Positions 1-56,197 of a stretch of DNA of 56,197 bases are shown one piece after another. The number at the start of each line of letters is the position of its first letter. Within the stretch, counting starts at the first letter, position 1. The stretch lies in assembly GCA_030167865.1 (NCBI GenBank), contig JALAGF010005687.1:1-56197 (forward strand), in the 5' to 3' direction. This DNA is from Craspedostauros australis (taxonomy: Eukaryota). The notes under the pieces are model-generated. The model saw nothing but the letters and a program-made list of their open reading frames with translations, did no database searches and was not told where the DNA came from. The translations under genes were made by a program, and so were the position numbers.

Positions 1-84
1 GTGAGTGAGTGAGTGAGTGAGTGAGTGAGTGAGTGAGTGAGTGAGTGAGTGAGTGAGTGAGTGAGTGAGTGAGTGAGTGAGTGA
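1..84. repeat. (GTGA)n tetranucleotide microsatellite, 21 copies, truncated by the window edge
   Basis: Perfect GTGA repeats from base 1 to 84. It probably lies in the intron of the minus-strand gene that opens at 285. Confidence 0.97.
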
Positions 85-285
85 ACGAGTATGAGAGAGG
101 AAGGTTGAGAGGTGAGAGTCTGCAGTACCATGAACAAATGCCGCGAATGCAACGTGAAACTGTATCAGAGTACAGCCACGAATGCCACGGCATGGTGCGG
201 CATTTCCGTAGCCCAGCATACGCAGAGCCAAGCACACGTAAAGTTCAGCATGCGATATCGCATCATCGCAAGTGAAACGTCTTAC

Positions 286-1265
286 CGAACGATCTGCGGT
301 TCTTCCCATCTACCAATGGTGTCCAAACCTAGCAACCGGGAAGCCTTGGACATGAGCTCTGGAACAGCCTTGAAATGATTGAACCAGGTCGTGCTGGTGC
401 GTTGGGACTTGGCCAAGGCATCCTTCCCGACCGTCTTGGATCGGCTTTGCAACGGAGCGTCCTTGTTCTTGCTCGCAGGTGACGTGACCATGCCAACGTA
501 TCGATCGCATTCGCTATCTGTGAAGAAATCATCCACAGCGAGCACCATGGGATCGAGATGGAGGATGCGGAACTGCGTGAACGGTGGCAACGACGACAAG
601 GATTTCAGATGGCTCTGTGATGGTGCGGTTGCCGGTAGATCCGTGGCACTATCACCGCTCGTTTGACCAGTGGCGACGGCCAATAGATCCGCAAAGTCAG
701 TATCGGCCTTGGTCGACGACGCCAGCAAGGAATCACCGTCGCCTGATGACGTGGATGCCGCGTCACCGCCAGCGGAGATCAAATTCCCGATGGACAAATC
801 CGATGCAGCCTCACCGTCGGCCGCATAGTTGAAATCGGCAAATCCATAAATCTGCTCGAGCCGATCGTAGACTTCGTTGGGCAACCCACCCGCCTCGGCG
901 GCCCAATCCAACGGCGACGACGCGATGGTGTCGCTGACGGACTTTTCCAATGCCGGGAATGCCTTGTAGTCGCTGTTAGGTGCCTCACTCGCGGTTGCGG
1001 TGCTGGCGCCAAATCCACCGGCCGATGCTGTCGTTGTCGTCTTTTTCTTCTTGCTCTTTTTGTTCTTTTTCGACGCTGCATGTAGTACTGTGCTTGCTGT
1101 GCGAACGGAGGAAGTAGGGGTGGCGGTGTGACTTTGACAATACAGCGATGATAGATGCGGAATCGTCACCCATGCTTCGGCAGTCGGGAGGCGCGATGTT
1201 GCCGTTGCAATAGTAAGAACGGCAGTCACCGTGGTGGTGACATGGAGCCGGCTGTTCAAAGTCAT
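286..1265 (-). CDS. Prolyl 4-hydroxylase-like 2OG-Fe(II) oxygenase, first exon (rest lies outside the window); probable plastid-targeting presequence
   Basis: P4H-like segment LHLDPMVLAVDDFFTDSECD...SQRTSTTWF...WEEPQIVR. The exon ends at a GTAAG donor (intron starts at 285 on the minus strand). The first ATG (1265) gives a signal peptide ending AEA|W followed by a Ser/Thr-rich transit-like stretch. The HxD...H iron ligands are not in the window. Confidence 0.75.
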
Positions 1266-2134
1266 GGTCACAGTCGCGGTTTTTGTTGCTATTATTGTTG
1301 CTGTCGTTGTCGTTGGTGGCGGTGGTGGAAGTATTTCAACCAAAGATGGCTCAATCGTAGTGTGGTGAGATGGAGAGGCTGATGATGTGCACTTGATACC
1401 GTGCGCGTATCTTGTTGCGTTGCCTCTTCGATGTGTTGGCGGGAGGCATCATGGATCGAACCATCCAATCGCGACGATCGTTCCGTGATGTCACATCAAC
1501 TCGTTTCGTTGATGTTTGTGGCTGTGATTTTGGCGCCACCATCGATCACTTCGACCAATTCTTCGACGTCTGTCGGCGTACGTTTCCAAAAGTGCATTCG
1601 TGACTACCGTGGAAACGGGAATTGATGACGTAATTCGTATCTCACGATTTCGTTCCTCTTCGTGCAACGTGTTTGTGTTGGCTGCACACGTTCTGGCCAC
1701 ACAACCACCACGCAACCGAAGAGAGGGGAGAGGCATCAACAACCTCCCGTTGCAGTCTCCTGTCCCACATTGGTCCGAGCAACCACATCATACCATTCGC
1801 ATCTTTCCTTGTCTTTGTTGATTTCTGCCATACACTTGCTCTATTCCGGTTGTATAATATTGTAGTTGCTTGGGAGAAGTGCATCCTCAAGTCTTCGGAT
1901 CGCCACTCGACAACTTCCATAACCCATCAAGACTGGCCCATCAGAGAGCATCCTCTCTGATGCAGACAAAGACGAAGCGAAAGCGAAGCACTCGAGAAGG
2001 CAACCACTCTGCACCCCTCTTCCCTGAGAGAATAGCCGTGGCATAGGGCATAGCGCAACAATCAACCCGTCAGCATGGAAGGCAGACGTCGACAACGCGC
2101 ACAGAAGAAGCAGCAACAGCAACAACGACGGAAC

Positions 2135-2812
2135 ATGCTGCGCCCGATGACCATCGCATCGGTCTTTCTAGCATCCATCGTGGCATCCGCAGATGCTGCA
2201 TTTCTGCAGAACAGTGTCCCTGCTTCTCAACGACGGTCCTTGTTCAGCACTCAGACACTCCATTCTACGAACAACAGCAGCGACAACCTGCCCGAGTACG
2301 ATGTCGAGGTCACGTACGAGGAACGCAGCACGAATGTGCGCGTGCAGGCTGGCGAAAGCATCCTCGATGCCATGGAACGCACCGGCGCCGCGCGTCAGCT
2401 GGCCTTGCCGGATCTGCCCTTCGATTGTCGCCGCGGCAACTGCCTCACGTGCACGGGACGGCATCAGGAGGACAGCCAGCAGTCGGCCATCGAGCGGCAG
2501 GAGGATGGTTTGTCACCCTACGTCTCGAAGCAGGTCGAACGCAAAGGCTACATTCTGACGTGCTCCAGCCATGTCGTGGGGGATGGACTCAAGTTGGTGC
2601 TGGGTGAGAATGACGGTGCGTGGCATGCCATGTACAAGGAGCGCATGGAGAATGAGTCAGCGAGGTACACCGGCAGGAAGGCCATGGCAAGGATGATACG
2701 ACGCAGCAATGAGAAGGACGTTCCAGGATGGACCAAGGAGACCACGGTGGCCCTTGATAAGAGCGAAGCCGTCACCACGACCTTTGCAGGCGAACCGCCA
2801 GAAGAGTTGTAG
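2135..2812 (+). CDS. Plastid-targeted 2Fe-2S ferredoxin-like protein with C-terminal extension
   Basis: Signal peptide ...ASADA|AF, then GESILDAME...LPFDCRRGNCLTC...GYILTC (CX4CX2C...C plant-type ferredoxin ligands). About 60-70 residues follow the ferredoxin domain. Confidence 0.88.
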   Translation: MLRPMTIASVFLASIVASADAAFLQNSVPASQRRSLFSTQTLHSTNNSSDNLPEYDVEVTYEERSTNVRVQAGESILDAMERTGAARQLALPDLPFDCRRGNCLTCTGRHQEDSQQSAIERQEDGLSPYVSKQVERKGYILTCSSHVVGDGLKLVLGENDGAWHAMYKERMENESARYTGRKAMARMIRRSNEKDVPGWTKETTVALDKSEAVTTTFAGEPPEEL

Positions 2813-3147
2813 TGGGGAAACACGAGGGACATGAGATCATTGGAATCCATTTTGTTGGGCATGGATACCACACACACACGAATACGGATGCATACTCTCA
2901 GAACATGCAAAGCCGTCCAGAATCTATTCCCACTGCACATTGCACATCACAGTTGTATAATACCATGCATCATTCACTCGATTGAATGATGTGTTCACAT
3001 CCACCATACATACATACGCACGACCACACACAATTGATGTACTCGTCAGTATAGAATAACCATTTATGATACTATTCGTGTATGCGATGTCTATTCTTTC
3101 ATCCCTGCGTGCTTGACACGCTCCGGACGCCTGCGAATACCTGTGTA

Positions 3148-6100
3148 CTAAATGATCGGATGCGGATCGACGGGATCGAAGTGATTGATGGTCGCGTTGG
3201 GAAATCTTCTCCACAGGAGCGTCTTGAGTCTCGCACCCACCTTGCTCTCCGCGATCTGCTTTTGTCGTTCAGTCAGACGAAAGTACGGAACCCCTGCATC
3301 AGCGTGAACCTTAGGCTTAGCGTCGGCCATTTGGTTGTCATCTGTGCCGTTGAAAGAGAACCGCCACATGTGAAGCTCCTTGGGATAGAACTTCATATCG
3401 TCGAGGTTTACGTGGCATGCGTCAATCTCCGCCTTGCGGATGGGCGCCTGCAGCTGCTTGCCGGCCTCGTATTCCCGTTTGCTTCGTTCTCGAACGCTGC
3501 TGCTGAGACGGCTTGCTTCGGTGGATGACAACGACACGATCCTCTGTGCCTTCTGCGGTCGCCCGAGCGACTGGAATGGATTCTCCGTCATCTTCGGCAC
3601 CTTCCAATCGTCTCGCGGCATGGTCAGCCGCAGAGAGGTGCGCTTGCGCTCCTTCCCGTACCACGGATTCCAGTGCAACATATCCAGGATCTCCCCTGCC
3701 TTGTCCACGTGGCCGATACTGTCCCAGCAATCCTTGCGCACTTCGCCGTCCACCCAGACGTTCGTGTAAGAAGTGTCGCCGACCAGCACCCAGACTGGGT
3801 ACACTGGTCGGATCAGGCGGTAGTCGAGTTCGTCGCCGTTGGTCAAGATACCAAACCCGAGGTTCTCTGTGGACCAGCCTTCCCACGATGTGTGGATCTC
3901 GCCCGTGAGAATGAGGCTAATGAGCTCCACCGAAATGCAGCTGGTGCCCGGAGGTGTCATATCCAGGAGGTTGGCGAGGTTGTTGCGGATGTTCAGCGGA
4001 ATGGGCTTCTCGTCGATCTTCTTGAGGTGCCGTTCGCAGCACGTGCAGGAGATCAAGGGTCGCGTGATCGCAACATCGGCCGCCTCTGGTGGAATATCCT
4101 CACCAGTCACTGATACTGGTGTGTTCTTGGAATCATTCCTGACGACGTTGGCAGATGGCTTGCTCGTGTCATCCTGCTGTGCCTGATTGACAGGTTCATC
4201 AGCAGCTGGCATGTCCACATCTGTATCTGCCGTGACTTGATTTTGAGCAGGATCTGCTTGCGCTCGTGCCAGCATGCGCTTCACGGCCTTGTTGCCATGA
4301 ATGCCAATGATGACCTCGAGGAACAAGGCGACGCCTCCGCGGGCCATGAACTTGCGAATGGAGCTCTTGACGAAGATGTAGATGTCGTCGATGTGGCTGC
4401 AGGACGTGAGAATCTTGTTGATGTTGTGCGTGTTTGCATGATTTCCGTTCGAAGTCACGGTCGTTGCTCCCGGATCTTCGAGCCAGGCGCAGGTGCGGAA
4501 GAGGTTCAACCTGCTCTTCAGGACCTGCATCCTCTGCTGCTCCTCGCGATCCACGCCTCCTTTCGCTGTGCGGCGGCTGCGACGCTCGTACTTTTCAAAC
4601 GCGGCCGTCTTGCGTCGCAGTGAGGTCTTGACAGCCACGTGGATGAGAGCTGAGAGTGCATCTGTGAGTCTACGTTCAAAGTCCCGTCGCTTATCGTCGC
4701 GAGACAGCTCTGAGAACTTGGCTTGGGCCTTGGTGCTGTCAACGACATTGCCCTGAATGGACACACCTGCGTACATCATGGCCGTGACGATGGAAAGGAT
4801 GGCGGTGACAGAACGGCAATGGAAGGGATCGGGGATCGGCGATCGGCCGTTCCATCCTTCGCGCTGATCACGCATGGAGATGATGTGTTCCAGCTCCGCA
4901 ATCGTTGGCGCCCGCGCCATGAGGCCGGTGCTGCACGTTGATGGTGTGAAACCTGCATGGTACCACGCAGCAGGCAGATTGGAACATACGGTGTTCTGCT
5001 TGTCGTCTTCGTTGTTGTCGTCATTGTTGTCGTCGGCGTTGTTGCTGCTGTCGTTGTTGTTATCACCGTCGTTGGCATTGTCGTTGTCAGCGTTGTCGTT
5101 GTCGTTGTCAGCATCCATGTTGTCGTTGTCATTCTCATTGACGTCGTTGACATCCTGATTGCTTTCGTCACGTGGCTTAACTTCCCCCCAGAGCACATCG
5201 CAAGGCACACGAAGTCCGGGTCCGCCTTCATCATCCGCCCAACCCGTGTCTTCGAGGTAGTAATCGCCCACGCTGCTGTCGTCATCCACCGTGACGGGAT
5301 CATCCGCGCGTGCGATGCGCGTTGCATCGTTGCGGTCAGGGCGAGCGGACATCTCCCCAAAGCTGCGGCGGTTTGTTTTAGGTTCGGTCTGCTCGCGTTT
5401 GGCGATCATGGTGGCCGCATTCTTCATCAACCTGCGCACGAGGTCATGATGGTCCGCACGCGCAATCCGATCCCCATCTCGATTGCGTTCGTCGTCGGCC
5501 TGTCTGCGGGCTCTGGGAATGTCGCGAGAAGAAGAGCGCAGACCGCTCTGTGCATGAGTCCTTGTGCGAGCCGAGCGGCTTCTGGACGCAGCCCGCGCAT
5601 CGCTGGAATCTCGCGATCTGCGTCTCGATCTTGCGTTTCTGCGACGGCTCGTGGGCGCCGCTTCATCGTCTGATACGGAGACCAAGACGCTGAGAGCACG
5701 TTGCTGATCATGATTGGCAGCGTCTGCTTCCGGAGCAGCTGCAGCTGCCTCTGGGTTTGCATTGGCATTGGCATTGGCGTTGGCATTGGGTTGTTCGGCA
5801 CCGCCATCATCATCCTCATCATTGGCGTTGTTGTCGTCATCGTCGTTGTCATCGTCATCATCATCGTCGTCGTTGTTGGCCCGAGCAGCAGCCGCTGCAG
5901 CTTGTGGAACCTTGCTCTCGGATGCATCGGCATTATTGGACAATGGCGCATCCACATCCATGTGATCCTCGTTGTGTTGGTTGGGCGCATTGGCCACGGC
6001 CTTGCGTAGCATGGAGCGAGCCGCATCCGGATCCGACTTTTGTTTGGCATCGTTTGGCAAGGCCGCATCCGGTTGTTCGTCCCTCTTGGGATCGCCTCTG

Positions 6101-6615
6101 GGTTTCTCCGACCGCGCAGCATCACCCGCAAAATCGGACGGATGAAAGAACATGCCCGGTTGCTGCTGTTGTTTGGACACGGCGATCTGCACCGCGGCGC
6201 TCGCGAAGTAATCATCCCAGTACAACTGCGCCGCCATGTTGATGTTGCCGGCCGTCGCCTCGAGGAGACGCTGCGCCTTCTGCACGTCGACTTCGTGCTC
6301 CGCGTGCATGGGTCGCACGTACTGCAGCAGCTGTCTTAGGTTGTCGCTGGCTGGTGCGTTGTCACGGCGTTTCTTGCGGGAGCTCTTCGTGCGTGGCCGC
6401 TTTGTGGGTTGCACCACGTTGGGATGGCTTCGCTCGTCTGCTTGCGGGGCTCTTGCGTGGGGTTCTGCTGGTGCCTCTGCCAACAGAGCGTCCAGTTCGA
6501 GCATTGCCTGGTCTTGTTCTCTTTGTCTGCGCTGTTGTTGCTGTTGCTGCTGCTGTTGGTCTCCGTTCGGGGCACCATCTTCCCCGGACTCCGGCTCTTC
6601 GTTGGACTTTGCCAT
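3148..6615 (-). CDS. 1155-aa protein with an N-terminal UBA-like domain, acidic/Asn-rich linker and C-terminal MINDY-3/4 (DUF4205)-like deubiquitinase fold, probably inactive
   Basis: Long intact ORF. UBA-like AQRLLEATAGNINMAAQLYW. MINDY3/4-like blocks: AWYHAGF..GL, TAILSIVTA, CISVELISLILTG, GFGILT, LIRPVYPVWVL and terminal LLWRRFPNATI. Confidence 0.7.
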   Translation of the reverse strand: MAKSNEEPESGEDGAPNGDQQQQQQQQQRRQREQDQAMLELDALLAEAPAEPHARAPQADERSHPNVVQPTKRPRTKSSRKKRRDNAPASDNLRQLLQYVRPMHAEHEVDVQKAQRLLEATAGNINMAAQLYWDDYFASAAVQIAVSKQQQQPGMFFHPSDFAGDAARSEKPRGDPKRDEQPDAALPNDAKQKSDPDAARSMLRKAVANAPNQHNEDHMDVDAPLSNNADASESKVPQAAAAAARANNDDDDDDDDNDDDDNNANDEDDDGGAEQPNANANANANANPEAAAAAPEADAANHDQQRALSVLVSVSDDEAAPTSRRRNARSRRRSRDSSDARAASRSRSARTRTHAQSGLRSSSRDIPRARRQADDERNRDGDRIARADHHDLVRRLMKNAATMIAKREQTEPKTNRRSFGEMSARPDRNDATRIARADDPVTVDDDSSVGDYYLEDTGWADDEGGPGLRVPCDVLWGEVKPRDESNQDVNDVNENDNDNMDADNDNDNADNDNANDGDNNNDSSNNADDNNDDNNEDDKQNTVCSNLPAAWYHAGFTPSTCSTGLMARAPTIAELEHIISMRDQREGWNGRSPIPDPFHCRSVTAILSIVTAMMYAGVSIQGNVVDSTKAQAKFSELSRDDKRRDFERRLTDALSALIHVAVKTSLRRKTAAFEKYERRSRRTAKGGVDREEQQRMQVLKSRLNLFRTCAWLEDPGATTVTSNGNHANTHNINKILTSCSHIDDIYIFVKSSIRKFMARGGVALFLEVIIGIHGNKAVKRMLARAQADPAQNQVTADTDVDMPAADEPVNQAQQDDTSKPSANVVRNDSKNTPVSVTGEDIPPEAADVAITRPLISCTCCERHLKKIDEKPIPLNIRNNLANLLDMTPPGTSCISVELISLILTGEIHTSWEGWSTENLGFGILTNGDELDYRLIRPVYPVWVLVGDTSYTNVWVDGEVRKDCWDSIGHVDKAGEILDMLHWNPWYGKERKRTSLRLTMPRDDWKVPKMTENPFQSLGRPQKAQRIVSLSSTEASRLSSSVRERSKREYEAGKQLQAPIRKAEIDACHVNLDDMKFYPKELHMWRFSFNGTDDNQMADAKPKVHADAGVPYFRLTERQKQIAESKVGARLKTLLWRRFPNATINHFDPVDPHPII

Positions 6616-6917
6616 CTTGATGGTATGTACGACTATTCGTAAGTATCCTATTATATATTATACCATATACTATATGAGTACTAGTATTATATAATATGGA
6701 CAAGTATTCTACAAGATAAGTACAAGGATGGGACAGTAGCAGTAGCAGTCGTAGCGACAGTGGTGGTGGCAGTAGCAGTAGTCAAGGGGAAGCACCTTTC
6801 TGACAAGAGTGTTGGATGGTGTGCTTGTCCTGGTGATGAGATGAGATGACCAAAGTGTTATTGGTGTCCTTGATGCCCTTGGATGAGGCCAGTTCTTGTG
6901 AATAGCGCGACGAGCAG

Positions 6918-6997
6918 AGAGAGAGAGAGAGAGAGACTGTGGTTGTGGTTGTGGTTGTGGTTGTGGTTGTGGTTGTGGTTGTGGTTGTGGTTGTGGT
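6918..6997. repeat. (GA)n followed by a (GGTTGT)n hexamer microsatellite (~10 copies)
   Basis: Directly visible tandem repeats in the intergenic region. Confidence 0.92.
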
Positions 6998-7602
6998 ATG
7001 AGCCTTGGCTTCTCCTGTTGCCGTCTTTGGCTTCATGAGGAGTTCCTGTCTCTATCTTTCCTCTTGCTCTGTCTTTGCGTCTGTCTTTGCACGTCGTGTG
7101 TTGTGCTTGTCATTCTGGCGGGAGTTTTTGAATTGCGCAGTGCTATTCGAAGTGATCGAATCGTAATACGATCAAGGACTCGAAGTAATCACGAGGTATC
7201 CTTCGTGTCTTTGAATCGTGGACTCGCCCACACGATCTGATTTGTGTCGCAATGTCCACGCGGGTTTGCGCTTCGGCGATGGATGGATGAAGATTGGCAG
7301 CAGAGAGGATCGTGGACGTTGATGGTGCCACCGCACTCCAAACAAAGAGAGCAGCCACATGCAAGGAGCAGTCACGTGGGCAGTGGCGAGTTCACTTTGG
7401 CGATGCATGTCATCGCAAGTCATTGCATGATGTGATGTGATGTGTCTGTCGCTTTACGTTTGCGCAGCGTTTGTGCATTGCATTGCGTTTGTGCATGCTC
7501 ACGATTTGCAGCTCCTGCTCATCTCCTCACAAAATCACACACTCTGATCACAACAACAACAGACAGACAACAGACAACAACAGACAACAAACAACAATCA
7601 CG

Positions 7603-8169
7603 ATGAAGATCAACACCAAACAATGCACCACCGTCGCCCCCAACGCCATGCTCAAGATTCACCCCAACAAGCACATCCCGGATAACAAGCACGACCAACA
7701 TGCCAACGGCCGCTGCGTCAAGTACGTGCCCACCTTGCTGGTGTCGCCCGTCCTCGTGTCATCGCGCACGCCCGATACGGCACCCCTCACGTCGGCCACC
7801 AAATCCGCGCGGTTCTGCGATCCCGATGAGCTGGAGGCCTTGAACAAGCGGTTGGAAGGGCTCTTCGTGGATGATGATGAGGCGCAAGCGGATGGAGCGC
7901 AAGCAGAGTACGAGAGCGTCTGTTCGGATGAGGCGGACGCCGATGAAGACGACGTCCTCTACTACGACGAGGACGATGACGATCTCATTGCCGATCACGT
8001 GCTCGACAAGAACTTCTACGAATTCGATCTGGACGAAGAGGTGAAGTTGGACTCTGCCAAGGGCAAGACGATGGGACGATGCACAAAGACCGCGTTCTCC
8101 TACAAGCGCAACAAAGAGATCAAGGTACGACGCAGCACGCGGTTGGCCACGCGCAATCAGCAGGTGTAG
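7603..8169 (+). CDS. Small hypothetical protein with an acidic core and basic C-terminal RRSTRL motif
   Basis: ATG after a CA-rich leader, coding-like GC3 bias, D/E-rich middle, C-terminus KRNKEIKVRRSTRLATR. No family recognised. Confidence 0.7.
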   Translation: MKINTKQCTTVAPNAMLKIHPNKHIPDNKHDQHANGRCVKYVPTLLVSPVLVSSRTPDTAPLTSATKSARFCDPDELEALNKRLEGLFVDDDEAQADGAQAEYESVCSDEADADEDDVLYYDEDDDDLIADHVLDKNFYEFDLDEEVKLDSAKGKTMGRCTKTAFSYKRNKEIKVRRSTRLATRNQQV

Positions 8170-8677
8170 GCAGATGTAGGCAGATGGACAGACAGATGCA
8201 CAGACTGATGGACGGGTGCAGGGGAGGATGGACAAGTTGATTGATTGATTGATTGAAAACAGGCGGCGAGACAGAACACGGGCGGTGGGGGAATGGCGTT
8301 TTGCATAGCAAGGAAGCTGCTGCAAGCAGGAAGGATCGTACACGAACGTACGAATAACATTGACACTAACGATAATGACCACTCTATGAGGAGTGGAACA
8401 TGAAAACTAGGAAAACAGAACACAAGTATAACGACTGCATGATATTTCCCCTAGTCGCATGAGAGTACATTGAAGTGATTTGAGACAGTACCACCGAAGC
8501 ATTTGGATCTGTATCTGTATCGTAGACTAAGTAAATGCTTCTGCGATTGCTGTTGCGATTGGATGCGTGTTACGCTACTATTACTGCTGTTGCTAATGCA
8601 TAGGGGGCATCCTCATTCGATTGGTATATAGCGATTGCTTGCTCGAAGAAATGCTTCTTTGCTTGATTGGGACGGTG

Positions 8678-9394
8678 TCATAGCTCCACCTTGACGCGCT
8701 TGGAGGTCCGCCGCTGCGTCTGGCCATCTGCCATTGCCGCCTTCCCCGCTTGCGCATCAGCGCCATTAAGATTGCCTCCACTTTTCACCGCTTCCGACTC
8801 CACAACATCATCATCATCATCATTGCCATTGTCATTGGACTCCATCACAACATCACCCTGGTCTTGTTCCGGCGCATACGACGCAATGAACTCCAAGAGC
8901 TGTTCCTGCCGCGTCTCCGACATACGATTCTGCAGTTCCTCGATCATGAGATGAATATCCACGGGCTGGCGCGGCAGGAAGTTGATGATCTGTATGGATT
9001 CCGCCTCCGTGAGATTGAAGCCGTTGGATTCGGCGGCATCCGCGGAATCGGATTGCTTTGCAGATGTCTCCGCCGTTGATGATGATGATGATGGCGCTGC
9101 CGATGATGACTTTGCCGATGACGACTTGGGCCCTCGCTTCATGAGGACCCGCTTCATCTCCTTGTGCTTGTGCATGTCCAATCCCGCACAGGGCGTCTTT
9201 CGCAAATAGTCGCAGACACTCTGCTCGATCCAATCGCGATGCATGTACTTGGTGCTCTGGTTCCGCCGCCTCCGGTTGGAATTGCGCCGCGCCTCCTCCT
9301 TGCCGCGATCCTCAATGCGCTTGGACAGCAGCTCGAGCAGCTCGACGTTGGACAGCAGCACGGGGCTGGCGTTGAGCTTCGTCAGCTGTTCCAT
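8678..9394 (-). CDS. RPC9: RNA polymerase III subunit RPC9 / C17 (Rpb4 family, CGRP-RCP homologue)
   Basis: LLSNVELLELL at the N-terminus, VCDYLRKTP, and FNLTEAESIQIINFLPRQPVDIHLMIEELQNRMSE, all typical of C17/CRCP. Confidence 0.85.
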   Translation of the reverse strand: MEQLTKLNASPVLLSNVELLELLSKRIEDRGKEEARRNSNRRRRNQSTKYMHRDWIEQSVCDYLRKTPCAGLDMHKHKEMKRVLMKRGPKSSSAKSSSAAPSSSSSTAETSAKQSDSADAAESNGFNLTEAESIQIINFLPRQPVDIHLMIEELQNRMSETRQEQLLEFIASYAPEQDQGDVVMESNDNGNDDDDDVVESEAVKSGGNLNGADAQAGKAAMADGQTQRRTSKRVKVEL

Positions 9395-10260
9395 GGGTGC
9401 GTATTCGAGCTGATGATATCGGCCGTGCGGTCATGAGATTCTGCGAAGACCTTTGCTTGCGCTTTTTGTCTCACTTTCTCTCACTTTGCCTGACTTTGCC
9501 TGAGTATTTGATTGATCGTGCTCCTCAGACGCAAGGGACGCAATGGAGCTATTGCAGGAAGCGAGGCTGTGCGCTCCTGCTCTCGATTGCCTCTCAAGAG
9601 TGAGTGGACGCCCTTGAGGTTCCTGTCACAACAGCCGTCTTCACCAACAAACGACCGGATCTCGCCAGTTCCTTCCTCTTGCTCTTCGATTCCTTCCTCC
9701 ACGCCACCTGAAGTCCTGCGTTGCTCTGTCCGTCCGATTGGCTAGTGCCCAATGAATGCCTTGGTGGATTGGTTGGTCGACAGAAGTGTGGCCAATGGGA
9801 TGCCATTGCAGGGTTGCTTTGCCTGCTCGCATTCCTTGCCTTGCTTCGCTTGATTGCCATGTCTTGCCTGTTGGTGGGCTTTTTGATGGGTTTCACACAC
9901 AAATTCTGGTGATGCGGTTGACCTGCAGACGGAATATGAAAGTTAGGGTGAAATACAAATTGAATTTTGTTGTTGTCAGGAGTAGCGCATCTTGGTAATA
10001 CCAATACCGTTTGTAGCTGTAAAATACGGTATTGAAATGTGCTTTCATTCGTGTCGAATATGCCGTCGAATATTCACAAAGAGCTGACAACACAGAATCC
10101 AAAATCTTTCGCTTCGTTGATGGCTCCATTGTTCCTGTCAACTTGTGTTGTCGGAGGAGCAAGGGAGAGTGGAAACAAAGTGAAGCGCAGGACAGCAATC
10201 ACTGCGTGATATACAAGTATTATAGAATACGATATATTGTACAGAACAACAGAAGACACG

Positions 10261-13194
10261 ATGAACGACGCCAACGAAGTCAAGGAGGATGCAGCTGCGG
10301 ACCGCGATGCCTCCAAACCAGAGGAGTTTTCGTTGGATGGGGCCAACCGGCTGCTGGAGCTGCTGCTCAGACGTGGATACTTCCACGATCATGCAGGCAA
10401 GGCAGGCATCCAGACGGAAATCGAAGGAGATGACTTGGAGACCTTTCGTCGCATGGAGGCTGGGGAAGCGATGGGAGGAGCTGCATCGTCAGCAGTGGAA
10501 GTGTCATCGTCAGCTCAATCAGCAATCATGGCATCAGCAACAGCCGCAACTACATCAATAGCAGATGCGACTCTTTCGACGCAGCCGCACAAACGCTACC
10601 AATTCAGCGACAAGGATTGTCGGTTGATCCCGCTGACTGGGGATGAGGCTCCAACTTCTACTTCGTCGTCTCCAATGTTCTGCACGAGAGAGGCGTTGGT
10701 CAAGCAGGTACACAAGTACCTGGAAGACAACCACCATCGCATGACCACGCATGATTTGTGCGGCGCCTTGCGGATACGCCCGGCTTGTCTCACTGGCCGG
10801 CTCATGGATCATTTGCCATCTCACATACAAATCATCAACGATGACCTCATTGGCAGCGAGTACTGGGACATCACGAAGCGATCCATTCAACAAGCCATCG
10901 TCTCCAAGGGCTCTCTTCCACTGAAAAGCATTGTCGACGATCTCAAACTTCCCCTGCATGTCGTCGAGGCCAATTGCATACCAGCATTGCAGCACACCTT
11001 CACGGATGATGCCGACGCTATCTTGCGACTGCAGAAGCCATCTGGGACCTGCTTCTGCTCCGGCGCAACGTTCGCGCAATTGAAGGCATCCGTCATCGCC
11101 ACCTTCCAAACGCTTCAGCAACCCACCAGCGTTCTCAAGCTATGCCAAGAGCACGACTGGGATCAAGCCTTCGTGGTGGATTGGATCCAGGACCCCGTCA
11201 TCAGCAAGGGCGATTTGCACTGCGACGACCTCACATCGGCACAGTTCATTCCCCACGCGCACACGCACCACACGCACGAATCCATCATGGCGCTGTACTC
11301 CGCCAACGGATTCGTCACGGCGGACCTCGCGGGACGATTGCATGGGGTTCTACCCAACGAGATGATGCAGATCATCCAACAGCAGGCGCCGGATGCCACC
11401 GTGCTGCAGGCCACGCATTGCGTTGTCGCGCCGCGCGTCCTGCAGGATCTGCAGATGGCGATGCTGGAGGCGGTGTCGTCCGAGTGCATGGTGGATCTGC
11501 AGGATCACGTGCCGTTGGAACTCCTCAACCAACCCAACGTCATCGAGCAGCTGCTCGAGCATTCGGATGTCGCGGAAGTATGCAACGACTGCCTGGTCAT
11601 TGTCGTGGAAGGCCAGGCCATCGCCAGCAGCAAGCGTCTCAACAAGAAGATCGTCGCGCAGGAGCTTTCCGACATCATCGAATCATATGCGAAGCAAAGG
11701 GCCGTCGAGATCGATGCCATCATTCAAGAGAAGTCATCGTCCGCGCACAAGCAGCATGACGCAGACAACGACGATGACGGTGGCCGCAAGCGCAGCAAAC
11801 GCAAAGGCAAACGCGATTCGAAACGCAAGTCGTCCACAAGCAACCATGCCGACAATGAACTCAACCCAAGCGAATTGGCTGGTGTCGCGCCGCTCTTGCA
11901 AGTGGTGGGCGCCGTCTCGCAGGCATATCCCATGCTGATTCCAGACGAATTCGAGGACGACCTGCTGGAACAGGCCATGGACCTCATCTGGGACAGCGAC
12001 GTCAACAGCGGCATCCTGGCGGTGGAGTTCTGCCGCCGCGTGGTCTATACACCCTCCTTCCAATCCAAATGCCAAAAGGCCGTCCTGGCCGAGCTCGACC
12101 GCCTGCGTTCCCTGCGAACCAGCAAGGCGTCCCTGAGTCGCAAGGACGCCGCCGCCAAAGTCCGCAGCGTCGAAGGCGCCTTTGAAGAATTCTACGTCGA
12201 TGCCTGCTACATGCTGCAGGCGGGTCACAAATTCATCCAGTACGCTGCCGATTCCCCCTTGATCGAAGACGGCGTCTTGCGGAGCGAGTTTCTGCGCGGA
12301 CCCTGCGCGGATCTCACGACGCGCCTCACGCAGTACGCGCTGTTCCAAGAGGAAGATGAGGCGGGCATCTTTTCGTTTGTGAGGCAATCGCCATCCGCAG
12401 GAGGTGCCAACACTACCGCTGGTGGCGCTGACGTTGGTGATGGTGGTGATGACAATGTCAACGAACGTGAAAGGTTGGATGATCATGCGGACAGCAACGA
12501 AATCAATGCAGGAGCAGGAACAGGAACAGCGGAAGCGCAGGTTGTGGACTACTGCCAGCCAGTTGACATTTCTGCAATCCACCACGTGGAGCCCTATTTC
12601 TCGTGCCCTCCACCCCGCGAACCACTTCCAGTCTTGAGGGAGACGCTGTCCAGCACCAACGGCGTCGCCTTGGCACGATTGTGGGTGCTGTGCGGTGGCG
12701 AGACCTATCTCGGAGGCACCCGCACCAACGAGCAGGACGGCAGCGTCTACGTGCGCCCCGGCAAGCTGGAAGAATTCATCGAGCAAGTGCAAGAGAACTG
12801 CCTCACCATTTGCGGCTTTCCGTTCAAAAAGTTGGACAAGAAGTCGGAAAAGCAGTTCCTGTTCCAACGTCGGCAGCAGCTGCAATCCAAGCTGCTTGTG
12901 GAACACAACGCGCGTGCGGTGCTGCAATGGACCGTGATGATCCTGTACCAGCAGGTCAAGCAGTACGTTGTGAGTGGCGACCTGTTGGTGGGGCCCATCC
13001 GGCAGATGCTGCAGAAGGAACGCAAGATTCCCCAGGCAGTATCCGAGTTATTGGAGCATGCGGCGCAGTTGTTGGAGCGCGATGAAGAGATGACCCATGA
13101 TGTCCTGGAAGCCGTGCGGGAGTGCGGCATGTGCAAGGACATTTCGAAGCATACGCCCGCGGATGTTGGGATTGGTGGCGGCAGTGATGCTTAG
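10261..13194 (+). CDS. UFL1: E3 UFM1-protein ligase 1 homologue
   Basis: About 977 aa, intronless. Winged-helix-like N-terminal region, basic low-complexity linker (KRSKRKGKR), and C-terminal block CGFPFKKLDKKSEKQFLFQRRQQLQSKL characteristic of UFL1. Confidence 0.75.
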   Translation: MNDANEVKEDAAADRDASKPEEFSLDGANRLLELLLRRGYFHDHAGKAGIQTEIEGDDLETFRRMEAGEAMGGAASSAVEVSSSAQSAIMASATAATTSIADATLSTQPHKRYQFSDKDCRLIPLTGDEAPTSTSSSPMFCTREALVKQVHKYLEDNHHRMTTHDLCGALRIRPACLTGRLMDHLPSHIQIINDDLIGSEYWDITKRSIQQAIVSKGSLPLKSIVDDLKLPLHVVEANCIPALQHTFTDDADAILRLQKPSGTCFCSGATFAQLKASVIATFQTLQQPTSVLKLCQEHDWDQAFVVDWIQDPVISKGDLHCDDLTSAQFIPHAHTHHTHESIMALYSANGFVTADLAGRLHGVLPNEMMQIIQQQAPDATVLQATHCVVAPRVLQDLQMAMLEAVSSECMVDLQDHVPLELLNQPNVIEQLLEHSDVAEVCNDCLVIVVEGQAIASSKRLNKKIVAQELSDIIESYAKQRAVEIDAIIQEKSSSAHKQHDADNDDDGGRKRSKRKGKRDSKRKSSTSNHADNELNPSELAGVAPLLQVVGAVSQAYPMLIPDEFEDDLLEQAMDLIWDSDVNSGILAVEFCRRVVYTPSFQSKCQKAVLAELDRLRSLRTSKASLSRKDAAAKVRSVEGAFEEFYVDACYMLQAGHKFIQYAADSPLIEDGVLRSEFLRGPCADLTTRLTQYALFQEEDEAGIFSFVRQSPSAGGANTTAGGADVGDGGDDNVNERERLDDHADSNEINAGAGTGTAEAQVVDYCQPVDISAIHHVEPYFSCPPPREPLPVLRETLSSTNGVALARLWVLCGGETYLGGTRTNEQDGSVYVRPGKLEEFIEQVQENCLTICGFPFKKLDKKSEKQFLFQRRQQLQSKLLVEHNARAVLQWTVMILYQQVKQYVVSGDLLVGPIRQMLQKERKIPQAVSELLEHAAQLLERDEEMTHDVLEAVRECGMCKDISKHTPADVGIGGGSDA

Positions 13195-13269
13195 AACACG
13201 ATAAGGGTAGGAAATTCAATTGAGTCTCTCATCAAGCTACTGCTCGTACTTTACTAGTGCTCGTCCTGT

Positions 13270-14631
13270 TTAGGCCGACGCTCCCTCCGTCGTGACCTTC
13301 TCCACCAACCGTTCCAACGTGATGCAATCCTCCCGATCGCTCCATTCGCATTCCAAGGTTTTCCCATTCAATGAAAACCGCACGACGTGCTCCGGTTCTG
13401 CATCCCCTTCCATCGCGGTCATCTCAACGAGCTCGATCTTGAGGAAGCTCCCGTACGGTGGCCATTCCTTGGGAGGGTTCAACCGGAATGCGCACAACAA
13501 CCCGATCAACGCCGAGTCGTGGGCGCTGTACAAATGCAGCGGAGGATGCTTTGCCGGAGATTGCAGATTCGTGATCAACGCAGTCGCGAAGGTGTTCATG
13601 GCGAGGTAGCTCAACCGCGGATGGCGCAAGCAATCGAACCACTTCTGTCCCAGGTACTGCATGATCTCATGCTGATCGGCGGCAGGGATGGTGGACGGCA
13701 GCAGATCCCGGACCTTGAGGCACTTGGTGATCTCGGCTAGCTGGGCCCATGGCAGCGGACGCTCGCTCACGGCACCGCCGTCATCGATCTCCTCGCCGAC
13801 GCCGAACTTCATGTCGAAGGCCCCGTCATCGAGCAGATGGCGCAGGGCGTCGGTCGTGCGCATCGCCAGCGGTTTCATGGCCTGTTCCTTCTGCGCGATG
13901 TGCGGTTGCGCCATGATCTGTTCCTCGAGATCCACCTGCTCCGTGGTGCGGCGTGGTTGCGGGTCTGGGATCATCCAGTGCGTGTGTCGCACGTCAATGT
14001 CGATGGTGGCGTCGCGGTTGTTGCCAGTTTGGGGCGGTTGCGCAACGCCATCCGGAAACAGACCCACGAGAACGCCTTGCACGCTCTGGATGGTCCTCGG
14101 GAAGTCGGTGGAGACGACGCGGACGTTCTCTGCCGACAGCGGCTTGCTGGGTCGGAAGATCGTGCTGCTGTGCAAGTTGCCATGCGGATCGGCGTGGAAG
14201 CGATCCTCGTCGGAATCGTGCTGCACGAGCTCCTCGCGCAGCTTGGTGCCCAGATCGACCATCTGGAAGAGACCCAGCTTGGTCAGCTTGCCGAATGGAC
14301 CGCGCCCACCGGCGGCGTGCTTGCTGGAAGCTTGCGTCGATGCATCTTCCTCCTTGCGAACGATGCGCGTGCCTTCCTCGATCTTCTCCAGCAGATCTGA
14401 CGGCACCAACGTGGATTCCCAGTATGCGGCGTCCTTCAGCGGCGTGATGGGAGTGCGGTCTCCATGCCGATGGACGATCTGAACCTGCAACGTGCGGTAT
14501 CGTTTGGGAGCCGTTGATCCTGGCAATGACGCGAAGCTGCGTCGCGCAGAACTCAGCAGCAGGAATGACGCAATGCCATTCCAGTGACATGAAACCATCG
14601 ATGGGAGCTTCATTTTGGAAGTTCGCCTCAT
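13270..14631 (-). CDS. Histidine acid phosphatase (branch 2), ACP6/lysophosphatidic-acid-phosphatase-like; possible mitochondrial presequence
   Basis: Catalytic VHRHGDRTP, GKLTKLG, STDFPRTIQS, LYSAHDS and WPPYGS. The N-terminus is basic/hydroxylated and contains ARRSFAS. Confidence 0.9.
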   Translation of the reverse strand: MRRTSKMKLPSMVSCHWNGIASFLLLSSARRSFASLPGSTAPKRYRTLQVQIVHRHGDRTPITPLKDAAYWESTLVPSDLLEKIEEGTRIVRKEEDASTQASSKHAAGGRGPFGKLTKLGLFQMVDLGTKLREELVQHDSDEDRFHADPHGNLHSSTIFRPSKPLSAENVRVVSTDFPRTIQSVQGVLVGLFPDGVAQPPQTGNNRDATIDIDVRHTHWMIPDPQPRRTTEQVDLEEQIMAQPHIAQKEQAMKPLAMRTTDALRHLLDDGAFDMKFGVGEEIDDGGAVSERPLPWAQLAEITKCLKVRDLLPSTIPAADQHEIMQYLGQKWFDCLRHPRLSYLAMNTFATALITNLQSPAKHPPLHLYSAHDSALIGLLCAFRLNPPKEWPPYGSFLKIELVEMTAMEGDAEPEHVVRFSLNGKTLECEWSDREDCITLERLVEKVTTEGASA

Positions 14632-15360
14632 GTGGGCGTTGCTTCACTTTGCGATTAGAATGGAGTAGAGTAGAGAGGTTTGTGGTGTTAGTGATTGTTA
14701 CTTGTTGATTTTGGCTTGTTGCCTTGTTGATTGCTGAACACGTGATGTTGGTGGAGATGATGAAGGGAGAACACAGATGGAGGATCGATGAAGTTGTCAC
14801 GAGAACGCAGGCGACGTGATGTGGTGGAAAGACACGGAGTCATCGAAAAAATGTTCCGTGGCGAATCTTGATCAGACGTCGTGTTTTTGTTTTTTCTGTG
14901 ATGGAATTGTATCACTGCTATTATCACTGATATATTTATGTAAAAAGAGCTCCGAAGCGGAATAATCGATTAGAATGAACACTATTGTGAAAGTCGAATG
15001 AGTCCAAAGTTGGTTTCTTCCATGGATGCTGGTGTTAGTCCATTTCTGGACCCGTTTCAGAGAGATGACGACACATCAACGAAAACAACGTCACCGCACA
15101 GATCGGACATCAATGACATCAGTTGGTCTCACCATGATCGGCTCATCTGCACAACATCACACACACGACACCAATACCAAGAGAGGGTGTCATCAATCTG
15201 CATCCTGCACGCACCCGTTCATCCGTTTTTCATTCAATCTTTGGCACTACCCCAGCAGTCAGCTTTCGTCGAAGAATCCGACTTGGTCCCTGTTCCTGAT
15301 TGGATTGTCCACAGTACTCGCACTCTCTCTCTCTCTACCTCGCACTCATACCGAATCACC

Positions 15361-16301
15361 ATGAAGACCTTCCTCACATGCATCGCGCAAGTCGCGTGGT
15401 TGTCGCAATCGATCGATGCCTTCTCGGTGGCGTCTGCCATCCCGACCACCTCCGCAAGATCCACCACCCGACTCTTCGAATCTGAATCGGAAGCCATCGC
15501 CGTGACATTGGAGAAGCCGTTGGGCATGATCTTGGAGGAGGTCGAAGAAGGCGAACCAAAGGGCGTCTACGTGCTGGAATTGGCGGAAGAAGGCTCGGCA
15601 GTCACGGCGCCGTACGCACTGCAAGGACTGGTGGTCTCCAAGGTGTCGGGGCAGGACTGCACGACCCTCGCTTTTGATGATGTCATGGAGAAATTGATCG
15701 AGGCCCCGTCGCCGGTCGAGCTCGAATTCATGGGCGCGGAAGCCGAAGACATGTTCCCCGTTGGCACGGCCGTGCAGATCAAGGTTCTGGAGGAAGGGGA
15801 TAAGGAGACCGTCATCGATGCCAAGGTCGGGGACAATTTGCGACAGACGCTGTTGGACAATCAGATTGAGGTCTACAAGGGCCTCAAGAAGAAGCTCGGC
15901 AACTGCGGCGGCGGTGGCCAATGCACATTCTGTGCAGCCGATTTCGTGGAGTCGGAAGGCTGGGCTGAGCGATCGGAGTACGAAGGTGAGTGCGCTGTGA
16001 GATTGCAATTGAAATTGGAGTTGGAAGACTCGAACGAATGGAGCTCAATACTGCCCATCTGTTACCTGCTCGACAAATGGAAAAGGGGATGCACCTGTAC
16101 CATTCAATATTCGTGCAGAGTCAACCAGGTGCACGAACGCACAAATGAACTCACAACTTTGTACCCAACACTCGCACTCTGTTGCACGCGTATTCTACGT
16201 CTTGTATTGCCTCTCGAACAGACAACAAGCTCAAGAAGTTCCCAAATGCCAGACTCTCATGTCTCAACAACATCCAGGGTCCGGCAACCATCAAGATTTA
16301 G
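15361..16301 (+). CDS. Plastid-targeted PDZ + 2Fe-2S ferredoxin-like protein (two exons: 15361-15985, 16222-16301)
   Basis: Signal ...SIDA|FSV. PDZ VTLEKPLGMILEE...GVYVLELAEEGSA. Ferredoxin GDNLRQTLL...LGNCGGGGQCTFC. The GTGAG...ACAG intron 15986-16221 splices in frame to DNKLKKFPNARLSCLNNIQGPATIKI*, which supplies the fourth Cys. Confidence 0.87.
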
Positions 16302-16556
16302 AGTAACGAATACTCCACAAACGAAATACTCACCCAACTCTCTCCAGAGAGAACTGCTATTGTTGCATCATAAATTGTGACATCCACATTACCGGCCTTG
16401 CATCGCCGTTTGCGCATATTCTTGTTCCTGTTGTGCTATTAGTCAATGGTGTTGTGAAGAGTGTTCACACTGCGGACCTGTTGTGATCAGTAATTGCAGA
16501 GTACCGTAGATTACGCTACGATCAATTATGCTACACTTTGCATCACAATGACTTTT

Positions 16557-19500
16557 TTAGAAGCTAGCTTTCCCGCTGTTCTCCTTCCCGTTCCTCTTCG
16601 TCTTGTCAAGCTTGTCGAGCAGGCGCAGCAACCGTGATTTCTTGGCAACTTCCGATCCTTCTGTCAGACCGGCCGCCGAGGATGCAGACGACGTAGATGA
16701 TCGCCTTCCGTTCCTCAGGCGCGATTTTAGCGTCACCAGCTTCTCGCGCGTGATCTCGAGCTGCTTGGAGAGTGCCATGGCGGACTGCTCCTGCTGTGAT
16801 GACGCCAGCGATGCGCTCGTTGCGCAGGTCCATTTGCGGAAGGCGACAGCCTTTTCGCTGCTGCTCCTGCGTTCCAACGTTCCCATCATCATCCGGGCGG
16901 CTGCCAGCTTCGTTTCAGATCTGTTGGAGTTGTGCAGCGAGGACACGGAGACGACTGAGATGGGTCGGCGTGTCACGTTCGAGCTCGAAAGCTTCTGCTC
17001 GGCGTGGATGCGTCTCTGCCGCTCCGATGTGAGCTTTGTCTCCAGCTCCGTCACATCCATGTCCATGCTCTGGATCCTTCGTTCCAGTGAAAGCCTTTCG
17101 CTTTCGAGCTGCGACACCAACGCCTCCATCTCTGAAAACAGCTGGTCCTTCTCCCGCAGACTGATGTTGGCGAATTCCAGATCCTTCGTCATCTCGTGCA
17201 TCTGCTCTTCCAGGATTTGAATCGATCGTTGCAGAGCGTCCGTGTCCACCCCTTGGCCGTGCTGTTGCTCCGGCGATCTTGGTTCCGACCTCGATGCCTT
17301 CATCGGCGTAAGGATGTCATCATGGAGGATACGCTTCACGTCCTCGCATTTCTCCTTCAACCTCGCCGTCTCGTTCTCTGCGCCGTTGCTCCCCTTTCTC
17401 CCCGGCGTCGACAGCAACGAGGACGGCTGCAGCTCTCTGCTGGCAACCAGCTGACGATCGCCATCCTTCCACCGCTCGAACTCCTCCTTCTTGCTCTCGA
17501 TCGACACGAAATGGTCGGAGATCATCACCACGACATCGTCCAGACAGCTGCGAACGTCGCGTGCTCCGACTTTCTCGATGCCAGCAAGATCCAGCGATGG
17601 TAGATACCGCTGCGCAGTCAGCTGCTCATTCAGATTCTGGATTGTGAGAGTCTTCATCATCACCGCCTCATGGAGGCTGGTGAAGTCGTTGATGGTGGCG
17701 CGCACGAACTCCAGGAGGTGGTTGCGTGACATGTTTAGCTTGGAAGTTTCGCTTCGTTCGCGTTGCAGGCATGTGGAAGCAGCCGACAGCCGCGACGAAA
17801 GATCGTTGATCTCAAGGTGCAGCTTGACGATGTCGTCGTCGTCATCATCATTCCCCCACGAAGTGCGCTGCGCGTCTGATTCAGACAGCATCACGCAGTC
17901 TGATTTCAAGCGAGAGACAGTGGCTTCCATCACATCAAGCTGCGAATGGCAGTGCTCCAATTCGAGCTTCTTGTTCGCCAGGTCCTTTTCGATGTGACGC
18001 TTGGTGTGTTCGCACTCATCGAAGGAAGATTGCGTTGCCTTCAGCTTGGCCTTGAGGTCCTTCTGAACTTGCTTCTGCTCGTCGTACCGTTCCTGCATCG
18101 ACTCGCACACGCGCTCGAGGTGTGAGATCTTGCGCAGGTGCTCTCCGACCGCTTCCTCGCACTCATCCTTCTCGGTGAGCACCGCGTCTCGCTCCGCGCG
18201 CAGGACTTCCAGTCTCTGCTGCATGTCTTGGACCTGTTCCAGATGCTTCACTCCTGCTGTTTGCACGGATTCGAGGAGGGAGTCCACATGCTCAGAACGC
18301 GAAGCTGCGTCCTGGGTCGCTTCGGCCAAGCCGCACTCGAGGCTCTTGATCTTCGCCTTGTGAGATGCGAGCACCCTCGAGGCTTCGGCAAGTTCCATCG
18401 CGAGCTGTTCGCGAACCTCCCGTTGCTGCTGGCTCTCAAGTTGCTCCTTCTCGATTTCCAGTCTGCGGGCTTCCACTTCGGCATTGCTTGCTTGCAACGA
18501 ATGCAGCAGCTCGTTTTCGTTTTGCTTCGCATGTGACAAGAGCTGCTGGAGATCATCGCATTCGGTTGCTTTGCTATGCAACTGGGTTTCCAGTGCATCC
18601 ATTTCCGCATTCGCCTTTTCCATCAACTTCGTGGTGGCTTCCGAATCGGAAATGACCTCATGGAGCTGGATCTCAAGCGACTGAACTCGCGCAGCGCTTC
18701 GCTTCGCGTCATTCGCAGCTTCCATGGCCTTGATCTTCTGGCCATTGCCTAGCAGTTGCAAAGCGATGGCCTCAGCCAGCAGTCCCTTGATGCAGACCTG
18801 GAGCGGTTGCACTTCACGCTCGTGGCGTTCGACCATCTCTCGCTGTGTCTCAGACATCATTTCGATCTCTGTAGCAAGATTCTCGATGTACACGGACAGG
18901 CCTGCGTTCTCGGAGAGTCGTCGATTGAGGTCGGCACGAAGCTTGTCAGCGACTGCGGCTTGTTCCGCAACGCTCTCTTCTGATCGTTGCATCTCCGCTT
19001 CGCGCTGCGCCTTGGAGTCTCGCAGCGAGGCGATCGTCATCTCCAGCTTCTTGTTCGTGTGCTGCAGGTTCTTCAACTCGTCCGACAGCGAAGAGGATCG
19101 TGTCTGCAGCATTGAGATCTGCTTTTGGAAGTTCTCATTAGTCTCTGTGTGCTGGATGAGAGTTTCCTCAGCTGCCTTCAGCTTCTGCTTGAGACCACCT
19201 CGGCTCTCGCCTGCGTCAAACTCATCCGAGAGGTCGCTGCATTGGCTTCCTTGCGTGGACTCCTCCAGCTCTTCATTTATCATCAGGAGCTCGCACCGGA
19301 GATCGGCCAGGTCATTCTCGACCGCTTTCAGCGACTTCTTGAGCTGCTCATTGTCGTGCTTCAGCTTCGTTGCCACCTTGTGCTCATTATTGGACGAATG
19401 AACCGCGGTTGCCAATTCGATCTTCATCGACTCGACTTGCGAAAGCGTCTCATGGTACATGCGCTCGCTTGCGTCTCGGTCGCGTACGACCTTGGCGATG

Positions 19501-22500
19501 GTTTGGTCGTGTTCGGTGCGCACAGCGTCAAGCTCCTCCTGTTGCGTCTGCTTGAGCTGCTCCAGTTCAATCATGCTGTCGTTACGGCGAGCCGTTTCGG
19601 TTTGCAGCTCCTGCCTTGCTGAGTCGAGGCGAGATCTGGTGTCCGATAGCTCGGTCTTTGTCTGCGTCAAGTCCAGTTGCAGGGAGTCAACTCGCTGTTG
19701 GAGGCAATGCTTGGCTGCCTCGTGCGACAGTGTGGCGTCTTCGAGATCCTCCTGACACTTCTCGAGTTGGGATTTCAGATCCGTTGAACTCTTGTCGTTG
19801 GCCTGCATGTCCAGCAGCTGCTTCTCCTTGAATTGGTTGAGCACGGCGTGCTCCTCGTCGATGATCTCTTCCAGCTCCATGACTCTCTGATTCGCCACGG
19901 TCAGGTCCTTTGCGGCGGCTTGATTGCGGAGAGTCAACGATCTGATGTCCTCGGAGAGCTTGTGATGGATGCACTCGTTCTCGTTGCGTTCTGCGTTCCT
20001 GTTCTTGTGGACAGTTTCCAGCTCCTGCTTTGCACATTCGATCTCCATCTCCAACCTCTCAAGCTCGCCAGCATGTATGTCGTTGCTGTCCAGCTGTTGC
20101 AGTTGGAGCGCGGAAATCTCGCTTTCCAGAGTCTTGTTCTCGCTCTCAAGCTGCCTGCAGGTGCCTTCTAGATCATCGATGTGCGCATGGAGTTGTTGAT
20201 CCTCCTTCGCCTTGTCATGCTTGAGTTCCTTGATCTTCAGCTCGCTGTACACCAGCTCGGTCTTGGCCGCATTGAAGTCTTCCTGAAGTAGCGCAAGCTC
20301 ATCGGTGACCTCCGCGTGGCGCTGCTGCACAAGCTCGAGGTCGCTGACAATTTGTGAATTCAAATTGTACAGATCATCGAGCTCATCTGCTTGGCATGTG
20401 AACTGATGTTGCAGCGCTGCCATGCAAATAGATTTGTGCGTCAGCGAGTCCTTCAATCCATCGACGCTCGCCTGGAGTCCATGGGCAGATGCTTCAGCCT
20501 CGAGCTTGGCCTCATGACTGGCCTTCTGCATGTCGAGGAGATGGTGCATCATTCGTTGCAACGCATCTTGCTGCTTCTTGTTGGCCTTGCTCAAGGCTTG
20601 GATCTTGGTGTCGCGGGTCATGAGCTGGACAATATTCGCCGCGATCTCATCCTCCTTGGTGGACAAATCGATACGCAGCTGGTCGCTGCTGCGTGCCTCC
20701 GATTGCGTCGCCCGCTCCTTCTGTTCGCAAGTGTGCAGCAGACGGGCCTTTTCTGCCGTGAGTTCTTCGATGATGTGCTTCAACGTCGCGATGGTCGTTG
20801 TTGCCGAAGCGTTATCACGCTCCAAAGTGGCGATGCGTTGCTGCAGATGCATGGCCGTCGTTTGCAGGCGTTGCTGGTTTTCCTCGGCGGATAGCTCACG
20901 CTGCTGGGAGTCCTTGAGGTCATCCTCGAGATCGTGCACCTTGGCCTTCAGCTCCCCATTGTGGAGGGTGGCAGCGCTCAATGATTCACGCAGTTGGGCG
21001 TTCTGCGATGAAGACCTCGCGAGATTTGTCTTGATGTCGTCGGTGATGGCAGAATTGGATTGCTTCAGATCATCCACCTCCGCCAGGAGGTTACGAACCT
21101 CAGCCGTGGAGCTTTCGAGTTCGGTCTCCAGCCGATTCATGTCGTACTCGGATTCGGTGACCATCTTCATCGCGGTGGACAGCTCCTTCTCAAGGACGGA
21201 TTTGTTCGCCTCGAGAATCGATATGGTGGATTCATGACCTTCTGCTTGTTTGCGCACCTCATCGATCTCGGCCGTGGAATTGTCGAGCTGCTGCGTTGCA
21301 TCGCTCAGCTCCTTCGTGACATGGTTCAGCCTCGTTTCCAGCGCCGAGATGAGGGTGGCAGTTGCTGCCTCAACCTCGTCGAGGTTGCGCAGGCCCCCTG
21401 TCCTCTCTGGTGTGAAGGATGCGGCGCATGCCAAAGATGAAGTTTTTGGATGATCCAAGGGCACCTTTTTGATGTGTGCGGTTGGCATCGATAGCTTTTC
21501 AGCCATCTTGTGGATGCTCGACAGAACCTGTCTACCCTTTGCCTCGTTTGACTTCACTGACTTCTCCAGATCGGCGCGAAGATCTTGATTCTCATCTTCG
21601 GCGGAGCGTAGCTGGGTGCGAAGGTCTGAAATCTCTTTCTGCTGCAGTACCAGCTGGTTTTCGGTGTCCTGGAACTCATCTTGCGCCTTGGCCGCTTGCA
21701 TGACCAAATCGTCGTTCCTTGATTCCACCTCGTCGACCCGCTGCTGTAGCGCGGACGCCTTCGTCGTCAGGCTTTGCTTGTCTTTGGCCAAGCTCTCAAT
21801 CTCGGCGATGTGGGCTTTCTTCTGCTCCGCTGCATTTTGCAAGTCTTGTTCAACACGAAGCAACCGATCCGCCTTCTCTCTCGCGTCTTGTTCGAGGGTT
21901 GCCATAGCGTCCTGATGCTGCTTAAGCTCGTCGGAAGATGCTTGACAGACGCTGGTCAAGCGCTCGTTCTCCTTGGCCATGTCGTCCATCTCTGCCCGCA
22001 ATCGACAGCATTGTGCGTTCGCGCTGTCGATCTCCATCTTGTGCTGTTGCACGAGTTGCAATGCCTGAAGTTCGGACTGTTCGTGCAATTGACGAAGATC
22101 CTCGAGCTCTTGTTGCTTTTGCACAGCGTCGCTGCCAAGGGATGCTTGAACGGTCCTTAATCTGCTGTTTGCAGCTTCCAACTCCTCCAAGCGCTCGCTG
22201 TTGACTTTCTCGTTCGTTTCCAGCGTGCGGGTGAGCTGATCGATTTCATCTCGCAGCGCGCATTCCGTCTTCTGCGCCTCCTCCTCAGCTTGTTGTTTGT
22301 TGGATTTGATTTGCTGCAAGGTCAGAGTCTGCCGCTCCAGTTCCTGCGCCAGCTGCTCACGTTGCTGCTTTTCGGCATCCAGCAGCTGAACCAGCTCCGT
22401 CTTCTGCGCTTCCGCGGTGTCGTTTCCTTGAACCAGCTGCGATGATTTCTGTCGTTCATCCACCAGCCGTTCCTCTGCCTGGTCAAGTTCGCACTGCTGA

Positions 22501-25500
22501 TCATCGATGATGGACTGCATTTCGACGATCTTGGTGTTCAGTGAAACATGCTCTGCGGTGGCCATGTCTAATTGCTCGGTCTGGGTTTGCAGCTCGGTCG
22601 CGATGTTGGTGCGTTCGGCGGAGATCTCTTGCAGCTGCGACTTCGCATCCGTCAGTTCTGTCGCTTGCTTGTTCATCGCGGACTCGTACTCTTCGTTTTC
22701 TGATCGCAACTTGTTGCTAGCATCACGCAGCACGGAAAGCTCAACTTCAGCATTCTCGATGGTGTGCTGCAGTTCCTCACGCTCCGATTCCGCCCTCTGC
22801 GCAGATGCCTTCAGTTGTGCCTCGATGGTCGATTGCTCTGTCTTGGCTGTGCGCAATTCTGCCTCGGTCGTTGTCAACTGTGCCTTGCATTCCTGCAGTT
22901 CAGCTTGCAGAGCCTCGAGAGACTCGCAGGTCGTGGTGAGCTCTTGCTGCAGCGATTCGAGCTGTGCCTCCTTCTCCTTGATTGCATCGTTGAGGCTGCC
23001 TGCGTTCTGGGATGCCGTGGCCTGCGATGACTGCATGTGCTTGATGAGGTTGGTCTTCGCCGTCTCCAGCTGCATCAGCCTCTCCTCCATCTCGCACGCC
23101 ATCGTCTTGGACATCTCGAGCTCCATCTTCATGGCCGCCATGTCCCCGTCGAGCTTGTCGTTGTGGTTGGTCAGATCTTGAATCTTCTGCCCCAGCATCT
23201 GGTTCTCACCTTCCAGCTCTGTGCGACGCTCGTCGCTCTCCATGCATCTCACTTCGAGCTCCAGTCGCTGCTGCTGAATGTCGCTGCATTGCACCTCGTT
23301 CTTGTTGAGCTCTTCGCGGATCGCATCGATCTCACTGGTGAGTCGCGCCAGCTCTTCGCCATGTTGCTGTTCGGAAGCCTCAAGGGAGGATTCGTGATGT
23401 TTCTGCAAGTCGCGCAGCTCGGCCTCGAGTCGATCCACATCAAGTCTCAAATTCTCCTTCTGCTCCCTCAATGCCTTGATTTCGCTTTCGAGGGAGCGCT
23501 GGCTTTCATCGGCTGCGCTGCGAACCTTGGCGAGCTCCGCTACGGTGGATGAAACCTTCTGCTCCAGCGCCTGCTGAAGCCTGTCCTTCTCTTCGTTGAC
23601 ATCGGCGAGGTTCTTCTGCAGGTCGGTCCTGTCCGATTCCTGCGCTTCGAGGGCCACCTTGGCCTGGTTCAGCTCCTGCATGAGCTTGTGCTTGAGGTCG
23701 TTGACGTGGTTGAACTCGTCGGAAGAATTGCCGACGATCGTTTCTCCGATCTTCTTGGTGACGACGGATCCCAGTTGAAATGAGGAACTGGCCACAGCAG
23801 GGACGACCTTGGTTGCGACCGTCGCGCCGATCTGGTAGGATGACGATGCCACGGCTGGCACGACCTTCGTAGCGACGGCGTTGCCAAGCTGATAGGAAGA
23901 TGATGCGACAGCCGTGCCGACATTATTGTAGACAGCAGAGAACATGCGGGAGAAGAGCTTGTCGCCTTGCGCATCCTGGTTGTACAGCTCCTTGACACGG
24001 GATGGTGTGAAGGGTGATGATGACTGTGGTGATGACTGTGATGATGACTGTGATGATGATCGCGGTGGCGGCGGCGGCGATGAGAAGGTTGCGTGCCGTG
24101 GTGATGGACTGGTTCGCTTGTTCTGATGGAATGTTGAGGTAGGCGTCGGAACAGTAACGGGGCTTGTTCGAGGCTTGGGCGAGACCATGTTTGGCGTGTA
24201 GGGACTCAACGACAGGCGCTTTGCGACGTTGGCTTGTGTTGGAGTCGGAGCTGGAGGTGGACTTGTCATGAGTTGCTGCCTCTTGCTGTTGTTAGTGGAT
24301 GGCGTGAGCGATGGAGGCTGGTGTTTGCCAGTCGCAGTCGTATGGTTCTGCGGACTGACCTGGTGGTGTGGCGAATTCAGCACGGGTTTGGGGGGAGGAG
24401 CAGCAGCCACCGTGTGGTTGTTGTAGGGATAGAACGGGCTCTGTGCCAGCAAGACGAGATCCGTCGGTGATTTGATGAAGGTGAAGTCATGGCTGGATGA
24501 CTGCGGTGTCGAAGCAACAGCAGCAGGAGGAGGAGGAGGAGGCAGCGGTGATTGGCGTTGCGGTGAAACCGTCCCATCTCCATTCGCAGCGACGGACCCA
24601 TAACTGATGGGAATAGCAGACGGCCTCGATAAAGGCAAGAGCGGACCGGATTCCGCATCTGCTTGCGATGGTTGCTTTGGTTGCTGCGTATTGGCGGTTG
24701 CGTTCGTATCGGATTGGAAGCGTACTTTGAGGCTGGATTGCGCATCAAGGAACTCGCAATCCCAGACGGACTTGAAGACCAGCTCTCTGGTGGTGTGCGT
24801 CTGCTTGAGAAGCTGGAGCATGTCCTCGTATGTGTTCGCGACTGTCTCGAAGTTGGCGCCGGTCTTAACTGCGAGGACCAGGTCTCCCGGATTGATGCGA
24901 CCCGAGCACCTCGCCTGACCTGGGTCGTTGGGGCCGCCATCCACAAAGCGAACCACCCGGCATCCGTACTTGGGGTCTTCCTTGAGGGGCTCGAGCTGCA
25001 GACCGATGGAGCCAGAGTTGAAGACAACGGAGTACTCGATGCCGGATGTTGACGCAGGTGCTTTGTGCTGTGATGATCTGCTACCGGCATTGGCGCTCCT
25101 GCGACCCTGCGATGAATTGGATGGAACCGAGGATGGCGTTCTCCTCACGCGCACCACCTTCTTGGCTGTGGACTTTGCAGGCGTGCCATGAGGAACATTG
25201 GCAGACAGACGGGTTCCGAACTTGCGCTGTCCTCCCGTCGTCTTTTGGGGCTGCCGATTGTCGAAACAAGTGATAACAGTGGAGCCGTAGTTGAGTTGGG
25301 GATGAGATGGAGTGGAAGTAAGAGTGTGAGCATGAGTATAAGTATAAGTCTGAGTCTGTATGATGAGTTGGAATTGGAGTGGTAGTTGGAGACAAGACGG
25401 AGATGTGACAGGAAGCAAATCGATTGAAGCGAAGCATCGTCATCAGAACAATGAGCATGAGCATGAGCATGAGCATGAGGAAGCATGATGGCAACTCACA

Positions 25501-25556
25501 GTGATGATCCTTCCCTGCGCATCCTCATTCTCGGAGTGGACAGCCAGAGTCACCAT
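16557..25556 (-). CDS. Giant (~2900 aa) protein: N-terminal PDZ, Pro/Ser-rich linker and very long coiled coil (exons 25556-25500 and 25250-16557)
   Basis: 8.8-kb open frame. PDZ YSVVFNSGSIGLQLE...GRINPGDLVLAV followed by more than 2000 aa of E/Q/L/K heptad-rich sequence. A GTGAG donor at 25499 and CAG acceptor at 25251 join MVTLAVHSENEDAQGRIIT to PQKTTGG in phase 0. Confidence 0.88.
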
Positions 25557-26894
25557 GGTGGCTGTTGGTATTGTCGGTGCTGTCTGGTGTTGCCACTTCG
25601 GCCCTTGCTGTGGACAGAGTTGATCCTCAGCAAGTGATGGTATGGTGTGCAGGCCACTACCCTCCAGAGGGAGTCTTCGACTACAGTTGGAGCGTGGAGT
25701 GCTTGGACGGAGTGAGCTGCTTCTCTCCAATTATGCAGCCGGAGTAGCTCTTGCAGATCGTCGTCGTAAGATGGCAGGTGACGCAATCGATGAGTTATTA
25801 TAACAATAATACCCCGGTATCGTACAATCGCTTTCACACAAGATGGGATGAATGATGAATGATTGCTGGATGATGAAGATGGAAGAGGTGGTTGTTTGTG
25901 AATGATGATTCAAGTCTCCGAGGGTTCATCTGCTCCACTTCTCTCCATTTGTGGCATGCAGCAACACGCAGCTCATCGTCATGTCACATTCTGCGCTGCT
26001 ACTCCCGCCACTTCAGTTGAGTGCAACAGCATAGTCGGACTCGCATGGCACACATGCAAGCATAGTCGCAACGACCGGACTCCAATGTCATGTGGTGCTG
26101 GCAGATGCAACAATGGTGTGCGCGTATCCTTCTCTCTGACCTCTTTGTGGTCTTGGTTGGGGACACATTCTTCCCTCCGAACTCATCGTTGTCCACGCTC
26201 CGTGTTTGTACCGATGTTTCGTATCCGACCTTCTTGAATTGTATGTTTTGGTGGGAAGCTAAGTTTTTCAAATGAGCTGATGTGTCGCATACGACAACAC
26301 ACGAATCATGGGGATTGCCACTTTGTCACATTTTGGGAGCGTCGCATACAAGTGCCTTCAGTGTTTGCGCTTGACAAAGCGGTCCCTCATCCTTTGGAGC
26401 GGCGGAGTGTTTGGCAATTCAATCATCTATCATACCTATGGTACGTGTCGGAATGCTTTCTCGCGGTATCTGTCTTTGATGTTGGAGACAATATGATGCA
26501 ATACGATACGATACTCGTACGATAGTTCACAATGGCAGTGGCCGCAATTTTTGTGCCATGGAGGACGGAATGGCACAATGTGAGTTGGAAGTGCGGAGTG
26601 CAATATGGAGATGTCACAAGGACCACAAGGAGATGTCACATGCTTGGTGAATGGCATGCCGTGAGCAACACCTCGAAGGTGCATGTAATGCAATGTACGG
26701 ATTCACATGCACAGAGGTGATGATGAAGAGATGGAAGTCATGATGACAATCTGATGACGATGATGGTGACGAGGATGTCCCCATCTCCTCTCACAAAACC
26801 AAAGCCAAAACCAAAGCCAAAACCAAAGCAAAATCCAAAGCACAACACAGCACAGCACAACATATCGAAAGGAACGACTGCGACGAATCTCACC

Positions 26895-27515
26895 ATGCCA
26901 TCCACCACCGCCAACAAACTCTCCATCACGTGCGTCATGCTCATCGGCATCATGACCGCGTCCTCCGCGTTGGCTCATACTCGGGGGCAGCTCAAGAGGC
27001 GCAACACTGAGATGCTGAAGAAGCACAGACGCACCGCCAAGGAAGGCAAGGGAACCAGCAAGAGCGGCAGCGGCAAAGGCAAGGGCACCAACATCATCGT
27101 CGATCCCGTCGTCGATCCCATTGTTGATCCCATCGTCGAGCCGATCGTGAACGACGACGCCGATGGCAGCAACGACGGCAGCCTGCTGGATCACATCTGC
27201 CAGCTCTACGTCGCGTTCCAAACGCACGGCGAGCAATCGGTAGGATACAACAGCACCGCCATCGAGTGGTTCCAGTTCTGCGACGTCGCCACGCAACACC
27301 ACTTCCTGTGCCCCAACTCCTACGAGGAGTCCAAGGTCTGCGCCTCCAACGTGACGTCCATGGAGACCGCCGTGCATGACGGGTACTGCGAGCCGCTGTT
27401 CCTGGACATGGAGGATGGCGCTGCGACGCACAACCGCACCAGCTGTATCGAGTCCTGCGTCAGCTTTGTCGCCACCACCAAGGGAGACTGCTGCAACCTC
27501 GTTTGTTACAATTGA
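26895..27515 (+). CDS. Secreted protein with a Lys/Gly/Ser-rich segment, VDP repeats and a 10-Cys C-terminal domain
   Basis: Signal peptide (...IMTASSALA), KEGKGTSKSGSGKGKG, IVDPVVDPIVDPIVEP, 10 Cys in the last ~105 aa, three N-glycosylation sequons (NST, NVT, NRT), strong coding codon bias. Confidence 0.8.
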   Translation: MPSTTANKLSITCVMLIGIMTASSALAHTRGQLKRRNTEMLKKHRRTAKEGKGTSKSGSGKGKGTNIIVDPVVDPIVDPIVEPIVNDDADGSNDGSLLDHICQLYVAFQTHGEQSVGYNSTAIEWFQFCDVATQHHFLCPNSYEESKVCASNVTSMETAVHDGYCEPLFLDMEDGAATHNRTSCIESCVSFVATTKGDCCNLVCYN

Positions 27516-28233
27516 CGAAGATGATGGTTGGATCGGATTGAATTGGATTGCACTGACGGACCCCGATGGATACCGACGGATGCAAAGACAGAGACAGAGA
27601 CGCGGTCATTCATGGCGCCGCAGCACACATGAAGATGGTTTTCGCCACGGTGTGCGAGTGTCGAGTGCGAACGATAATCCAATAAGACAGTAATGAGTGT
27701 AGTAGCGAGAAAACGAAGACTACACGGCGACGTACAGATAATGTAGCAACAGAGTCGCAACCGAGTACACAGGCAACGCTCATCTCATTCTCCACCCTTT
27801 GTCTGTGTTGTGTGCTTGTGGACCCCGCGCTCTGATCCTGTTTGTTCCGTTGTGGTCATTCCGGTATCTTTCGTCTGTTTTCGACTCCTTCGAATGCTTT
27901 TCTGCAACAAGAACGAAAACGAAAACGAAAACAACACGATCAGCAACACCAACAACACCAAGAACCACAGCGAAAAAGCCTCCACCATGGCGCAAACTGC
28001 CGCCGAGAGCGCCCTTGATCGCAACGGATCTTGCTCCCTTGGTACGAACCATGATACGAGGCGGACGCACTTCGCATCTCCCCCAATTCTCGCACAGCAG
28101 ATTTGTCTTCTCGTGACTAACCAATTGACCAACCAATTGACTGCAGCACAGTGACACAAAGGCAAGACAATCATTACGAGTGTCGATCCAGAGAGTAAGA
28201 CCAGAGGAGCACGAGCAAGACCAATCTCCCAAA

Positions 28234-30075
28234 ATGTCAGGGAAATCGCCGCCGCCTCCCCCTCCTCCTCCTCCACCGCCGCCGCCGCCTCCAGCACATC
28301 CTTTGTCTCAACCGCAGGCACCGTATGGTTCCACTCCCACCAACCCCGCCGTTGCACCGGTCGGTGTCGCCATCGGCGCTCCTCCGGCCATCCCTGTCGA
28401 GCCGCCGCAATCGGCAGTGCCCACACTCACCGTGACGAGGCAGCCCAAGCTGACGGAGAACTTCGGCAACATCTACGTGGGAGAGACGTTCCGGGTGCTG
28501 CTGGAGATCAAGAATACATCCAACGTGCTCTCCATCCTCAAGCTCACGGTCAACGCGCAGATGCAGACCCCCACGCAGAGATGGAATCTATCCACGACAG
28601 TCGATGAGTGAGTTCAACACTATTGTATTGTGCATTGTTCATTGTGCATTGTGCATTGGTACTCTAGTTCAATTCGTCTTGTCTTGTCCTGTCTTGTTCT
28701 GCATGTTTCTTGGAGGGTCATTTGACGACGACGACGACGACAATCGCTGCTGCTGCTACCTTCACCATCATGCTAACCGAAATCGTCTGTTCTGCTCTAC
28801 TTTACTCTATCATTGCTCGATGTTCAATGTTCATTGTTCAATATTGGGACTGTCATGGTACTACCAATACGCGGCATGGTGGATGATGGATGATGGAAGC
28901 GCAGAGCAAATGCCAATGGTGGAGTGGAGGTGACGCCGGGCTCCAAGACGGACACGCTCGTTAGCCACACTTTGTCAGAAATGGGACAGCACATCCTCCG
29001 AGTGGAGATGGGTTACGGTGAACAACCTCGCAAGACCCTGCGGAAGTTCTATCGCTTTCCGGTCCTCATGCCGTTCAATATGCGCGCGATCCCTTGGCGG
29101 ACGAGCGATAGCAGCTGCGTGCTTGCGGTCACCTTGGAGAACAACTTGGAGGAGGCAATGGAGATGCAGCTTACATCTGTAGGATTCGAAGCTGCTGCGT
29201 CGGAAACCATGTCAGTGGAGCGCGTGCAGAACAAAAAGCAGGTCGGCGGCGGTTTTAATCCCGGTGCTGGTACAGGTACTGGAACTGGTATAGTTGCGGC
29301 GTCCACCAAAGCAGCCACATCCAATGACTTTGCCTGCGATGAAACATTTACCGTCGGTCGTCAAATCAGACATCTGTTTCAGCTGCAAGCCACAGCACCA
29401 GCTGAGACTTCTGCCGCACCAGCATCGCAGCATGGAATAGCCGGTGGCGATACTCTGGGCCATGTAGTTGTGACGTGGACGAAAAGCAAAGGCGAAATGG
29501 GACGTTTCGTTTCGCAACCGATTGTCTGCCCGCCCCTGGCGCCGATGGTGGACCTCAATGATCCGAGCTCGACCATGACCGGTGGCAACCAGCCATTCGT
29601 ATCATATCTGAAGGGAGGCAGCGCACTGTCCGTCGATGTGGCCGCATCGGCGGCCGCTGCTGCCGTCGCCAACGTCACAGGACAGCAGAACAAAGCTGTC
29701 ACGTCACGGCAGCACCACCGACTAGAGCAGCTGCTGCCGATCACCGTCGAGGCCATCGACCCGCCCACCACCATCCCGGTCTCCACACCGCAGGAGTTCA
29801 AGTTCCTCATCGTCAATCATTCCACCCAACCGCGCGACGTGCAGCTCCAGTTCCGTCTGGACCACATGAACGGGCTGGCCATCTGCGGATCGAGCTTTCA
29901 GAATCTCGACACCATCGGCCCCAACGGCGGCAGTATCGTGGTCACCAGCAGGTTCCTCGCCCTCAACGAAGGTGTGCTCCGCTTGCAGGGCTGCTGCGTC
30001 GTCGACATGGGCACCGGCATGCACATGGCGCAGCCGCCCTTGCTCAATGTACTGGCCGAGAAGCACTCGCAATGA
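28234..30075 (+). CDS. TRAPPC13: Trafficking protein particle complex subunit 13 (DUF974) (exons 28234-28607, 28905-30075)
   Basis: LTENFGNIYVGETF, VNAQMQTPTQR, VSHTLSEMGQHILRV, LRKFYRFPV and LGHVVVTW..KGEMGR. The GT..AG intron 28608-28904 restores the frame. Confidence 0.88.
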
Positions 30076-31645
30076 TGATGATCGATGATAGCGGTGGGAG
30101 TACTCCACATATGCACGTACCAGTACTCGCAGCTGGCAGCTCATACCTCGTAGCTAGTGGATGTTGTAGGTTGTAGGTACCATACTAAAATGCGGTACAA
30201 TGGAGGAGAGCATTGAGCCATGCGTGATTGCGCCGCGGGAGAGAAAAAGTAGCACGTTGCGACATCGGCAAGCAACTTGATTCCTTCCCTTCTTTCAGTT
30301 GACGCGATGCGCGAAATGGGGAATGCGGACTGACGAACTCATATCTCTATGTTCGCTTGTAGACTGTTTCGTTTCAAATCATATCCACGAATGGAAATTC
30401 TGCGTGGCGCTTCAGCGATGGAGGAACTCACTAAATTTGAAAGTGAGAGCAGGCACAACAAATGCCGTAAACAGCGTGCGAGCCTGCCTGATGGGACATG
30501 ACACGAATACAATCATCTGCGACGTTGGTTGGAACTTGGGAAATATTTTTAGTATTAAGAACTGTATACGATGAATAAAATATGATAAGATTAGGCCATG
30601 AATACAACAAAAATTTAACGGATAGGTCGTGACGGAGGCGTGGTGTTATTTTCCGTTTCTTTTTTGCCGAGAAGCGTGGCGAAGTCAGGAGTTGGTTGAA
30701 TGAGGAAGGAAATGAGGAGAAGTGGCCGCCCGCTCCTTCCGTTGTGGAAGTTCGTGTGGGAAGAGTCATGGTGGAGTTGTTGGCGTTGGTGGTGTCGGTG
30801 GCGTCGATGGTGTGGATGGTCCGGATGGTGCGAATCATGTTCCCATACTCCAACAAAAACATCATCTGCACAGACGGACGCAAATAACAAACCACAAACC
30901 GATTGGTAAGCTAGTCGCACGTGATGGAAGTCACGAGAGGGAACACGATGCGACGTGATGAGATGCGTTGCGATGCCATCATCACCTGCGCTCATGGGAG
31001 TACATCGGTGTTGGTCGAAGGCGAAAGTCGAGACAGGCAGCAGCTGGATATCATGCCCAGCAGATCAACGTCTTCGCGCGACCATGACGGCTGGCAATGA
31101 ACCTGATCACTGTCCACCCGAAAGGAAAAATATGATTTCTCGTCACAGGGCAATGACTTTGGCACCGTGCCAGGTGTTGGAACAAGCTGGGGCGCCATTG
31201 TGAGAGCTGCGAAGGTGGACGATGGACGATCGATAAAGGCGTACTCTGTTACGCACAGATTTGGTCGCAATCGTTCGGTTCAGCCTGGCGGTATCGACCA
31301 ACAATATGATGGTACCAGCGGTAGCTCCATCCGGCAAGCACACGAGCCATCCACCAAGTGCATTGCCCCCTGCGCTTGGATGTTCAGATCTCGACCGTGG
31401 AAGCCACCGAGCAGGGTTGCGCCATCCCAAATCACCACCGACCTTGCCACAGCGACTCGCCATTGTGGTGTACATTGTATGACTTGGCAGTGCCGGGTTG
31501 CGATTGCATGCGATGCGCAAAACAATATTCGAAGCTCACGATTGCTCACAAACCCCACTTTCGTTTGCGCTTGCGTTCGCGGAACTACTCCTCTAACTTA
31601 TCCTCTTCTTCCAAATCATCTCGAATCGCATCACACAGGTGCAAG

Positions 31646-33574
31646 ATGAGTACTGAGCAACGAAAGCCGATGTCGAGCCTCCGCCGATGGGGACCAGCCA
31701 TGGTCGCCATCTTCGGAGTGATCGCCCTTAATGCCGCATTCTTCGGACCAACCGGATCTAAGATGCCAGACCTGTCCCAGGAGAGCCGCCTGCACCGCGC
31801 ACTTGCCGAGAAGCGCACCCAGGAGGTGGTCGCCATGGCGCCATCCGCAGATGATGCTGCCCTGAGACACGGATTTGGAAGCCGCAACCTCTCCGAAGAG
31901 GAAGGTGGTGTCATGGAGTACACTCGCCGCCGCCACCGTTACCTCGGAGAATACGTGCACAAGGATGTCTCTGATGACTTCTCCAGCCTCGGAAAGTGGA
32001 CCATCTCCCTGATCTACTTCGCCTACTGGGTCTTCCTCATGTTCCCCAACTGGTTCCTTCCAATTGGCCGCCCGGGTATCGCCCTTGGAGGTGGTCTCAC
32101 CATGGTTGTCTGGAGATTCGTCCTGCAGCAGATGGGACAGGGACCATTCTTCGATGCCGAGCGCGTGATCATCATGGAACCGCTTTTCTTGCTTTTCGGT
32201 CTCATGCTTACCACCATCTACCTCGAGAAGATGGAGCGTGGAGGTCTCTTCGACAAGCTCCGCGATTCCCTTGACGACCCAGTCAACTGGAAGCGATCCT
32301 CCAAGATCATGATCATGTCCACCATCGGGTCCGCCGCCGTCATGAACGATTCCGTCGTCCTCATCTTCTCCGGAGTCGTCGTCGACCTCTGCGTTCGTCA
32401 CAAGGTCGCAAACTCGCTCCCATACCTTCTGTCCCTCGCCACCACCGCCAACATCGGATCTGCGTTGACCCTGACCGGAAACCCACAGAACATCCTCATC
32501 GTCTCCCTCGCCTACGACGACATCGGTTGGTTGGAGTTCGCCATGAACATGTTCCTCCCAGTCCTTGCCGCCACCCTCATCAACTTCGCCATCATGTTCA
32601 TGTACTATGGAGCCGAGCTCTTCCCAGGTTCATCCGGAATTGGCGAGAACGTTCGCATCATCGCCATGGGTCACCGCACGCCAGAGATGCTCGCACAGGA
32701 GCACGCCTACTACGCCCGCCAGGCCGCCGCCAACGAAGGCAAGCCAGAGGAGGAGGAATCCACCTCGTGGACACTCTGGTCCAGACTCCAGGTCCTCGTC
32801 TGCATCGTTTTCCTCGGCTGCTTCGCTTACGGACTTGATGTCTGCGTCGTCTCCATCACTGCTGGAGCCATCCTCATGGTCATGGCCTCGTACAAGCGTC
32901 AGCACTACGATCCACGCCCAGAGAACACCCAGTACGATGCCGAGGGCAACCCGCTCCCAGCCAAGAAGACCTACGACATGGATGGAAACGAGATCGAGCC
33001 AGAAGACGAGGAGCTCGTCACCGAATCCGAGACCACCCTCACCGAGGTCGACTACGGACTCCTCATGCTTTTCATCGGACAGTTCTTGCTCATCGGATCC
33101 TTCAACGACACCGGTGTTCCACAGGCATTCTTCAACTTCACCATGGGTGGATGCAAGGAGTCCATGACCGAGGGATACTGCGTCTACTGGTTCGTCCTCA
33201 TCATCACCATCCTCTCCAACATCGCCTCCAACGTCCCTGTCTGCCAGATGCTCGCCGCCACCTTCCCATACGCCACTCCATACGACTGGCTGCAGGTGTC
33301 CTTCTCCGCCACCATCGCTGGAAACCTGACCATGCTCGGATCGGCTGCCAACATGATCGTCGCCTTCCAGGCCGCCAAGATCGGAGACCGTACCTTCACA
33401 TCGGAGCGCCATGCTCCATTCGGTATCCCATCCACCATCGCGTGTCTGTACGCCGGAACCTTCCTGTTGACCACCTTCAACAACATCCCGAAGTGCTCGG
33501 AAAAGCTCGAGAACTGCGAGGGCCAGGACAACTACGGCATGACAGCCGAGGAGATCGTTGCCGCTCAAGAGTAA
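31646..33574 (+). CDS. LSI2: Lsi2-like silicon (metalloid) efflux transporter, ArsB/CitMHS (IT) superfamily, with N-terminal anchor and RXL-containing extension
   Basis: Motifs match plant Lsi2: LPIGRPGIALGG, LFLLFGLM, YLLSLATTANIGSALTLTGNPQNILI, VDYGLLMLFIGQF, ILSNIASNVP, ATIAGNLTMLGSAANMIV. About 11-12 hydrophobic segments; intronless with strong codon bias. Confidence 0.88.
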   Translation: MSTEQRKPMSSLRRWGPAMVAIFGVIALNAAFFGPTGSKMPDLSQESRLHRALAEKRTQEVVAMAPSADDAALRHGFGSRNLSEEEGGVMEYTRRRHRYLGEYVHKDVSDDFSSLGKWTISLIYFAYWVFLMFPNWFLPIGRPGIALGGGLTMVVWRFVLQQMGQGPFFDAERVIIMEPLFLLFGLMLTTIYLEKMERGGLFDKLRDSLDDPVNWKRSSKIMIMSTIGSAAVMNDSVVLIFSGVVVDLCVRHKVANSLPYLLSLATTANIGSALTLTGNPQNILIVSLAYDDIGWLEFAMNMFLPVLAATLINFAIMFMYYGAELFPGSSGIGENVRIIAMGHRTPEMLAQEHAYYARQAAANEGKPEEEESTSWTLWSRLQVLVCIVFLGCFAYGLDVCVVSITAGAILMVMASYKRQHYDPRPENTQYDAEGNPLPAKKTYDMDGNEIEPEDEELVTESETTLTEVDYGLLMLFIGQFLLIGSFNDTGVPQAFFNFTMGGCKESMTEGYCVYWFVLIITILSNIASNVPVCQMLAATFPYATPYDWLQVSFSATIAGNLTMLGSAANMIVAFQAAKIGDRTFTSERHAPFGIPSTIACLYAGTFLLTTFNNIPKCSEKLENCEGQDNYGMTAEEIVAAQE

Positions 33575-36198
33575 ATCAAGTGCGAATCAATTCAGCGCAA
33601 CGCGACGCAAATCAATGCATCGAACGTGATGCCACCAACTATGCTACGATCAGTAGTACGTGTCGTACTCGTCCAGTTCGGAACATCCGTACGCACGCTT
33701 GTATGAACAACGCCAGACATCAGACATCCGGCACAGCGCAATTTTAGAGATCAGCAAACGGCGTGGCCATGGTGGGATTGGTGTGCGCGGATTATTCTCA
33801 TGAAGAGGCCAGAAGCAGGACATGACGGACCTGCTCCTCGGTCAGCGAAGCAAACGCAACCGTTACACCACGCACACGATCGAAGCTACTCCTCCAAACG
33901 TCCTTGCGTGAATCGTCCACGCATCGATGGAGTGCCGTGCCCCGTTCGCATCCTTGCGCTCTTGTCAGTGACTGTAGAGTAACAGTAAAAAACATAACAA
34001 CAACAACAACAACACCACATCAAACAAACAGAAACAAACAGGCAACTGGAAGCACTCTAACTCTCCAAGAACACTCGTCGGCATCTCGTGGAATTGTAAA
34101 ACTATTCTTATTCAGCAACCTTTTATTACATTACATGTCGGACACCCTCGATGAAGAACACAACAAGTTTGCGGTTGGAACGACGAACTACGTACGGACG
34201 TGTGTTGTGTCAAGTATTCTCGACCATCTACTCGCGAGCATGATAGCGTGCGGCCACGATCCAAGGAGGTCGTCCCGACCGACAATCTCGATCAACTCAC
34301 CACCATCCAGGATGGAGACGCTACAACTATCAACCGTCTCATCACGCTGTGCCAAAATCCGTACAACCTCCAGAACAAGCATGGTGGCACCCCGTCGCAC
34401 CACGTCTGGCATCGTGATGCTGAAGATGATGTTTCTGGAAAGCGAAAATGTGAAGACCGATGTGAGCATCAAGAACATGGAGGGGCCGTCGGATGTCGCC
34501 GTGGCGAATGGTCACGACGGTTGAGGATGCCCCAACACGATCGCCACCTGCTCGTATCGTGGCATCTGTGCCATCGTGAAACTAGCTTCGTTTAGTTAGG
34601 CTTTGCAACAGAATTGGAATGGAATCGTGTCGCCCACCCAAACAATCGCAATGACTTTTCAAAGCTGAAATCTGAATTGTTTTTATTCATGACTGAATGT
34701 TTCATTAAAGTGGAACGGCCCCTTGCTGTCCGAATGAGACATATGAACGACACGTTTGGCGCATGTGAGTTCGTTTCTGCAGTAAGAATAGTGGATACCA
34801 ACGAACTCCCTCCACCTGGGGAGCGCGCATGACAGTTTGCCAGTTTGTCTTGAATGGACAGAGACGTAGGGAATGCGTAGGACTCGTACTATCGCGACAT
34901 GACGCTCTTGTTGGCGCCTTCGCTGCGCCTGACACGACAAGAGCGTGCCGAATTCATCACAATGACGATGACGACCGTCGCGATGGTGGTCATGATTGGT
35001 CGATTCCGTTTGTTCGTTCGTTCTTGGTGGTGGTTGGATCGGAACCACCATCATCCGTTGCACCAATGCGAGGGTGGTACCAATACTGTGTGGCAGAGGC
35101 GAAGAGCCAACCACCTGTGTTGGATACTCAACACTTCCAGTCTCCCATGCCTATCTCGAGATTCTTTTCACCAAATCTCGACAACACCACAACAACCAAA
35201 GCGCCAAACCTCAAAGCATCTGCTCTAAATCTGAATTCATCGGCATTGGAATCGAAGCAGTGTTCACATACACACGCACCAGCACACAGAAACACACAGA
35301 CACAGAGAAAGTCCAGAACAACTGCACCAATCCACTTCACTGCGCTCCGCCATCGATCGTATTGTGCTTCACCACGACACAAACTCGATCATCACTTCAC
35401 CGCGAACGTTGTTGTTGGCGTTGTTGTCATTGCCAGAGAGAGTATCATTGCCGTTCCCACACTGCACGAAGGAGTGTCCAAACAGCAACCACGAAAGAAC
35501 ATAAAATCCCCACCAGAAAGCAGCACACAGGAACGACGTTGCGAAGAAAGAAGATCTTGGGTCGTGATTTGGTGTTGAGGTTTGCGCTGGCGCACGAACA
35601 GAAGAGACATCGTGAAGGCTGTTTTCGTGTCAGTAGCACACACAAGGTGTTCGTACACCGTCACACGACAAAGACAAAAGAGTAGGCACGAACAGGCAAG
35701 AGCACAAAACGACCGAGCGACGCTTCTTCTGAGCAGTGAGACTCGCAACCGGAACACTTGAGAGTTTGGAGGCGAAGAATCTGGAGGAACAAAAGTTGGC
35801 CGACGGCAACGAGAATCCGATCGTTGGTGAAGACGGCACAAGAACGGGCAAGACACGCACGCACGCAGACAGAGAGACACAGACAGCAACACGAAACCGA
35901 TCCTTCGCGGCGAAGCACATTGCATACTGCGTACGGAACATCACAGCACGAACGCTGGAATACAATCGAAACCAAGACTCCTCAACACAACGCGACACAA
36001 CACAACACAAGAGTAACACAAGAGCAACGCAGACAGAGGAACAACCAGAGCGCCCTCATCATAAAATTGCACAACTTGCCACCCACAACGTGACACAACG
36101 CGACATAGCGCAACACATCAGCACTCGGGACAAAAAGCGAAGCCACGCCATCAACACCACTCACAGCGACAACAACAGCGCCACTCAGTGACAACAAC

Positions 36199-38255
36199 AT
36201 GACAATGAACACCATGAAGAGAAGGTCGAGACTGCGCCGCTTGCTTGGCTTCGCAGACGGCAGCGGCAAGGCCTCGCAGGCAGCGCTGAGCCGCCTGGAT
36301 TCCGATGATGTGCCAGAGGCAGAGGTCTCCTCCACCTCCAGCGGCGTCGCCAGCCACACCAGCAGCAACGGCGACCTCGGCTCCTTCTTCGAGTCCAGCA
36401 CTCCGGCGGAGGACCCGTACCAGGACGTCCGCGAGCGCATGGAGGAGCTGGCAGCCAAGGACAGGGCCATGTTCGCCACGCACGACGAGCCATCGCAACT
36501 CCATGACCTCAGCTTGCCTGCCTTCGCCGCTTACACCACCTACCTCGGCTACGCGGTCCTCATCGTCTGCGGACACATCCGCGACTTCTTCTCGCGCTTC
36601 CTCGGCGGCCGCTACTCCTCCAGGAGCAGCACCTTCGCCAGCGACAACCTCAGCCTCTACGCTCCCCTCCTCAAGAGCTGGGAGAACTTCTACACCAGGC
36701 GCCTCTACCACCGCATTCAGGACTGCTTCAACCGCCCCATCGCGTCCAACCCAGGCGCCACCATCCAGGTGCTCGAGAGAGTCAGCGACGACGGCAACAA
36801 GACCATGAAGCTGCTCGGCACCCTCTCCGATCTCGACAACGACAGCCAGCGCGAGCTCTACTCCAACGGGGACCACTTCGTCGCCGTCTCAGACGACCGC
36901 GTGGCCCGCCAATGCATCAACCTCGGCAGCTACAACTACCTCGGCTTTGCCGATGACTGGCAGGTCACCTGCGCACGCGACGTCATCGCCAGTCTCGACG
37001 ATCTGCCCGTCTCCATGTCCGCGTCTCTCAACGAGTTCGGAACCACCACCCGCCACCGCGAACTGGAGCGCCTCGTGGCCAGATTCATGGGCAAGGAGGA
37101 CGCCCTCGTCCTCAACATGGGATTCAACACCAACGCCACCACCATCCCAGCATTGGTGGGACGCGGAGACCTCCTCATCTCAGACGAGCTCAACCACACC
37201 AGCATCGTCAACGGCGCAAGAGGCAGCGGCGCCGCCATCCGCATCTTCAGGCACAACGACATCGACAACCTAGAGAACGTCCTGCGCGAAGCCATCATCA
37301 TGGGCCGCCCACGAACACGCCGTCCGTGGAACAAGATCATGGTCGTCGTCGAGGGCATCTACAGCATGGAGGGCGAGTACTGCGACCTGGCCAACGTGGT
37401 CCGCGTCTGCAAGAAGTACGGCGCCTACGTCTACCTCGACGAGGCACATTCCGTCGGCGCCATGGGCCCAACGGGACGCGGCTGCGCCGAGTACTGCGGT
37501 GTCGACACCGCCGATATCGACATCATGATGGGAACGTTCACCAAGTCATTCGGTGGCATGGGTGGCTACATCGCCGCCTCCAAGGACACCATCGCATTCC
37601 TTCGCCAACGTTGTGCCGGAAGCGCCAACCATAACTCGCTCTCGCCTGTCGTCTGCCAGCAGGTCATTTCCAGCTTCAAGGTGAGTTCCGAGTCCTTGCG
37701 AGCGCCTTCGCAATCATCACATGCGCATTTGCTGAACGCATTCCTGGCTGTATCACCGAATGTATTCGATCTGTTGCTTGCTTGCTTTCTGTTGCACGCC
37801 CATCGCGACTTGATACTCAACGTATTTCAATTTCCGCCTCGTCCGTTTCCTTCACCATGCCTTGACGCCAATTTGCTGAACTTCCGCAGGTGATCATGGG
37901 AGAAGATGGCACAAACATCGGCAAGCAGAAGATCCAAGCGCTGCGGGACAACTCCAATTACTTCCGCATGCGTCTGCAGGCCATGGGACTGCACGTGCTG
38001 GGACATTACGACAGCCCCATCATGCCTGTCATGCTTTACAATCCCACCAAGATCGCTGCCTTCTCGCGAGAATGCCTCCGCAGAGGTTTGGCCGTCGTCG
38101 TCGTAGGCTTCCCGGCCGTGCCCATCCTCACGTCGCGTGCACGATTCTGCATCTCCGCAGGTCACACACGCGAGCAGCTCGATCGCGCGTTGGATGAGAT
38201 CGACGACATCGCAGGCACGCTGAAATTGAGATACAAGACATCCATCTTCGGTTAG
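36199..38255 (+). CDS. LCB2: Serine palmitoyltransferase long-chain base subunit 2 (exons 36199-37680, 37890-38255)
   Basis: ENFYTRRLYHRIQDCFNRPI, CINLGSYNYLGFA, VEGIYSMEG, DEAHS, PLP-lysine motif GTFTKSFG, VVVVGFPAVPILTSRARFCISA. GTGAG..GCAG intron at 37681-37889. Confidence 0.96.
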
Positions 38256-40289
38256 ACAGACAGTGCCGCATACGCACGGAGGATCTTGTTGGCTCAAGTG
38301 CCGATGATCACGTGTCTTTTGGTGTCAATCGTCCTGACATTCGTTGGTCGATGCGGGTCTCATCTGTTGCTTACGATCTACGAACAACTCACATGTACCG
38401 TGCGCAGGAGCAACAAGCAAGCCAACGTGGATTGCAACCACGTCCTATCAACTACATCAACGTTGCATGAATGGAAATGAAACAGATGGATGTCGGAGTG
38501 GCTTGATGGCCATGCACGAATAATGGCATCAGAAGGGACTGTCAATACATGAAGGAGCACAGCAACACAACCAAACAAAACGCTCTGCAACTGCTGCCGT
38601 GGCCACAACGCATTGCTGAATCCTCTATCGTCGAGAGGATAACATCGTGCTAATGGAACTACTGAAGTCCACTCGTATGGTACAAGTAACAATGTTCACA
38701 TATAAAATACAATGTACTCTACTCTACGATTACACCATGTAATTCAAAGGAAGAGCTGCACGATGGCAGCATTCGGACGGAGTCGAGCCCAGTAGACACA
38801 CAAGGAGGTGGTTGTATGCAACGTATTATGCCTTACAACTACAACTATCATACGAGAGCAAGTACAGCCGGAAGGCAGCAACATCACCGAAGCTCTCCTG
38901 CGAGTACTTGGATGATCGGAGAGGTCAGGGTTCGCAACGAGCAAGGGGATGGCAACCCAGGCGACATGTGTTCTCATTCACATGATTCCATTCCTTCGTT
39001 GGAGTGCGTCACGGATGTGGTGTTGCTTTGCGCTGTGTGCGACCCGCGAGATGTCGCCAGTACGGGCAAGATTGGGCGTTCGCATGCCGTGTGTACTCTT
39101 GGTTGGCTTCGTCGATGCGGAAGGAGGAGAAACGATCAACGAAGAAGAGTTTCGCGGAAGCCACGAAATGAATGAACTGTGAATTCCAGATGATAACGTC
39201 CGTACTAACGTCTCGACAAATTTGGGGACGCGTGACGTGCCTCGTGTTCGTTTTTGCTTCAACAATTTTCAACAAAGGCTGACACCGATGATCGATCTTG
39301 TTCTGTGATTTGGAATGATGATTGCTGTTGAGAACAGTTCTTCTGTCTGATGGGTGGATGGGCACATGGATGGATGGATGGTGTGCGTGTTGTGCGTGTT
39401 GTGTTTGGGTGTTGATGTTCATTTCTCCTCTGTTCCTTCTTTCTCTCTGGACTGTGTTCAGCGAGAACGTTCCTTGTTTGGGTTTTGCTGTCAAGAAAAG
39501 TTTCACCACGCTGCGTGATCTGCGAGGCAGAACATTCACAGCGTGCGCGCGCAAACACTCCACGATCAACCGCATCCGTCAGTCAGTCGGTCGCCATCTT
39601 GACTTCTTGATTGATTGCTTCTCGGTTGTCCGAGCAACTGGAGATCGACACATCAAGCCAAGAGACAGGCAAACAAGAGAACACTCAGACAGAGAAATCA
39701 GAGCAATCAGAGCAATCAGATAGCGGCAAAGAACAGAACAACGACCTTTGTTGATCAGAAAGATTTGGTTCTTCCATCCTTCTCTCCATCCCCCCATCAC
39801 CATTCCTTCCTCCTCCGTCTGTTTCCATTCATCCATCACCAAGCCATCCTTCTCTTCGTGCACCATTGTTGGCAGTAGGAGAATCGAATAGGGCAGAGCA
39901 GAGCACAAACAGGGCCATTCTCTCCTCTCTTCATTTCTTCATCTCTCCATCTCTTCATCTTCATCCCACCTACCTATTGTATAATATAATACTTATTATA
40001 TTCCTGTACTGCAACGGCTGCATACATCTGCACATTCATACACTCCATACTCTACTCTCCCAATAGTCCCCGTTGAACGCACAGGAGAGATCTTCAAAGC
40101 AAAGCAAAGCAGAACACCCTGCTCCACGCCATACTCGGACAGATACCTTCTTCCGAGAAAGCAACCACGCAAGTGCAAGCGTCGCGGATCTGTGCAAACA
40201 CGAACATCAAGATCAACGACGGCACGCTACGAGCACGAGCAGCAATTGTCAACATTGACGTCACAATCCGCAGAACCAATCCATCAATC

Positions 40290-40343
40290 AACCAAGCTAA
40301 CAACCAAGCTAACAACCAAGCTAACAACCAAGCTAACAACCAA
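40290..40343. repeat. 12-bp tandem repeat (AACCAAGCTAAC) x4.5 in the 5' leader of the BSD gene
   Basis: Directly visible perfect tandem copies about 20 bp upstream of the ATG. Confidence 0.9.
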
Positions 40344-40362
40344 CTGCAGCTTCCTTCCGATC

Positions 40363-42042
40363 ATGAACGAACCAAACGCTGAGGTCGCGACCGAGAGAAA
40401 CATGGCCTCGGGCGCAAATGCAAACGCGACCGCTCCCGATCCATCCGCTACGATGGCGCGAAATTTCGACTACAACCATTTCCAGCCCAAGGCCACCATC
40501 GACACGCAGAATTCCGGCGCCACCACACCCGCCACGGACTCCTACAGCTTCTCCACCGCCGACGATGACGGTTCCGCGGCCAGCTCGCAGGCAGCAGCAA
40601 GCAACGCCACCGGATACGGGTGGCTCGGAGGCATCACGAGCGACTTCAGAAGCCTCGCCACCTCGATCAAGAGCACCGTGCCGCAGGCCATTGGCGATTT
40701 CGCAGACTTCGTGCACCAGTCCGCCATCCACGTGGCCGCCGAGATCGCGGAGCTCGAGAGGGAGCAGGATGCCCGCTGTCAGCAGCAGCTGCAGGAACGG
40801 CGGGGGACTCCGAAGAAGAACGAGCAGTCCAACGACGCCGTCTCCTTGGCGTTTCCCTGGGAAGTTAAGCACGCATCCAACGGCGAACCGCGCGGCGGCG
40901 ACGAACGGCAGGATTCCGATGCCGTCTACCTCACAGACCAGAAACTCATGGATCTCATCCTCGACATCAGCTTGCATCAAGACAGCTTCTTGCAGCCATT
41001 CCCCATGGGCGCCACAGCCTCCAACATAGCGCCCCTCGATGCAGCCCAGCAGGATCTCGTGGCGAGGATCTTGGATGTCGACGACAAGCTGAGCGCCATG
41101 TTCTCACATCTGTCCGGTGAGTTCCTGATTCGTACAATATGGTGTGCGTGGCGTGTCATGCCGAGAATTCAACACTTCACGACTTCTTGAGGACGAACTC
41201 AATGAGAATTCCGCACATGTCGCAAAATGATTCGCGTCCTTCACGATACTTGCGTGCCAAGCCGCTCGCTCGGTTCGTGGAGTGCTCACCCATTTTTATT
41301 GGCTTCAACTTCCTTGCTCTATTTTTTCCCATCTTATTATATTCCTTGCGTCAAACTCTCATCGTGTTGCATGTGGCATCTATGCACAGCCCGGGATGGG
41401 TTCGACGCGACTTTGTTTTGGAGGAACTACCTCAACCGTTGCGAGGAAGTCAGGCAAATGTATTTCAATGGCGACGGCACCATCCCATCGGTTCAGCGGT
41501 TGATCAGTTCCGATCCAAGCAGCCGTAATTGTCTCGACACTGCCGATGCACTTGGAGCAACCGCCAACACAACCGCCGGCGGCGGCAAGAAGAACGATAA
41601 CATCTGCGATATCAGCGATCTCACCACGAAGGAAGATGAAATCAACACACACCAATCCAATGCAACCACAGCTGCGACCACACTTGCAACCAAAAATGCA
41701 ATCGCATCAGGCGGCGAGGCCAGCGGTTCGGCGCAACCATCCGCGAAGCAGGAACCAAAGGTGATTCGGCTTGTCATCGATCCGGCCGTTGTCGGCATGG
41801 CCTCTTCAGACGCACCAGCTTTGGCATCGGCACCCAATCATGAGACCAGCGCAGATACGCAGGATGATGGATCCGGTGACGCACCTGCCAAATGCGCCAC
41901 ATCGTCGTCGCTGGTACTGGCCGATGACTCCTCGCTCGTTCCGGCGTCGCTTGCCGATGATTCCTCCTACGTCATCCCATCAGCACCTCCCAGCACTATG
42001 TCGATAGAGGATATGGTCGTCGTGAGAGACAGCTGCAACTGA
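40363..42042 (+). CDS. BSD-domain-containing protein (exons 40363-41116, 41390-42042)
   Basis: FPWE...LMDLILDIS...FLQPFP...ARILDVDDKLSAMFSHLS|ARDGFDATLFWRNY shows the BSD FWxxY signature after removal of the GT..AG intron 41117-41389. Confidence 0.8.
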
Positions 42043-43261
42043 AAACGGCGGCGGCAACAACACTGGGAGATATGCACGCACACACACACACACTCCACGG
42101 TGCCTGCACCAAAACCATACTGCCAACGGTGGCATGCCAGCATTTCGCACTCATGCCATATTCATACGTATGGCGAAACAGGACCGCTCCGCCGTCGACA
42201 GTGACGGTAGATGTTGGAAGGGGGAGAATTGGAGTGTGGAACTGAACAAAGGCAGAAGTCGCAACGGGGTGGGCAGCATGGTCGTTGAATGCTGCAGCCT
42301 CTCTCTCTGCTGCTCTGTGCACCATGTCCTCATGTGTGCTGACTGTATCGCTGCGAGCACCATCGATGGGCAGCATCTGTGTATCGTACTTGTCATCTTG
42401 CGGGGAAATCACAACAATATCACAACAGTATCATAACGCTGCGAAATCAGCAGCCAAGTCGCGATCCTCCTGCTGTTCGACAGGTACGACGGAGTACAGA
42501 TCGATTGCCTGGATCGCAACCAACATCTCATGGAATGATAATCAGCTTATCATACGTAGAAAACCTCCGTGTCAATGATCTGGTTGCAACAGCAACAACA
42601 ACTCAAATAGAGAACCTGGATGCATGTGAGTAATAATAGTATTTGTGTGCACGGACATTGAATTGGATTGTTCCTTGGAGCTCTACGCATCACGCGTATG
42701 CAATCCATGACTCTGCTGCTTTGCTCTTCGATGTGCTTGGCGTGTGTCGAGCGAAGAGGCGCAGCGTATGTCGTGATGGATTTAGGCGGAGGATTAAACC
42801 ATGGTGAAAACAACAAATGACAGACGACAAACGGGATTCACGGCGAAATAAAATAATACGAGTATTTATTCCATTGCGACAGTCAATCCCGTATTTGTGA
42901 AATCACGACCAATCAAGGTACTCAATAAGCCCCTAGTCAATGTGCAGCGTACACATGGACGTTTATATATTATTTGCCGCATACTCCAACGAGTCAACAA
43001 CAACCAATTTGAAGCGCGTTGGAAAAATTGAGCACCATGATGATTCAATGTGCACATGCCTTTGAGATCAAGCTGTTGATGAACACGGCAGCAGTCCTCT
43101 GGAGTAGGCTTTGGCATGGACAGTGCCAACACACACGCACGCACGAACACACAACAACATAAACATCAACATGACCACACAACGGACGTATTCATGGCTT
43201 GACGAATGCTAGTTAACTGTAGTGTTTGCTTGCTTGTTCGCTCGCCTCCCGCCTTGACAAT

Positions 43262-46200
43262 CTACGTCAAACTCATGAGTTCCCGCATCATTAATTCATC
43301 CTCCTTCTTCACGAAGCGGCCCTTCACACGCAGACGGCTGTCGGCAAAGTTCTTGCGCACGTCGTACTTGACAGTCTTGGTCCACACCCTGTGGTTGCGC
43401 TTTTCCAAGAATCGTTGGATGCGCACCTTGCGGCTTTGTGGCGAATAGGCGCCCACCCAGTCCTTGGGCCGTTCGACGTGGAGCAACCCATCCTCGCCGA
43501 TCTTGCTGCGAAGGTTGGGATCGCTCAACGATCGAGGTCGTCCGCATCCGGGGATGTGCTCCTCACGTTCCTCCTCCTTCTGCTGCTCCTTCTTTTCGCG
43601 TTTCTTGCGCTCCTTGTCCAGCTTGAGGCGTTCCTTGCGTTCCTTCTTTTCCAGCCGTATTCGCTTCTTCTCCTCCTTGATGCGCCGCTTGTGCTCGGCC
43701 TTCATCTCGCGCGTTGTCATGCCGGTAGTGTCAAAGTCGTACGTCGGTGGTTCGGCCGCTCCGGATTTGCGCGCGCCGCCAGTTTTGCCGGTGTTCTGGG
43801 CATTCATCAGGCGGCTGAGGTTGCTCATGCCGCCTCCACGACCGCCGCGACCACCCCGTCCAGTCCCTCTTCCACCCCGACCTCCACGACCGCCACGTCC
43901 AGCCCCGCGACCGGTCCCCTTCTTGCGTCCTGGACGGCGGTCGGCCGGATTTCCCGCGCTCATGTTCGTATTCATGCCATTGCTAATCGGCTTGCTGTGA
44001 TCATCATGCTCGATGATCATGTCATTCTGATTCTGATGATGCTGACCGTCCATGTACTGATCGTTGCCTTCGCCACTGTGGTTGGCGTATCCGTAATTGT
44101 TGCTGTTGTTGTAAGTATTGCCCATGTCATGTTCGTTGGCATCTCCAGGACGAACCCCAGTGGGATGCTGAGGATGGCGCTGGCCGTTGCCCCCGTTCGC
44201 TTTGTCCCGCGGCGATTCCATCCACTTGCCGTAGTGCTCCTGCTCCTGCTGTTGCGAGGCGACACCGATGAGCGCAGAAAAGAGAGAGTTGGATCGATTG
44301 CGCGTGTTTTGCTGATCCACTGACCACACGGAGTTGGACCTCGATCGCATACCGACGCTCTGATCGAATGAGAACATGGAGCCGGACCGCGATCGGGTTC
44401 CATTGGCGATGTTCAAGAAGTCGTTGGCGGTTGGCCCCATGTCGCCGCCGAACTCCATCTCCCCGATGCCGTCGGATTCTAGGTGAGGCGTGACCGTGCT
44501 GGGAGCATCCGCTGTGGATTGCGCCGTCATCATCATCATCATCTTCTTGGGATCTTGTGACGATAACAAGGCGGGTGGCAGCTTCATGGCGGACGTGGAG
44601 GATGCCACGGAGGCGACGGAAGCTGTCGATGATGGCGGCGGTGGTGGGGAAAGACCGGAATGAAGCTGCTGCACCGCCTGTCCCTCCAGACTGTCCTCCA
44701 CCGTCATGTAATCCAAATCCAGATCGCCGAAGAGGTCGATGTCCTGTGTGGCAGCACTGGCCAAGGCTCCGCTGTTGATGATATCCTGTAACATGGACTG
44801 ATCACCCTCGTCGTACTTGTCAATGGCGGCCTGCAGCTCGTTGTCGCCCGAGATGAGCAAGTCCTTCATGATCGCCTTCTGTTCTCTGTCAATGAGACCC
44901 TTCTCCTCCAACACGGCCGCGGATCTCAAACGTTCCGAAACGCTCTGCAGGTCGATTGGTGGTGCCGATTCGATTGACAGCGGTGAATCGATCGATGCAC
45001 GAGGAACAAAGGACGAGAAGGGAGGGAGGGGCACGGGTGAGGGGATCGGCGAAGTTTCAAACGAGACAGATGAGGAGGGCGACATGGAGAGAGGAGAGAA
45101 AGAGTGTGTATGCGTATGCGTTTGCGGAGATGGCGAATAGTCGGAATGCATGGATGTCAGTGACTGTGTGAGTGGAAGGGAAAAGAGGAGATCTGAGGCA
45201 GGGAGGTTGTGCAGAGGTTCGAAACTTACTCCGGCTCTCTGTCGCTTGCCAAAGTGCGATGCCTCGTAGGATGTCGCGAGCTGCGAGGGCGGTGTCCGTG
45301 AAAGGGGTTGACCGACGGCTTTGGGCGGCATGGAAAGATTGGGATCGCCATTGAGGATGTTGCTCATGAAGCCGCTGCCCGACGATCCGACAGATCCTGG
45401 TTGCGAAGACGGAGCAGATGGCGGGTTGGCGGCAGGAATGGGTATGTTGGCTGTCGTTGCGACTCCGTTAAAGGTGGAGCCCATGGTGGCGGCATTGCCG
45501 TTGAGGTTGGCGCTGGTGGTGATATGTGCGGTGCCTGAGACTGACGAATGCGCCTGTTGCAGAGGCGGTAGGGCCACGGGCGCAGGGGCTGCGGCGTGCC
45601 ATCTGTTGCCGTTGCCATCCGTATCGTATGGAGTATTATGTGATGCTGCAGCTGGTGCTTGCATCTGCGCATGCACTTGAGCGTGTGCTGGCATTGGTAT
45701 TGATGGTGTGATGGATGCTGGATCTGCAGAACTGTCGCATGTCGATGAATGTGCATACGGTTGGTTTGGAATTTGAGCATGTGTCTGTGTCTGAGTATGT
45801 GTCTGTGTCTGAGTATGTGGATGTGTTTGGAAATGTGGATTCGCATGTATTTGTTCTTGCGCTTGCGTTTGTTCTTGCATCAGGGAATGGGCCTGACCGG
45901 GCTGATGAGTGGGTGCGTGTCCAGTTGAAAGAGCAGGCAGGCCTGAAGGAGCGATAGGTTCTGTTGTTGTTGATGATGATGTCGTTGCTGGTGTGGTTGC
46001 CGCAGCCATGGCCGCACCAAGCCCACCAAGCGGTGGATGGTGGTCCAGCGTGGATCGTTCCGAGAGGTTGTGTACCTCAGTCGACCTGCCGCTGCTGGTG
46101 ATCGTAATGTTCATGCCATCGATGTGAGACTCATCGAACTTGCCTTCCACGAGATGTGCGATCGTTCTGCCACTCTCCGTCATCGAAAAGTCGATATCGA

Positions 46201-46369
46201 TGTCAGCACCCGTAACTTCTGGCTTGATTGGGAATGCAGCCAAGGCGGTTGCTGGTGGCGCTGTTGTCACAACAGATGTGGCGCCTGGTCCTTGACTGAG
46301 GCCGTTCGGGCCACCTGTGGATGCAGCTGAGCCTTCCATGAGCACGAAGACGCGCCTCTTTGGGTCCAT
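43262..46369 (-). CDS. CCT-domain (CONSTANS/TOC1-like) transcriptional regulator (likely exons 46369-45230 and 44944-43262)
   Basis: C-terminal CCT motif RKVRIQRFLEKRNHRVWTKTVKYDVRKNFADSRLRVKGRFVK. The GTAAGT..GCAG in-frame intron 44945-45229 joins KRQRAG to SVSERLRSAAVLEEKGLID. The start codon is uncertain (46369 or 46339). Confidence 0.92.
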   Translation of the reverse strand: MDPKRRVFVLMEGSAASTGGPNGLSQGPGATSVVTTAPPATALAAFPIKPEVTGADIDIDFSMTESGRTIAHLVEGKFDESHIDGMNITITSSGRSTEVHNLSERSTLDHHPPLGGLGAAMAAATTPATTSSSTTTEPIAPSGLPALSTGHAPTHQPGQAHSLMQEQTQAQEQIHANPHFQTHPHTQTQTHTQTQTHAQIPNQPYAHSSTCDSSADPASITPSIPMPAHAQVHAQMQAPAAASHNTPYDTDGNGNRWHAAAPAPVALPPLQQAHSSVSGTAHITTSANLNGNAATMGSTFNGVATTANIPIPAANPPSAPSSQPGSVGSSGSGFMSNILNGDPNLSMPPKAVGQPLSRTPPSQLATSYEASHFGKRQRAGVSFEPLHNLPASDLLFSLPLTQSLTSMHSDYSPSPQTHTHTHSFSPLSMSPSSSVSFETSPIPSPVPLPPFSSFVPRASIDSPLSIESAPPIDLQSVSERLRSAAVLEEKGLIDREQKAIMKDLLISGDNELQAAIDKYDEGDQSMLQDIINSGALASAATQDIDLFGDLDLDYMTVEDSLEGQAVQQLHSGLSPPPPPSSTASVASVASSTSAMKLPPALLSSQDPKKMMMMMTAQSTADAPSTVTPHLESDGIGEMEFGGDMGPTANDFLNIANGTRSRSGSMFSFDQSVGMRSRSNSVWSVDQQNTRNRSNSLFSALIGVASQQQEQEHYGKWMESPRDKANGGNGQRHPQHPTGVRPGDANEHDMGNTYNNSNNYGYANHSGEGNDQYMDGQHHQNQNDMIIEHDDHSKPISNGMNTNMSAGNPADRRPGRKKGTGRGAGRGGRGGRGGRGTGRGGRGGRGGGMSNLSRLMNAQNTGKTGGARKSGAAEPPTYDFDTTGMTTREMKAEHKRRIKEEKKRIRLEKKERKERLKLDKERKKREKKEQQKEEEREEHIPGCGRPRSLSDPNLRSKIGEDGLLHVERPKDWVGAYSPQSRKVRIQRFLEKRNHRVWTKTVKYDVRKNFADSRLRVKGRFVKKEDELMMRELMSLT

Positions 46370-48118
46370 CAATGAGGTCGCAGCCGTTTTGGGCGCTGTC
46401 TTCTTGTCTGATATCTGATGTCTTCTGCGTTCTCGCTGTGCGAGCAGAGGGAGGGTTCGATGCTCGTTGTCACAGCAGGTTCTGCTTCACGATCGAACTC
46501 GGGCTGAAATCTGTCGCGGTTGGCTGAATCTGTATTCCTATGCGCAACGGTGCGGAAGTCTGCAGATATCTCTCACTCTGCTTGTAATCGCAATCGCAAT
46601 CGTATCCGTGCCTGTCTCTGTGCCTGGATCCGTAGCGTCTGGAAGGCTGATCGATACTCCACAGCAGCAGCAGCAGGAGTCGTTGCAGCGTAACGCCAAG
46701 TCTCTTCCTCTTGAATACGAGCCTGCAGCTTTCCTTGGCGTAGATTCTCACAACAGAGTTTGTCCAAGGCTGTCTGTGTGTGGTGTTCGTGTGGCACTCG
46801 TGGAGCAGCTGCGCAGCAGAGACTTTCCTGCGTCAGCCGTCTTCACTTCGATTCGCCCAGATGGATGCAAGTCAACGCAAGTTTAACGCCAGGAGTGACG
46901 CGATGCGGTGCGATGCGAGGTGCTGTATGGACTTCTTGTTTGGTTCTTGATGGGTTTGATTCTGTTGTTGTTGTTGTTGGTTGATGTTGGTTGATGTGTT
47001 TGTTGTTCCCTCAACAGCTGCTCTTCACTGCCCCTTTGCAAGTGTTGTCTTCTGTCTTGGAGCCTTCGGATGTGTTGTCTTGGAAACGTGCTGATCTCTC
47101 TGTTGCTGCGCAAGAGTGTGGTGTCACAGCGAACGATGCAGACTGTATGATGTGGTGTGTGATGCGATGTGGAGAAATGCTCTGTTCTCGTGGCTCTCTC
47201 TTCGTTGATGTGTGCTGGTTGCTTTGGTTGTGCACAATCCCCACGCAATCCCCCTTAAAAAACAATCCATCCACTCCGTGGAATTCGTCTCCCTGTGTTT
47301 GCCTATTCGCTGCCCAACTGTGTCTTTGTGCGGAGCTTCATGTTGTGCGTCTCCCTCGTGTTCTCTTGTGGCGCTCTCTTTTTGTGCCAAACAACTTGTT
47401 TGCTCGAGGTGTTGATGTGAAGTCTCGGTAGACCTCGCAAGGCTGTCCCCAAAGAAGACAAATGCAGAAGATGCGACACGAATGAGCCAATCAGCGTAGC
47501 ATGATTGTTGACAGCCGGAGACAACTGGGTGTGTGTTCTGCGTTCAGTGATAATTCTTGGCATGTCTGTACTTAAGTGAATCGTATCGTTGCGACATGAC
47601 TGTTCTGTCTGGTGGGAGTCTGTCCACCAACGGAATGTCGCAATCGATGACATCCACACATTGCAAAAAGACTGCAGACACAACAAAGAAACATGGACGA
47701 CAACTCACAGCGCCTCACATTTTCCGGCAGCAATCGTGTTGGCTGTCTCCATCGTGGAAAAGGCGGCAGATGTTCCTTCGCTCTCCACACCGCTCTCCAC
47801 CAAACGCATCGCATTGACGACGTCGATGATGAGGCCTTGCGGTGGGCATTCATTCCATCAGGAGTACTCGTACGAGCATGTATGGTCTGACATCCTGGAG
47901 ATCAGCGACAACTCTGTCATGTTCGGCACTGCTTCTTGTGGATTTCTCTTGCCAGTCCTTTGAGAAGAGTGTTGCTTTGTTGTCGTACCATGTATCCATC
48001 ACCGTGATCGATACCATGGCCACGATATTCAATCTCCAATGTTCAACCTCCAATGTCCAATCTCCAATGTTCAATCTCCATTGTGGCACATAAACTTCAT
48101 CGCACCAACCTCCGCAGC

Positions 48119-50171
48119 TTACTCCTTCCACACCAGATTGTCAAAGCATTTCTTTCCTGTCTCCACTCCCAAGAACAGAGCCGCGTTGGCAGGAAAGGCG
48201 CGCACAAGAGTCGGCCCCAGACCGCTGTACAGACCGCGGATACCACGCTCTCTCGCGATCTTCACCAGCTCGGGGAAGTAGCTGCCCACCACCTTGGTCT
48301 CGTATCTGCTCTGGACGTTCGTCTTTGGCACGTCCAGCGGCTGGTGGATGCGATAGCAGTATGGCAGCGAATTTGTGACATGTGCGGTTGTGAGAATGCA
48401 CAATTGTATGTACGTGGAGCAGGACTGTGTGAGTGCCAAATGTACGAGTGTTCAGAGATGACTATCGCTGCCACCATCATTTCGATAGTTGTTGGAATCA
48501 TCACCATTCGGGTGCGATGCATTGACTTACCATGGCACATGCCCATCCGAACATACCGGCAAATCCACCACTGTCATTGATTATCGTCGAGTATGATGTG
48601 CACGCAGTATGAACATCCGCGTAGAGTGTGGATGAGATCATATCCCAGTCGAGTATACGAATTGTTGTGGTGATGTTCCAACACCATTTCGAACAGAGGA
48701 AGGATGGAGCATTAAAATGCCATCAACAATTGTCACAAAGGCGAATCAGACAAAGACAGAGTTAGAGCGGGCATTCAAACTTGCGCACCGTCAGAGTTGG
48801 CGTGGTATTCCATCCACTCAATCTTCAATGTGCGTGCAGGCAAACAAGCAAAATCACATCGACGAACAAGTGCATGTCGTACCTCAGAAAGTAGTTCAGC
48901 TCATCCGGCATCGATGGGATCAATGTTCGGAATGAGTAGCACAGCACTTCGTATCCTCCGAAGAAAACTGCGAAGCATAACATGGTATGGAATGAATTTG
49001 GTGGGCAAGAACAAAGAACGAGGCAACACAAATGTTGGGTCAGCAAGATGATGCAAGCGAAGCGCGCATTTGAGGCTTCAAATGGCGGATAGAGCCAGTG
49101 CAAATCCCTCAGTTCCATCTTTTCCGCACATCGTACACCGCCGCAAACACATCGCGCAACGCCACGCCACGTGTCGTTGTCCATTCCATTTTTCCGAGGA
49201 CGCCGCGTTACACTCACTCGCATAGAATGTGGAATCCCGAGACAGCTGCGCATCCAGTCCAGCAAAAATACCCCGAGGACCTCTGGCCTTCAATATCCTT
49301 TTCACAACTGCCTGCGGCGTGATACTTTCGCCCACCGCCACCTGCGTCTTGGCCTTGATCACTTCGCTTGGTAGCAGCACCATCGCAGAGAAACAACCAG
49401 TAATGGCACCCTGCATTGTAATCATTGTCGGTCATTTTTTAGTCGCCGGCGGTCGAAGAAGATTGAGAATGAGAATAAATGAGGTGAGATGATGCATCAG
49501 AGTCGTGCGGTATGGCGCGACAAGACGGTATGCAAATGTGATTACAAATACAAATACAATTGCAATGGTGACGGTGACGAGAGCGGGAAGTGTGCCAGTG
49601 GCGTTATCGGAGGATGTCGAGATGCGACCAACCCCCTCAAATACTGATTCAATAACACTTCGCTCTCGTAACTTCATACTCGTAAGTCAGAGCGTCAAAT
49701 CTCATGCGAATGACAACCGTCGGAGCATCAAACATCTGTCTTTCGTTTGCACCGTCGTACACGCATGCAGTCTTCTCAGAAAAGCCATGGTGTCATTCCG
49801 CATCTCGATCTTACCATCAAAAATGGCTTCGTCAAGCTGGGAAGGCCTTGCCTCTGCTGTTCCGCCGTTTGGGGTTCATCGGGGAAGGCCCGTTTCAAGG
49901 CCTCGTTGACGCCAAAGGCCATGCAATTCTCAGCGATCATACCGAAGGAGGTTGGCACCGCACCCTTCCACAGTGCTGGGATACCCTCGCTCTCAATGAC
50001 CTGCCTCGTGGAGGCCCACACCCCACTGTAAATCTCCGGCTGCGTTTGCATCCGAACCTTGATGGTATCCATTGGCTGTCCCACGTAGCAGCAGCAGACT
50101 GATCCGATGGCTGCCGAAAACAAGTCCCTCGATATGGCACGGGGGTCCGCGATGGACGAAGACCCGGACAT
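48119..50171 (-). CDS. Mitochondrial carrier (SLC25), ornithine/basic amino-acid carrier type; 5 exons (50171-49815, 49410-49218, 48967-48883, 48580-48531, 48340-48119)
   Basis: Three PX[DE]XXK signatures (PMDTIKVRMQ, PSEVIKAKTQ, PLDVPKTNVQ). IAEN, SRD and RAFPAN substrate-contact motifs resemble SLC25A15/ORT1. All four introns are GT..AG and phase-compatible. Confidence 0.9.
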
Positions 50172-50747
50172 GACTGCGGTGTGCTACGGGTATAGTACGT
50201 TGCTGCGGAATGATTGCAGGGAAACGGCAGGGCGTTGTTGTTGTTGATGCTGTCGTGAGTGCTGTCGTTGTCCTGGTTGTCAATGACTGCTCTTTCTCCA
50301 GCTTCTGGGTGGAATGTGTTCCGATTTACGAGTATAGTGAAGCAACTCGATTTAATGTTTGGTAGAGTTCAGGAATACTAAAACAATCCAAATCAATCCT
50401 CGAACAGCATTGGTGTGTCTTGCAATGTTGGAGCATGCGCTGGGATTGTACGAGGACTCTGCTCTCCTCTGCTCTGCGAGACTCTGTCGCAGAGTATCTC
50501 GTTCTGACAAAGCTTGTCGATGGTGCCCTTGGAGGTGTGTGGCGGATGGGGATGCGATGGATGCAGTGGATCGGATGGATGACACCGTTCGTGCGGAGTG
50601 GAGAGCACCAAATTGTTTGTTGTTCTCGTGCGCATGTCGTGAATGGTTTGATGCCTCAGGATGCTGTCCGGAATCAAGCGCTCTGAAGGGTTGGCGGTGA
50701 GATGTTCTGACGTTTTGACAAAAGGCCACACCCTCGTTGTGCGCGGA

Positions 50748-51156
50748 TTTCACGCGAAAGGCCAGCGGAATCAAGTCCCTTCGATTTGGTTGGCTCTCGA
50801 CAAACACTCGATGTTTGCGGGAACTCGACAACGCGAGTCACGTTCGTATTTCACGAATTTAGATTCGACTCATCAGAACATTTGTCTCTTGTCGCCACTC
50901 GCGAGTCTTGCATCAGTCTTGGGAGATGTGGTGAATCTCTCCGATTGTTGGCTTCGGAATGCCAATGTTCTGCAGGACTCATTGTTGTACACGTCTGACT
51001 TGTGCGACACCTGAATTGACAACATCGCGGTCTGAATTGCGTGAAATCGAGATCTGTCGGTTGATAACGTTATCATTGGTTGCTTAAACATCGATACCCC
51101 AATAAAGTTCATAACCAGTCTGGCGTGATGCGCCGGTCGTGACACGAGGTTTCACG
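50748..51156. promoter_or_regulatory. Candidate cis-regulatory cluster between the divergent carrier and SIT genes: four TTTCACG motifs plus palindrome TGATAACGTTATCA
   Basis: TTTCACG at 50748, 50849 and 51150 (+) and at 51040-51046 (-). Perfect 14-bp palindrome at 51062-51075. Function is inferred only. Confidence 0.4.
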
Positions 51157-51475
51157 GACTGTCTCCACATCTCTCTCATTTTTCAGTTTTCGATTGTGAT
51201 AACATGAGCAGCAGCACAAACACCCACAGCAACATCAACAACGAGAAAATGAACGAAACAGAGAGGATAAAGCGCAAACTCACATCAACACATTGTCGCA
51301 CACAAAGAAGCACTCTGCTCTGTAACCACACACACACACATACACACCTCCGAAGCATCAATCAAATATCGACGTCGAACTCTCCTCCTTCATCTCACAA
51401 TCTCAAATCTCGCAATCTCTGCAACGCTCAATCACAGCAACAACCAGAGTATCAACACAACAACAAACAAACAAG

Positions 51476-53136
51476 ATGGATCCCATTCAGCTCATCAAGT
51501 CGGTGTACTCCACCGGACTCCTCATCTTCTCGATCACCATCGTCTGTGGACTCATCTTCAATGAGCAGACTAAGGTCTCGTCCGAGGTCCACCCAGTGGT
51601 CGCCGTCGTCATCATGATCACGGCCCTCGTCTGGCTCAATATGGTGGAGGGAGGACAGGGTTCCCTTGTCGGTCTCCCACCAGTCGACCGCGACCTCTAC
51701 GTCGAATCCCACCCAACCGCCCACCAGTGCACCTCCCTCGCCCACAAGGGTGACAACCTCGATCGCTACCTCATGGGACGTCAGTTCATGGTCCTCCTCN
51801 NNNNNNNNNNNNNNNNNNNNNNNNNNNNNNNNNNNNNNNNNNNNNNNNNNNNNNNNNNNNNNNNNNNNNNNNNNNNNNNNNNNNNNNNNNNNNNNNNNNN
51901 NNNNNNNNNNNNNNNNNNNNNNNNNNNNNNNNNNNNNNNNNNNNNNNNNNNNNNNNNNNNNNNNNNTCCCTCTGCATGCTTGACTACATCAACAACTTCT
52001 TCGCCGTCTTCACCCTCTATGTCGCCCTCGCCATCGAGTTCTCCGGACTTTTGCACTCGTGCTACCTCGTCCAGATGTTCTTCGTCTGGGCCTCCGGCAA
52101 GGAAATCGAGTCCAAGGAACCACCACGTGACAGTGCCCAGAACCTCTTCTACTGGGGCCGTATCCTCATCTCCCTCGCCATCTTGTGCTACGCCATGGCC
52201 GTCACCCTCGTCGCCCTCTTCGATGGAAAGACCACCATGTGGGCCGGAGTGCCAAACGGAGTCGCTGTCATCCTCTTCTTCCTCTTCATGTCTATCGTCG
52301 GTATGCTCGAGGGTATGCAGATCGCCTTCTTTGCCGTCGCCAAGCTTCCAAAGGAGGAGCGTGGAGACCACCCAATGGCCCGCAAGACCTGCGAGCTCCT
52401 CTTCCGCGGTGACGGACGCAACCTTCCAGGATTCATGATCGGGCGTCAGATCTGTGTCACCATGTGCTTCTTCATCATCGCCCGTGTCACCACTCTCGAT
52501 GTCGAGGTCGGAACTGGCGAGAACATCTTCGGAGTCTCTGACAGCACCCAGGAATTCTTNNNNNNNNNNNNNNNNNNNNNNNNNNNNNNNNNNNNNNNNN
52601 NNNNNNNNNNNNNNNNNNNNNNNNNNNNNNNNNNNNNNNNNNNNNNNNNNTCCAACCCAATCGTCTACATCTTCCTCCAGTTCTGTCTGTTGTTGGAAGC
52701 CACCGGTATCTGCTCCGGAGCCTGGGTCCTTGCCTCCATTCACAAGGCCGTCTCTGGCTTCCAGCTCGATGAGGTGTACATCGGCACCCCAGAGGAGCGC
52801 GCTGCTGGCATGAAGCCAGACCACCAGAGCAACCGCAACATGCACCTTGGAACCAATGTGCTTGTCGGCGAGGCCGGTTCAACCGCCGTCCCACGCGAGT
52901 ACCTCGAGCTCCAGAAGGCTTTGGCGTCACAGAATGAGTCTTACTCCGTCCGCCGTGAGCGCATCCTGTCGAACATCAAGGGACTCCGCGAGGAGATCAA
53001 CTCGTGCAGCAACGAGGATGATGCCGCCGTCTTCGAGTCTGCTCTTCGCATGGAGACTGCAGCCATGAACAAGTTGAACCAGGAGGAGAACGACAGTGCC
53101 GCCGAGAGTGACGAGGAGATGGGTGTGCAGAAGTGA
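51476..53136 (+). CDS. SIT: Diatom silicon transporter (SIT), interrupted by two N-gaps (51800-51966, 52560-52650)
   Basis: Signature motifs MVEGGQGSLVGL, DNLDRYLMGRQFMV, CMLD, GMLEGMQIAFFAVAKL, NLPGFMIGRQ, LLLEATGICSGAW and FQLDEVYIGTPEER, plus a C-terminal coiled coil typical of pennate SITs. Confidence 0.96.
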
Positions 53137-53563
53137 ACATGTTGACAGTTGGTGCATCAAGGCGCAACGACAGCGCGCCGTACCAATCCATCAACACACC
53201 CGCACATGCATCACGCCGCCATCGGTATCTTTGAGATGCATCGCGAATCTCAGACCATGGCGCCGCTTGTTTCCAAGAGAGGAAAAGCGCAATCGCATGC
53301 CATACACGGAATCCGCCACAACACATCGCAACACATTGCAATGCATGGGTTAGACAGAGGTACCAGGACCTTGCAACACGAAGCGACGTTGAGCAGATTG
53401 CAGCAAAGTCTACCATAGTACAATAATTGTAGCCCACTGAGCGATAGTACCGTATCGACTGATTTACATCAGCGATGGATGTGAAGCACTTGGCAGCTGC
53501 TAAGAGAAACTACTTTGACGAGTGGTTGGTTGGTTCATTCTTGTCCGTTTTACAGCCATGCTC

Positions 53564-55543
53564 TCACCAAGGAAGAGTGGACAAGTAGTCGACAACATCA
53601 GTGTGGTCCTGCTTTTTCGCAATATCCAGCGCAGTCAAGCCACTGTTAGTCTTGATGCTGATGTCTGTGTTGCACGATTCCACCAAGTATATGACCACCT
53701 CCAATTGGCCATTCCAACTTGCCTTCCAAAGTGGTGTGTTGCCATACTTGTTTTGAATGTTGACTTCTGCGTTGCAGACTTCCGCCAAATACTGCACGAC
53801 CTCCAACCTACCATTGAAGCACGCTTGATGCAGTGCAGTGTTTCCAAACCTGTTGGTTTCAATGTTGACATCCACCTTGCCTTGTTCAACCAACAGCTTC
53901 ACAACGTCGAGATGACCACCGATACATGCATGATGGAGGATGGTGTCGCCACCCTGGTCTTTCACGTTCAAATCAACATTGGGTGCTGCGACCAGATACT
54001 TGACAACATCGGGGTGGTTGTGGTAACATGCCTTGTGGAGTGGAGTCTCGTGCTTGTTATCCTCAGCGTTGATATTGGCTTTGCGGGATTCAACCAGCCA
54101 CTTCACAACATCCAGATGCCCACGCGCGGTTGCGCGATGGAGCACGGTGTCGTCACCTTTGTGCCGCGAGTTAGGATCTATGCTTGGTGTTCCGATGAGA
54201 TACTTGACAATGTCGAAGTGGCTGTGGCCATATGCCTTGTAGAGTGGAGTCTCATGGTTGTAGTTCTCAGCATTGATGTTGGCTCCGCCTTGTTCAACCA
54301 GACACTTCACAATATCCAGAGATCCACGCGCGATTGCAAGATGGAGTGCAGTGAAGCCACCCATGTTGTCGGCGCGGGCGTTGATGATCACTTTGCCTGA
54401 GTCCACCAAAGGCTTCACCACATCCAGACGACCTTTCGCACTTGCGCAGTGAAGGGCAGTGTGGCCATCGTTGTTCTTGGCGTTGCCATCCACCTTCAGA
54501 TCGTCTGAGTTCAACAGGTACTCCATCATACCCAGATGAACTCCAGCACTTGCGCAGTGAAGCAAAGTGTCGCCATTCTCGTCTTTCGCATTGACGTCCA
54601 CCTGGCCTGACTCCGCCAACCATCTCACAACATCCAGATGACCTTGGGAATATGCAGACTCAAGAGCCGTGCCGCGAACCTCATTCTCAACATGAACATC
54701 TGCCTTGCACGACTTCACCAGGTACTCTGCAACATCCAAATGATCATTTCTGTAAGCAGCATGAAGCGCGGTATCGCCGTAATCGTTTTGGATGTCGATG
54801 GCCACAGCACGAGCCTCCGTCACATACTTCAAGATATCAAGATGACCTTTCAGACACGCATTGTGGATCGCAGTATTGCCGAAATCATCTTGCACATTGA
54901 CGTCCACTCCATGTGATCCAATGAGGTACTCGACAACATCCAAGTGCCCACGAAGACACGCGGCATGGAGGGCATTCTCACCCTTCTCATCTTGCACGCG
55001 AGCGCTTGCAGAATGTGACTCGATCAGAGTCTTCACGATGGCCACATGCCCCTCGGTGCATGCGTCGTGGAGTGCCGCCTTGCCGGAGTTATCCTGGAGG
55101 TTGACATCTGCAGCATGTGACCCGGCCAGGTATTCCACGACGTCAACATTGCCCTGTGCGCATGCATAGTGTAGCGCAGTCTCTCCATCCATGGATTGGG
55201 CATTGATGTCCGCTCCGCATGACTCCATCAACTGTTTGATCGTTTCAAGCTGACCGTTGGAGCATGCGAGGTGGAGTGAAGTCTTGTCGCGGTCATCCTT
55301 GATCGTGTCGATGGAGGTTTGTGGGAATGCCGTCTTCCATGCGGTGAGGATGTCCACATCTCCTCGTTCTGCGGCGCGCAGGAGATCCTGGTCGGTGACG
55401 GTCGGGCTGGATGCATCATCAGGGGTAAACTTGAGCGGAAAGAGAGACGGCGAGGCTGTGGATTGTGATGTCCGAACTTGGTGGTTGTGGTTGCGCAATG
55501 GTGAGACGAACAGCGCAAGGAGTGGAGGAAGGATGAAGACCAT
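53564..55543 (-). CDS. Ankyrin-repeat protein (~18 repeats) with a short hydrophobic N-terminus
   Basis: Repeating T(A/P)LH.AC..GHLDVVKYL...ADVN..D..G units across ~600 aa; intronless. Confidence 0.93.
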   Translation of the reverse strand: MVFILPPLLALFVSPLRNHNHQVRTSQSTASPSLFPLKFTPDDASSPTVTDQDLLRAAERGDVDILTAWKTAFPQTSIDTIKDDRDKTSLHLACSNGQLETIKQLMESCGADINAQSMDGETALHYACAQGNVDVVEYLAGSHAADVNLQDNSGKAALHDACTEGHVAIVKTLIESHSASARVQDEKGENALHAACLRGHLDVVEYLIGSHGVDVNVQDDFGNTAIHNACLKGHLDILKYVTEARAVAIDIQNDYGDTALHAAYRNDHLDVAEYLVKSCKADVHVENEVRGTALESAYSQGHLDVVRWLAESGQVDVNAKDENGDTLLHCASAGVHLGMMEYLLNSDDLKVDGNAKNNDGHTALHCASAKGRLDVVKPLVDSGKVIINARADNMGGFTALHLAIARGSLDIVKCLVEQGGANINAENYNHETPLYKAYGHSHFDIVKYLIGTPSIDPNSRHKGDDTVLHRATARGHLDVVKWLVESRKANINAEDNKHETPLHKACYHNHPDVVKYLVAAPNVDLNVKDQGGDTILHHACIGGHLDVVKLLVEQGKVDVNIETNRFGNTALHQACFNGRLEVVQYLAEVCNAEVNIQNKYGNTPLWKASWNGQLEVVIYLVESCNTDISIKTNSGLTALDIAKKQDHTDVVDYLSTLPW

Positions 55544-56112
55544 GATGGGGTTGGTGTGTTTCGAAAAGGGATGACTTGTTGCTGAGATCAGATCAATGCG
55601 ACGGGCTTTTTCGATGTGATTGGATGATTGCTTGGCTGATCGTAGTCCCTTGATCTCATCTCTGTCTGCTTTTTATGAAGCGATCATCTTCTGCTTCATG
55701 GTCGTTGGTGGTGGTATCCCGTGTTCTGTTTCACGCAGCGTGCATGGCATTGCGTTGATTGTTGCCTGGTGATGTTTCTCATTTCATATTGGTACCGCGA
55801 TGTCGCTGTGGTCACCCCCATCAACTTTGGCGTCAGCTTGAACATCAGCTTGAGCGTGGTCTTGAATATACTCTTGAACGTGATCGTGATCGTGGCCAGC
55901 CACAGAAGGAGAAAGTTGATCGTGGGCGAAGGTGTCGGAAGTCATCATTGTCCCAACATCCTTGGAATGTGGAGACGATCAAGGATCCTGCGAGCGTGGT
56001 ACGACTATGTTGCAAAGAATGCGAGTCGACACGAATCTGGAGAAACCGCTGGTGTTCCGTGTTGGATCGTGCCCGCTCTGTGGCGCCGAAATTGGTCACG
56101 GCTCCCTTCTGC

Positions 56113-56147
56113 ACTGCTGCTGCTGCTGCTGCTGCTGCTGTTGTTGT
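56113..56147. repeat. (CTG)n/(TTG)n trinucleotide microsatellite
   Basis: About 9 CTG units followed by TTG units. Confidence 0.8.
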
Positions 56148-56197
56148 TCTCATCTGTATTCCAGCAACGAACGATGGATTGGTTGCGTCCTCGTATA

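What the first reader, a model, noticed from the sequence alone, without database searches (positions are those of the whole stretch)
31646..31995. Lsi2-like silicon exporter with an N-terminal anchor and three RXL pro-peptide motifs: candidate SDV silicic-acid loader
Seen: before the Lsi2 core there is an extra hydrophobic segment (AMVAIFGVIALNAAFF) and an ~80-aa loop with HRALAE (31796), SRNLSEEE (31883) and RRRHRYLGE (31937). Established: RXL motifs mark processing sites in silaffins, silacidins, silicanin-1 and SAPs, plant Lsi2 is an H+-driven Si exporter, and the SDV lumen is acidic. Inference: this transporter is processed and routed like silicalemma proteins, and could exchange luminal H+ for cytosolic silicic acid, the unresolved step between SIT uptake and deposition. 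Diatom Lsi2-like genes are known to exist; this pro-domain role is my hypothesis.
Basis: partly seen in the sequence, partly recalled or inferred. Interest (0 to 1): 0.8.

Follow-up and report, generated by a model that had tools for sequence, protein, structure and literature searches.

The report
Diatom silicon exporter with cleavable pro-piece
This is the diatom counterpart of the plant silicon exporter Lsi2, carrying a conserved front piece that is probably cut off inside the secretory pathway, and it is the best current candidate for the pump that loads silicic acid into the compartment where diatoms build their glass shells, a role suggested before but never tested.

Summary
A 642-aa ORF (31646-33574) encodes the single-copy diatom Lsi2-like transporter (ArsB fold, Z 39.5) with a signal anchor, an 80-aa loop and three RXL motifs. 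RXL3 is kept in 197 of 197 orthologue clusters, RXL2 in 196, RXL1 in 171 of 193. The loop is luminal, because the core superposes on ArsB from its periplasmic N-terminus. Divergent paralogues keep an RXL at the same spot, or fuse a signal peptide there directly, so cleavage after RXL3 is likely (about 0.75). The SDV-loader idea was published in 2016. All six ArsB metalloid-binding residues are kept. Cleavage, location and substrate are untested. New variant of a known kind; interest 0.55.

The parts
31646..33574 (+). Lsi2-like transporter gene, one uninterrupted ORF, 642 aa, 71.2 kDa precursor; single match in the own genome
   Evidence: (PF03600, E 4e-37)
31646..31696 (+). Basic cytosolic N-tail (res 1-17) ending in a conserved R-x-W-G-P
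   Evidence: R13, W15, G16, P17 at 97-98% of 121 rows; two or more K/R before the anchor in 238 of 239
31697..31744 (+). Signal anchor (res 18-33), N-in/C-out, with one conserved face (A21, V25, N29)
   Evidence: (helix 11-33)
31745..31984 (+). Luminal loop (res 34-113): helix 45-63, then flexible stretches holding RXL2 and RXL3
   Evidence: AF2 pLDDT <50 at 76-82 and 87-101; sidedness from ArsB superposition
31796..31804 (+). RXL1 (R51-A-L53), inside the predicted helix, least conserved, shifts position
   Evidence: 171 of 193
31883..31891 (+). RXL2 (R80-N-L82); overlaps an N-glycosylation sequon that is not conserved
   Evidence: 196 of 197
31892..31936 (+). Conserved acidic-then-basic peptide between RXL2 and RXL3; would be released if both are cut
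   Evidence: spacing 18 residues in 224 of 232
31937..31945 (+). RXL3 (R98-Y-L100), the likely maturation site; R98 also ends an R-x-x-R motif
   Evidence: 197 of 197; R-x-x-R in 240 of 244; kept in diverged relatives
31946..31981 (+). Predicted mature N-terminus (G101 onward, Y-V-H-x-D-x-S motif), shared with signal-peptide paralogues
31985..33475 (+). IT-superfamily elevator core (res 114-610), ArsB-like
   Evidence: 10tp, Z 39.5, rmsd 2.8, 405 aligned; E 6.6e-29
32345..32350 (+). N234-D235 = ArsB N111-D112 (metalloid ligand, candidate H+ site)
32480..32482 (+). N279 = ArsB N158
32906..33025 (+). Conserved acidic cytosolic loop (res 421-460) with Y-D-x-D-G-N and an E-x-x-x-L-[VI] dileucine-like motif; candidate sorting signal
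   Evidence: 0.89 identity over 416-465; 244 of 244, but the whole loop is conserved
33230..33232 (+). N529 = ArsB N337
33341..33349 (+). S566 and A568 = ArsB S380 and A382
33476..33571 (+). Luminal C-tail with C-x6-C
   Evidence: 242 of 244 orthologues and 9 of 9 paralogues checked

Best explanation
The protein is made as a 71-kDa precursor. The N-terminal signal anchor puts the loop and the start of the core into the ER lumen (inferred from structure; strong). A secretory-pathway protease cuts after RXL2 and RXL3, leaving a 60-kDa mature transporter that starts at G101 (inferred from conservation and paralogues; about 0.75). The RXL sites are maturation sites of a general diatom kind, not an SDV address; sorting more likely uses cytosolic motifs (speculative). 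The mature protein is an ArsB-like elevator transporter that binds neutral Si(OH)4 from the cytosol through N234, D235, N279, N529 and S566 and releases it on the luminal side in exchange for H+ (inferred from ArsB and plant Lsi2; not shown). It does so mainly at the V-ATPase-acidified silica deposition vesicle during valve formation (inferred from published data on orthologues).
For: Topology: model 117-615 aligns with ArsB 1-428, whose two termini are periplasmic (PMC13381914 section). Sites are flexible in the model. RXL3 197/197 and RXL2 196/197. Of 15 diverged relatives, 10 keep RXL within 0-6 residues of the Y-x-H-x-D motif although most flanks are unrelated, 2 fuse a signal-peptide-like leader directly to it with no RXL, 3 begin there. 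These relatives and the orthologues form one clade, 100/100. Six ArsB metalloid contacts are kept in 56 of 56 orthologue rows. Tp21292, identified as the Lsi2 homologue in PMC3478156, has 6 peptides in the SDV fraction, lies in the sin1 expression cluster and is one of 39 VSP1.0 proteins (PMC9894196 supplements). The Seminavis homologue peaks with V-ATPase and silicanin genes (10.1101/2020.11.23.393678 passage). Single copy.
Against: No cleavage, localisation or transport data exist for any diatom member in what I read. RXL3 sits in a block as conserved as the core, so it could be structural. ArsB D148, D370 and K374 are replaced by N269, T556 and N560, leaving one acidic H+ candidate. The H+/Si antiport model is not directly shown even for plant Lsi2, and tomato Lsi2 gave no efflux (PMC8550040 section). 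The SDV fraction held 1,132 proteins with contaminants, VSP1.0 also lists a plasma-membrane SIT, and Tp21292 was not among the four GFP-checked proteins. Tp21292 co-varies with SIT2, which also fits the plasma membrane. I did not retrieve the Tp21292 sequence; its pro-piece is inferred from its mass (71.0 kDa) and from close relatives. Lsi2-like genes occur in non-siliceous protists.
Confidence: 0.45

Rival explanations
1. Processed Si(OH)4 exporter at the plasma membrane or vacuole that vents or buffers cytosolic silicic acid; its presence in the SDV fraction reflects co-purifying or recycled membrane.
For: Co-expression with SIT2, also under Si starvation; a plasma-membrane SIT is in the same 39-protein list; RXL is shared with transporters of no known SDV link; plant Lsi2 is a plasma-membrane protein.
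Against: Expression peaks with sin1 at valve formation and with V-ATPase and silicanin genes in Seminavis. Seawater at pH 8 gives little inward H+ gradient at the plasma membrane (own knowledge).
Confidence: 0.25
2. SDV or secretory membrane protein that moves something other than Si: a Na+/H+ or anion exchanger for pH and ion balance (the reading in PMC9894196), or an arsenite/borate exporter.
For: Public names such as NhaD/arsenite permease-like; two of ArsB's acidic residues are absent and N269/N560 stand there; unnamed prokaryote-like relatives have the same pocket residues, so the pocket does not specify Si; rice Lsi2 also moves arsenite.
Against: NhaD model 33.5 bits against cut-off 80, DASS 35.9 against 198.6; best fold match is ArsB, not a Na+ symporter (Z 39.5 against 31 or less); pocket pattern equals that of plant-like Lsi2 rows; Si-linked expression in two diatoms.
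Confidence: 0.2
3. The RXL motifs are not cut; the N-terminal region stays as an extra helix plus a luminal lid, conserved for packing or partner binding (this is independent of where the protein acts).
For: Anchor face and several loop residues are nearly invariant, more than a disposable leader needs; RXL1 lies inside a confident helix; PMC5647440 says RXL processing remains to be proven (passage).
Against: Middle residue free while R and L are fixed; RXL persists where flanks are unrelated and disappears where a signal-peptide-like leader abuts the mature start; low pLDDT at RXL2 and RXL3.
Confidence: 0.22

Closest known systems
Diatom Lsi2-like proteins: Thalassiosira pseudonana Thaps3_21292 (B8BUG0), Seminavis robusta 'Silicon efflux transporter LSI2'
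   Same: 80% identity over 97% of the length to the S. robusta protein, same N-terminal architecture in it and in named Cyclotella, Skeletonema, Conticribra, Detonula and Thalassiosira proteins' clusters; single copy.
   Different: Nothing essential: this is the orthologue. The anchor, luminal loop and RXL sites were not described in the passages read.
Plant Lsi2 (rice OsLsi2)
   Same: PF03600 core; same residues at all ArsB pocket positions in 5 plant-like rows (the label plant-like is my reading of sequence and tree, not a database name).
   Different: Plant-like rows start directly at the first core helix with no anchor or RXL loop; about 30% identity; plasma-membrane location.
ArsB of Leptospirillum ferriphilum (PDB 10tp)
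   Same: Best structural match (Z 39.5, rmsd 2.8, 405 residues); N111, D112, N158, N337, S380, A382 all kept.
   Different: 15% identity; D148, D370, K374 not kept; far under NCBIfam ArsB cut-offs; no N-terminal extension.
RXL-bearing silica proteins: silicanin-1, SAP1-3, silaffins, silacidins
   Same: Luminal RXL ending a pro-region ahead of the mature protein (PMC5525289, PMC5647440, PMC5501833 passages).
   Different: Those have cleavable signal peptides and at most one membrane helix; this is a polytopic transporter with a signal anchor and no Lys/Ser- or Asn/Gln-rich domain.
OCA2/P protein (architecture recalled, not from a call)
   Same: Extra N-terminal membrane helix plus luminal segment ahead of an IT core; works in an acidic lysosome-related organelle.
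   Different: Separate clade from Lsi2-like proteins; the loop here is helical or disordered with no strands.

Membership tests
Lsi2-like (IT superfamily, ArsB/NhaD permease group) | CitMHS/ArsB-type domain and inverted-repeat elevator fold | tested here: met
   PF03600 128.6 bits against cut-off 31.9; AF2 pTM 0.88; ArsB Z 39.5
Lsi2-like (IT superfamily, ArsB/NhaD permease group) | Hairpin-loop pocket residues shared with plant Lsi2 and ArsB (N-D, N, N, S) | tested here: met
   56 of 56 orthologue rows, 5 of 5 plant-like rows
Lsi2-like (IT superfamily, ArsB/NhaD permease group) | Orthology to the named diatom Lsi2-like proteins | tested here: met
   80% identity to S. robusta LSI2; one clade 100/100; single copy
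Lsi2-like (IT superfamily, ArsB/NhaD permease group) | Same architecture in T. pseudonana Tp21292 itself | tested here: inconclusive
   Sequence not retrieved; mass 71.0 kDa fits the full architecture, and close relatives have it
Lsi2-like (IT superfamily, ArsB/NhaD permease group) | pH-dependent Si(OH)4/Ge efflux | not testable with these tools
   Needs oocyte or liposome assay; shown only for plant proteins
ArsB proper | NCBIfam ArsB score above cut-off | tested here: not met
   18-20 bits against 415-760
ArsB proper | D148, D370, K374 near the pocket | tested here: not met
   N269, T556, N560
NhaD Na+/H+ antiporter | NCBIfam NhaD score above cut-off | tested here: not met
   33.5 bits against 80
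RXL pro-peptide silicalemma proteins (Sin1, SAP, silaffin type) | Conserved RXL on the luminal side ahead of the mature part | tested here: met
RXL pro-peptide silicalemma proteins (Sin1, SAP, silaffin type) | Cleavable N-terminal signal peptide | tested here: not met
   Basic tail of 17-40 aa plus conserved anchor; Tp21292 scored SP-negative in PMC9894196 Table S1; judged by eye, no SignalP
RXL pro-peptide silicalemma proteins (Sin1, SAP, silaffin type) | RXL restricted to silica-associated proteins | tested here: not met
   RXL after leaders of ZIP, NCKX, NHE and S8 proteins in the same genome; their locations are unknown
RXL pro-peptide silicalemma proteins (Sin1, SAP, silaffin type) | Cleavage at RXL in vivo | not testable with these tools
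   Comparative support only
RXL pro-peptide silicalemma proteins (Sin1, SAP, silaffin type) | Location in the SDV membrane | not testable with these tools
   Published fractionation of Tp21292 only; no imaging

The most novel reading that the evidence does not exclude
The diatom Lsi2-like protein is the missing SDV silicic-acid importer, made as a zymogen: the conserved anchor and luminal helix hold the elevator inactive until a subtilase cuts at the RXL sites on the way to the forming SDV, so Si pumping starts only there. The cut also frees a conserved acidic-basic peptide into the lumen, and signal-peptide paralogues that have lost the pocket residues act as regulatory partners.
Probability: 0.15. 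Interest if true: 0.85.

Novelty: new variant of a known kind. Interest (0 to 1): 0.55.

Why it matters
How silicon enters the SDV is stated as unknown in PMC9894196, yet the same paper's SDV list holds the Lsi2-like protein under the name Na+/H+ antiporter. Joining that proteome entry, the 2012 Lsi2 assignment and the 2026 ArsB structure gives one single-copy gene with named pocket residues to knock out, tag and assay. The pro-piece matters in practice: N-terminal tags would be cut off, and heterologous assays may need the mature form behind a signal peptide, a design that natural paralogues already show. It also extends RXL processing to polytopic transporters and warns against using RXL as a marker of silica proteins.

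Tried and rejected
Random genome sample as an RXL control: 105 ORFs from 404,889 bases; 0.61 RXL per 80 aa after 18 hydrophobic N-termini (the query among them) against 0.46 in 87 others; underpowered, no enrichment shown. Site-1 protease as the convertase: PF23090 found nothing in the own genome or controls, so inconclusive; the likeness of RXL to S1P sites is recalled. Single-sequence PDB search: 0 hits. N-terminal 113 aa alone: two helices, pTM 0.41, best Z 4.0 among 48,161 chains, no usable Atlas hit; this also shows that the high pLDDT of those helices in the full model is no evidence of packing on the core. The anchor does not superpose on DASS TM1 (aligned ranges start at residue 110 or later); the likeness is topological only. 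A complex prediction of pro-piece with core was not available, so binding is untested. Expression: no RNA holder listed; one run of uncertain kind covered only 32862-33983. Upstream coding exon: no convincing match of 196 homologue N-termini. P0029 has the same computed mass as B8BUG0 but has no UniProt or NCBI source and lacks the N-terminal pattern of the named Thalassiosirales; treated as coincidence. SIT linkage: 92 SIT matches in this genome make one SIT on this contig unremarkable. Search with paralogue P0215 found only the window gene in the own genome. A first C-terminal cysteine count used a wrong pattern; redone. A first RXL2 count (232 of 232) was loose; the strict count is 243 of 244. 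(bacterial promoter scan) is not informative for a diatom. Earlier findings: none returned.

Full report
What is there. The finding covers the first 117 codons of one ORF, 31646-33574 (+), 642 aa. It matches PF03600 and, weakly and under all cut-offs, DASS, NhaD and ArsB models. The 120 best database hits are 76-83% identical; the named ones are diatom proteins, including Seminavis robusta 'Silicon efflux transporter LSI2'. It is the only match in the own genome. The organism is a diatom, probably a raphid pennate: the protein groups with Nitzschia inconspicua and Fistulifera solaris proteins at 94/92.

The motifs are real. Anchor, 80-aa loop and three RXL are at the stated places. Alone, three RXL has P=0.017 by shuffling. 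Across 197 full-length orthologue cluster representatives from three searches, RXL3 is in 197, RXL2 in 196, RXL1 in 171 of 193 with an anchor. The middle residue is free. Control tripeptides such as K-x-L or R-x-I are at 0.1-0.7 per 80 aa against 3.8 for R-x-L. Against this, RXL3 lies in a block as conserved as the core.

The loop is luminal. AlphaFold2 on a 144-row alignment gave pLDDT 89, pTM 0.88, with helices at 11-33 and 45-63 and pLDDT under 50 at 76-82 and 87-101. Best match is ArsB (PDB 10tp): Z 39.5, rmsd 2.8, model 117-615 to chain 1-428. ArsB has both termini in the periplasm (PMC13381914, section 6). So the residues before 114 and after 610 are outside the cytosol, and the basic tail before the anchor is inside. 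A C-x6-C tail in 242 of 244 sequences fits an oxidising side. PMC8550040 (section 8) gives a cytosolic N-terminus for rice Lsi2 from a sequence predictor; the structural match points the other way.

Cleavage is likely. A search of 1.84 billion representatives gave diverged relatives that form one clade with the orthologues (100/100, bootstrap not fully settled; several long branches). One has close relatives named Attheya; the rest are unnamed. Of 15 such rows, 10 have an RXL 0-6 residues before the conserved Y-x-H-x-D motif, mostly with unrelated flanks; three of these are near-copies and two start just before the motif and may be cut short. Two (P0215, P0252) have a signal-peptide-like leader fused straight onto the motif and no RXL there. 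Three begin at the motif and say nothing. Two routes thus give the same mature start. Leaders were judged by eye. Mature mass would be 60.1 kDa against 71.2. The protease is unknown: R98 also ends an R-x-x-R motif in 240 of 244, and the genome has 42 S8 matches.

RXL is not an SDV address. PMC5647440 (passage) says RXL sites had been found only in biosilica proteins. In this genome (by eye): the one Na/Ca exchanger of 8 loci shown with a visible anchor has anchor-RRL-core, the same layout as here; 2 of 6 ZIP loci have a clear signal peptide and both carry RXL after it; 1 of 11 NHE/KEA loci has anchor plus RKL while another signal-peptide one has none; 7 of 11 S8 loci have RXL in the pro-region. 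It is not universal: 2 of 6 anchored sulfatases and 1 of 2 PhoD with visible leaders have one. A random sample was too small to decide. I did not test conservation or location of these controls. PMC9650480 (passages) names pentalysine clusters, lysine-rich regions and another motif as targeting signals and RXL as a cleavage site. A cytosolic loop with a dileucine-like motif is a better sorting candidate (the motif's meaning is recalled), and AP-1, AP-2 and clathrin are in the SDV list.

Transport. ArsB binds neutral As(OH)3 through N111, D112, N158, N337, S380 and A382, with D112 and D148 as H+ sites (PMC13381914 passages). The profile alignment maps these to N234, D235, N279, N529, S566, A568, kept in 56 of 56 orthologue rows, 5 of 5 plant-like rows and mostly in sponge-like and prokaryote-like rows (these group labels are my reading, not database names). 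D148, D370 and K374 are N269, T556 and N560 here and in the plant-like rows. The pocket suits a neutral hydroxylated metalloid but does not single out Si. The 10 paralogue rows have mostly lost it (N279 and N529 in 0 of 10).

Where it acts. PMC5100055 (abstract and passages) already proposes that Lsi2-like proteins move Si from cytosol into the acidic SDV, or act at the plasma membrane; 10.64898/2026.01.19.700231 (abstract and section 7) says the same for sponges and that location is unreported. PMC3478156 (passages) identifies Thaps3_21292 as the single-copy Lsi2 homologue, co-expressed with SIT2. In PMC9894196 (section 5 whole, passages, Table S1, Dataset S3, rows of S1 and S2) Tp21292 has 6 peptides in the SDV fraction, is in the sin1 cluster and is one of 39 VSP1.0 proteins; the text reads it as a Na+/H+ antiporter and calls the SDV Si transporter unknown, while Dataset S2 labels it 'Putative plant-like silicon transporter'. 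The fraction had 1,132 proteins and Tp21292 was not imaged. 10.1101/2020.11.23.393678 (passages) shows the Seminavis gene peaking with V-ATPase and silicanin genes. I could not retrieve the Tp21292 sequence.

What is new. Nine paper searches showed no paper describing the RXL pro-piece of diatom Lsi2, the signal-peptide paralogues, or linking Tp21292 in the SDV proteome to Si loading. Other papers seen as passages only: PMC5525289, PMC5501833, PMC10328945, 10.1101/2021.09.18.460806 (28), PMC13652820. The library lacks most subscription papers; bioRxiv supplements, file 1 of PMC5100055 and file 13 of PMC3478156 were not seen.

Verdict. Known gene family and a published hypothesis, with a real, apparently undescribed pro-piece. 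Shown here: motifs, conservation, fold, sidedness, pocket residues, non-exclusivity of RXL. Inferred: cleavage (about 0.75), SDV residence (about 0.65), Si as substrate (about 0.7); the whole SDV-loader model about 0.45. New variant of a known kind, interest 0.55.

Noticed in passing
window 51476-53136 (+): SIT silicon-influx transporter gene (PF03842), interrupted by runs of N, 18 kb from the Lsi2-like gene. The genome has 92 SIT matches on several dozen contigs, a very large expansion beside a single Lsi2-like gene; the linkage is probably chance.
   Followed up: partly
proteins P0127, P0130, P0132, P0159, P0165, P0172, P0201, P0215, P0252, P0281: A fast-evolving paralogue clade (100/99), at least partly from diatoms (Attheya), keeps the luminal N- and C-terminal motifs but has lost the substrate-pocket residues; possibly transport-dead or repurposed. 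None found in the own genome with one query.
   Followed up: partly
L101, L102, L110, L112 (own genome, S8 proteases): Secreted subtilases carry R-x-L shortly before the catalytic domain. If these are self-cleavage sites, such enzymes are candidates for the unknown RXL convertase.
   Followed up: no
L065 (G000:C1133), L097, L128, L136: Other transporters (NCKX-like, NHE-like, two ZIPs) with leader plus RXL ahead of the core.
   Followed up: partly
window 32906-33025 (+): Highly conserved acidic cytosolic loop with two Y-D-x-x-G-N repeats (235 and 228 of 244) and a dileucine-like motif; possible cation, adaptor or dAnk binding site.
   Followed up: partly
window 31590-31639 (+): Branch-point-like, pyrimidine-rich and CAG sequence just before the start codon; may be the end of a 5' intron. 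No upstream coding exon found.
   Followed up: partly
window 28141-30075 (+), 36199-38255 (+), 53564-55543 (-), 26754-27515 (+): Neighbours: TRAPPC13 (trafficking), a class I/II aminotransferase-fold gene that looks like serine palmitoyltransferase (name recalled), an ankyrin-repeat protein next to the SIT, and an unnamed Lys- and Cys-rich protein with a signal-peptide-like stretch.
   Followed up: no
proteins P0123, P0170: Relatives at 63-71% identity with a wholly different N-terminal region and no clear anchor, yet RXL directly before the mature motif; organism unknown.
   Followed up: partly
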